Source of the DNA: Leucoraja erinacea
Taxonomy: Eukaryota
Length of the DNA stretch: 64,000 nt
Assembly (NCBI RefSeq): GCF_028641065.1
Contig: NC_073384.1
Coordinates: 39,246,001 to 39,310,000 of the forward strand
Direction: 5' to 3'
The translations under genes were made by a program, and so were the position numbers. Positions within the stretch are counted from its first letter, which is position 1, and every line of letters starts with the position of its first letter. Of the stretch, positions 1 to 64,000 are shown piece after piece. The notes below the pieces were generated by a model. The model was given only the letters and a program-made list of their open reading frames with translations, made no database searches and had not been told where the DNA came from.

Positions 1-944
1 AACTTTATTTCAAAAAGCATAAATGCAGCCAGAGGACAGCAGAGATATCCCCTTAGATTCTCACTAGGTTGGTTGCAAAGCTATTGTGTTCAATGTCACA
101 GAGAAAAATATAAAATGATGTGGCGTTAACATTTAAGCTAGTGCCTTTAACTGGCATTTAACTTCACAGTTTAGTTTAGAGATACAGCATGAAAACAGGC
201 TCTTCAGCTCACGGAGTCCATGCCAACCAGCAATCACCTGTTCACACTAGTTCTACTCCACATGCTACAGAGGCCAAATAACCTACAAACATGCATGTCT
301 TTGGGATTTGGAGGAAACCGGAACACCTGGACAAACCCCAAGTGGTCACAGGGAGAACGTGCTAACTCCGTGTAGGCTGCACCCAAGATCAGGATTGAAC
401 CCGGGTCTCTGGCACTGTAAAGCAGCAACTTTATCTCTAATCTGCAATTGGCTCTTCACATTCATATTATCTTCAGGAAGTTGACCCTTGACCTGTATGA
501 CTCTAGATTGCCAGTCCCAAATGCCATAAATCTAGACTTCAGCAGATGACTAATCTCCTGGTTCATCCAGGGCTTCAGGTTGGGCAATATTCAGAATATA
601 TTTGTAGGCGCACAAACACGTCCACACATGTGTTTGTGAAGTCGGTCACAACAGTGACATACATATTTATTCTGGTTCGCTGATGAATCCTTGAACATGG
701 TGGCACTGTGGCATAGACGGTGGTGCTGCTGCCTCACAGCGTCATAGACCTCGGGTCCATCCTGATCTCGAGTGCTGACTGTGTGCAGTTTGCACATTCT
801 CCCCGTGACCGCGTGGGTTTCCTACGGGTGCTCTGGTTTCCTCCCCCATCCTAAAGACGTGGGGGTTTGTAGGTTAATTGGCCTCTATAAATTGCCTTAG
901 GTTTTTAGGGAGTGGATGCGAAAGCGCGATAACATAGAACTGGT

Positions 945-2765
945 GTTCAAAGTTCAAAGTTCAAAGTAACTTTATTGTCAATTCAATTATGCAACAGTAG
1001 TTACACAGAGGATCGAAATTACGTTTCCCCATACTCCAAATGTGCAAGTAATATTAAAAACACAGACAGACAACATACCAATAAAAATAGACAATAGACA
1101 TACATTATTTAAAATATTAAAATATTCACAGTATGCCAAAATGTAGCAAAAACTTTGAGGTATTTTAAAAAGGGTGCAACAATGAAAGGTGCAATATAGA
1201 AAAAGTGCAAATTCCGTACTGGAGACTTTGAGCCAAAGTTATTTTCACAGTTTGTTATCTTTGTTTGGGTACTGTTCATGGAATTTTCTTAAGTGTGTTG
1301 AGTAGTCTGATGGCCTGAGGGAAAAAAGCTGTTTTTGAATCTGGTGGTTTTGCTCCGCATGCTGCGGTAGCGCTTACCGGAAGGTAGGAGGGTGAACATT
1401 TTGTGTGCTGGGTGGGTGGTGTCTTTGATAGTATTGCTTGCTCTCTTGCGACAGCGAGATGGGTATAGGTCCTGGATTGCTGGTTGGGGTGATCTGGTGA
1501 TCTTCTCCGCTGTCCTCACCACTCTCTGTAGGGCCTTCTGGTCAGCAGCAGAGCAACTGCCATACCAGACTGAGAGACTGCTGGTAAGAATGCTCTCAAT
1601 GGCACCCCTGTAAAAAGTCGTGAGGGCAGAAGGGGGGAGGTCAGCTCTCCTCATCCGTCGAAGGAAGTGGAGGCGTTGCTGTGCCTTCTTGACTAGGGAG
1701 ATGGTGTTGATGGACCATGTCTGATCATCTGTGATGTGCACTCCCAGGAACTTGGTGCTTTTCACAGACTCCACTGCACTGCCATTGATGGTAAGTGGGG
1801 TGTGTGTTGTCTGTTTCTTCCTGAAGTCCACAGTTATTTCTTTTGTTTTGTTGACATTGAGTTGAAGGTTATTGATATCACACCAGTTGATGAGTTGTTG
1901 AACCTCCTCTCTGTAGGCTGAATCGTCATCGTGGCTGATGAGGCCCACCACTGTAGTGTCATCTGCGAACTTGATGATGTGGTTCGAATTGTGTTTGGCA
2001 CTACAGTCATGAGTCATCAGCGTGAACAACAGAGGGCTCAGCACACATCCCTGTGGGACCCCGGTGTTCATGATGGTGGTCTCTGATGAGTTTTTGCCAA
2101 CTCTTACTGTCTGTGGTCTGTCAGTGAGGAAGTCCAGTAACCAGTTGCATAGTGGGGTGCTGATGCCTATTTCGCCGAGTTTATTCACCAGATGTTGGGG
2201 GATGACTGTATTGAAGGCGGAGCTGAAGTCGATAAACAGCATCCGCACGTAACTGTTTTTGGTTTCCAGATGAGCCAGGCTTAGGTGGAGTGCTGTTGCT
2301 ATGGCATCATCAGTGGAACGGTTGGGACGGTAAGCAAACTGGTATGGGTCAAGTGTAGAGGGGAGACTGGATGTTATATGGGCCTTAACCAACCTTTCAA
2401 AGCACTTCATCATGATGGACGTGAGTGCTATGGGCCGGTAGTCGTTCAGTGTTGAGGCTGGGGATTTCTTGGGTAGCAGTATGATGGTGGTGGCTTTGAA
2501 GCATGCTGGTATGATGGCTTGGCTCAGAGAGGTGTTGTAAATGTCCGTGAGAACCTCTGTGAGTTGGTCAGCACAGTCTCTGAGCACACGCCCCGGTATG
2601 TTGTCAGGACCTGCAGCTTTTCTGGGGTTCACCTTGAGTAAGGTCCTCCGCACATCAGCTGGGTCCAGGTGAAGTGTTTCATGGTCTTGGCAGGGAGGGT
2701 GTGAATGGGTGATTGATGATTGTCGTGGACCCGGTGGACTGAGGGCCTGTTTCATGCTGTACCTC
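945..2765 (-). mobile_element. 5'-truncated Rex1/Babar-type non-LTR retrotransposon (RT ORF 1289-2770)
   Basis: [48 protein letters not shown]; 3' tail of (CTTTGAA)n repeats at about 945-967. Confidence 0.9.
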
Positions 2766-4849
2766 GGCACATAACTATCCTAATACATGATGGGCACTTG
2801 ATCGGCAGATGTTCCGGGTCGGGGAAGAAGGCCGCTATCTCCAGCACTATGATTAGTTTATCCCGATGTGCTCACCTCTTTCTTCCTTTACCTGATGTCA
2901 CCATCCAATCCATGTGGTGGATGGGAAGCCCTCAGGCTGCACTGCTGTGTCTGGAGATTTGGGAATGAGCAATATCTCTGTGAAACAGAGCACACAGGAG
3001 CCCCTCTTGTCCCTCTTATGCAACAGTCTTGATCTTTAATCTTCTGTCTTGTTCTCCAGCAAAGATACAGTACATTGGCCAGAAGGATGCAAGGGAGGAG
3101 GCTGAGAGGTCGGCACAATGGCGCAGTAGGTTTTCACCAGGTGCTTCGGCTTTCGTGACCGCGTAGGTTTTCACCAGGTGCTTCGGCTTTCTCCCGCACT
3201 GCAAAGTCGTACAGATTTGTAGGATAATTGGCTTAGTTAAAATTGTAAATTGTCCCTAGTGTGTAGGATAGTGCCGGTGTATGTGGTGATCACTGGTCTG
3301 CGCGGACTCAGTGGGCCGAAGGGTCTGTTTCCGCACTGTATCTCTGAAGTCTATATGTCCCATGCCCTGATGGCCAGTCCTACCTGAAGACCTCCCCATC
3401 AACCATATTTTCTAGCATATTGAGTTTTAGTTTTCGAGATACTGAGCGGAAACAGGCCCTTCGGCCCACCGTGTCCGCACTTACCAGCAATCCCCGTACA
3501 CTAGCACTATCATACACACTAGAGACAATTTACAATTTTTAGCAAAACCAACTAACCTACACTCCATGTTTTTGGAGTGTTGGAGGAAACCGGAGCACCC
3601 AGAGAAAACCCACGGCAGTCACGGGGACAATGTACAAACTCCGTAGACAGCACCCGTAGTCAAGATGACACCCTGGTCTCTGGCGCTGTAAGGCAGCAAC
3701 TCTACCGCTGCGCCATTATGAAACCCCGATCTCCAGATTACAACCAAACTCCCACACACTGTGGTAATAGAAGACCTTTGGTCCACTGAAAGATCGATTC
3801 TGCAGCCTCGTCTGCTCTGGACTGGAACAATCTCAGTGTTTGTGATAATGCTCTCCAAGCTGCATAAATACACCATCATGTGCAAAGGCCCTTGCATCCT
3901 GTGGCCCGGTGAAAAATCAAATCACTCAACCCCCTGCACTCCTCTATTTCTTCATCCATTTCCTGCCTCCTCTTCAATGCATTGTTGACCACAATGAAGA
4001 TAGGAAGAATTTTGATTGGATTTCAATAGGTGCGAAAAGTAAGATTCAAGAAGTTCCAATTATCCTTGGATTATAATTGGATAACGTCCTGAGTTCTCAG
4101 CCATCACAAAACAATGTCAACCAAATAGTTCCTGTGCTATCAAGAAACAGCTACGATAGCATTGGTAATCATAAGGCTTAGAGATCTTGATAACTCATGT
4201 CTGTAGAACTAATTGTTCTCTCAAACTTGATGCACTTAAGCATTTTCAGTAGAGCCACAAAAAAAGTCAGATGCCTGGTAATTTAGAAATGACTAAATAT
4301 ATCTGCATACCAAAAGCTGGAACAAAATCAATCATTCTAATTCGATACGGAACAAATGCAGGCAAATGGAATTCACTTGTATGGGGTATCTTGGTTGACA
4401 AGGATGAGTTGGGCTGAAGGGCCTGTTTCTGTGCCGAATGACTCAATGACTCAACTTAATGCTCCATTTGTCCATTTTCAATCAACGGTAAAGATATAAG
4501 GGCAGCACAGTTAGATCCACTGCCTCACACCACCAGAGTTCTGGGTTTGATCCTGACCTCAGGTGCAGTCTTTATGGAGTTTGTACCTTCTCCCTGTGAC
4601 TATGTGGGTTTCCTCCGAGTGCTCCTGTTTCCTCCCACATCCCAACAACATGCAGGTCTGTAGGTTAATTGGCCTCTGTAATTACCCCTAGTGTGTAGGG
4701 AGTAAATAAGAAAGTGGGATAACATGGACCTAGTGTGATTGGGTGATCAATGGTTGCCGTGGACTCTGTGGGCCGAAGGTCCAGTTTTCATGCTGTGTCG
4801 TTCAATCTGTCAATTATGTACTGTGTTATTATTGGCAATTATGCAGCAA

Positions 4850-7800
4850 GCATATAAGAAAACAATGTTACGTTGGCTTTCATAGCAAGTGGATTTGAGT
4901 ACAGAATCAAGTAGGTCTTGCTATAATTTTACATGAGATTTTGATGAGAAAACATTTGGAGCATTACAAACAGTTTTGATCTCTTTAGCAGAGAAAAAAC
5001 ATACTTGCTATAGAGGCAATGAATCAGATTGTTTGTTAGGACGATGGGCATAAGATAAGATTGACTAGGTTTGCATCATTAGAGCTGAGAACAATGAGAG
5101 AGGAACTGGTTGAACTTTACAGAATTCTGATACAATTCAATATGGAGAAGATGTCTTTCTTAGATGCAATATCTACAGAGAACATAGAACAGCACAGCAC
5201 AAGAACAGGCCCGTTGGTCCACAATGTCCATGCTGAATATGATGCCACGATAAAGTAATCTCCTCTGCCTGCACGTCCCATATCTCTGCATTCCCTGTAG
5301 AAAATGGTCCCTATCTGAAACCCTCTTAAACACCATTATTGTATCTGCCTCCAACATGACCCTGGAAGTGTGTTCCATGCACCCACCACCTTGTGTAAAA
5401 AGTTACCAAACACATCTTTAAATTTTGCTCCTCTCACCTTAAAGCTATGCCCTCTGGTCTTTGACATTTCCACCCTGGGAGACAGGCTCTGACTTTTTAC
5501 CCTATCTACACCTCTCATAAATACTGTACTTTTTTTTATCAGGTCTCCCCACAGACTCCGATGTTCCAGAGCAAATAATGCAATATGTGTAGAGCAAGGT
5601 AAGAAATGTAATATTAAGAGCTGGAGAAATGTCTTCTCTGAAGAGAGTAGACAACCTGTGGAACTCATTATCACAGAAAGCTGTGGAGGCTCTCATCAGA
5701 ATATTGCCTGGGTTAGAGGGTTTCAACTAGAGGGAGAGATTGGATAGAATTGGATATTTTTCTCTGGAACGTCAGAGGTTGAGGAGAGGCTTGATAGAAA
5801 GTGTATAAAATTCTGAGAGTCAGAGATAGGGTAGACAGTCAAAACTTTTTTCCCAGGATGGAAATGTCCAACATTAGAGGGCATTGATATGTTGAGAGAG
5901 GGAGCGTTGGATGGTGATGTGCAGTGGAGATTTTATAGAGAGAGTGGTGGGGGCCTGGACCCATTGCCAAGAGTGTTGGTGGAAGCAGGTAGGATTGCGG
6001 TATTTAAGGTAGGAATTTAGATAAGCACGTAGAAATGCAGGGAATAGAGGGATATGGATCATATACAGGCAGATGAGATCAGTTGAACGTGCTCGGAAGG
6101 AACATTGTGGGCCAAAGGGTCTCACCCTCTATCAAAATGCATGAGGAGAGAGTATGAATATGGCTTAGAGATGAATGTCCAGCCCTCATTGTGCTGATCC
6201 ATTGCCACCAGAGGGAGAATACGTCCATAATATTTCAGCCAAAGAAAGGTTTGAATGGATTTACTGTGGAAAATGTGATGAAACATTGTTGAAATAATTA
6301 CCATGATAATGTTTAGCAAAAATCCTTTGTGAAAGGTTTTATGATATCATAAGGATGTGAAAATGATATGATTTAAAATGTTTATGTCCTCTTTTACAGA
6401 TTTCAGAAAGAAATAGTAGCACATCATGTTGAAAGGTGCACTCACATTCACAATGTAATATGCAACATTGTAACTGAAGATATGAAATAACACCTCAACT
6501 TATGCAATTATCTTTGCAACAATGTACATAATTTATCAACCATTTGCACAGTTATGTCAGGTTTTGAATATTATCTATTGTGATGTGGGCTTCTGTTTGT
6601 TCTTGGCAATCATCCAAAATGTATCAGAAAGCAATGTGCTTAACATTGAGACACAATTGACATTGACTGGAGGGCATAGCTTTAGGATCAGAGAGGGAAA
6701 GTTTAAAGAACAAGTTTAAAAAACACATGACATGAAGGGAATGAAGGGATATGGAACACATACAGGCAAAGGAGGTTAGTCTAGCATTGTGGGCCAAAAG
6801 GCCCGTTCTTGTGCTCTATTGTTCTATGTTTAACAGCTAAAATAAAATTCATGTGCATATCCATGAGAATATCTAAAAGCCTCTTCAACACCACTATCTT
6901 ACATGCTTCCATAGCACCCCCTGGCAGCATGTTCCAGGCACCCACCACTCTCTACATAAGAAACATGCCCCAAATATATTATTTAAACTTTTCCCCTCTA
7001 ACCTTAAAATTATGGTCCCTAGTCAATGTTACTATCTCAAAGTTAAGCCACATTTTGTTTCTTTGCTAAAGAATGCCAAGAACAAACTGTAGTCCCATTA
7101 TCAAAATTTCTATCCCCATTTCTTTCCTTAACCACGCAGTACAAATGTTGAAAATACCTTAAGGCATGGTCAACTTATTTTGAATCTAATTCAAACCTCC
7201 TTTGGCAGTCATAGATGAACTACACTTTCTGCCATTAAACGTTAGGATTTTTTTTCGCAATACTCGATAATTGTCTTAGGCTGAGCCAGGTTACGCCAAA
7301 AACAATTGTATTTTTTTTAACCCCAAAATGATTATACAACCTTGTATTATCTGTATACCTATATATATTGTCTCTGTTTATTCCTCTCTCCCTCAAATAA
7401 TCATTTCACAGCTCACTGAAGGTGGCAGCACAAGATAAGATGGTAAAGAAGGTGTATGGTATGATATATTCAATGCCCCTGGCAATGAAGGCAAAGAGTC
7501 AGGAAGTCATGATGCAGGTCTATAGCACTTTGTTTTGGCTGTATTTGGAATATTGCATGCAGTTCTGGTCGCCCCATTATGGAAAGATGTGGAGGTGTTG
7601 GAGAGGGTGCGGAGGAGGTTTACCAGAATGCTGCAGGTATTGAAGGCTTCATCTACAGGGACAGGTTGGATAAACCTGGATTGTTTTTTCTATGACATCG
7701 GATGTTGAGATGAGACTTAATAGAAGTGTATAACATTATGAGAAGCATAGATAGGGAAGACAGCCAGAACCTTTTTTCCCAGGGTAGAAATATCCAACAC

Positions 7801-8700
7801 CAGAGGGCATAATTACAAGGTGAGAGGGGGGAAGTTTAATGGAGATGTGTGGGGAAAGTTATTTCAAACAGATGGTGGTGGGGGCCTAGAATGCATGCGT
7901 GGTGGTGAAGGCAGTTCCGATGGTGATATTTAATAAGATAGACACATGGAAGTGCAGGGAATAGAGGGATATGTATTATGTACAGGCAGATTAGATCGGT
8001 TTAGCCAGGCATCATGTTTGGCGCAGACATTGTGGTCCAAAGTGACCTTTCTTGTGCTGTGTTGTTCTATGTTCTATGTACTACTGCTGAAACCTCAGTA
8101 TCAAATGCAGATTCTAATCGAGTGCTCTGCTGGCTAGCCTGAGAGGTCAGGATCAAACCTGGGTCGCTGGCGCTGTGAGGCAGCAGCACCACTATGCCTC
8201 CACTATTTCTGGAATAAATGATTTCAATCCAAAATGATTTATTTAGATTTTATAACCTGCAGGTTTTCAATCACATAAAAGAAAGATAGTAATTTTCAAT
8301 AAATTCCTATGCTGAATATTATAAAGTCAAGATCTAATAAATGAGTACAAAATTATGAAGGGAATAGATAGTCTTTTGCCCAGAGTAGTAAAATCAAGAA
8401 CGAGAGAACATAGGTTTAAGGTGAGGGGGGAAAGATTTAATGGGAACCTGAGGGGTAACCTTTTTACACAAAGGATAGTGGGTATATGGAACGAGCTGCC
8501 GGAGGAGATTGTTGAGGCAGGTACTATCACAACGTTTAAGAAACATTTAGACTGGTACATGGATAAGGTAGGTTTTGAGGGCTAAGGGCCAAAAGCAGAT
8601 AGGTGGGACTAGTTCATATAGGCCATATTGGTTGGCATGGGCAAGATGGGCTGAAGGGCCTGTTTCTAAGCTGTATGACTATGACTCGAAGAAATGCAAG
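4850..8700. mobile_element. Cluster of old CR1 3' fragments, both strands
   Basis: TRGHSFKVRG, LEYCMQFWSPHY, SRTREHRFKVRG motifs and GGGCCGAAGGGCCTG tails. Confidence 0.75.
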
Positions 8701-9717
8701 AACATAGAACAGTGCAGCACAGGAGGGGCCCTTTGGCCCACAATGTTTGTGCTGAACATGGCAAGTTAAACTGATCTCCTCTGCCTGAACATAATCCATA
8801 TCCCTCCATTCATTGTGTAAGAAAGAACTGCAGATGATGGTTTAAATCGAAAGTAGGCACAAAATGCTGGAGAAACTCAGCAGGACAGACAGCATCTCTG
8901 GAGAAAAGGGATGGGTGACGTTTTGGGTCGAGACAATTCTACAGACTTCTTGTCTCCCTCCATTCTTTGGTGGAAGTAGAGAAGCATTCCTTAAAGGAGC
9001 AATGGTGTAAAAAGGAAACAATTTACTCAGTTATTTTGTTTGGAAAAATGACGTTGGGTACAAAAATTCAGTGATGCATTTCACATTGTTACATTGTGGC
9101 AAACTGTCAATCGTTCCTTCACAGCAAAAATGTCCCTTCAATTCTTGATATTTTGACAAAAAACAATGTCTCATTTTTTTCTGCTGAATCTGTGTGGAAC
9201 AAAAGTACAATTTCCCAGTATTTTCAACATTGATGTAAGGTTTTTGAGGTGGTACAACAGGGATGAAAAAAAAGATAATGAAGGATGATGCTTCAGGGCA
9301 ATGTTTTTTTTGTTGGAATAATTACACTACCACTGTAACAGTCTGCACTGAATTGCTTTATAAAATATACTGATGGCATATTAAAATGTCAGACTAGTCT
9401 TCTCTGAAGCATTATTTTGCATGAATTAGATGAGAGCAATTTTCAGTGCCTTGTACGGTTTGAAAATTTTATGTAATAGAGCGGGGCTTTGAAATTCTGT
9501 CAACATAATTTAATCTAGCAGTATTTTTTGTTTGCAGGATTTTAAGAGTCCAGTAAGGGGTAATATAAAACAGTATGGCACAAGTACAGGCTCTTCGGAC
9601 AACAATGCCTGTGCCAAACATGATGCCATGACCAATTCTTATCAACAACATCCATATCTCTGCATTCTCTGCATATCCATATGCCTGTTCAAGAGTCTCT
9701 TAAATTCCACTATCATA

Positions 9718-11326
9718 CAGTGGCTTGCAAAAGTATTAATTCCTTGAACTTTTCCACATTTTGTCACGTTACAACCACAAACGTAGATGTATTTTATTGG
9801 GATTTTATGTGATAGACCAACAAAAAATGTGGCGCATAATTGTGAAGTGGAAGGAAAATGATACATGGTTTTCAAATTTTTTTACAAATAAAATACTGAA
9901 AAGTGTGGCGTGCAAAAGTATTCAGCCCCCTTTACTCTGATACCCCTAAATAAAATCCAGTGCAACCAATTACCTTCAGAAGTCACTTAATTAGTAAATA
10001 GAGTCCACTTGTGTGTAATCTAATCTCAGTATAAATACAGCTGTTCTGTGAAGGCCTCTGAGGTTTGTTAGAGAACATTAGTGAACAAACAGCATCATGA
10101 AGCCCAAGGAACACACCAGACAGGTCAGAGATAAAGTTATGGAGAAGTTTAAAGCAGGGTTAGGTTATAAAAAAATATCCCAAGCTTTGAACATCTCACG
10201 GAGCACTGTTCAATCCATCATCCGAAAATGGAAAGAGTATGGCACAACTGCAAACCTACATGGCCGTCCACCTAAACCGACAGGCCAGGTAAGTAGAGCA
10301 TTAATCAGAGAAGCAGCCAAGAGGCCCATGGTGACTCTGGAGGAGCTGCAGAGATCCACAGCTCAGGTGGGAGAATCTGTCCACAGGACAACTATTAGTC
10401 GTGCATTCCACAAATCGGGCCTTTATGGAAGAGTGGCAAGAAGAAAGCCATTGTTGAAAAAAAGCCCTAAGAAGTCCCATTTGCAGTTTGCCACAAGCCA
10501 TGTGGGGGACATAGCAAACATGTGGAGGAAGGTGCTCTGGTCAGATGAGACCAAAATTGAAGTTTTTGGCCTAAATGCAAAACGCTATGTGTGGCGGAAA
10601 ACTAACACTGCACATCACCCTGAACACACCATCCCCACTGTGAAACATGGTGGTGGCAGCATCATGCTGTGGGGAAGCTTTTCTTCAGCAGGGACAGGGA
10701 AGCTGGTCAGAGTTGATGGGAAGATGGATGGAGCCAAATACAGGGCAATCTTGGAAGAAAACTTGTTAGAGGCTGCAAAAGACTTGAGACTGGGGCGGAG
10801 GTTCACCTTCCAGCAGGACAACGACCCTAAACATACAGCCAGAGCTACAATGGAATGGTTTAGATCAAAGCATATTCATGTGTTAGAATGGCCCAGTCAA
10901 AGTCCAGATCTAAATCCAATTGAGAATCTCTGGCAAGACTTGAAAATTGCTGTTCACAGACGCTCTCCATCCAATCTGACTGAGCTTGAGCTATTTTGCA
11001 AAGAAGAATGGGCAAAAATTTCAGTCTCTAAATGTGCAAAGCTGGTAGAGACATACCCCAAAAGACTTGCAGCTGTAATTGCAGCGAAAGGTGGTTCTAC
11101 AAAGTATTGACTCACGGGGGCTGAATACTTTTGCACGCCACACTTTTCAGTTTTTTATTTGTAAAAAAAATTGAAAACCATGTCATTTTCCTTCCACTTC
11201 ACAATTATGCACCACTTTGTGTTGGTCTATCACATAAAATCCCAATAAAATACATTTATGTTTGTGGTTGTAACGTGACAAAATGTGGAAAAGTTCAAGT
11301 GGTATGAATACTTTTGCAAGCCTCTG
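9718..11326 (+). mobile_element. Full-length Tc1/mariner DNA transposon (IR/DR type)
   Basis: TA TSD (9716-9717, 11327-11328); ends CAGTGGCTTGCAAAAGTATT...AATACTTTTGCAAGCCTCTG; about 210-bp TIRs with an inner direct repeat GTGGCGTGCAAAAGTATTCAGCCCC; 1609 bp. Confidence 0.97.
10097..11110 (+). CDS. Tc1-like DD34E transposase, uninterrupted 337-aa ORF
   Basis: Paired-like HTH, GRPPK, WSDETK, QQDNDPKH, SPDLNPIE; 34 residues between the second D and the E. Confidence 0.96.
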   Translation: MKPKEHTRQVRDKVMEKFKAGLGYKKISQALNISRSTVQSIIRKWKEYGTTANLHGRPPKPTGQVSRALIREAAKRPMVTLEELQRSTAQVGESVHRTTISRAFHKSGLYGRVARRKPLLKKSPKKSHLQFATSHVGDIANMWRKVLWSDETKIEVFGLNAKRYVWRKTNTAHHPEHTIPTVKHGGGSIMLWGSFSSAGTGKLVRVDGKMDGAKYRAILEENLLEAAKDLRLGRRFTFQQDNDPKHTARATMEWFRSKHIHVLEWPSQSPDLNPIENLWQDLKIAVHRRSPSNLTELELFCKEEWAKISVSKCAKLVETYPKRLAAVIAAKGGSTKY

Positions 11327-12524
11327 TATCTGCCTCCACCTCCTGCAGCACATTCCAGGAACTCACCACCCTCTGTGCAAAAAAAGTTGCCTGGCACATC
11401 TCCTATAGTATTTGATTTTTTTTGATCCAAGGAAAAAGGTTCTGACTGTCTAGCTATTAAACTGCCTCAAATATCCCCTCTGGCAGAATAATCAGCCTTT
11501 GTTTATCCAAATTGATATATCTTATCCCTCAGGATACTCCTCAGTAACTTGCGTACCACAGATGATAGGCTCACTGGTCTAGAATTCCTAGGCTTTTCCT
11601 TGCAGCCCTTAAATAAAGACACAATATTAGCCAACCTCCAGTCCTCTGGTACCTCACCCGTGTTTAATGATGATTCATATATCTCAGCCTGCAATTTCTT
11701 CTCTAGCTTCCCACATGGACACACTAAATGTTAATGCCCATTATCCAGTTTTGCTTTAATGTCCTGAGCAATGGAAAACCTTTCAAAGTTGACTGATTTT
11801 TTTACTCCAGCATAGCTTTAAATCTCTGATTGCTTTGAGCTTAATTTGGCTTTATTAAATTTCAATGAAGGAAGGACAAGATGTACAATCTTTATCGAGC
11901 TCAGAATGTCCTACATGCTTTACACCCAATGTAATATTTTTGAAATGTTTTGTAATGCTTCCCACAGATAGCAGTATGATAAATGATTAGATATTGAGTT
12001 TCAGGAAGGGAGCTGATGGAGGATTTTGATCCAAAAGACCAACTACTCCCAACTATTCCTTTCGACCATTCTCCGTGGGAGGAAAACGGGGCACCCAGGG
12101 ATAACCCATGTGGTCACAGGGAGAATATACAAACACCATACAGACAGCAGCCATAGTCAGGATTGAACCCAGGTCTCTGGTGCTATAAGATCACTACTTT
12201 ACTGTTGTGCCACCGTGTTGCCCATGTTCCCTCAGTACATTGTTTGTTGAATTTCACAAATGCTGATTGAGAGCTACGTATTATCCAGGTTTCTTTGCAC
12301 TGTCCCAATGGCTTGTGTGAAAGACATGGGCTCAATTTATCATCTAATCTGTAGGACGAACCCTTGGCAATGCAGCACTCAGTCAGTACTATCAACTCCG
12401 GCAAGATTTCAACTCACAATTTTGAACTCAGGGGTTAAGAGTCACAGACTCTCACAGCCAGGAAGCAGGTCCTTATCTTGGTACAGATAATCTCTAACTC
12501 CTTATTTGTCCATTAAAGGCAGCC

Positions 12525-12565
12525 TGGGATGACGTAACTAAAGAAAAAGGTTTTTAAAAGCTCTG
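12525..12565 (+). promoter_or_regulatory. Putative qpct proximal promoter (CRE/ATF-like site plus TATA-like element)
   Basis: TGACGTAA at 12530-12537 followed by TTTTTAAAAG at about 12550, roughly 110-135 bp upstream of the ATG. Confidence 0.35.
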
Positions 12566-12665
12566 TGAGTTCTGACTAGAATTGGAAGTTAGCAATTTTG
12601 TTTGTCTAATGTGAGAACGGGAGCAAAGAGCAACCAAACTTTGTTTGGTTGCTGTACAGCTGGAG

Positions 12666-12782
12666 ATGGCTAGTCGCAAGAGCTTGATTTATTTTTTTCT
12701 TGTGGGTTTGTTACAATTGACAATGATATCTGGTCAAACTCTTAAACAGGAAGAATACAAGGCATCCTGGACAGAAGAAAAG
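12666..12782 (+). CDS. qpct: Glutaminyl-peptide cyclotransferase-like, coding exon 1 (signal peptide)
   Basis: ATG at 12666; MASRKSLIYFFLVGLLQLTMISGQTLKQEEYKASWTEEK, with a hydrophobic signal peptide and a WxEEK end like human QPCT WPEEK; GT donor at 12783, phase 0. Confidence 0.88.
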
Positions 12783-15579
12783 GTAGGGACAAAGATTTTA
12801 CTATAAAGCAACTACATTGGTAGAGATTTTAAGGTAGAGCTGATTTTTTTTACTTTAGAATGGTGTTGTCATTAGGTCATGAATCACAGTATAACTAATG
12901 CAGTGGTTAGGAAATAGTCATATAGCATGGAAACAAGCCCTTTAGCCGAATCTTTCTATGCCAAGATGATTGATCTATTGAAAACAGGCACTTCGGCCCA
13001 TCGAGTCCATGCTGACTATCGATCACCCATTTAACATCCCATTTTTGCTTCCAATTCCTTTACACTCGGGGTAATTTCCAATGCCAACTAACCTACAAAC
13101 CCGCAGGTCTTTGGTATATGGGAAGAAACTAGAGCACCCAGAAGAAACCCACTGAGTCTCAGGGAGAATGTGAAAAACCCATACAGATAGTAACTGAGGT
13201 CAGGATCGAACCCAGGTCTCTGGCATTTTGAGGCAGCAGCTGGATGAAAGTTTACAGTATTCAAGATGGCTTATTTTCCTTTTGATTGTCGGTCAATTCA
13301 AGCAGAAGTAAATTAATGCAATATCCCAATGTGAACATAAATGCGGGTGTGACAGCAAACATCTAGCCTTTTGAACCCAGCAGGTCAAGTAATCGGTCAG
13401 GTAACAGGTTGAGTTCAGAGAGAATAAGAGTATAAAACTTTCTGCAGAACACAATACAGTCGCAGAATACTGAATATGTATTGATTGAGACAAACGGTAG
13501 TGCAAAAATGGGGCAAGGGGATTGGGCTAAGATATTGCAGGGAAATTTCACACTACTGAAATAATAGGTAATCAAGAGAGAGAGTCAAGAGTCAATTTAA
13601 TTGTCATTTGGACCCCTGGAGGTCCAAACGAAATGCCGTTTCTGCAGCCATACATTACACACAAATAGACCCCAGACACAACATAATTACATTTAACATA
13701 AACATCCATCACATAGCTATGATGGAAGGCCAAATAAACTTATCTCTCCACTGCACTCTCCCCCCCCCGATGTCAGAGTCAATGTAATGATCACCTACAG
13801 CAACCCAAACCCTCTCCCATGCTCTGTCTATTGCCACGGTTGATTATTTATTTGGGTATCAATAATCACTAAAACATAGAAACATAGAAAATAGGTGCAG
13901 GAATAGGCTATTCGGCCCTTCAAGCCTGCACCGCCATTCAATATGATCATGGCTGATCATCCAACTCAGTATCCTGTACCTGCCTTCTCTCCATACCCCC
14001 TGATCCCTTGAACTCCCTCTTAAATATAGCCACAAGGGCCACATCTAACTCCCTCTTAAATATATCCAATGAACTGGCCTCAACTACCTTCTGTGGCAGA
14101 GACTTGTCAATATACAAAAGAAACAGTAGGACAATTTTTAATTTAGTTTTTTAGAGACATGGTGTGGAAATAGGCCCTTTGCCCCAACAACCCCATGCCG
14201 AACAGCAATCACCCGAACACTAGTTCCATCTGAGACACGAGGGACATTTTACAGAAGCCAATTAACCTACAAACCTGCACGTCTTTGGAATGTGGGAGGA
14301 AACTGGAGCACCTCAAGAAAACCCATGTGGGACAGGGAAAACGTACATACTTCATACAGACAGCACCCGAGGTCAGAATCGAACCCGGGTCTCTGGCGCT
14401 GCAAGGCAGCAACTCTACCGCTAAGCCACTGCGAGAGACAGAGGCTCAGCCCATACCTACACACCAAATACAAAGCTTGATTCAAGAACCTGAATGATTA
14501 CCAGCATTTCCCTAAATGATTACTATCATAAAAAGTTTAGGAAATCACATTTAACCAGGAATGAAAAAAATCCCTGATTTAGCCTTTGCCACCCTCACAC
14601 CATCTATTGACTCCTCCACCATCAACCACCTGCATTTATCTGCCTGATTGGGAGAGATCAAAGTGCCAGTGTACATCAACAGGGAGGAAGGGCTGGGAGT
14701 AGGCAGCAGGAGTGCAATCATTATGGAAGATATGAGAAAAAAACCCCAACCCTGAGAAAGATTCACATTGAAATCTCCAATTTTAGATAACTAACCCCTC
14801 CCCCACTCTTTTTTCCCCTCCTCACTTTGTGTCCCACCTGGACTCGCACCCATTTCTCCCCTCCCCCTTCCAGCTACAATCTTTCCTCCGGCTTCACAGT
14901 TCGCACCTCCGCTGTCCTTTTCACATGCCTTCTGTCTTTTCATTTCTGACATTTGTCCAACCATTTGCCTATCAAAACCCTCCCTCACCTGTATCCATCT
15001 ATCTCTCGCCAGGCTTTGTCCGGCCCCTCCGCTCTCCCAGCATTCTTCACCCATTCTCCCCCCACCCTATCACAACCATCTGCAGAAAGGTCCCGACCTG
15101 AAACATCACAACCCTGTTCGCCAGGGATGCTGCATGACCCGCAGAGTTACTATAGCATTTACTTCTTAGAAATATTCATTGTGGCTTCAGACTTCCCAGA
15201 CGGAGATAATCCAGATGGGATCAAGTCCTTTATCTAACAGAGAATTACTAACAAAATTCACATTACATAATGGGAGACCCTGAATAGGTCTTAGACATGT
15301 CTCCGCCACCCCCGTGCTCGTCCCCACATGACCTACTTCAAGGAACTCATCGGCCTCATTTGCCATTTTGAATGTTTGCGCTAGTAACATGTCATGTTTT
15401 CTATTGATATCCGGAAGTGACTTGCATTTAGAAAAAAAACAATTGAATTTGGAATCTTTGATAAAAAACAGAAATTGTTGGAAAAGCTAAACAAGTCAGG
15501 TAGCATCTATGGAACAAGAAACAATTAATGTTTCAGGTCAACATTTTTTGTCAGAATTTAGAAAGAGAGAACACAAATA

Positions 15580-15878
15580 GGGCGGCATGGTGGCACAGCG
15601 GTAGAGTTGCTGCCTTACAGTGCCAGACATCCGGGTTCGATCCTGACTACAGGTACTGTCTATATGGAGTTTGTATGTTGTACCCTTAACAGCGTGGGTT
15701 TTCCCTGGGTGTTCCGGTTTTTCTTCCCACACTCCAAAAACGTGCAGGTTTGTAGGTTAATTTGACTTCGGTAAAAATTGTCTCTTGTGTGTAGGATAGT
15801 GCAAGTGTAAGAGGATCGCTAGTCAGTGCGGACTCGGTGGGCCGAAGGGCTTGTTTCCACAATGTATCTCTAAACTAA
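15580..15878 (+). mobile_element. HE1/V-SINE-like tRNA-derived SINE (representative copy)
   Basis: tRNA-like head with A box TGGCACAGCGG and B box GGTTCGATCC, central GGTTTTCC...CCCACACTCCAAA domain, CR1-like tail ending in (CTAAA). Other copies near 170-430(-), 700-945(+), 3110-3352(+), 3425-3718(-), 4500-4805(+), 12980-13240(-), 14143-14432(-), 17060-17242(-), 27622-27875(+), 32505-33487(-, split), 41700-42050(+), 61790-62020(+). Confidence 0.85.
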
Positions 15879-16479
15879 AAGAAGGTGTAAACTCCGCACT
15901 GACAGTAGTTGAGGTTGACATTGAAGAGAGGGGTTGCTTGAGTCATGAGGCAGCAGCACTACTCGCTGTGCCACCATGCAAGGTTGACACATCTTTAGGA
16001 AGGTGGACACAAAATGCTGGAGTAACTCAGTGGGACAGGCAGCATCTCTGGAGAGAAGGAATGGGTGATGTTTCGGGTCGAGACCCTTCTTCAGAATGAT
16101 GTCAGGGGAGTGGGCAGGACAGAGATAGAATGTAGTCTGAGACAGTAAGACTGGTGGGAGAACTGGGAAGGGGGAGGGGGTGGAGAGAGAGAGGGATAGC
16201 AAGGGCTATTTGAAGTCTTTAGGAAGATTGCTGGCATTTGCTCACAGTTAGCCTATGGTGCTTATACATCTTCAAAGGCAATTTATTCCACAAGCTCTGT
16301 CAAGCATTGGAGAATGTTTAATGTCTCTTCAGATTGGTACAGGGTATAGGGATATCATAAATGAACATAAAAATATATCCTATTATAAATAAACTCAAAG
16401 AATGGATATGTCATACTGTTTTTATAGTATATTTTTCTAACATATCTTTATCTTTTTTTGTGTGACTTCAAATCATCAG

Positions 16480-16626
16480 CTGAACCATGAAGCCAAGATC
16501 ATGACAGTCACTGCTATCAAAAACACTGCGGCACTGACTAACATTTCTTTGATGTGGCATCACTATCTGAGACCAATGCTGAGGGAGAGATATCCAGGGT
16601 CAGCTGGTATTACTGCCGTGCGTCAG
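16480..16626 (+). CDS. qpct: QPCT-like exon 2
   Basis: cag acceptor and gtgagt donor; LNHEAKIMTVTAIKNTAALTNISLMWHHYLRPMLRERYPGSAGITAVRQ, matching the QC motif ERYPGS; 147 nt, phase 0. Confidence 0.93.
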
Positions 16627-17597
16627 GTGAGTGTAAAACACAATGAAATTAAATAACATGCTTACAAACACGAGGTGAGGGCAGCACCTGTAGTTCCTTG
16701 TGAATTAATCTTGCGTAATTGCGAAGATGGAAGACTGAGCCAATCAAGACAATTAAAATGTTCTGAAAATTCAATACAAAAATTCAATGAAGATCATTGC
16801 AGTCATTGCAGTCATTTATGAAATATTTCAACTAAATACAAATAGAAAAAACTGAAAGCCCTCATCTGGCCATTTACACAAAGTGCTAGGTGCCTGGAAT
16901 GTGCTGCGGAAACAGATCTGATAGCACAGTTTAAGAAGTACTAAGATAGACACATGAACAGGCAGGGATTGAGAGATAAAGACCACGTGGAGGCTGGGGT
17001 GTAGTTTAAATAGATACAGATATCATGTGCCAAAGACACAGTTCCTGTGTTTTAGACTTAAGACTTGAGAGAGACAGAGCGGAAACAGGCCCTTCAGGCC
17101 ACATAGTTTGCATGGCCCAGCGTTCACCCCATGCATTAGCACCATCCTACACACAAGGGACAATTTTACAATTTTACAGGCCAATTAACCTACAAAACTA
17201 TACATCTTTGGAGTGTGGGAGGCAACCAGAGCACCCAGAGAAAATACTCTGCTATTCTGTGCTATGTTCTAAATTAAAAAATAATTGTCCCTTTTGAACA
17301 CCGAATATTTCAAAGCATCTACTCACCGTAACCAAAGGTATAAATCCCTTTACTGTCATTTACTCAATTATAATTTATAATGATAAATTATAATTTATAA
17401 TTTAAAAATAAACTATAATTTACTGTTATAGTTGATGAGAACTTGAAAAATAGATTCATTTGGCCCATATCTCTCAAAAGCTTTTCTATCTATGCACTCC
17501 AACTCCCTTTTAAATGCTGTTATTGTATCTGCCTCAATTACCGCCTCTGACACCAGGTTCCAGATACTGGCCACCTTTTGTGTGAATGAGTTAATGG

Positions 17598-18531
17598 CAC
17601 AGATCAATAAATTATAACCATACTTTTGGTGAAAAATCATTGACCTGGATTTGATAAGGGAACTGGAGGTAAAGGAGCCAGTGGGAGGTGGTGACCATAA
17701 TATGATAAGTTTTAATCTACAATTTGAGAAGGAGAAGGGTAAATCGGAGGTGTCAGTATTACAGTTGAACAAAGGGGACTATGAGCCATGAGGGAGGAGC
17801 TGGCCAAAGTTGACTGGAAAGATACCCAAGCAGGGATGACAGTGGAACAACAATAGAATAGAGTAGAATAGAATAGAATGACATTTATTGTCATTTAAAC
17901 AGACATGGTTCGAACGAAATTTCGTTCCTGCAGTCATAACATTAAAAAAAAAACAAGACACACAATTAACACAATTTACACAAACATCCATCACAATGAA
18001 TCTCCAAACACCTCCTCACTGTGATGGACAGCAAAAGTCTTGTCTCTTCCCTGCTCTTTATTCTTCTACCGTGGTCAAGCAGTTCAACTGCTGCCTCGAG
18101 GCGACCGGGGCTCCCGATGTTAAAGCCCCCGGCGGGCGATGGTAAGTCCCGCGGCCGTTAAAGCCGCGCCGTGCGATGTAAGGCCCTGCTCTGGGTTGTT
18201 TTAACCCCGCGATTCGGGCGGGAGAAGTTGCCGTTGCGGGAGCTCCGAAAAGTGGTCTCCCACCAGGGACCTACAAGCTCCCGATGTTCGGAACCTCCTG
18301 CAGCCGGACGCTCCGAAGCTCTGAAGTCGGGTTGCAGCCGCGCGCCACCACAGCTCTCCACGCTCCGAAGTCTGCCAGCTCCGCGATGGTGAGTCTGCAG
18401 GCTCCATGACTGGAGCCCTCAGATTGGTTCCGGTTGGAGACCGCCGGCTCCACGATGTTAGGCCCAACGATAACGGAGACCCGACAAGGAAAAGGTCGCG
18501 TCCCCGTACAGGGAAGAGGTTAAAAAGTATA

Positions 18532-18569
<38 letters not shown>

Positions 18570-19625
18570 ACCCTCCACCCTCCCACATATACACATCTAA
18601 AAATTAAAACCAAAAATATACACCTAACGGGACAAAAAGTAAGAAAAGACGGACGGACTGCAGTCGAGCCGCTGTCACAAGGCGCCGCCACACTGAAAAT
18701 TGCAGGTATTTCTGGGAATAATACAGAAGGTGCAGGATCAGTTCATTCCAAAGAGGAAGAAAGATTCCAAGGGGTGTAATGGGCGACCTTGGCTGACAAG
18801 GGAAGTCAGGGACAGTATAAAAAAATAAAAGAGAAATATAACATAGCAAAGATGAGCGGGAAGCCAGAGGATTGGGTAAACTTTAAAGAGCAACAGAAGA
18901 TAACTAAAATGCAATACGGGGAGAAAAGTCGAGGTACGAAGCTAAGCTAGCCAAGAATATAAAAGAGGATATTAAAAGCTTCTTTAGGTATGTGAAGAGG
19001 AAAGAAATAGTTAAGACCAAAGTTGGACCATTGAAGACTGACAAAGGTGAATTTATTATAGGGAATAAGGAAATGCCAGACAAGTTGAACAGATACTTTG
19101 GATCTGTCTTCACTAAGGAGGACACAAACAATCGCCCTGATGTACTAGTGGCCAGAGGATCTAGGGTAACTGAAGGAAATGCATATTAGGCAGGAAATGG
19201 TGTTGGGTAGACTGATGGGACTGAAGGCTGATAAATCCCCAGGGCCTGGTGGTCTGCATCCCAGGGTACTTAAAGAGGTGGCTCTGGAAATTCGTGGACG
19301 CATTGATGATCATTTTCCAATGTTCTATAGATTTAAGATCAGTTCCTGTAGATTGGAGGGTCATTTAGAACGGAGATGAGGAAAAACTTTTTCACACAAT
19401 GAGTTGTGAGTCTGTGGAATTCTCTGCCTCAGAAGGCGGTGCAGGCCGGTTCTCTGGATGCTTTCAAGAGAGAGTTAGATAGAGCTCTTAAAGATAGTGG
19501 AGTCAGTGGATATGGGGAGAAGGCAGGAACGGGGTACTGATTGGGGATGATCAGCCATGATCAAATTGAATGGTGGTGCTGGCTCGAAGGGCCGAATGGC
19601 ATATTCCTGCACCTATTGTTTATTG
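17598..19625 (+). mobile_element. CR1/HER1 LINE, deleted, interrupted by a GC-rich retro-element
   Basis: ORF2 remnants (GGDHNMISF, KSFFRYVKRK, KSPGPGGLHPRVLKE) and the CR1 3' tail GGCCGAATGGC...CCTGCACCTATT. Confidence 0.85.
17852..18690 (-). mobile_element. GC-rich non-autonomous retro-element with a Rex1-like 3' tail
   Basis: (TTCTA)n tail with TGACAATAAA and ATTTCGTT motifs resembling the Rex1 tail near 970-1025; related pieces at about 13585-13780, 28800-29460 and 44030-44230; splits a CR1. Confidence 0.55.
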
Positions 19626-19896
19626 TGTATTATTTTTACTGCAGGCTTTCAACATGTTTTCTTGCATTTTCTATTTCTTTTTCAAATTTTCAGCCTCAGC
19701 AATTTTTGTTATTTGAAGAATGAAATAAATGGGTTATTAAAGAAATGAACGGAAAGGAAAGGAGTGGCATGAATTAATTGAAATGCTTTACGTAATCTGG
19801 CAAATCTCATACCAGTTTTAGTAGCTGTAAAGCTAACATAGGATCCTCCTTACTCATCTAATGTTTTTAAATCTAGCATTAATTCAGTTTTATTAA

Positions 19897-20199
<303 letters not shown>

Positions 20200-21492
20200 T
20201 GACTTAACAGATGGTAAATCAAAGGACGAGATAATTAACATTTGAATATCACATGGATTTCTGTGTCCCAGAAAGTTAACTGAACCAGCCACATATTGGT
20301 TCAAGAAATGGTTCCAGCCACACAGTGAGCTACATTCACAACTCAAGAAATTGTAGTGAGTTGTGGACGTAGCCCAGACCATCACGCAAATTAATCTCCC
20401 TTCCATTGCCTCCATCTACATTTCACACTGCCTCGGCAAGGCCACCAGCAATAATCAAGGATCAGTCTCACCCCGAACACTCCCTCTTCTCCCCTCTCCC
20501 ATCAGACAAGAGGTACAGAAGTTTGAAAATGCATACCTCCAGATTCAGGAACAGTTTCTTCCCAAAGATTGACACAGAGCACTGGAGTAACTCAGCAGGT
20601 CAGGCAACATCTCTGCAGAAAAAGGACTGGTGACGTCTCTGATCAGGACCTTTCGTCAGAGCTGCTGCCATACTGGCTGAGTTACTCCAACACTTTGTGC
20701 CTAGCTTTGTTATAAACCAACATCTGCAGTTCTTTTTTTCCAGTTGCTTCCCAGTTGTTATCAGGCAACTGAACCGTCCTCTCACCAGCTAAAGAATGGT
20801 CCTGACCTCCCACCTACCTAATTGGAGACCTTCAAACTATCTTTAATTGGACGTTATTGGACTCTTGCACTAATTGTTATATCCTCTATCCAATATCTGT
20901 ACACTGTGGACGGTTTGATTGTAATCATGTATAGTCTTTTTTGACAGGAAAACATAATGGTTTTTCACTGTACCTTGGTACACGTGACAATAATAAACTA
21001 AATTAAACTAAACTATACATGTGGAAACAAGGAACTAATACACAATACACAAAAGGACATAAAGTGCTGGAGTAACTCAGCGGGTCACGCAGCACCTCTG
21101 GAGAATGTGGATAAGTGACATTTCGGGTCGGGACCCTTCTTCAGACAATTCCAAGCCCGGAACAACATCTATCCATGTTCTCCAGCCACATACACACTAT
21201 GACCACAACAGCAGTTCAGAGGCATGGCAGCCTGCAACAAGCGACTCACCTTCTGACATTCCAAAATGTTTGCACATCTACATGGCACAAGTCAGGAGCA
21301 TGATAGATTTTCTCCGATGGCCTGGATAAGTGGTCTTTGACAAGTCAAGAAATTTGACATCATCCACCACATATTCATCTCACCACAGGCACATAGTGAT
21401 TGTATTACATACCATTTTAGTCACCCAAAATTGTTGACAGCTGCTCTCAAACTCACAATTTATATTCTCAAGAAGGACAAAGAAAGCAGGAA

Positions 21493-21747
21493 GATGGACA
21501 CAAAATGCTGGAGTAACTCAGCAGGTCAGGCTGCACCTCTGGGGAAAAGGGCTAGGTGATGTTTCGGGTCAGAACCCTTCGTCAGATTGGAGGTGTGAGG
21601 TATAGAGGTACTTCACACTCCAGACTGAAGGATTCTGATCCGAAATGTTACTTATTCCTTCCCTCCAGAGATGCTGCCTGACCTGCTGAGTTACTCCAGC
21701 ATTTTGTGTCTATCTTTGGTATAAACCTGCAGTTCCTTTCTGCGTGG
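21493..21747. repeat. Fold-back (inverted) pair of Penelope-type repeats with a 12-bp flanking duplication
   Basis: Two arms in inverted orientation; AGAAAGCAGGAA at 21481-21492 and 21748-21759. Confidence 0.8.
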
Positions 21748-22986
21748 AGAAAGCAGGAATATGTGAACACCACCACCTGCAGATTCCTCTCCATGTCATG
21801 AAGTGTCCTGACTTAGAATTTTATCCTTTGCCCTGTCTGAATCTAAATCCTGGAATTCACTCTCCAATAGCAAAGTGGTATTATCCTCACTAGAAGGACT
21901 GCCACCGTTCTAGGCAATGGCTCACCTCCTGAAGGGGAATTAGAGGGACAATAAATCGTCTTGCAAGCCCAAACCCATATCCCAAAATGGTGAACAAATA
22001 AATTAAAATCCTTATGCTTGAATTAAGCCTTCTAAAAAGTAGTTGTCGCAACATTCTTAACTATTAATATGTTCTATCTGAACATTTAAAGAATATTTAC
22101 TTTTAATCAGAGCATGCAAAATAATACCAGCACTGACAGTCAATAACAATTCTGATAATTATTACAGTAACATACATAGAAACATTGAAAACATTGCTGG
22201 CCCTTCGAGCCAGCAATGTCATTTAATATGGTCCTGGCTGATCATCCAAAATTAGTACCCCATTCTGACCTTTTCCCCATATCCCTTGATTCCCTTAGCC
22301 CTAAGAGCCAAATCTAACTCTCTCTTGTAAATCAGTTGTTGCAGAAGTCTACGTAATTATTTTAACCAATTATTAATCTTTTAAAGTTACTATCCACTAG
22401 TAGTTTTGATATTAAACCATTCACAAATATCTGATAAACACAAACCTCAGTAACCAATTTAAAGACCACATTGATGTACTGATTAATTTTCAGGGAGAAA
22501 TTTATTAACAAATGTGTAAAGAAGTTATTTACATTTTTAGCAGAGTTCAATGTCTCACTATCTACATCTTCAATCCTTTTGTCTCATTCCTTTTATCTTT
22601 TTAACTCTGGTCACCGTCCAACAGACTTCCTATCAATGCACCACCCCCCCTCCCCATCACCTGTATCAACCTATCCCCTGCCATGCTTTCACCTGGCCCT
22701 CTTCTCTTTCAGCTTTCTTCCTCCACCCCCCTAAAATCAATCTGAAGAAGGGTTATCAATCTGAAGAAATGTGCTCCAGTAATGCTGCCTGATCGGCTGA
22801 GTTACTTCAGCACTCTGTATCTTTTTCTGTAAACCAGCATCTGCAGTTCCTTGTTTCTACAGACGCATTGTTTATCAGAAGCTCATCTTATGCAGTTACA
22901 TAATGTCTTTGGCTACTAGACTAGGTCAGAATTTGGTCATTCAGTGGTGGTTCTATACTGATATTTGAATTATTCTGCTGGATTAG

Positions 22987-23178
<192 letters not shown>

Positions 23179-23547
23179 TGATGCAGGGAGAGTGTGAGAT
23201 GCAATAGTCAACACAATAGCCAAAAGATATTTCAATAGAAAGTTCAAAAAGATTAATGCTAACAATCATTGATGAGAGGAGTTCTTAAACAACAAGTAAA
23301 TCTCTCTATGCATCTTATCTATGTGATGTTAGACTACGTGTATCAGTGTATCCAGAAACTGATTGCAGAAAACTAAAATGTTACTCTAAAAATAGATACA
23401 AAGTGCTGAAGCAACTCAGTGGGTCAGGCAGCATCTCTGGAGAACATGGACAGGTGAGGTTTTGGTTGCAATCCTTCTTTGGATTGATTGTTGTAGAAGG
23501 AGAAAACTGGAAGAGAGGTGGTGGTGGGACAGAGCCTGGCTATATTA

Positions 23548-24085
23548 AGGGCCTGCCCACTATGGCGACCTTATTTGTGAGTTTAGGAGAGTTTGCGCTC
23601 GCCACAAGCTGGCAGCATGGTCGACACGTGGTCGTAGGTGGTCACTGGTAAGTCTCCTTCATGGTCGAGAGGACTTCCCTCATAGTGGTTCCTACTCGCG
23701 GCCTCAGTTTGGTCGAGGAAAATTTTTCAACAAGCTGAAAATTTTTCTGCGAGTAAAAATTGGTCGGCATGGAGAAAATCAATACTTTTTTACTCGTAGG
23801 TTTAGTCGAAGTAGGTCTTAGTAGGTCGGCATGTTATTGGAGGTAATCTAAGGTAATCAAAGGTAATCAAAGGTATTCGTAGATAGTGATAGATAGTCAT
23901 AGATAGTGTTAGATAAGCTGGTCGAAGCTAGTCTTCAACATAGTCGAAGGAGGTCTTCTACACAGTCGAAGGAGGTCGTAGGAGGTGTTCGACTTAGTCG
24001 AAGGATGCCAAATTTTCGGCGATACAACAGGATCATGACACTCTCCTAAATTCGCAAATAAGGTCGCTATAGTGGGACAGGCCCT
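23548..24085. mobile_element. PIF/Harbinger-type MITE
   Basis: About 45-bp TIRs AGGGCCTG(T)CCCACTATRGCGACCTTATTTGYGARTTTAGGAGAGT; TTA/CTA flanks; internal short repeats and a palindrome; no ORF. Confidence 0.8.
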
Positions 24086-24867
24086 CTACTCTGCTGGTTT
24101 ATTGAGGAAGTTTATTGATCCAATAAGTCCAATGAAATGTTGAACTGAGCCCATCTGTTTTCTTTGATAAAGAAAATCCTATAGCATTATTCTTGTATAA
24201 AAACCAAGGAACCAACCAAAGTATATTGATACCATCACTAAATTTGGTTACTATCTATTACTATTGGGGTTAGCTGTGCACAAAATGATCACTGCTTATT
24301 TTGTTACAACAGTGAAGAACACTTCAAAAGTAATTCATTATTGTAAAGTTCTTTTAGGTGTCTAGACAGAGATGTGTTGACATACTTTTACACACATGAA
24401 GTCAATGTGTGTAACCCATGCCACTGTGAGGTCAGCAAGCTTGGTTGTAAGATCAAACTATCTACTTATTAGCGGTGAGTTCAGAGGTCTAGTTATAACC
24501 AAACCAGATTAGAATATCAATTTAATATTTAGGTAGTTTTGGAGTGTATGACTAATGGCTAGTTTGGAATTTCTTTATTAACAATAACAATTATTAACAA
24601 TTTATTTATTAACAATTAACAATAGCACCGCATTGGATTTCTCATATTACTATTAGTGTGAGATTGATGTTTTATTTATGCTGGTGTAAGATTAGAATGT
24701 CTGTATTAACAATAGCACGAAGTAGCAGTGACTGTTTAATAGTAATGTGAGATTAAACTACATTTGTTGCTGTTTTCACTATTTGGTTGCCTGACTTGTG
24801 TGACAAATTTGCAGATGATACTGCTGTATGTTAGATCAGTATTAGTATTCTGGACCATGGTCATTAG

Positions 24868-27117
24868 TAGAGTCAGGATGTTTAGGCGCTAAAAAACTGA
24901 AATAGGCAGGCAAAAAGGCATAATAAATTACAAAAAAACACAAAAAAGGCAATTATTGACAAAAATAAGGCATAAAAAGGCATGTATTTCCATCACCAAA
25001 ATATGGTCAAAAATGATAATATAAAGATATTCTACATTAAATTACCAAAGTTGCCTGGTTGCACATATTTACTAGCATTTTTTTCAAATTATCTGGTGTT
25101 AAACTATGCCGTCTGTCAGACAGAATATGCTTCAGTTGTGAAAAACTTCTTTCTACCTCGGCTGAGGTCACTGGTGCATACCCGAAACAAGCTACCGACT
25201 CTATATTCATGTCGATATCTTGTGCATTACAACTACCTTTGAGAACTTTAGCTATGTTTTGTATTTCTTCAAGATCTTTGTTAGCGAAAATCGTTCCCTC
25301 ACATTTTCCTTGTATATCTTTACCTACATCACCAGGAATTTTACGGATATCGTCAGTTACTTTGTTGAAAACCTTCAAGTTATTCACTAATGTTTCGCCA
25401 CATTTCTCAAGGGAAGTGATAGCTTGTGGGAAGTTTGCAAAAATGGAAGCAATAAACACAAGATCGTGGTGGAGGGACTTTTTCTGCATGATTTCACTGA
25501 CGATCCTGACTGCAGCAGATTCTTCTTCTTCAAAACAATTGACGATTTATTTTGCCATTTCCTTGAACAACTGCACACGTGACGGTGCTTTGAGGAAGAT
25601 TTTCTTGACATTGGAAACTAAGCGATTGACATTTGGAAACAAGCTACGTTTGTGCTTGGCAATTCTATGAAGTCCTTGAGCAGAGCATGTCAAATGCAAC
25701 ATTTTGGGGAATAAAACTTTAAGAGCACGAGCAGGTTATTTCATGTATGGAGCTGCATCAGTCACAAACAGAAGAACATTCTCGTGTTTTATACCTTCTG
25801 GCCAAAGTACAGCAAGTGCAGATGTAAACAGCAGAGCAATAGTTGAACTGACTTCTCCAATCCAATGTCAACAAATACTCCTTTGATGGTTGACCTGCCT
25901 CCAGTGTAATGATGACAGCATCGGTTGTCTCGCCTATTGGGATCCATATTTTGTTGCATGCAACTTAATCTCTAATTTTCTGCACAACAATATTGAAGTT
26001 GCTGTCAACATAATTTTTCCGTAATGATTACTCGCTCAATATATGTTCCTCTGTGTATTTCTCTAAAAAATCTCTGATTTGTTTTCCAATTTCCACAGTG
26101 GCATTCCAGCATCAATGAATGCCTTGCACAGATCACTCGAAAACTCAGACTTGCGACTGGAGCCAGCAGTAAATGTAGTGATGCTTGGGTATTTCGCTTG
26201 GGTAGTCTACACCCCACTGTATCAACAGAATGGTGAATCTCTGGAACTCTCTGCCACAGAAGGTAGTTGAGGCCAGTTCATTGGCTATATTTAAGAGGGA
26301 GTTAGATGTGACCCCTGTGGCTAAAGGGATCAGGGGGTATGGAGAGAAGGCAGGTACGGGATACTGAGTTGGATGATCAGCCATGATCATATTGAATGGC
26401 GGTGCAGGCTCCAAGGGCCAAATGGCCTACTCCTGCACCCATTTTCTATGTATATATGTAACATTGACTTTTCTAATTTTAGATAGCCTTTGTTTTCTCC
26501 CTCCTCCCCCTCACCCTTCCCAGCTCTCCTTCTAGTCCTACTGTCTCCGCATCTTTCTTTCATTTTTCCCGGAGAGTCGGAGGCTCCCCCGCGGCCACAA
26601 CAGTCTGAAGAAGGGCTTCTGCGGCGGCGACCTGAAATGGTCGCCTGACACCACTTCCTGGAATTTCTCCATAGACCCGGTGTGCGATCTCACCCCGCTG
26701 ACTTTTGGCCGCGGGACTTGCCATCGCCAGCTATGACTTTTATGTCTACCTTTTATTTTTCCAGCATCTGCATGTTTCTTTCTTAATTATAGATCTTGGA
26801 GAAGGTTGAACCAGCGGGCAACGGCATGAACGAATGAACGGCCGATGGTGGCACCCCGGGTTTTGCCCCGGTGGTGGAAATATTCTTGTAAGTTATACTA
26901 TGTCAACACATTAATAATAACTTATTAATATTAATGTGTTAACATGGAAAACATCATTGTAATCACGGTACAATTAGAGAAAATAGCACAACCTTTTAAC
27001 AAAATGCCAAAAAATGGCTGATTTAGGCACTCGATCGTGACAAAGGCATTATCTTGGTGAAATCATCAAAAAAGGCATGAAAAGGCACAAGGCATTTATG
27101 GCAAAATCCTGGCTCTA
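24868..27117 (-). mobile_element. Degenerate hAT-superfamily DNA transposon in qpct intron 4
   Basis: 8-bp TSD GTCATTAG (24860-24867, 27118-27125); TIRs TAGAGTCAGGAT / ATCCTGGCTCTA; minus-strand transposase remnants VTDAAPYMK, HLTCSAQGLH and dimerisation motif APVTSAEVERSFS; interrupted by other repeats at about 26228-26790. Confidence 0.92.
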
Positions 27118-27906
27118 GTCATTAGCTTCAGGCAGATCTTATTGTAAGGAATGATCAGATTCAAAAATGCTGCATATTTAACCCTGGATAACTGTGGTGT
27201 TACACAAACTGGCAATACAAATACTGAACGATTGTACAAACTGAAAGGAAAGGCAGTAAGAAGGTGGAAACATAATTATTGTGTATTCTAGTACATGAGT
27301 CATTGAGCTTAAAATAAATCTGATTATTTGACCTTGTACAGACTTTATCATGTTTCACTTTTAAAACTGTGTTGACTTTTGTGCTGATGCTTGATCAAAA
27401 TGCGGTTTGGCAATGGAGCAAATGTCTAATTCCCATTATAACGTGACTTGATTTTTGGATTGGTCACACTTTGGAGTATATAATTAAAGGTTATCTTATC
27501 TAACTGATGAAAGGAATTCATGGTGCTCCAAGAAGAGTTTGTTCCAATTCCAGGAACCACAATCAGTCTGAAGAAAGGTCCCGACCCGAAACATCACCTA
27601 TTCATGTTCTCCATAGCTGCTAGCTGTGTGGAGTTCGCATGTTCCCCCTGTGACCTTATGGGGTTCCTCTGTGTGCTCTGGTTTCCTCCTACAATCCAAA
27701 GATATAAAGGTTTGTAGGATAATTGGCTTCTGTGAATTGCCCCCAGTGTGTAGGGAGTGTATGCAAAACTGGGAAAATATTGAACTTGTGAGAATGGGTG
27801 ATCGATGGTTGGTGTGGTCTTTCTGGCCCGTGGGTATGGTTTCCATGCTGTATTTTTAAACTAAACTAAACTAAATTAATTTAACAATTCTTTGTATTAC
27901 CATTAG

Positions 27907-28011
<105 letters not shown>

Positions 28012-29854
28012 TAAAGTTAATACAATATTATTTATTAATATATTGGTGGCTTTTATATGTTTCTTTTATATTAATGCTATTTTGCACTTTGCTTCTTCTG
28101 CTTTTTTCGTTGTAAATTGCTGGTCCTGGGGAGGTTTCAGCAACCTTTCCCTCAGAGATATTGGAACAATATGGTTGGAGCAGACTTTACAAAACACACT
28201 CATCTCATTTGGCTCTACACATAAATCACTTCATTTGTCCTTGAATGAACAGACCTGTTATTTCCCTCGCTAGCCTCTTGATACTAACACAAGTATAATA
28301 TATTGGGAAATAGAACGTAGAACCATACTTGAAGAAGGGTTTCGGCCCGAAACGTCGCCTATTTCCTTCGCTCCATAGATGCTGCTGCACCCGCTGAGTT
28401 TCTCCAGCAATTTTGTGTACCTTCGATCATCCAGCATCTGCAGTTCCTTCTTGAACACGTAGAACCATACTCCTCAGGAACAGGTTCTTCATCTCACAAT
28501 GTCTGTGCTAAACATGATGCCAAGACCAACTCTTATCGACCTACACATAACCCATATTCCTTCACTCCCTGCATATTCATGTGCCTATACAAAAGTATAT
28601 TAAATGCCACTATCGTATCTGCCTCCACTACCACCCCTGGCAGTGCGTTACAGGCACTTACCACCCTCTATATAAAAAAAATGTGACCTGCACGGCTCCG
28701 TTAAACTTTGCCCCTCTCACTATACCCTCTAATATTTGATATTTCCATCCTGAGGAAAACGGTTCTGACCGGCCATTAAAAGTCTGAGTAAGTGTTCTCC
28801 AGTTTGTTTTATGTTTGAAGATGGGAAGGAGGTCAGGAGTAACTTTTTTTCAATTTCTTACCTTGCTGGAGATGCGATTATTTTCCGGATCGCATCTCTG
28901 GCCGATCTGCGGCCTACCATCGATGGAGCTGTAGGCCTCCTCAGACTGACTTTATGCCCCACTTTGCGCCCGATGGCATGAACTTAACATCGGAGCCGAT
29001 CCCTTGCCTGGGATCGCTCCAAACGTGGTCTGCGGACTTACCATCAAGGGCTCACAGTCTCGGGAGCTAGTCGGGAGCTCCAACAGTGCAGAGGCTTGAC
29101 CAGCCCTGACGCGGGGTCCGATCTCTGGCACAGGGGAGCTGGCATCCCCCCGTTGCAGGAGCTGATTGCTCCGATGTGGATGGCCAAAACTCCGATGGCT
29201 ACGGGAGTCAAGATCGTCCCGTCAACGGTAGGCTCAAGGCCCCCGCCCGCGGGAGAGCTAACAAGGGAAGAAATTTGAACTTTTTTTCGCCTTCCATCAC
29301 AGTGAGGAATGTGGAGGAGTCACTGTGGTGGATGTTTATGTTAAAATGTATTTTGTGTGTCCTGTTGCTTTTTATTTGTATGACTGACTTGGCAAATGAA
29401 ATTGCTCATGTGTTGCAAAACATACTTGGCTAATAAATATTATTGTGATTATGATTGTGATTGGGATATGTACAGGGCACTTTTTTAACCTGGAGGATGG
29501 CAAGTGCCTGGAACACGCTGCCAGGGGTGGTGGTGGAAGCAGGCATGATAATGGATATTTAAGTGAACGTAGAGGCAGATGAGAGTTGATCTTGACGTTA
29601 TGCTCGGCACAGACATTGTGGGCCGAAGGGTCTGTTTCTGCGTTATACTTTTCTACGTTCTAATGGATTAACTAAAAAAATGGGAGAACTGGAGAGAAGA
29701 TGATACCAGATTGTAAGAGATCATTAATCAGGAGCATGAATTTATCAACCAATGGATAGCTCACTGCTAATCGTTAATGTGAAATTCAGAATAAATTTGA
29801 TTTTAGTGCAATTCATGTAGATTACTTCCGTTTCTAGAAAATCTTAATTATAGA

Positions 29855-30530
29855 CAATAGACAATGGACAATAGGTGCAGGAGTAGGCCATTCGGCCCTT
29901 CGAGCCAGCACCGCCATTCAATGTGATCATGGCTGATCATCCACAATCAGTACCCCGTTCCTGCCTTCTCTCCATATCCCCTGACTCCGCTATCATTAAG
30001 AGCTCTATCAAACTCTCTTGAAAGCATCCAGAGAACCGGCCTCCACCGCCTTCTGAGACAGAGATTTCCACAGACTCACAACTCTCTGTGTGAAAATGTT
30101 TTTCCTCATCTCCGTTTGAAATGGCTTACCTTTTATTCTTAAACTGTGGCCCTTGGTTCTGGACTCCCCCAACATCGGGAACAGGTTTCCTGCCTCTAGT
30201 GTGCCCAAACCCTGAATAATCCTATATGTTTCAATAAGATCCCCTTCCATCCTAAATTCCAGACTATACAAGCCCAGCTGCTCCATTCTATCAACATATG
30301 ACAGTCCCGCCATCCCGGGAATTAACCTGGTGAACCTACGCTGCACTCCCTCAATAGCAAGAATGTCCTTCCTCAAATTTGGAGACCAAAATTGTACACA
30401 ATATTCCAGGTGTGGTCTCACTAGGATCCTGTACAACTGCAGAAGGACCTTTTTGCTCCTATACTCAACTCCTCTTGTTATGAAGGCCAACATGCCATTT
30501 GCTTTCTTCACTGCCTGCTGTACCTGCATT
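29855..30530 (-). mobile_element. CR1/HER1 LINE 3' fragment
   Basis: ORF 30008-30529 with [15 protein letters not shown] and the standard CR1 3' tail. Confidence 0.92.
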
Positions 30531-30648
30531 ATGTGAATTTTTCAATGTTGTAACTGCAGCAGGACAAAGTAATTATGTACTGATACTGCAAGGAAACAAA
30601 GATACCTCTAAATTGCAACATACCAACTTGCTTAACTTTGTCTAACAG

Positions 30649-30765
30649 AGCAAAATCTGCATCATCTGGGGTTACTGAAAGAACATCCCAACGAGGTGAA
30701 GTATTTCTGGCCAAAAATGCCATCTATGTACGTTAACGATGATCATGATCCATTTGCACAAAGAG
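30649..30765 (+). CDS. qpct: QPCT-like exon 6
   Basis: ctaacag acceptor, gtacgt donor; (E)QNLHHLGLLKEHPNEVKYFWPKMPSMYVNDDHDPFAQR(G), with DDHxPF motif; 117 nt. Confidence 0.93.
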
Positions 30766-33700
30766 GTACGTTGTGGATTAGGTCAAGGGGGGAGGAAACT
30801 GGGAGGAGGAAACTTTTCCTCTGTAATGTGTGGTAAAACTGTTAATCCATTTACTCAGTGTGACGTTCTTGGTTTTGTACATTGTACCCCAATTTATTGG
30901 GCAACTGAATGGGATCAATTGGATAATGTTTTTGAAGAACTGGCTCAGGTAAGTCAAGTAAATGGCCTTTTGTTGGCTGTGGGATTCATTTATACTTCCT
31001 AATTGTTTCATACCTTTTTTAATTCACCTGCCTGTGACAGTGCATAGCTGTCCTGAAGAGACAGAACCCTGTTCAGAATATATACGTCAATAAGCATAAA
31101 CAACACTGCAAATCTGTATAAACAGCTTCTAGTGTTTCCCTCCAACATCATGTTGTCCATTACCTCATCTCTACGGGTAAAGGAGGGTTTTGCAATACAG
31201 CCAACCACTTGCTCTGAGGTTAAGTATTACAACAAGCGACGTGGATCATCCTTTTCCTCATCTGAGTCCTAAGTAATATCAATCAATCAATATTTATTAC
31301 ATGTCATTTGAACCTCAATGAGGCTCAAACGAAACTCCGTTTCCACAGCCCCTTATCCTATGACAATACACCTTCGATCTCGATTCCTTTGCTGGAAGAA
31401 ATAGCCTGTCAGCATCCACTCTGTGACTTCCTCTCAGAGCTAGCATCTCCTCATCCTTTGAAAGTTATGAAGCCAGTTTCAATCATTTTTTCAATCGTGG
31501 CATCTAATCTCATGGACTAATTCCTATTAAAGTGCAAAACCTGAATTTTCCCCACATTATAATCCATGACCATAAGGCATTTGAGCAGAATTAGGCCATT
31601 TGGCCTATCGATCATGGCAGATCTATTTTTCCCTCTCAATCTCATTCTCCTGCTTTCACTCCATAATCTTTGAAGCCAAAGCTTTGAACCTTTCAACCAT
31701 CTGCTAGCTTCTCGTTCACTCACTTAGCCTGACCAACATACCTGGCCTATAATCTCTCATTTATTTTCCTTCCTCCTTTCTTAAATAGTGGCATACATTT
31801 GCCGCCTTCCAATCTGCAGGGATGGTTCAGAGCATTATCACCACTGCTGCACTTGTGCAAAGACTCATCTCTTTCAGAATCCATGGATAAGGGACATCAA
31901 ATTAAGGAGGGATTTTTTTTGATTCTTTGATCACTATCCTTTCTTTGGTAACCTCTTTAGTGATATTACTATCATTCATTATCATTAAATACTTGATTTA
32001 CCTCCAATTTCTGCTACATTTATTCTGTTTTCTGCAATGAAGTTAATAATGTTTAATTTCTCAACCACAATTTCCTGATTATAATTTCTCCTCTCATTAT
32101 GTCTATGGGAGCTGCAATTCTTCTTCTTTATGGTATTGAAGAAAAACTCAACTATTTTTTTTAGAATCATAGAACATCAAACAGAGAAAAGGTGATCATT
32201 GTGCATGACTGATCAATAAAAAGATACTCAGAGGGCCCAGAAGTGGATCAGCAATCACTCATTACAACTCGTTCCACTCTTTTAAACCTCTGCTCCAACC
32301 GTAGATTCACTTTATTTGGAATCTACACACTGAGGATGGCTTGATTGTAATCATGTATAGTCTATCTGCTGACTGTTTAGCACGCAACAAAAAGGTTTCA
32401 CTGTACCTCGGTACACGTGGCAGTAAACAAAACTAATCTAATCTGCCTGGTTCTAAAATGTTACATCTCTGTGCAGTACAATTCTTCTCACTAACAGAAC
32501 GTAGTTTCAGTTTTTAGTTTTAGAGATACAGCGCAGAAACAGGCCATTCGGCCCACTGAGTCTGCACCGACCAGAGATCCCCGCACATTAACACTATCAT
32601 ACATACACTAGGGAGAATTTACATTTATACCATGCCAAATAACCAACAAACATGTATGTCTTTGGAATGTGGGAGGAAACCGAAGACCTGGGCTTATATT
32701 CACTGGAATTTAGAACGATGGGAGGGGATCTTATAGAAACATATAAAATTCTTAAGGGATTGGACAGGCTAGATGCAGGAAAAATGGTCCCGATGTTGGG
32801 GAGTCCAAAACCAGGGCTCACAGTGGAAGAATAGGTGATAGGCTGTGTAAAGTACTGTTAACACTGAGTCATAGAACTTTATAATAAGTACTTTAATCAG
32901 AATACATACAGAGGCCATAACAACAGGTACTGTAGGCTCAAAGTCGTAGCTCAAACGGAAAGCATGGTTGCTTACATTTCACAGGATGGAAACCCGACAT
33001 GGATTAGGGATCGGGTCCTAATTAGCAAAACCAGACATGGATTATATCAGCAATAGTGATTGATCTACGTAGGCCATTTAGGACTGAAATGAGGAAAAAC
33101 GTTTTCAGCCAGAGAGTTGTGAATCTGTGGAATTCTCTGCCACAGAAGGCAGTGGAGGTCAATTCACTGGATGTTTTCAAGAAAAAGTTAGATATAGCTC
33201 TAGATATAGAGCTAACAGAATCAAAGGATATGGGGAGAAAGCAGGAACGGGGTACTGATTTTGGATGATCAGCCATGATCATATTGAATGGCAGTCTTGG
33301 CTCAAAAGGCCGAATGGTCTACTCCTTTACCTATTTTCTATGTTTCTATCTCGGAGAAAACCCGCGCAGTCACGGGGAGAATGTACAAACTCCATACAAA
33401 CAGCACCCATAGTCGGTATTGAACCAGGGTCTCCAGCATTGCAAGCGCTGAAAGGCAGCAACTCTACCTTTGCGCCACCATGCCACCCATTGTCTCTGGA
33501 ACATGTAAACCAGCATCTGCATAGAACCGTGTAGCACAGGAACAGGCCCTTTACGTCACAATGTCCATGCCGAACATTGTTGGCCAAAAATCAACTAAAG
33601 AGATACCCAGACTAATCCCACCTATCATAGTCATTGAGTCTAAAAGTGTGGATATAGGTCCTTTGACACAACTTGCTCACGTCAACCAACACGCCCGATC

Positions 33701-34429
33701 TACACTAGTCCCACCCGCCTGTGCTTGGCCCATAACCATATAAACCTTTCCTATCCATATACTTGCCCAAACATCTCTTAAATGTTATGCTCGCGTTACA
33801 AGGTCATTAACCCCTTCAAAACAAAATTAGAAGCTGCTCCTTTTTATCCAATATAATGATTAGACTCTTTCGTTAACACAGACGATACTTTTCTCTTAAA
33901 GGCTTAGATCTTGAGGAAATGTACAATTACTGAGAATCTTGAATTGCTTCTTGAAGTGTTTGCCATTGTTGATCTACTGCCAATTCCTTTAATATCATGT
34001 TCCAACATTTATATTCAATTCTCTTCCCAAAAGCAAGAAATTGGCTTTATTCAACCAAAAATGTAGTTTCTGATCTGTACATCTCTCAGATTGTACAGAC
34101 AATTCTACTACATGTGATCTTTTGCATGGAATATTAACTACAAGATTACTGATTAATCTTGTCCCAATGCACAAAAAAAGTCTAAGACAGCTTGTTCCCT
34201 AGTTGGTTTCATGATGTACTGTTCTAAAAAAAAATGTACACTACCATATTGTTATCGTTATTAGATAAAAATTAAAACAGAAAGTGTTTGTGTTCCTTCT
34301 TGCTAAGCAAATCTACTGCTTAATAGTACGGGATTTAACTGAAAATGTAAGGGGGAGAATGACATGGTGATTAATAATGCAAGTCAGAAGAAGAAAGATT
34401 GAGACAGTAGGTTCCGTAGTGATCAATTC

Positions 34430-35635
34430 ATTCCAAAAAGGAAGAAATATTCTAAGGGGAGTAGGAGGCAACCGTGGCTGACAAGAGAAGTTAGGGATAG
34501 AATAAAACTAAAAGAAAAGATGTATAACACAGCAAAGAGTAGCCAGAAGCCAGAGGATTTGGAAATGTTCATAGGACAACAGAAGGAATCAAAACGGGCA
34601 ATACGGTCTGAAAAGATGAAGTATGAGGGGAAGCTGGCCAGGAATATAAAGAAGGACAGTAAAAGCGAGAGGGAAAATGGGGAATTACAAACCAGTTAGC
34701 CTGACCGGTGGTGGGAAAGATGCTGGAGTCATTTATTAAAGAGGTAATAATGGGGCATTTGGATAGCAGTAAAAGGATTAGTCTAAGTCAACATGGATTT
34801 ATGAAAGAAAATCATGTTTGACTAATCTTCTGGAATTTTTTGAGGATGTGACAAGTAAAATGGATGAAGGGGTGCCAGTGGATGTAGTGTATCTAGACTT
34901 TCAGAAAGCCTTTGGTAAGGTCCAGCACGGGAGACTGGTGACTAAAATTAGAGCACATGGTATTGGGGGTAGGGTGTTGACGTGGATAGAAAATTGGTTG
35001 ACAGACAGGAAGCAAAGAGTAGGAGTGAACGGGTCTTTTTTAGAATGGCAGGCAGTGGCGAGTGGAGTGCCGCAAGGCTCTGGTAAGACTCTGGTAAGGC
35101 AGTTTTGCTCTCCTAATTTGAGGAAGGGCATCCATGTGATTGAGGCAGTGCAGCGTAGGTTCACGAGAATGATCCCTGGGATGGCGGGACTGTCATAGGA
35201 GGAAAGATTGAAAAGACTAGGCTTGTATTCACTGGAGTTTAGAAGGATGAGGGGTTATCTTATAGAAACATATAAAATTATAAAAGGACTGGACAAGCTA
35301 AATGCAGGAAAAATCCCATTGTTGGGCGAGTCCAGAACCACGGGCCACGGTCTTAGAGGCCATTTAAGACGGAGGTGAGAAAAAACATTTTCACCCAGAG
35401 TTGTGAATTTGTGGAATTCCCTGCCACAGAGGGCAGTGGAGACCACATCACTGGATGGATTTAAGAGAGAGTTAGATAGAGCTCTATGGGCTAGTGGAAT
35501 CAAGGGATATGGGGAGAAGGCAGGCACGGGTTATTGATTGGGGACGATCAGCCATGATCACTATGAATGGCGGTGCTGGCTCATAGGGCCAAATGGCCTC
35601 CTCCTGCACCTGTTTTCTATGTCTATGTTTTCTAT
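34430..35635 (+). mobile_element. CR1/HER1 LINE, internally deleted
   Basis: TNLLEFFEDVT, VYLDFQKAF, SGVPQGS and a 3' tail with (TTCTATG)n. Confidence 0.92.
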
Positions 35636-35798
35636 GTGACAACAGCAGTGAATGATTAGAGTTTCAGATCCATGGCATGATCAAAAAAGTAACTGAAGAA
35701 TGAATGTCTTTGAGTACCTTGTTAAAGTTCTTACATTTCATGATCATATGTTATACGAAAAAAAATCAATGCAACCCATCACTGTTTTTGTTTTATAG

Positions 35799-35944
35799 GT
35801 GTTCCCATTCTGCATATCATTCCTACCCCCTTTCCTCAAGTGTGGCACAGCTTGGAGGATAATGAAATCAATCTAGATCCAATAACCATTGATAACCTTA
35901 ACAAAATACTGCAGGTATTTGTTTATGCGTATCTCAGACTGTAA
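35799..35944 (+). CDS. qpct: QPCT-like exon 7 (last coding exon)
   Basis: ttttatag acceptor; (G)VPILHIIPTPFPQVWHSLEDNEINLDPITIDNLNKILQVFVYAYLRL*; Zn-ligand His in VWH; TAA at 35942-35944. The seven exons sum to 1083 nt in frame. Confidence 0.96.
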
Positions 35945-36595
35945 TTTGCACCGAGCACAAAAAAAAGTAACTATGATTATTAAGCACTTCAAACAAAGTA
36001 GAAGTTGGCAGCAGTAGTCCCAGTAGCCTTAATGAAGGTAGGATTTACAAATTAACAAAACTTGCTCTCTATTAATACTAGTTCACATTTAATGTGTTTA
36101 TTGGTCTAATACTTATTGCTAATTAACAAAAGATTCATCTTTGACAATTTGTGGAAAAAATGGATATCAATTGATGCTAACTAATGAAAGCTTCAAGCTA
36201 TGCATTCTTGGAACACAAGGCACACACTGTATCAGATTTTTTTGGTGACTTTGTTTTAGTATAGGTTAAAATATTTTTTGGTGAAATGTAGAAGTTCAAT
36301 GCCTTTAAAATATATCATTTTGCTAGCATTTTTAATATTTGACCACTTTGGTAAAGTACTAGTGTAATTGTAAAATTAGGTGAAAGTGTGTTTTTCGATG
36401 TGACGAGATCATCAGTTCAATGTTTGTTGTTTGAAGTTATAAATATGGAAGAGATGATCCTACACAGGTTAAGAAAAGCACAACTACAAAGATAACTGCA
36501 TGGCATAACTACATGAAAAGCATAACTATATGGTAGTATATTATAAAAACGTCAGAATTAAAAGTTTTGGATTATCTTTGTACTTCAAACCGAGA

Positions 36596-36611
36596 AATAA
36601 ATGAAAATAAA
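36596..36611 (+). terminator. Candidate qpct polyadenylation signals
   Basis: Two closely spaced AATAAA about 650 nt after the stop, in AT-rich unique sequence. Confidence 0.3.
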
Positions 36612-38227
36612 ACACATCTTTTGAGATGCTAATGATAACGAAGAGTAACATTGCAGCGCTTCCACCAATAAGTGCTTGGATTAACCTGGCCTCAAAATAC
36701 CTGAGTCAACTGAAGTGTTGCCACAAGAAGATCCACTTTGAAGCTTTACAACTCCGACACCTTTGTAACAGCGTCTCAACTGTAATTCCCAGCCTACAGC
36801 AACTGCAAAATGTCCATACTTTATGAAATCATCCACGAATGGCACGTGAGAGGTCTCTTAGCTTCTCTAATAATAAGAACTGGGACCAATTTATGAAAAT
36901 GACCAAGAAACTGTGGAACTAACTGCAAATGTGACATGCTCTCAGATTTGAAAGTAAGAAAGGTACAAATATTTAATACGTAGCTTTTCCTAACCTGCGA
37001 ATCATCGAGAGATGGTATGTGATATTCATACCCCTTTATTTAAAGTTGATGTTAACAAAGTAGCTGTAATTCAGAAGTGATAGTAATTTTAACCCTGAAC
37101 CTACTTACTAACTCAGATCTTTCTCATAGGCTTCTAAGGGAGACCCTAAGAACAAATAATAAAATACATAAATCTCTTCATTGAGAATAGCAGTGTCTTC
37201 GCATTCATATATACTCTGGGTGTGCCACTTAATTTGGAACTCATGAGTACCTTGCTAGTTCACCATTTAAAATTGGGGCCACAGATATCACTTTGAAACA
37301 TGTTCAGAAAGATTTGCTCTGGCTGCACATATGATAATATGCTAATTATGCCACAATTGCATAATTTTAATTGTAAACATTTAAAATCTGTTCAGAAAGT
37401 GCGAAAATCTGTTCAGTAGTGTACCCAAATCCTGTGGTAACTTAGTATTATTTCAAATCTCTCTATTGCTCTGAAACTTTGTATTATTTTGAGCCACCTA
37501 TCGAACATTAGTTTTAATAATGAAACTTTGAAAAATATTATTCCCTTTCAATAAATGGCATCATCATTCCATTTTTGCAGTCCGGAGAGATAGTCTGAGT
37601 ACGAGATATCAGAACAAAACAGAGAAAGGTAACCCCAAGTGAACTTGAGAGTGGCAGAAATAATGTTTGTATTTTAAATCGGTTTTGTAACCTATTAATA
37701 AACCAACTTTATTTTGCTGATAACATTAATTCTGTACTATATATGAATTAAAACTCAGTTTCAATTCTGCTGCTGAGAGAAACCTTATATTCTGTCGGTT
37801 AATAAAACTAACTCAAAGATCTGACTCAGTTTTTGTCTTGTTTTGAGCAGTTCTGTCAGCTTTTCTTATTTGTTTGGTTTAATATGTAACAAATAACACA
37901 ACCACAAATCACATGCTGGATCATGTCCTTTCAAAACACTCCAATTGTATTTTTCTCTCACTCACTGGCTATGCTTTTTCAATAGAAGGCAGTGATTGAA
38001 AGTTGAGTAGGATCCAAAAGCAGTGGCTCAGCCAGGATCACCTTTGGATAATTCACGTTCTGTGCCCAAAGTGCCCAAGCTAACCCTAGACATGTCTGAC
38101 TGAAATGAGTGCATGGGGTAGTATTTCTTCAAGAGAGAGTCATACAGCATTGAAACGGGCACTGCGGTCCAACTTGTTCATGCTGACCAAGATACCCCAT
38201 CTATACTAGACCCACCTGCCTGCGTTT

Positions 38228-39400
38228 TGTAGCGAGACCAAGCAGGTAGAGCAAAATGTTCTTTATTAACGAAACACTCAAACAGACGAAAAACTCTACA
38301 CGTGTTTCACTTGGTCAGGAATAAACGATCTAAGCTCCTGTCGCCGTGAGGAACACTAGCTACTGAACATACTGAAAAGCCTGCGAACGAACCCTCGGTC
38401 ACGTGACAGTCCCGACCAATGATGAGGGTTCTGAACGCCCAGCTTCACCACTAGGTGCGGCTACATGACCCCCCCTCCCCCCCCCCCCCCCCCCCCCCCG
38501 TGGTGCTGGACATTGGAAGTCTGGCAGGGGGATGCAGGCCCCCCCCCCCCGAAAAAGGTCAAAACGCCAAAACAGTAGGGACGATAGGTCGCGGTTGCCC
38601 CGTGGAGACGTCACAGAGGACAGTAACGCCCAAGGGTCCTAGTGGGATGTCCTCCAGTATCAAACCCGAAACGGCGGTGCGATAGGGAAGCATCTCGTCC
38701 CCGTCCCGTTGCGCAGCGGCCTGGTCAATTCCCGAGGCTAAAGTCAGATAGCATTAATGGCAGGGTGAGATAAGGCGTCAGCGACCTGGTTATGCTTACC
38801 CGCCACATGCTGAATACAGGTGGTGAACTCCGGTATGAAAGCCAAATGTCATTGCTGGCGTGCTGACCAGGGATCGGAGTCCAAATAAGCGGCGAGGACT
38901 ACACTGATGGCGGTGTCAGGGCGGTACCGTGTGGGACACAGGGACAAACGCGGCAGGGAGAACAGGCACAACAGTCAAAGGCGGGAGGGCCGGCGGATGA
39001 CCCCTTCAACGAGGCTGGGACACCAACACTGGGCAGTCGACATCGAGGTGGACTGGCTTAAGGCGGGCCACCGAAACGACCTCCTGACAACCCCTGACAT
39101 CCAGAACGAAAGTCGTGACGCCGAGTTGCCCCACCCTGAAAGGACCCTCGTAAGGGCGCTGCAATGGTGTCCGGTGCGAGTCCCTACAAAAAATAACAAA
39201 TTGGCAGTCTTTGAGGGCAGGCGGGACATAGGAAGGGGCAACCCCGTGGTGAGAGATTGGGACAGGAGGCAGCTTGCCCACCTGCTCATGGAGGTGCACC
39301 AGCACAGACGAAGGGCGGTTACTGCTGCCCCCGTGCCACTGGAACTAATCGCCGGGTACTTTAAGCGGGGAGCCATCAACCAACTCGGTGGGGCTGTGGG
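38228..39400 (-). mobile_element. Gypsy LTR-retrotransposon remnant: LTR, polypurine tract and pol fragments
   Basis: LTR 38228-38465 with TGTAGC...GCTACA termini and a minus-strand AATAAA; adjacent C-run is a minus-strand PPT; integrase C-terminal PLQRPYEGPFRV...VSVARLKP (39006-39305); RNase H end IQHVAGKHNQVADALS (about 38770-38880). Confidence 0.85.
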
Positions 39401-40280
39401 GCACCCTCCTACTCCTTCCAAAGTCCACAATCAGTTCCTTGGTTTTGCTGGTGTTGAGGGCCAGGTTATTGCGCTGGCACCATATGGACAGTTGCTCGAT
39501 CTCTCTTCTATACTCTGACTCATCCCCATCAGTGATACGCCCCACAACAGTGGTGTCGTCAGCGAACTTGATGATGGAGTTCGCACTGTGACTGGCTACG
39601 CAGTCATGAGTATAGAGTGAGTACAGCAGGGGGCTGAGCACGCAGCCTTGAGGTGCTCCCGTGCTGATTGTTATCGAGGCTGACACATTTCCACCAATAC
39701 GAACAGACTGTGGTCTGTGAATGAGGAAGTCGAGGATCCAATTGCAGAGGGATGCGCAGAGACCCAGTTCTGTGAGTTTGGTAACTAGCTTGGAGGGGAT
39801 GATTGTGTTAAATGCCGAGCTGTAATCGATGAATAACAGCCTGACATATGAGTTTTTGTTGTCCAAGTGGTCCAGGGCGGAGTGGTGAGCCAGCGAGATC
39901 GCATCCACTGTTGATCTGTTGTGGCGATAAGCGAACTGCAGTGGGTCCAGGTTTTTGTCGAGGTAGGAGTTGATTTGCTCCATGATCAACCTCTCAAAGC
40001 ACTTCATCACCACCGGCGTTAGTGCCACTGGTCGATAGTCATTGAGGCACGTCACCTTACTCTTCTTGGGCACTGGTATAATTGATGCCCTTTTAAAGCA
40101 GGTGGGGACCTCAGAAGTGAGAGGTTAAAAATGTCCGTACAAACTCCAGCCAGTTGGTCCGCACAGGTTTTTAGAACACGACCGGGTATACCATCAGGTC
40201 CAAGTGCTTTTCGGGGGTTCACCCCTCTGAAGGATTTCCTCACGTCGACCTCTGTGACTGAGACTGAGACGCCATCAGGA
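39400..40280 (-). mobile_element. Rex1/Babar-type RT fragment
   Basis: ORFs 39345-40073 and 40052-40384: [40 protein letters not shown]; frameshifted; joined to a Gypsy remnant. Confidence 0.88.
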
Positions 40281-43200
40281 TAAATCATGATCCTATCATG
40301 ATAGATCCTATCATGATTTATAAGAACACCCCTCTTCCTCCTGCACTCCAAGGAATAAAGTCCTAGTTTGCCCAACCTTTCCATTACCTCAGGCTCTTGA
40401 GTCCTGGCAACTGTTAATTTAATGGTGATTATATATTTGTTGTGCTATTGTGATAATGTGTCTGTAAAGCTGCAGCAAGCGAGAATTTCATTATTCTGTT
40501 CCCGGTGCATATAATATTTAAACATGTTTAACTCAAAATGAGTTTAGGATGTATTGATTTTGAAGGTTCACAATCTCAATTTTGTACAAAATCTGATGTA
40601 TTTAAAGGAAACAAAGGAAAATCAGGGAACAAGTTTATTATTCTCATGCATCTCCCAGTCTTTGGATTAAAAAGTGCCTTTTGGAAAAGATTGCTGGCTT
40701 TGTGGTTCATTTTGATTTAAAAAAAAACCCTCCAAACTGGCAAAGATAAAGCAAAGGAAAGATGTAGCTTCCCAACAATTAATGTCTTACAGAATAAAAT
40801 GTCATACCATTCTTTTCTTCAAATAGACAACTAAATATATATTTTTCTCCCTTCTGCTGAAATTGTTTTATAATTTGCACTTGGCTGTAGTTTGTGCTTT
40901 AGAGTTTCTGTTAATTATAGCTAATGCGTTTAATAATGACGGCTTCTGAAACAAAAATCACTGGAGAAGAGAGAGACATGGCAGTTACCATGACAACAAA
41001 TGCAATCCTGAATTTCACTAGAAAATGAAAACTTATTCCTGCAGCATCTCATTCACTTACAGTTAAAACTGTCTATTGTCTGAAGGGATTTAATAAATAT
41101 GAAATCAAATATCAGTAAATGCCAATAAATATTGTCAAATACAAAAATATATATTCTAGCACCCTTACATTGAAATCAAGAGGTAAAATGAGAAGTTATG
41201 GAGAATTTTCTTCACCAAGAGGTGAATGAGGGTCTCGACAGCCTGAAAGTGGGGAGGGACAGATATTCTCCTCATTAGATTTATATTTAGATGTGGATCC
41301 AATCTAAGCTACATGGTGAGGACTACCAAGTATTATGCTTAATAGATGTTCCTTGGCAATTTGACCTCTGGTTTCACTTAAATCCAACATTTATTCTGAT
41401 TGGTTGGACATGACTGGAGTGCAGCTAAGGCATTGAAATATCAATTATCGCTTTAATCATTTATACAAAGCAAGAGCTCAGCAAAAAAACACACCCAGTA
41501 ACCTGAAGCGGAGCAGGAAAGGATTCAACCAGTATGGTATGAACTGAAGGGAGTAAAGTGGGGATGGGAAATAAGCCAAAACAAATAACCAAGGAACTGA
41601 TAACAGCAGATACATTTCTGAGGTACTTATACTGCCTGTGCCAAAATTTAAGCACCAGTGCAGTACTGTACTGATGAACTGCTCAACTCATGGAATTAGT
41701 GCCCTGATCCAGACCTTGTGTACTCTCTATGTGGAATTTGCACGTTCTCCCTGTGACCACAAGGGTTTCTGCCGGGTGCTTTGGTTTCCTCCACATCCCA
41801 AATACGTGCGGGTTGGTAGGTTAATTGGCCTATGTGTGGAATTTACATGTTCACCCTGTGACCGCGAGGGTTTCCATCGGGTGCTTTGGTTTCCTCCCAC
41901 ATCCCAAAGATGTGCAGGTTGATAGGTTAATTGGCCTATGAAATTGCCCCCAAATCTGTCGGGAGTGGATGAGAAAGTGGGATTACATAAAACTAGTGTG
42001 AACAAGTGATCGATGGTCGGCGAGAACTTGTTGGGCCAAAGGGACTGCTCCATACTTTATCATAAGATCATAAGTGATAGGAATAGAATTAGGCCAATCG
42101 GCCCTTCAAGTCTACTCCACCATTCAACCATGGCTGATCAATCTCTCCCTCCTAACCCCATTCTCCTGCCTTCTCCCCATAACCTCTGACACCCATACTA
42201 ACCATGAATCTATCTATCTCTGCCTTAAATATATCCACTGTCTTTGTCTACGAATTCCACAGATTCACCACCATCTGACTTAAGAAATTCCTTCTCATCT
42301 CCTTCCTAAATGAACGTCTTTTAAATCTGAAGCTATGACCTTTGTGGGAACATCCTCTCCACATCCATTCTATCTAAGTCTTTCACTATTCCCTCCATTT
42401 CCCTCCACAGCTACTGCCTGACCCAGTGAGTTGCTCCAGCAGATTGTTTGTTGCTCCAGATTCCAGAAACTACAGTCCTTTGTGTCTGCAAATCTTCCTT
42501 TTACACTGTAATGCTCATAAATGGGAGAAATAATGCTAGATTTGGGGCACTTTTCAAAGATAAATATAGACAGACTTTTTTTAAAACAACAAGCAAAAAA
42601 AAACAAAACAAAAATTTAAACCTCCGGTGAAAAACATTCAGTAACCTACAGTGCACCAAAAATGTTTTAACTACTAATGAATACAAGCTGAAAATTTATC
42701 AAAATTTCCATCCAGCTTCTCAAGAAAAGCTGTATGAACTTTACTTTTTAAGAAACTTTTAAAACTGACTGGGAAGTGAGCAAGTAGTAGAAAGAAAGAA
42801 CTGCAGATGCTGGTTTACAAAAAACAACGCCGAAGGTTCAGGCAGCATCACTGGAGAAAATGGATAAGTGACATTTTGGATCAGGACCCTTCTTCAGTCC
42901 ACAGGGAAGTAAACTATCTGTGAAAGGTGCTGTTCTGAGAGAGATACAAATAAAACTAATCCAAGTAAACATAGAAACATAGAAAATAGGTGCAGGAGGA
43001 GGCCATTCGGCCCTTCGAGCCAGCACCGCCATTCATGTGATCATGGCTGATCGTCCCCAATCAATGACCCGTGCCTGCCTTCTCCCCATATCCCTTGATT
43101 CCACCAGCCCCTATAGCTCTATCTAACTCCGCTTACTTCCTGTGGCTTGCTTGACTGTTGACAAAATGTAAACTAATTAAATGAAGACATTCATGAAGCT

Positions 43201-44716
43201 ACATAGGCCAATTGGATAGGGAGACATTGCATCAATCAGTTGTTATGGCATGCGTTTTACATCAAAAAAGCAAGTTGTTCTTGCCTGCCACTGACTTCCA
43301 AAACAAGCACAGATTAATCTGAATTTTCCCTGTCAAGAACTTGTAGAGAGAAGCTGGGTTCATCCATTGTGAAGAAGCCTTGGCAGGGCCTTCAATGACT
43401 CAATGGGATTATCCGTATGTATGGGTATATGGATCACAGTCAGATTGTTGAACCAACAAAACAGCTGAAAAACATTGACAGCCAGCCTCCATACCTTTTA
43501 AAGTCATCAAAGAGACTGAATATTTCAGATCTTTAAAAACTATAAAAAATAATCAAAACTATAATTTTTTTAAATGACAAAAATAAAATATCTAAAAATA
43601 CAAAGGGAGTTAAATATTCAAACAATTTTAACATCCTAAATGAGCAAATACTCACTTTACAGTCTTTCCCTTTGGTTGAAATCAATAGTGACACAATTGT
43701 TCAGCAAGGTCCACCATGGTGTTGATTTTCAAGGGAAATTCACTGCATAATTGAAGAGAAAAGTACTTGTGATGATATTCCTACAAGAAACCACTAACAG
43801 CAACATGAAGACTTCACTGTGAAGAAATGCCAAAGTCACGAACAGATTTGCAGGGAAGTGTTGGATACCGAATGGAAAATCGGAAGGAAGTGGGATGAGG
43901 GGATAGTGGGGTGGGGAATTGAGATGGTTGGCCAGGGAGAGATCAACAAGATGGGGCACAAGGTTCAACGGCTGGGACCAAGAACAAGAGATCACAAGAA
44001 ATAGAGGAGAGGGGAGGGAGAAATAGAGAGTATTGAATTGAATTGAATTTCCTTTATTGTCATTCAAACCTTTCAGTCTGAACAAAATTTCGTGCCTGCA
44101 GTCATACATACAATAATACAATATTAAACAACAGAACAGACAGTAAACACAAATTAACGTCCACCATGCACCTCCTCACTGTGATGGAGGCAAAAATCTT
44201 AGGGCTGCAGTCTCTTGCCTCCTCTTCTCCCTGGTGAGAGACGAGTGGTCAGAGTTGAAGGAGAGAGAGAGTGAGAGTGAGAGAGAGAGAAGAGGGGGTG
44301 GGGTGACAGAGAGGGTGAGAGAGAGAAAGAGATTTTATATGTTTTGCACGGAGAATACTTGAAAGAGTAGATTACGATTAATATGTGTGTTTTTATTACC
44401 TTATTTTGATTTCAATTTTGATAAAATAACGTTTTATTACTGGAAAATAGTAGATGTATTTTTAAAAGCCTTTTATTTTTAAAATAAGGAAATTCTTAAA
44501 CTGGAATACAACCACTGTTCTTACATTGAAACATGGAGAATTTATTTTTGGATTTACATAGAAAACATAGAAAACAAAGAAAATAGGTGCAGGAGGAGGC
44601 CATTTGGTCCTTCAAGTCTGCACCACCATTCATTGTGATCATGGCTGATCATCGATAATCAGTAACCCATGCCTGCCTTCTCCCCATATCCCTTGATTCC
44701 GCTAGCCTTTATCTAA

Positions 44717-45909
44717 AGGGCCTGTCCCACAAAGGACGACTCTTTAGGCGATTGATGATTTGGACGAGGGTATTGAATGCAACATCTCCAAGTTTGCGGA
44801 TGACACGAAGCTGGGGGGCAGTGTTATGCTAGGAGGCTGCAAGGTGACTTGGATAGGCTGGTTGAGTGGGCAAATGCATGGCAGATGCAGTATAATGTGG
44901 ATAAATGTGAGGTTATCCATTTTGGTGGCAAAAACAGGAAAGTAGACTATTATCTAAATGGTGGCCGATTAGGAAAAGGGGAGATGCAACGAGACCTGGG
45001 TGTCATGGTACACCAGTATTTAAAAGTAGGCATGCAGGTGCAGCAGGCAGTGAAGAAGGCGAATGGTATGTCAGCATTCATAGCAAAAGGATTTGAGTAT
45101 AGGAGCAGGGAGGTTCTACTGCAATTGTACAGGGTCTTGGTAAGACCACATCTGGAGTATTGCGCACAGTTTTGGTCTCCAAATCTGAGGAAAGACATTC
45201 TTGCCATAGAGGGAGTGCAGAGAAGGTTCACCAGACTGATTCCTGGGATGTCAGGACTTCCATATGAAGAAAGACTGGATAGACTCGGCTTGTACTTGCT
45301 AGAATTTAGAAGATTGAGGGGGGATCTTATAGAAACTTACTAAATTCTTAAGGGGTTAGACAGGCTAGATGCAGGAAGATTGTTCCTGATGTTGGGGAAG
45401 TCCAGGGCAATGGGTCACAGTTTAAGGATAAAGGGGAAATCCTTTAGGACCGAGATGAGAAAAACATTTTTCACACAGAGTGGTGAATCTCAGGAACTCT
45501 CTGCCGCAGAAGGTAGTTGAGGCCAGTTCATGGGCTATATTTAAGAGGGAGTTAGATGTGGCCCTTGTGGCTAAATGGATCAGGGGGTATGGAGAGAAGG
45601 CAGGTACAGGGTACCGAGTTGGATGATCAGCCATGATCACATTGAATGGCGGTGCAGGCTCGAAGGGCCGAATGGCCTACTCCTGCACCTATTTTCTATG
45701 TTTCTATGACTGCCAAGGACTAGTTTTAACGGAATTCACCTCCGACACCTGGCGACAATCTACGACATCACCTACGACAACCTATGACAACACCTGAGTC
45801 AACCTACGTCAAAATTGTCGCCACTGTCGCCGAACAATTTTCAACTTGTTGAAAATTTTGCAGCAGTCATCTGTAGTCGCCCAAAAAATCGCCTAAGTGG
45901 GACGGGCCC
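44717..45909. mobile_element. Harbinger-type MITE interrupted by a CR1 insertion
   Basis: Ends AGGGCCTGTCCCAC... and ...GTGGGACGGGCCC, related to the 23548 element; CR1 occupies about 44753-45707. Confidence 0.72.
44753..45707 (+). mobile_element. CR1/HER1 LINE 3' fragment
   Basis: [22 protein letters not shown] and 3' tail. Confidence 0.92.
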
Positions 45910-46459
45910 AAAACGTTCTTTTAAATTCACCCAGTGAATTTGCCTCTACTGCCTTCTGTGGCACAGAATTCCACCAATTCACAACTCTCTGGGTAAAAAA
46001 GTTTTTTCTCATCTCAGTTTTAAACGGCTCCTGGTTCTGGACTCCCCCATCATTGGGAACATTTTTCCTGCATCTAGCTGGTCCAGACCTTTTATCTATA
46101 TTACTAAAAGTCTGATCTTGACCGCTTTTGGCTCGCTGTGCTGCGATTATCGAGAGAACACTGCCACATACGGCCGTCATTTTTGTCCACCTCGCTCAGA
46201 GCCCGCCTCCCCCTGCCGGGACTGGAGGATTTTTCCCCTCGATGAAAAATGAGAGAGATATTAATGTTTTTTAATAATTTGCCATTCTCTCTGCTGCCCC
46301 TGCTGGAGGGACTATAAAACCAGGAAGTGGTGTGCCTCACTCAGTCTCTGCAAGATGGAGGAAGCCGTCACGTCTCTCTGAGCTCTGAATAACACTGAAC
46401 ACATGTCTACTCAACTGTGAGTACCCTTAATGTGGTTTGAAAATGAAGATATGGTTGGT

Positions 46460-46572
46460 TTGAAGTAAAAATGCACAGCTAATGAAGTAAAAATGCACTG
46501 CCAATGAAGTAAAAATGCACTGCTAATGAAGTAAAAATGCACTACTAATGAAGTAAAAATGCACTGCTAATG
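46460..46572. repeat. 22-bp tandem repeat
   Basis: About 5 copies of AATGAAGTAAAAATGCACTGCT. Confidence 0.9.
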
Positions 46573-46804
46573 GTTGTTAGTGTTTAAAAAATGTTGAGAA
46601 TCTCTCTCCTGTCAATCACACCATGAAGGCCACACCTTTTCCAGTGGAAGGGGGAGGGATTATAAAACCAGGATGTGTGGGTGTGGCTCAGTCTCTGTAT
46701 GATGGGGAGGGAGAGGTCACAACTCTGAGCTGTGAATCAACTGAACACACTGAATGTCTACTGAACAGTGTGTGGTGTTTTGTGTGGTTTTATGGTGGTT
46801 TCAC

Positions 46805-47295
46805 CTTGCTTGAAATGGTATAAAACTGCATTTGAATATGGTGGCCTTGCAACCTGCATGAAATGGTATGAAACTGCATTTGAATGTGGTGCTGTTGCAC
46901 CCTCCATTAAATGGTATGAAACTGCATTTGAATTTGGTGGCCATGCACCCTCCTTGAATGGTATGAAGCTGCACTTGAATTAGGTGGCCTTGCACCCTGC
47001 TTGAAGTGGTATGAATCTGCACTTGAATTTGGTAGTCTTGCACCCTGCTAGAAGTGGTTGGAAACTGCACTTGAATTTGGTGGCCTTGCACCCTGTTTGA
47101 AGTGATAGGAAACTGAACCTGAATTTGGTGGCCTTGCAGCCTGCTTGAAGTGGTATGAAACGGCACTTGAATTTTGTGGCCTTGCACACTGCTCGAAGAG
47201 GTAAGAAACTGCACTTGAATTTGGTGGCCTTGCACCCTGCTTGAAATGGTAGGAAAATGAATTTGAATTTGGTGGCCTTGCACTCTGTTTGAAAT
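46805..47295. repeat. Minisatellite with unit of about 45 bp inside the Helitron-like element
   Basis: About 10 diverged copies of CTTGAAGTGGTATGAAACTGCACTTGAATTTGGTGGCCTTGCACCCTG. Confidence 0.9.
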
Positions 47296-48994
47296 GGAAT
47301 TTCAAGGAATAGCTGTGAGTCAACTGCCAACCCACCAGCTGTGAGTGAGCTGCCAGCACATCAGGCTTGAGGGAATGAGTTGCCACACCAAGAATCTATT
47401 TGGCCCACAATGTCCATACTAGCCCTCTGGAGACCAGTAGTCCCTGCAGCCAACAACACCCATACCAGCTCTCCAGAAAGCCCGCCCTCCACTGGCCACC
47501 AATATTGGAATTGGTGGAGATGTGGAATATTGCGTTGGGGGACCAGCCCTCCCGTGTGAACATGGGACCCAACGGGTCCCACTTAGTTTAGCAATTTATA
47601 GAAATGTATTAACATTTTCTGGACTTTTTTTTTAATTATGTGGGCATTTTTCTGGGACGTAGCCCTTTCATTAATCATGTGAAATCTGTAGCTGAGGATG
47701 CCATTTCAAGTCCTCTGCCAAATGAACCTTATATTTTAAGACAGCCATACAAAACTTAAAACATTTAAGGAGGTATATGCTTAGACACCACTTACGCAAC
47801 AAGGGAATTGGTTCAGATCCCTTCAGCCCTTTGTGTTTGTACCTGTCAAGAAAGCACTAACCAGCCTACTCCCACATTCCAAAACCCAGCAGGTCATGGC
47901 TCGTTGAGCAAATTTTAATTGTGATGAGGATTTCTTACAAGTTTAGGCAGTGAGCTCCAACTTGTTTTTTTACTTTAAATCTTCACTACCTGATTTTTCT
48001 ACCTCTCTGTATTTATTAAGCAGATGCTCTTCATTATTAAATGCACTTTGATTGACTCTACCCTTGCTTCAAGAAAATATCCAATCTTTCCTCATAGCTC
48101 CAATTTTCAGCATTGATATATCTCTTCAGTTCTCTCTCCAGTGAAATTATTATATTTCCTGTAAACTACAGAATTATGTGCTGTAACTCTGGACTAACAG
48201 ATATGCTACGCATTTCAAGGATATTCTCCCAATTTGTATATTCTCTGCCTCAGCATAAAAGGCAAACTTTTGATACAATTAATCCTGATCCAAAACATCA
48301 CCTGCCCATTTCTTCCACAAATGCTGCCTGATCCGCTGAGTTCCTCCAGCACTTTGTGTTAAGCTCTCAGTTCTAGCATCTGCAGTTCCATATTTTTTGG
48401 TTCTATTCTTGGAAAATAAACTCGAGTGTGTTCGTTTTTTATAGTTTTGTTAACCTGCAGCACATTTTTTAATGATTTGTATATTTGTACTCCAAGAGTA
48501 CAAATATAATCCTATGGAATGGAAGGATATGGATCAGGTTTAGGCAGAGGTAATGCGTTTTACATCATTCTTTATGGGCCGAATGGCCTGTTCAGGCCTA
48601 TACTGCTCTATGTTCCAATGTTAACACATAACTAATTGGATACAAGCAGTGAACTCTCAACATGAACAACCCCACGTACAGATGAGCTCCCATAACTCTA
48701 TTAAATTCAAAAGTCTAACGAAGGAACAACAGTAAAACTGAACCAAAACGTCACCTATTCCTTTTTTCCGGAGATGCTGCCTGACCAGCTGAGTTACTCC
48801 AGCATTTTGTCTATCTTCAGTGTAAACCAGCACAGCAGAACTAGTTCCCTCTCTACACCTTCTAGTAATTATTAGTTCTTATCACTCTTGTATGTTTTTG
48901 ATGTCATTTATTTAAATAATGTGGAGGTATGGTGAGCAAATCGAATGGCTCGTGTGCATTTATGGATTCCTGTAAAAAGGTTCAATGCTTCAAC

Positions 48995-49760
48995 ACACAT
49001 AGAAAATAGGTGCAGGAGTTTCAGCCCGTCGAGCCTGCACCGCCATTCAATATGATCATGGCTGATCATCCAACTCAGTATCCCATCCCTGCCTTCTCTC
49101 CATACCCCCTGATCCCTTTAGCCACAAGGGCCACATCTAACTCCCTCTTAAATATAGCCAATGAACTGGCCTCAACTACCTTCTGTGCCAGACAATTCCA
49201 CAGATTCACCACTCTCTGTGTAAAAAATGATTTTCTCATCTCGGTCCTAAAAGACTACCCTCTTATCCTTAAACTGTGACCCCTAGTGATCATGTGATCA
49301 GTCTGAAGAAGGGCTTCGGCCCGAAACGTTGCCTATTTCCTTCGCTCCATAGATGCTGCTGCACCCGCTGAGTTTCTCCAGCAATTTTGTGTACCTTCGA
49401 TTTTCCAGCATCTGCAGTTCCTTCTTGAGCACCCCTAGTTCTGGACTACCCCAACATCGGGAATAATCTTCCTGCATCTAGCCTGTCCAACCCCTTAAGA
49501 ATTTTGTAAGTTTCTATAAGATCCCCCCTCAATCTTCTGAATTCTAGTGTGTACAAGCCGAGTCTATCCAGTCTTTCTTCATATGAAAGTCCTGCCATCC
49601 CAGGAATCAGTTTGGTGAACCTTCTCTGTACTCCCTCTTTGGCAAGAATGTCTTTCCTCAGATTAGGAGACCAAAACTGTACGCAATACTCCAGGTGTGG
49701 TCTCACCAAGACCCTGTACAACTGCAGTAGAACCTCCCTGCACTTATACTCAAATACTCG
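48995..49760 (-). mobile_element. CR1/HER1 LINE 3' fragment interrupted by a Penelope-type repeat
   Basis: ORF 49446-49772 is the CR1 C-terminus; insertion at about 49288-49430 flanked by an ACCCCTAGT duplication. Confidence 0.9.
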
Positions 49761-49949
49761 CACGTTCATCACTCATGTGTTTATTATTACAATAAGATAG
49801 ATGCAGTTAAATTATTTGCCTTTCAGTAAAATCACACTATACATAAACATAATCTGCAGTGTAAGAATAGTTGACCACCAAAGGAGCACATAAAAAGTCG
49901 CCACGTTTACGGGCACCTGGTAATCTGGGGACAGAATGTAACTCCGCCA

Positions 49950-50900
49950 AAGAGTCACCAAATGCACATCAGCATAACCAGTCGCTGTCCACGGTCAATT
50001 AACCAGTGATCCAAAACAAACCCACCAGCAGCCACGTTGAAGCCACACGTCAGATTGCACAACGTGGGGATCCTGGCAGCTCTTCCATCCCCGCCCCCCC
50101 CCCCCCCCCCCTCTGTGGACCAGCCGATTGGCTCTCCGCGCTGCCGATCACTCACGCACGCCATGGTAACGAACACGTCCCGCCCCCTTTGGCGGGTCCG
50201 CCCCGCCCCCTTCTGCAGCGCGACACTCCCATTGGTGCAACGTGAAATCCCGCCTCCTCCGCTATTGGCCAGCGTGGACGTCAATCCCAGCTCCAACCGC
50301 CTCCCACCGACCCCGAGACGTCAATCGCGGCATCAACCGCCTCGCACTTATTCCAGGCTTGAATGTGGCGGCGTCAAAGGGGGAGGAAAAGGAAAGTATA
50401 TCCGCACTTTCTACTTACTCGGCCGATCAGGATGGTCATGCCGACTCCATGTTAGACGACTTTTATTCCCCGTCAACCGGTGCATCCTGTTAGCTGGGAG
50501 CCGGGGTCGGCGTGGTCCGCGCGTTGCTGTGGTAACGCCCCCACCTCCCCAGTGAAGGCTGAGCCTTCCGTCACCCCGGTGGTTCTGTTGCCCCGGTGAC
50601 CGGCCGGTTGGTCGGTCGGTCCGTGCACCTGCCCGTTGCTGCGCCGCCGCCGCCGCCGCTCCCCTCAGCTTCAGCCTGCGCCATGGGTCACGGACTGAAG
50701 TGCGGGGTAGCCATCTCGTTCTGCGCCGTTTTCATGGCTTATTGGTACCGGCAGCAGGTAGACCGCGAGCTGGACTCGCGGCTGGAGACGGTGCTGTCGT
50801 CGCTGCTGAAAGCCGAAAGGAAAGTGGACCTGAACCGGCGGCCTCGAGTGGCAGTAGGTGAGGAAACGGAGGTGCGATCGGTCGACATGTTCGATGAGGG
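49950..50900 (+). promoter_or_regulatory. CpG island and promoter of the ADPGK-like gene
   Basis: High GC and CpG density; three ATTGG (CCAAT) boxes near 50126, 50231 and 50264; GC box CCGCCCCGCCCCC near 50198; GACGTCA twice (about 50277 and 50317); RFX X-box-like GTTGCTGTGGTAAC near 50523; (GCC)n before the ATG. Confidence 0.8.
50683..50857 (+). CDS. adpgk: ADP-dependent glucokinase (adpgk2-type) exon 1
   Basis: Kozak gccATGG; MGHGLKCGVAISFCAVFMAYWYRQQVDRELDSRLETVLSSLLKAERKVDLNRRPRVAV(G); N-terminal hydrophobic anchor and RVAVG motif; gtgagg donor, phase 1. Confidence 0.9.
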
Positions 50901-52159
50901 TGCCCTCATCGCTGTGAGCAAAGCACCAAGTGCTGCAGTGACTCAGAGGCATTTGTGGAAGGAATGGACAGCTTGTGGACCCGAAACGTTGTCTGCCCAT
51001 TTCCCTCCACAGATGCTGCCTGACGCGCTGTGTTCAGCACGTTGTGTTTTGCTCAGGATTCCAGTATCTACAGTTGTTTTTTTCTGTCACCCTAATTATA
51101 TCATATCAACGAGTAACTTCTCCAAGACAAAATGTGTAGGAAGATCTGTGCAGATCTGGTTTAAAGGGAAGACAGGCACAACAAGCTGGAGTAACTCAGC
51201 GGCTCAGGCAACATCTCTGGTGAAAAAGGAATAGGTGGCGTTCCGCTGGGAACCTTCAGACTCCCGACCCGAAACGTCTCCAGAGATGCTGCCTGACCCG
51301 TAAGAATAGTTGACCACCAAAGGATTACTCCAGCACTTTGTTTCTACAAGATATAGGAGTTATTTTAAAGTTCTGTCATCTGTAAGTGTTCACCTACTGT
51401 CAGTTATAAAAAATAATGCTGAAAATACCGAGTAGGTCGGGCACCACCAGTCGAAAGAGCTGAAAAAATTATTTTAAAAATAAGTATTCACTCAGCAAAG
51501 ACATGCCAAGAGTTTTATTTAGTTCTTAAATGATTTAGTTGAGACTTGTATTCTTGCAGTATTTCAAGAGTGTTTGATTGTCATATGTACATAAAGGAAA
51601 CAATGAAATTCTTACTTGCAGCATCTCAACAGGATTGTATACACAGAACTCAGTAGATAATATAATAACCAGACAAAAAGTTCAATAAATAAAACATGTG
51701 TAGGAAGGAACTGTAGATGCTGGTTTAAACCGAAGATAGACACAAAATGCTGGAGCAACTCAGCGACAGGCAGCATCTTTGGAGAGAAGGAATGGGTGAC
51801 ATTTTGGGCCAAGACCCTTTTTCAGACTGGGAGTAAGGGGAAACATTATTGATTGTCTGTCATCGGCCCAGTTGTACAGCGAGACAGAATTGCTTGAATA
51901 TTTGGCAATAGTAAGGAGGAATTTGAAGAGTTTTTACAGACAATATTGTTTGACCCAGGACCCTGAATGAAAACAGGATTTTCAAAAATAAAATAACGCC
52001 GGTGCTGGAGCTGCAAAGTGACCTGCAATATTAGGGTCTCGACCTCTCCAGAGATGCTGCCTGTCCTGCTGAGTTACTCCAGCATTTTGTGTCTATCTTT
52101 GATTTAAACCAGCATTTCCTTCCTACTCATCTAAAATATTAATACAGGCAGCACCTGAG

Positions 52160-53785
52160 AAGTGATGATGCCTATAGTAGAGGATAATAGCTACAGGGAG
52201 CAGTTGGACAGACTTAGATTGTTTTTTCTAGAACACGGGAGGTTGCGGGGAAACCTGATAGAAATATATAAAATTATGAGAAGCATAAATAGGGTAGACA
52301 GTCCGAAGCTTTTCCGGATGAAAACAATCAAATACCAGAGGGTGAGAGGGGCAAAGTATAAAGGAGGTGTGTGGGGCACAATATAAATGGCAACAATAAT
52401 GACTTGTGTTGTTGAAATCTGATTCCAAAAGGTAATAATAGATTCTATCGGAAGAAGAGATACTGTTCTTTGATCTTGCTTGGTTATTGAGAGAGGCAAG
52501 AACATTGACTGCAGTGACTTTAATGAAGATGTTTGGATTTTCTCTCGTCACCGGCGAGGTCCCAGAGGATTGGAGAACAGCCGATGTTGTTGCTTGGTTT
52601 AAGAAGGGAAGTAAAGATAATCCAGTAAATTATAGGGTGGTAATAGAGCTTCACGTAAGTTGTAGGGATGCTATTAGAGAGAATTGTGCATTTGGAAGAG
52701 AATAAGGGATAGTCAGCATGGCGTTGCCTGCGGCAGTCATATCTTACAAAGGTTATTGAGTTTTTTGAGGAGGTGACAAAGGTAATTGTTGGGCAATGGG
52801 TGTAGTCTACATTAGTTTTAATAAGGCATTTGATAAAGTATTTCATAATAGGCTGATCTGGAAGATTAAGATACATGGGATTCATGATGATTTGGTCATA
52901 TGGATTCAGAACTGGTTTATTCAAAACAAAAACAGGGTTGTGGCGGAAGAGTGTTATTTTTGCTGGAGGCTGATAACCAGTGTTTGCAGCCAACTTAAAT
53001 TGTTGCAGTTGCAGTCAATGAGAAAGGCTGTCAAAGTATATCAGCAACAGAAATGGGTGGCAAAATGGCAGATAAATTTTAATCTGAGCAAATGCGAGGT
53101 GTTGCATTTCAGGTGGTCATTGGGAGGAGAAAGTGTACAGTTAAAGATTCAACCCTTAACAGCATTGATGTACAAAGGGAATTTGTGGTCCAAGTCCAAA
53201 GCTCCCTGAAAGTGGCAACTCAAGCAGATAGAGTGGGAAAGAAGGTGTGTGGTATGTTTGCCTTCATTGGTAAGGACATTAAATATAAGAGTCGGGAAGT
53301 CATGTTGCAGTTTTATAGGAATTTGTTAAGGCCACATTTGAAGTATTATGTGCAGTTCCAGTCACCCATTCTAGGAAAGATGTAGAGGCTTTGGAGAGGT
53401 TGCAGAAGAGGTTTACCAGAATGCTGCCTGGATTAGAGGTTTTAGCAATAAAGAAAGGTTGGACAAATTTGGATTGTTTCTCTGGAACGTGTAAGATTGA
53501 GGGGAAAACTGATAAAAGTACATAAAGTTATGAGAGGCATATATCGGGTAGATGGTCAGAATCTTTTTTTCCGGGACGGAAATTTAAAATACTAGAAGGC
53601 ATAGCTTTAAGGTGTGAGGAGGAAAATATAAAGGATATGTACGGGGCAGGTTTTTTTTTTTTTTTTACATGGGTGGTGTGTGCGTGAAATGCGCTGCCAG
53701 TGGTGATGGTAGAGGCAGATACGATAGTTTCCTTTAAGATGCTATTACTTAGGAACGAGGATATGCAGGAAATGGAGGGCTTTGC
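52160..53785 (+). mobile_element. Old CR1 LINE fragments in adpgk intron 1
   Basis: GEVPEDWRTADVV, FNKAFDKV, RPHLKYYVQF; many stops and frameshifts. Confidence 0.85.
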
Positions 53786-55829
53786 ATCACACAAATTGTT
53801 GTCACATGCACCAAGATACAGTGAAAAACCTTTTTTGTCTGCTATCCAGGCAAATCATACCATACATAAGTAGATTAAGGGGAAAAAAGAGACTGCAAAA
53901 TAAAGTGTTACAGCTACAGAAAAATTCAAGATTAAAAAAAGAAGGGCTGCAATGTGGTAAATTGTGAGATTAGGAACTCCACCTTTGTATCTGAGAGGCC
54001 CATTCACGAGTTTGATACCAACAGGGAAGCAGTTCTTGAACCTGCTGGTACATGCTCTCATGCTTTTGTAGTTTCTTGTTGGACTTCTTGGGATTATGGT
54101 GTTGAATAGAAAAGATAGACACAAAATTCTGGTGTAACTCAGCGGGTCAGGCAGCATCTCTGGAGAAATTGAATAGGTGACGTTTCGTTTCAGGACCCTT
54201 CTATCAAAAAATAGGAGTCTGACATACTGTAAATGTCCTTGCTATCTAAATGTTCCAGTGATGAGTGTAGAGCCAGGAAGATGACATCTGTTGTTTTTCA
54301 CTGTATCTCGGGAGACCTACTAATACTCTGCCTCCTCACAGTTAACTATTTCAAGTCCATAACTCGCTGACAGTCACAAGTAAATGTGGTGGTAAACAAA
54401 ATGTATGGCATTATTGCCTTCATCATTTTGGGCATTGTATAAAAATTGGCAAGTCATGTTGCCGATGAATAGCAATTTTTGTGTAAACATATATTTGAGT
54501 TCTTTAGGTCTGGGTAGGAAATACTTCAGTGCATGAACTTAGAAAGTCTCCAGCCTAACATCAGAAAGCTGTAAGAGTGGATGTCGATCCAGAAATTGAG
54601 GGGGAATGACACAGACATTTGAAGGAACGTTTTTCAGGATATTAGGGCCAGAGTTTGCAAGCATGGGGGTTGTTTTGGTATTGGGGCAGGTGACTAGTCT
54701 ATTTAAAATTGTTAGATTCCAACTTGCACTGCCTTTTACCCTCTGCTATATTATCTTGCATCTATATTCCCATCACCATGCCTTTTTGTATTTAATCGTA
54801 TTTAATTATTTCTCTTTTTAATATTGATGGTTGATCTATCATAAACCTACTTTTATCATCAATTGAGCGGCGTGACTTCTAGTTGGGGACCAGGACTACA
54901 GACACTTTATTTCAACTGAATGCACTGTGCAAGTTTGTCAGTTTTATGCATTTTGATAATCATGGTTAATAAGTTATGTAAACATATACCAGTATCAAAG
55001 TAAATCAGAGAATAGCATCGTAATTTAAAAAAAAAATGTACTTTGTACATGGTTAGAGTGCAAGCTCTGCACATGTTTTTTAATGATAAGGGAAATAATG
55101 AACAAAGTCTAGATAAATAAAGTGGCAGCAAAAATAGAGAAGAAAAGATCCATGTGCCCTTGGCGCTCGTCAGCCAAGCTTGGGAATATAATATCATGTA
55201 AAAATTCATAAGTTCTAGAAGCAGAATTAGACCATTTGGCCCACCAAGTCTACCATTCAATCATGTCTGATCTATCTTTCCCTCTTAACTCCATTCTCCT
55301 GCCTTCTCCCCATAAACCATGACACCTTTGCTAATCAAGAATCTGTTAACCCCGCCTTAAAAATATCCATTGACTTGGCCTCCACAGCCGTATGTCGCAA
55401 TAAATTCCACAGATTCCGCACCTTCTGACTAAACAAATTCCTCCTCATCTTTCTAAAGGTACAACCTTTTATTCTGAGGCTATGGCCTCTGGTCCTGGAC
55501 TCTCCCAATAGTGGAACCATCCTCTCCACATTTACTCTATCCAGGCCTTTAACTCTTTGGTAAGTTTCAATGAGTTACCCCTCATCCTTCTAAACTGCAG
55601 TGAGTACAGGCCCAGTGCCATCAAACACTTATCATATGTTAACCCAATCATTCCTGGATCTTTCTCATAAGCCTTCTCTGGATCCTCTCCAACATTAGCC
55701 CATCTTCCTCAGATATGGGGCCTCAAAGTCGCTCACAATACTCCAAATGCGGTCTGACCGTAAATTAGAAAGCCTCAGGATTACATCCCTGTTTCTATAT
55801 TCTAGTCCTCTTGTAATAAATGCTAGAAT

Positions 55830-57028
55830 AAGCGAGTTTGGTATTCCGAAAAACACAAGAAATCATGGGATTTGTCAAAGGTCAAACGCTATAAATAAAA
55901 ATCGAACGAAACAAAGATTGAGTGAGTATAGTTTGGGTCTTTTTTTTAATTATAATTTTTCAGTGGGAGACTGGGTGGGGGCAAGAGACTGGGGCGGGGG
56001 GGGGGGGGAGACCGGGCGGGGGAGGGGGGGGGAGACCGGGCAGGGGCGGGGGAGAGACCGGGCAGGGGCGGGGGAAGACTGGACCGGCTCTCATCCGCAG
56101 TCAGGACCGTCCGTGGTTTCCCCCACGCAAGTATCCCGTCTCTGGTTTCCCCCCCCCTAACTCGAGGGAGACGTCCGGAACGACAGGACTCTGGCCCAGC
56201 ACAAACCCACAGCCAGCGCCAACTCCAGCCCAACCCTGCTCCAACTGAACAGGAACCCGCTCCCCGATGGGCCGTTACAGTGACAAGTGCCAGTTCGCCC
56301 CTGCTTTCCCTCAGCCGCCACCCCAAGTACAAGATGTACCTTGCACAGCACTGGCTTCTGCCCCTACGGTACCCGCTGCCACTTCTCCCACAACCCCGAT
56401 GAGGAGAGAGGGCTCCGGCCTCACCTGTGCCAGAACGCCAGCCTGGGCTCAGCCACCCCCAGCCCGGCGCTAGACTGTGCCGCGCTGCGGGCAGCCTTCA
56501 GCCCGACCTGGAGTTGGAGCTGGCCTGGACTCTGGGCTTGGGGCTGGGCAAGGGAGAGGGAGGAGGTTGCTGCTTCAGCCAGCACCACCAACATCAGCTC
56601 CAGCGGGCGCCCGGCCTGCCCATGGCCGACAGGAGCCCATCCGCAGACTCTCTCTCCAACCAGGACGATTCCAGCAGCAGCGGTTCTGAGTCGCCCGGTT
56701 TCGAGCAGGGCCGGCGGCTGCCCATCTTCAGCAGGATCTCGGTGTCGGACTGAGGGGAGGGGGGTAGAAGTGGAGGACTGCAGGGCCGGCAGAGCCGAGC
56801 TGGAACTAGTGGCTGCAAAGCCGGCTGCAGGTCCGGGGCCGCCCCTGAACACCTCGGGACAAGGACGGGGACGGCCCAGCAACAACTCGAGCACCTGCAG
56901 CGACGGAGAGCTGACCCCGACCACGGACGCAACGCAAGCCTGCACACAATGCAGCACCACCGTTGCTGAGACTTTATAGCTAGTGACCTATGACCTGGGC
57001 ATGCGCAGTCGGAATACTGAACTCGTTT
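55830..57028. mobile_element. Non-autonomous TIR DNA element carrying the ZFP36-like fragment, inserted in a CR1 copy
   Basis: Left end AAGCGAGTTTGGTATTCCGA (55830-55849) versus reverse complement of right end AAACGAGTTCAGTATTCCGA (57009-57028), 17/20 identical; AAT on both flanks; CR1 sequence resumes on either side. Confidence 0.75.
56270..56753 (+). pseudogene. zfp36: ZFP36/tristetraprolin-family (tandem CCCH zinc finger) gene fragment with frameshifting deletions
   Basis: Across shifted frames: RYSDKCQFA / LLSLSRHPKYK / CTLHSTGFCPYGTRCHFSHNPDEER, then the C-terminal NOT1-binding motif SGSESPGFEQGRRLPIFSRISVSD* ending at TGA 56751-56753. Confidence 0.88.
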
Positions 57029-59224
57029 AATGCATTTGCCTTCCTCACTACCAATTTGACTTGCAAATTAACTCTCTGGGAACCCTGCACCAGCACTTCC
57101 AAGTCCCTTTGCACCTCGGATTTCTGAATTCTCTCCCCATTTTGAAAATAGTCTACGCCTTTTTACTAATGCAATTGCAAATCATTTAACGTGTTTTATC
57201 TCATTTACAGTTCCACATGCTTTGGTCACAGATTGAGAAGCCTGCTGGACCTACTTTAAAAAGTGCTGATTGAGCAATGATAATTTGTTTATTACTGGTT
57301 TTAAATAGGTTGTTCTTGAGTTTGATTCCTAAATATTATTTTGCCTAATTTGGATCATTAATTTGCATCATGTTTATTAAATTTCTGTTGAACATTGGAT
57401 ACCTGGGCTGCCACTTTCAACTATATTAACATTGAAGATGTTTATATTGGGGCCAGTATTGCTGCTGAAAGTTGAAGGTGAAGCTCACAAACTTGGGTAT
57501 TGGATGTTTTTGATGCATTTTATAACTCATCCAGAGTTATTTATTTATTGGGAGAATAATTCTAATCACAAATTAATAACATTTAATGCAAGACATTGAC
57601 TGAAATGAGCTGGACTTTTGTCTCTATGGCAGTATATAATGATGAATAAAATTATATTGAAGATCTCAGTGGCAAGCTCGTTATAGTTATAGGTTGCTAA
57701 TTAAGACCAGGAAAAAATGTGGTGATTTGACAATAAAGTAATTACAAAAAATATATAGACTTGTCTATTCCTTACATTTTTGTTGTAGCTCATTCAGCAC
57801 TCTGTATTAAACAGTCGAAAAGATCAATCTTGCCTATTATCAGCCATGCTCTGTCCTGCCCCTCCAATCTTCCAGGTTTCTTTCACATCCCGTTGCAATC
57901 AGACTGAAGAAGGGTTCCAACCTGAAACGTCGCCTATCCATGTTCTCTAGAGATGCTCCCTGACCCGCTGAGTTACTCCAGCATATTGTGTCTTTCTTAT
58001 TTATTTTAAACTTGTGGTTATTCATCATTTATGTATAAAATATAGGATTTCATTAAAAATTAACTTTGCAGCGAGTAGATTATTTGCTTTCTCAGTGACA
58101 GCTTTCACCTTGCATGAAAATTCCAAAGTTATGATTAGTTTTGTTGTGTGATGGCAATGGATGTTGACTGTTTCAACATAATTCACACTCCAAGATATGG
58201 GCCCCAGAATATTCCTGCTCTTATTTGCATCCCCCAGACCTCACTGCCGGTTAACTGAGCTTTGATGTGCTTCAGTTCATATGATTTTCCTGAGGTAAAT
58301 TTTGGATGGTTCTCGTGTCCCTTTCCTGTGTTGAGCAAGTTCATACACTGACTGTTTACCCTTGTGATCAGGATGATATTTATTTTTGTTACCGATGAAT
58401 ATACAGTTGACATTTATCATGGAAAATGGCTGTTAACATTCACAGTCACTGATAAAAAAAATCATATTTTTTAACAGATGAAACACATATTTATTCTTGG
58501 ACTTGAACAGATAAAATTATTAAATAGCCATAGAAAGGGAAGCTGCCATTAACAGCAAAACACAGCCTTGAGAGGAAGTAATGCGCTGGATGATAATTTT
58601 AGAAAGATAGCTTCTAAAATATCACATGGCTGCAAGAACAAAATACATGGACATAAAATCCAGAAAGAAAACCGAAGTGTTGAATAAAAAGTAATGCAAC
58701 AAAAAAAACTTTGGTAAATTTGTAAGAGAAACATTGAATTTAAGGCAAATGTATGATCTATCTACAGTCCTTTATCAATATAATAACATGTATTTAACAA
58801 CACAAATATTTTATTTCATCTGACAATTAAAGCTATTTATAGACGGAAATCATTTTTTGCTCTGGTAGTGATTAACAAAGCACTATTCCTGCACATAAAG
58901 GCCATTTAGCTTCTCCACTGAAGTTCCCTTGTATATGATAATGTTAATGATGAATCTTGTAAATGAGGAAGGCTTTTTGACCTATTAATAGTTCAGTGAT
59001 TTTAATAGAAATATGTTATCTGAAAAGTCGCACATTTGTTTGCATAGTTAGGTGTATATCAATTAAATAAAACAAGATTGGAAATCTGACTTTAGAATTA
59101 GAATTGTTTTCCTTACTCTCCTTAGCTCCAGCCTAATAATGCTGTAATCTGAACTACCCCAATTTAGAGCCCTCCTCAAAGGTCCAGACTGATCCTTATT
59201 CATAACTTTCTGAAAAGTGATCAC

Positions 59225-59468
59225 TCCAATTTCAGGTAGTCCTTGCTTTCTCCCTCCTTCCCCTCCACTTCCTACCTCTCCCACAGCCGACTGTCTTCGC
59301 CTCTTCCTTTCTTCCCCCCCCCCCCCCCCCCCGACATCAGTCTGAAGAAGGGTCTCGACCCGAAACGTCGCCTATTCCTTCACTCCATAGATGCTGCCTC
59401 ACCCACTGAGTTTCTCCAGCTTTTTTGTCTACCTTTGATTTTACAGCATCAGCAGTTCTTTCTTAAAC
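59225..59468 (+). repeat. Penelope-like terminal repeat with hammerhead-ribozyme core (representative of many copies)
   Basis: CTGAAGA-A-GGGTCTCGACCC-GAAAC-GTC at 59342-59369 followed by the conserved GATGCTGCC...GAGTTTCTCCAGC...CAGCATC(T)GCAG tail. Confidence 0.65.
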
Positions 59469-61502
59469 TGTTCTCACAATACTCTCTCACAAGTTTCCAG
59501 TTCGGGGAAAAAAGCCTTCCAGCATCAATCCATTTCTGTATCCAGTTATCGAGGTCCAGTGCCATCATGTTGCCTGTCAGGAGCTCCAGCTGAGCACAGT
59601 TACCACATGTGTAATTCTCAGGGATACTGGAAGTTTCCCTGATTTCCCACATTCCACGGTAGTAGCAGAGCACTCCCCTTACTGCCAATGTCACTGCATT
59701 AAAGCTAAAGAGGAAGTGGTGAAAAAGGAGATCTTGACTTAGCTTACCTTTCACTTCCACTAAGCCTCTTCATTGCAGCCTCTTTAGCAAAAACCTCAGC
59801 ACTTATCTTGAAACACAGTTCTTGCACCTCAAACACAGCTTCTCCCATGTAAGATGTAATAAAAGGGAACTGCCAATGTTGGTTTACACCATAGATAGAC
59901 ATAAAATGCTGGAGAACCTCAGCAGGCCAGGAAGCAACTCGGGAGAAAATGGATCGGTGACGTTTTAGGTCAAGAGTGAAGAGGGATCCTAACCGGAAAT
60001 GTCACCCTTCCATTTTATCCAGAGATGCTGCCTGACCCGCTGAGTTACTCCAGCATTTTGTGTCTATCGCTTCCAAAGATGGCTGTTCCACTGGTTCCTG
60101 CCTTTTATACACTACCAGGGGCAGCCAATGCCAGAATCTAATGGCTGATTTTTAAGTCTTTGCTGCTCCTCTCAGCAGTGTATCTCATGGCTGAAACTGG
60201 CATGGCCTTGTGTTAATGGCTCCTTAGTCTCCTTGGCTGCTGCACTAGAGGCGAGGATATCTTTCACATGAGGCCCATTTACATTCAGTCTCTGATGGGC
60301 AAGTTGCTTTGCCTGATACTGCGCTCCACAATTATTGCTCCAAGCTATACACTATTTCACACTGTTCCAAGCTCCATCACTCCTCCGTGAATTCACTTTG
60401 TGGATATGAAATTGATTCAAGGATATTCTCAAATTCTCCTTAGTCTCCTTGCTCTTGGCCCACAACAGCTCCAAGGAGCAATCATGATAGCAATGATAAC
60501 CTTTAGTATAGAAGCTCTGTATAAATGGCAGGAAGGGAACTCCCAGTCCCACCTGCAAAACTACCTGTGGTATAGTCTGTGGGTCCCACATTGGCCTCAC
60601 CTTGGAACTCTCAAAACTGGGGTGGGTGAAAACCGTCTTTGAACAAGCAAGACTGCTGAAGGTTCAGAAAAGGCTATACAGTACCCTTTCCCTATTGCAG
60701 TTCCAGCCATTATATTTTTCAGGCCATAGCACTATTCTGATTGGTTTTCTGCTTCTGTTCCTTTAATTGTTGATGTTTTTCAGTTTCTTTAGTCCTTTTA
60801 GGCCTCTGGTCTTGGCTTACTATTTTTATCATGCCTACCCCAAGATCTTAGCTTTGTTGTGTTTCACTGTTCCCTCAGGCCAATGTCTTTGAACCCAGCC
60901 TGGGAATGATGCCAGATCTTTGTATCTGTTGCGATTCTTGCACTATACCTTGCACGACCCGCAGCTTATCAAAATGAAGGCACATGACTACATACATTGC
61001 ATTACTTTTGAGCCCAAAGTTGGTTGATTCAAATATCACTTTACAACAAAAATCCTTAGATGTGACATACCTCTGCAGTTTGTCATGAAGAAATAATAGA
61101 GCTACACTAAAGGTGGTGATTTCTTTCAGGTGAGATACTAAACTGAGATTATCTTGTCCCTCAAGCTTGTGTGTTTCAAAGAACTGTTTCACAGTAGACT
61201 TTGGGATTTCCCTGAGTACCTGATGAATATTGTGTAGAAAGGAACTGCAGATGCTGGTTCATAACAAAGATAGACACAAAGTGTTGGAGTAGCTCAGCGC
61301 GTCAGGCAACATCTCTGTAAAAAAAGGATGGGTGACTTTTTTGGTCAGGACCCTTCTTCAAACCCTTTTTCTCCAGAGATGCTGCCTGACCGTCTGAGTT
61401 ACTCCGGCTCTTTGTGTATCTACCTGAGGAATGTTATTTTAGGTGCTGCATTTGCTAAATTTTACTAATCATCTCTTTTTTTCCCCTATGGTCTTGCTGT
61501 AG

Positions 61503-61662
61503 GTTTTGGAGGCTGTCTTGATATTGTTGCAGATGGAATTGCTCTCCTTAACAAAGCGGGCATCAAGCCAAGCAGGAATCCTGTGCACCATAATTACATC
61601 ACATCAGAGGAACAATTGGCTGAAAGCTTTGCATACTTCTTTCCTTCAGGAGCTGCATCAGA
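61503..61662 (+). CDS. adpgk: ADP-dependent glucokinase exon 2
   Basis: tgtag acceptor, gtaagg donor; (G)FGGCLDIVADGIALLNKAGIKPSRNPVHHNYITSEEQLAESFAYFFPSGAAS(E); CxD and GAAxER motifs of ADPGK; phases match exons 1 and 3. Confidence 0.92.
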
Positions 61663-62039
61663 GTAAGGAAATTACATGAATGAGACTTACTAAATTAAAT
61701 GTGTACTTGGTTGTTGTAACAAAAATATATCTTGGCGATGATGAAAACATCAGTGTAATTGGACAATAGAGCAACATAATATCGCCAGTGACCCGGGTCT
61801 GATCCTGTCCTCGGGTGCCGTCTGTGTAAAGTTTGCGTGTTCTTCCTGTGACAGCATGGGTTTCCTCTGGGTGCTTCGGTTTCCTCCCACATCCCAAAGA
61901 TATGAAGAGTTTGTAGGCTAATAGGCCTCTGTAGATAGCCCCTAATGTATAGGAAATAGATGAGAAAGTGGGATAACACTGAACTAGTGTGAACGGATGA
62001 TGAATGGTTTGCATGGACTCTGTGTTGCCTGCGCTGAGC

Positions 62040-62750
62040 TACTTATATAACCTGAGCGGAAACAGGCCATCTCTGCCCCTACAAGTCCATGCCCAAATTT
62101 TTTCCCCGTGCCTGCCTCGTACCATAACCCTCCAAAATCCATAGGAATTTTTAAATGAAAACCAATGAACCTGCCTCACCACTTCCAGAGCTCATTTTAG
62201 TTGCGTTAATCCCCCTCATATTACCCCTAAACTTCTGTCCCTTAATTCTGAAGGTCCTCTTGTTTGATCTTCCCTATTCTCGAAAATTGTAAAAACAGAG
62301 AACAATTCTATCCCTCTCATCATTTAAAGACCTCTATCAGGTCCCCCCTTAACCTTCTTAGACCTAACGTGATTCAACCTATCTCTGTAACTTAGTTGTT
62401 GAAACCCAGGCAACATTCTAGTAAATCTCCTCTGTACTCTCTCTATTTTGTTGACATCCTTCCTATAATTTGGCGACCAAAATTGTACACCATACTCCAG
62501 ATTTGGGAGGTGCCTTGTACAATTTTAATATCAATGCTTTGAAAGGAGCATACCAAAAGCTTTTTTACCAGATCTATATGAGGGATAGGAACTATGGGGA
62601 TACCCAGATCCCTCTGTTCAACTGTATTCTTCAATTCCCTACCATTTACCATGTACGTCCTGTTTTGATTTGTCCTGCCAAGGTGTAGCACCTCACATTT
62701 ATCAGCATTAAACTCCATCTGCCATCTTTCAGCCCATTTTTCCAAATGGC
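62040..62750 (-). mobile_element. CR1 LINE fragment, noisy
   Basis: WAERWQMEFNADKCEVLHLG in ORF 62443-62745. Confidence 0.75.
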
Positions 62751-63060
62751 CTTCTGCCCTTCGTGTCCCCTTAAAAATTAGGAATTTTTAAAATGAAGAA
62801 TTTAGTTGGTTAATTCAATTACTTGAAGGGGTAAATAACAGAGTTGTAGCTTTAGAATGTATTTACCTTGTTTAAATTGCTGTAACAGCAGGAGGTGGTA
62901 TTTTTCAAGATAACTTTTTTAAGATCTGGGGATAATGATTCTTGGTTAGCTATTTCGAGTTAGCAGATACTTTGGGCAAGTTTATTTTCTAGTTAGTTTT
63001 AAATTGCTGTAATCGTATTCACAGTAATTGTTATTCATAGATTCCTGGTGTTATTTTCAG

Positions 63061-63251
63061 GCGCTTTATTTCCAATGGGACACTGTTTCGTAAACTGGTG
63101 AAAGCCACTCAAGGTCTTCCTCGAGTACGATGGTCGTTGGGTGGAAATGCACCAGTCATGGCAAATCGTCTCGCACAGGAAGGATGTGAAGTGCTCATGG
63201 GGAGCCGTCTAACGCCTGACCTCATTGAAGTCCTTCAAGAGCATGTAACCG
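63061..63251 (+). CDS. adpgk: ADP-dependent glucokinase exon 3 (gene continues beyond the window)
   Basis: ttttcag acceptor; (E)RFISNGTLFRKLVKATQGLPRVRWSLGGNAPVMANRLAQEGCEVLMGSRLTPDLIEVLQEHVT; GGNA motif; probable donor gtttgt at 63252. Confidence 0.9.
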
Positions 63252-64000
63252 GTTTGTGCCAATAAACTAATATTTGGGTTGTTCATTTCCATGATGTAGG
63301 AAAAGCAATTTTTACATCAACAACTTAGAGAACACCTTCACTTATCAGCGTCCAAACCTGCGTCTAATTTGCATTCAAGAAAAAGTGTTGTGTCCTTGGA
63401 ATTGAGAAATTAGATGAATAATAGAAAATTTGATTTGAAATTTTTTAAGATCGCAATAGATGGAGAGCTTTTGAAAAGTTCCAAAAGATAGCACCGAGTC
63501 GCTACCATTTTTTGTCATCAGGAGTTTTAGGAACAGTTTAGAGAGGGCTTATAAGGTTGAAGGAAATTTTGTTGAAGGAGCTTGTGCACGTTGATTGGAG
63601 TTTGAAGTTATATGGATCGATGATCGAGATCCAGAGAATATCAATGACGAGCGAAAACACTTGAGTACAGTGTGGATCAACAGCTGAGATTGATGTTGAA
63701 GTACTTCATTTTGGAAGTAAAGACAGGCTGGTATTGAGAGCTTATTTCACTGATCAAAACCTTCCTTTTATTTGAGGTATAACAATCAAATGTGTAGAAA
63801 TGGCTGTGCAGGGAATGGAGGGGTATGGATAATGCAAACAGAGGAGATTAGTTTAACTTGACATCATGGTTGGTACAAACGTTGTGGGCCAAAGAGCTTG
63901 TTCTTGTGCTGTGCTGTGCATTTCTATGTTCTGTGTATATTCAAAAGTTCTACCAAAACAACAAACTTAAGAGTTGCATCTTTCATTGACACTCTGTGCT

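Follow-up and report, generated by a model that had tools for sequence, protein, structure and literature searches.

A ZFP36 coding fragment carried by a probably old, multicopy Pack-TIR family of skates, with one copy in an ADP-glucokinase intron

The Leucoraja erinacea DNA analysed here (64 kb, called the window) includes a host gene whose exon 1 ends near 50857 and whose next exon was found near 61500-61663; the exons near 61500-61663 and at 63061 match ADP_PFK_GK. These positions support placing the element described below in the first intron of an ADP-glucokinase gene, which the original prediction named adpgk and which we take to be adpgk2. Inside the intron lies a minus-strand CR1-type LINE fragment in two parts. 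The left part (55200..55829, its 5' limit being approximate because the tested stretch starts at 55200) has window paralogues at 42k, 45k, 35k, and 30k and a depth of 680-62,000x, contains a minus-strand reading frame (55335-55574) resembling the end of what is presumably CR1 ORF2, and ends in AAT. The right part (57032..57165) is followed by unique intron DNA, with high depth to 57165, 1.0x afterwards, and loose ends at 57162. The proposal that an insert splits an otherwise continuous CR1 copy was borne out by the paralogues at 45k and 30k, which continue uninterrupted across the insertion site, and by contigs in all three contig runs, which connect 55823-55826 to 57031. Here and below depth is given relative to single-copy depth, as obtained when public sequencing runs of three organisms were compared with the element.

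Alignment of both ends defines the insert as a terminal inverted repeat (TIR) element of 1199 bp with symmetrical ends (55830-57028), flanked by AAT on the left (55827..55829) and on the right (57029..57031). The terminal arms are 20 nt long and identical at 17 of 20 positions (left TIR 55830..55849, plus strand; right TIR 57009-57028), and a second, subterminal inverted pair of 22 nt with 82% identity is found at 55874-55895 and 56973-56994. If a 21x21 window of registers around the breakpoints is allowed, a match of at least 17/20 has a chance probability of about 2e-5. Two instances of the combined end pattern, and no more, are present in the 64-kb window, against none in 100 shuffles, a count that shows only the absence of a third end, the pattern being derived from the two arms themselves. 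The CR1 empty sites have 3-4 nt (CAT/ACAT) between 55825 and 57031, so that a 3-bp AAT or a 2-bp AT duplication is favoured, a call that comes from one locus. The dinucleotide TA flanks 55831-57027, but a TA duplication of the Tc1/mariner kind is disfavoured, since it implies a 6-nt empty site. The predicted 1199-bp insert with imperfect 20-bp repeats and a 2-3-bp target-site duplication (TSD) thus agrees with both the end alignment and the empty-site length.

The central part of the element is a captured ZFP36 coding fragment on the plus strand (56273..56753), which corresponds to codons ~119-289 of the parent protein P0001 and spans 481 nt where the parent has 516. All the parts originally described are present, namely the end of finger 1 (MGRYSDKCQF), the RHPKYK linker (SLSRHPKYK), a damaged finger 2 (GFCPYGTRCHFSH), and the C-terminal motif (RRLPIFSRISVSD) with its stop at 56751-56753. 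Three frameshifts were found, near 56297, 56335, and 56501. Over the last 83 amino acids identity is 87-89% with skate proteins and 75% with sawfish, and the cargo contains skate-specific features that are missing from sawfish. Upstream lies a plus-strand linker of the family (56215..56272; 96-224x in bin 56176-56241), whose ATG at 56267-56269 is in frame with the ZFP36 fragment; the protein P0021 begins with the same M-G-x-Y-x-D junction. Downstream, the predicted start of the 3'UTR is probable at 56754..56770 (plus strand), where parent homology persists for about 15 nt after the stop and is then gone; RNA depth falls from ~37 in bin 56704-56769 to 2.6 in bin 56770-56835, and position 56766 is still covered by 11 RNA reads. 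A six-frame search of the element gave zf-CCCH alone above its cut-off and no transposase family, and neither an A-run of at least six nor an internal poly(A) was found within the element, in line with both negative claims of the prediction. AATAAA occurs once, at 55894 in the left end, the sole long T-run is at 55940, and after the parent homology ends neither an ATTTA nor a flanking repeat longer than 9 nt was found.

Two further segments separate the cargo from the ends. The left one (55912..56214) is private to this copy: its four bins to 56175 lie at 0-9x outside the G-run bin, no second match occurs in the 64-kb window, and in an X2 paralogue it is swapped for 39 other letters, with the same joint in X1. 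It includes a 22-bp G-rich minisatellite at 55984-56079 (TRF). The suggestion that 55960-56166 might be a ZFP36 intron was not supported, as the segment is private and 56110-56175 has no more than single-copy depth in X1. Against the parent N-terminus the best local scores of the filler stayed within the shuffle range for four of five parents; the exception was sawfish P0003, whose score of 65 in the collinear frame was reached by none of 200 shuffles (maximum 57), the sequence being Pro/Gly-rich and the shuffle crude. Matches in the Atlas for 56161-56280 were all below 0.8, and the PDB search gave no significant match. The right segment (56771..56910) is a low-copy spacer lost in several paralogues, and depth dips at both cargo-to-end transitions (8-55x over 56770-56901). 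Neither a tRNA nor an Rfam match at gathering score turned up, which makes a tRNA-headed SINE unlikely.

The parent is skate ZFP36, identified from proteins and RNA reads, with one intact protein per skate species (XP_078287002.1, XP_032870229.1, XP_055519735.1; labelled by NCBI as L2-A-like or L1-like). The RNA reads that cover the cargo resemble parent mRNA; that the run search itself listed no RNA run for the sequence has no bearing on expression. At 56457, 56558, and 56588 the multicopy DNA has the window base while the RNA has another (17/17, 15/15, and 20/20 reads), as expected if the copies descend from a common source other than today's parent. In protein searches no cluster of element-derived ORFs was seen: the near-protein search returned 11 of 1,510, every one a full-length gene, the representatives search gave two matches, and the search for shorter proteins left one of 20 candidates, P0017, a parent protein that has lost an internal stretch and is probably unrelated. 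As a separate observation, P0021 has exactly the shape of a one-finger form with the C-terminal motif.

The inverted repeats recur as family ends in all three organisms, as was anticipated. The left end (55830..55911, plus strand), delimited by depth and by the paralogue joint from 55910 to 56215, stands at 5,937x (X1), 8,360x, and 6,871x at position 55860 and at ~6,000-9,700x over 55830-55845, the latter back-calculated from the bin mean. The right end (56911..57028, minus strand) is covered 324-523x at 56930 and 2,800-4,000x in bin 56968-57033, which includes five flank positions; the element ends as a whole have ~3,000-9,700x in the three contig runs. Depth leaps at the TIR tip and drops to 1.0x in the unique flank. 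The cargo is also multicopy, with 65-585x, 64-593x, and 62-314x in six later-cargo bins (56374-56769) of the three runs, and 12-77 distinct contigs per run carry a non-window base at the majority-variant cargo sites listed. Since overlapping unitigs inflate summed contig depth and the 85% cut-off deflates it, these values are an order-of-magnitude guide and not copy numbers. Paralogues make up 18 of the 24 listed pieces, with a median divergence of 13% from this copy, and in other copies joints run from the ends to the cargo side (55910 to 56215, 55939 to 56502, 56651 to 56913, 56781 to 56911, and 56887 to 56984), most of them resting on 1-2 contigs with 20-58-nt sides, and those with likeness below 95 or short sides being less reliable. 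Among the joints and loose ends listed none showed a further insertion with a TSD of its own, and no listed contig crosses a flank-TIR junction. The expected spread of ZFP36 cargo is supported in the sense that the cargo is multicopy and paralogues link it to the ends; for the proposed mobile non-autonomous element, copy number and structure speak for spread, while the family is old and not evidently mobile now. The TIR patterns had no match in JGI metagenomes and prokaryote genomes, and one match in a 48-kb viral contig, which lacked an inverted counterpart in the 3 kb to its left and right, was taken as chance; these metagenome, prokaryote, and viral collections, which are not expected to contain skate DNA, yielded no transposase partner.

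One sub-piece behaves differently. The region 56242..56373 (linker, finger 1 end, and RHPKYK) is re-amplified in organisms A and B, with a depth at 56275 of 12,619x (X1), 8,127x, and 61x, so that two organisms of the three reach ~10,000-fold, and with 166, 110, and 1.2 single-copy units per contig; X9 has no burst. Because the X1 burst exceeds the X1 left end, this sub-piece moved without these ends, probably as a tandem array or on another carrier, in a later event that would be confined to some skates. This lineage-specific amplification of a zinc-finger piece may mark the early stage of a satellite derived from a gene.

Taken together, these data are probably best explained by a Pack-TIR family that is old, is present in many copies in skates, and carries a captured ZFP36 coding fragment. 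The TIR family, non-autonomous and marked by ~20-bp TIRs together with a subterminal repeat, would have reached the order of thousands of copies, as depth supports. Through template switching or gap repair one member would have taken up ~500 bp of internal ZFP36 coding sequence, in a single capture that we infer for the skate stem lineage after the sawfish split. The capturing member would then have been mobilised in trans by a putative transposase to tens to hundreds of loci, transposition being inferred from copy number and structure, and internal-deletion derivatives appear to have arisen during that spread, to judge from depth, contig counts, and paralogue junctions. One copy sits in the CR1 fragment of ADP-glucokinase intron 1 with AAT duplicated; it presumably acquired its private 300-bp filler there and decayed as a neutral pseudogene fragment.

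It is unlikely that the ZFP36 fragment multiplied apart from the TIR ends, whether in tandem arrays or on a carrier such as a Helitron, and is merely nested in a MITE at this locus and a few others. The X1 burst of 56242-56373, the low depth between cargo and right end, and the roughly tenfold excess of ends over cargo speak for such independent multiplication; however, paralogous joints in X1 and X2 bind both ends to the cargo side, the right subterminal depth matches the cargo peaks of 275-593x, and the X9 cargo contigs (~1-5 single-copy units each) are of dispersed type, near single-copy, and burst-free. Very unlikely is a capture via RNA, in which a truncated ZFP36 retrocopy entered a TIR element and was later amplified or not. 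The cargo lacks intron sequence, as this route would have it, but it falls within what we take to be one large exon, the second of ZFP36, and spans no known intron position, so that introns do not separate the DNA from the RNA route. A retrocopy made by a LINE through target-primed reverse transcription should retain the mRNA 3' end, while here parent homology ends ~15 nt past the stop without any of the marks of that end sought above; the element does not show the mRNA 3' end, poly(A), and separate TSD of a LINE-made processed pseudogene.

An assembly chimera or a single-copy, gap-filling Pack-TIR is extremely improbable. In its favour, only four reference-genome Pack-TIRs (1.4%) are multicopy in the available text of Tan et al. 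2021 (PMC8277862), and the whole stretch is spanned by none of the pieces listed. Against it stand the dozens of diverged contigs that cover each cargo site in all three runs and internal junctions that are nearly exact in two organisms (X1 over 55881-56232 with two differences and eight gap letters; an X2 contig across 56739-56948 with none), and the 64-kb window holds no other ZFP36 source. This explanation can already be regarded as largely refuted.

ZFP36 is a regulator that destroys messenger RNA. Compared with skate ZFP36, the present cargo is without the N-terminus and one half of finger 1, its frame is shifted three times, and it allows no tandem zinc finger; RNA binding requires both fingers according to the accessible part of PMC8484758. 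That the family is more than debris, acting through a one-finger ZFP36 that competes with the parent or through zinc-finger repeat RNAs that act on the parent gene, is quite improbable. If true, the in-frame junction ATG would let intact or parent-corrected copies make a one-finger ZFP36 with the C-terminal deadenylase-recruiting motif, and either route would be a transposon-made modulator of mRNA decay in a vertebrate. In skates the copies would confound work with ZFP36 probes, annotation, and the mapping of reads, and their breakpoints, copy tree, and TSDs make them a tractable set for the capture-then-transpose model.

In the literature search, outside which most subscription papers lie, no paper was found on a ZFP36-bearing transposon in skates, a tristetraprolin pseudogene in cartilaginous fishes, a captured zinc-finger transposon or satellite in elasmobranchs, or the TIR strings; the TIR family may already be catalogued in Repbase or Dfam. 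The premise that gene capture by TIR elements is much less documented in vertebrates holds in part, as animal Pack-TIRs are already on record: the available text of Tan et al. 2021 (PMC8277862) reports 370 in 100 genomes, of which four are multicopy (three frog, one alligator), the illustrated case having three copies with 5'UTR, and none in elephant shark, and describes vertebrate Pack-TIRs as rare, mostly single-copy, and formed without transposition. Neither "skate" nor "ZFP36" occurs in the portions of that paper and its supplements consulted. Skates, and apparently the carrier type, lie outside the coverage of this one survey, whose "young" criterion would probably miss copies as old as those of skates.

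The carrier itself can be compared with the PHIS group, for which the accessible text of Han et al. 2015 (PMC4482050) gives ANT duplications with 11-40-bp TIRs in Pangu and AT duplications in an A|AT|T site in ISL2EU, both compatible with the empty-site length here. The AAT and 20-bp arms agree with Pangu at this one locus, but Pangu and ISL2EU termini are usually AG or GG while the skate ends start with AA; in the same text Pangu is reported from no vertebrate, and the consulted supplements held no match to the skate TIR motifs. Like the animal Pack-TIRs of PMC8277862, the element is non-autonomous and has TIR sequence on both sides, a TSD, and internal non-transposon sequence with an identifiable, intact parent elsewhere. 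With contigs and joints pointing to multiple copies that combine these ends with this cargo, it fits the multicopy, transposition-after-capture class of Tan et al. as far as that text describes it, although it differs from those cases in its coding cargo, its tens to hundreds of copies, and a carrier that does not resemble hAT. Gene-fragment capture followed by amplification is shared with plant Pack-MULE and Pack-TYPE elements (multicopy forms are 36% of rice Pack-MULEs in PMC8277862), while the 20-bp TIRs and 2-3-bp TSD are unlike the long TIRs and 9-10-bp TSDs of the MULE type, as for FB4, in the sources available. If the preferred reading is true, a vertebrate has undergone plant-like transduplication that placed the coding sequence of a conserved regulator at tens to hundreds of loci; animal Pack-TIRs themselves are known, and what is new here is the scale and the coding cargo.

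The element, a 1199-bp segment with a ZFP36 piece as its cargo, occupies 55830-57028 and is bounded by 20-bp terminal inverted repeats (TIRs) matching at 17 of 20 positions, with AAT at both borders; a subterminal inverted pair lies at 55874-55895 and 56973-56994, and no third copy of the element end was found in the window by end-pattern search. The CR1 paralogues elsewhere in the window continue through the insertion site uninterrupted, and in contigs of all three contig runs 55823-55826 is joined to 57031, as at empty CR1 sites, so the original prediction of a TIR element interrupting a CR1 copy between two AAT motifs was borne out. These empty sites have 3-4 nt between 55825 and 57031. That length fits duplication of AAT (expected 3 nt) or of AT followed by a single substitution (4 nt) better than duplication of TA, which would leave 6 nt and is therefore disfavoured. 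The end of exon 1 of the ADP-glucokinase gene (adpgk) near 50857 and the downstream ADP_PFK_GK exons near 61500 and 63061 place the element in intron 1, as had been proposed, and its six reading frames gave no transposase family, in agreement with the claim that none is encoded.

The predicted capture of a ZFP36 fragment is confirmed by the cargo (56273-56753), which aligns with skate ZFP36 over approximately codons 119-289 and carries small deletions and three frameshifts. Its best protein relatives are from Rhinoraja, Amblyraja, and Leucoraja, and its last 83 aa share 87–89% identity with skate proteins and 75% with sawfish, with skate-specific features present, which suggests that the capture was later than the split from sawfish. 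Protein searches gave one intact ZFP36 protein per skate species, considered the parent; the NCBI labels of these proteins vary, and the non-shark matches named plain ZFP36 are from coelacanth and Poecilia. Judging by these matches and the C-terminal motif, the likeliest orthologue of the parent is tristetraprolin itself. The expected absence of poly(A) in the element was also found, while the probable 3'UTR start stood for about 15 nt past the stop and not beyond, because parent-type RNA coverage drops off there and little 3'UTR was thus captured. The 56195-56270 stretch has a weak inverted similarity to cargo 56508-56541 (74% over 34 nt; extended score reached by 1 of 300 shuffles); this may be coincidence or the scar of a template switch.

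Copy number was estimated from four of the 24 public runs listed, aligned to 55450-57400 at 85% likeness: contig runs X1, X2, and X9 of organisms A, B, and D, and X24, raw oligo-dT RNA reads of B (about 5% of the run). In multiples of the unique-flank depth, used as the single-copy unit (19.1, 25.1, and 11.5 in X1, X2, and X9), the left end (55860) reached 5,937, 8,360, and 6,871x, respectively, the right-end bin approximately 2,800-4,000x, 56930 324-523x, and the six cargo bins over 56374-56769 62-593x. Summed contig depth is not copy number, and as orders of magnitude only the ends are in the thousands and the cargo copies in the tens to hundreds. Counts independent of depth agree with a multicopy cargo, as 12-77 distinct contigs per run carry a non-window base at the majority-variant cargo sites among the 40 rows listed out of 627; in X9 the mean per cargo contig, computed for 13 rows, is about 1-5 single-copy units. 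After five of 24 listed pieces were left out as orthologous and one as CR1 flank, the other 18 are other copies with a median 13% difference from the element. Vertebrate genomes have few ZFP36 paralogues, and these cannot account for the cargo copies in the skate-specific C-terminal region.

Among the joints listed, the linkage of cargo to ends is observed in those of other copies, most of them supported by one or two contigs with short sides: 55910 to 56215 (X1, X2; 39 other letters between in X2), 55939 to 56502 and 56651 to 56913 (X2), 56781 to 56911 and 56887 to 56984 (both X1, X2), and one variant with 56386-56709 deleted. They look like internal-deletion derivatives of a single TIR-plus-cargo ancestor, and together with the thousands-fold ends and multicopy cargo they uphold the proposed spread of a ZFP36 fragment by a TIR element, from which we infer transposition itself. 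Against this, no second insertion site appeared among the joints and loose ends listed, beyond which lie 362 further joints and 3,088 further loose ends. The RNA base differs from the window in 17 of 17 reads at 56457, 15 of 15 at 56558, and 20 of 20 at 56588; it is absent or at most 3% in X1 and X2 multicopy DNA and appears at about single-copy depth in DNA at 56457 (X2) and 56588 (X9). Such reads are interpreted as parent mRNA, and the element copies as one lineage separate from the present parent. Separately, P0017, a protein from a Logan contig, is a skate ZFP36 with an internal deletion fusing finger 2 to the C-terminal motif, like a template-switch product; the deletion in element paralogues, 56385 to 56710, resembles it without being identical.

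The finger 1/linker piece shows a young, homogeneous, and lineage-specific re-amplification: depth at 56275 (within 56242-56373) is 12,619x in A, 8,127x in B, and 61x in D, and the contigs there hold 110-166 single-copy units each in A and B. Because this depth exceeds that of the left end in A, the burst more likely comes from a tandem array or some other carrier than from intact elements, and the repeat is possibly a gene-derived satellite. The 180-aa protein P0021 (Logan contig of 1385 nt) starts with MGCYRDRCQF, which agrees with the in-frame ATG junction of the element at 7 of 10 residues, and beyond the junction is 98% identical to Rajidae parent ZFP36; it may represent a corrected, converted, or intact element copy, and a chimeric contig is the likeliest explanation.

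An assembly chimera is unlikely for the element itself, since X1 covers 55881-56232 with two differences and X2 covers 56739-56948 with none, and this copy is thus common to organisms A and B, one of whose runs may be the window's source. The unique flank differs at 0 of 268 positions in X1, 1 of 268 in X2, and 13 of 263 in X9. Divergence between copies (13%, inflated by CpG decay) is greater than the 5% distance to organism D, in which family depth is similar; this points to amplification before the split of D.

Depth over the private segment (55912-56214) is 0-9x in the bins up to 56175, the G-run bin excepted; the segment holds a 22-bp minisatellite and has no source elsewhere in the window. 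The suggestion that 55960-56166 is a ZFP36 intron found no support: 56110-56175 is at 0.9x in X1, the orthologous copy alone, and no parent intron matching at 85% or more was seen in a test weakened by filters and GC dropout. In X24 the single-copy parts of this segment have almost no RNA and the unique intron has none, giving no sign of expression of this copy in that sample; RNA depth over the end bins is about 90-120, so family ends are present in poly(A) RNA.

A high-copy non-autonomous TIR family would have taken up part of ZFP36 in one event, probably at the DNA level via template switching or gap repair, and the chimeric element would then have moved in trans to many loci and later decayed. 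Capture may instead have followed an RNA route, for ZFP36 is a two-exon gene and the cargo crosses no intron. According to PMC8484758, both fingers are needed for tristetraprolin RNA binding, so the cargo fragment would be unable to bind RNA as tristetraprolin does and this copy, being also frameshifted, is most likely neutral.

The window also contains an open Tc1/Sleeping Beauty-like transposase frame of 341 aa (10085-11110, plus strand; HTH_SB, HTH_Tnp_Tc3_2, DDE_3), which looks nearly intact and young and showed no tie to the ZFP36 element, a hAT transposase C-terminal dimerisation fragment (25037-25546, minus strand), and a tandem array of roughly 48-bp units (46793-47300), whose minus strand has an open frame of 16-residue repeats. 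Two reverse-transcriptase-like long open frames on the minus strand (1289-2779, 496 aa; 39345-40124, 259 aa) are presumably of non-CR1 LINE type.

In Tan et al. 2021 (PMC8277862) 370 Pack-TIRs, non-autonomous TIR transposons enclosing host-gene sequence, were reported in 100 animal genomes, four being multicopy and none from elephant shark, and the accessible portion of that paper makes no mention of skate or ZFP36. The target site duplication is similar to those of Pangu (ANT) and ISL2EU (AT) as given by Han et al. 2015 (PMC4482050), but the termini differ from theirs and no transposase is known; therefore the element is given no superfamily. No earlier report of a ZFP36-carrying TIR family was found in the literature, Repbase and Dfam lying outside the search. 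The element is a real, old multicopy Pack-TIR with coding cargo. It behaves as the multicopy Pack-TIRs of Tan et al. 2021 (PMC8277862) do and has the features compared, distinct flanks at other loci not being among those observed, and the scale of its family exceeds that of the published vertebrate cases compared.
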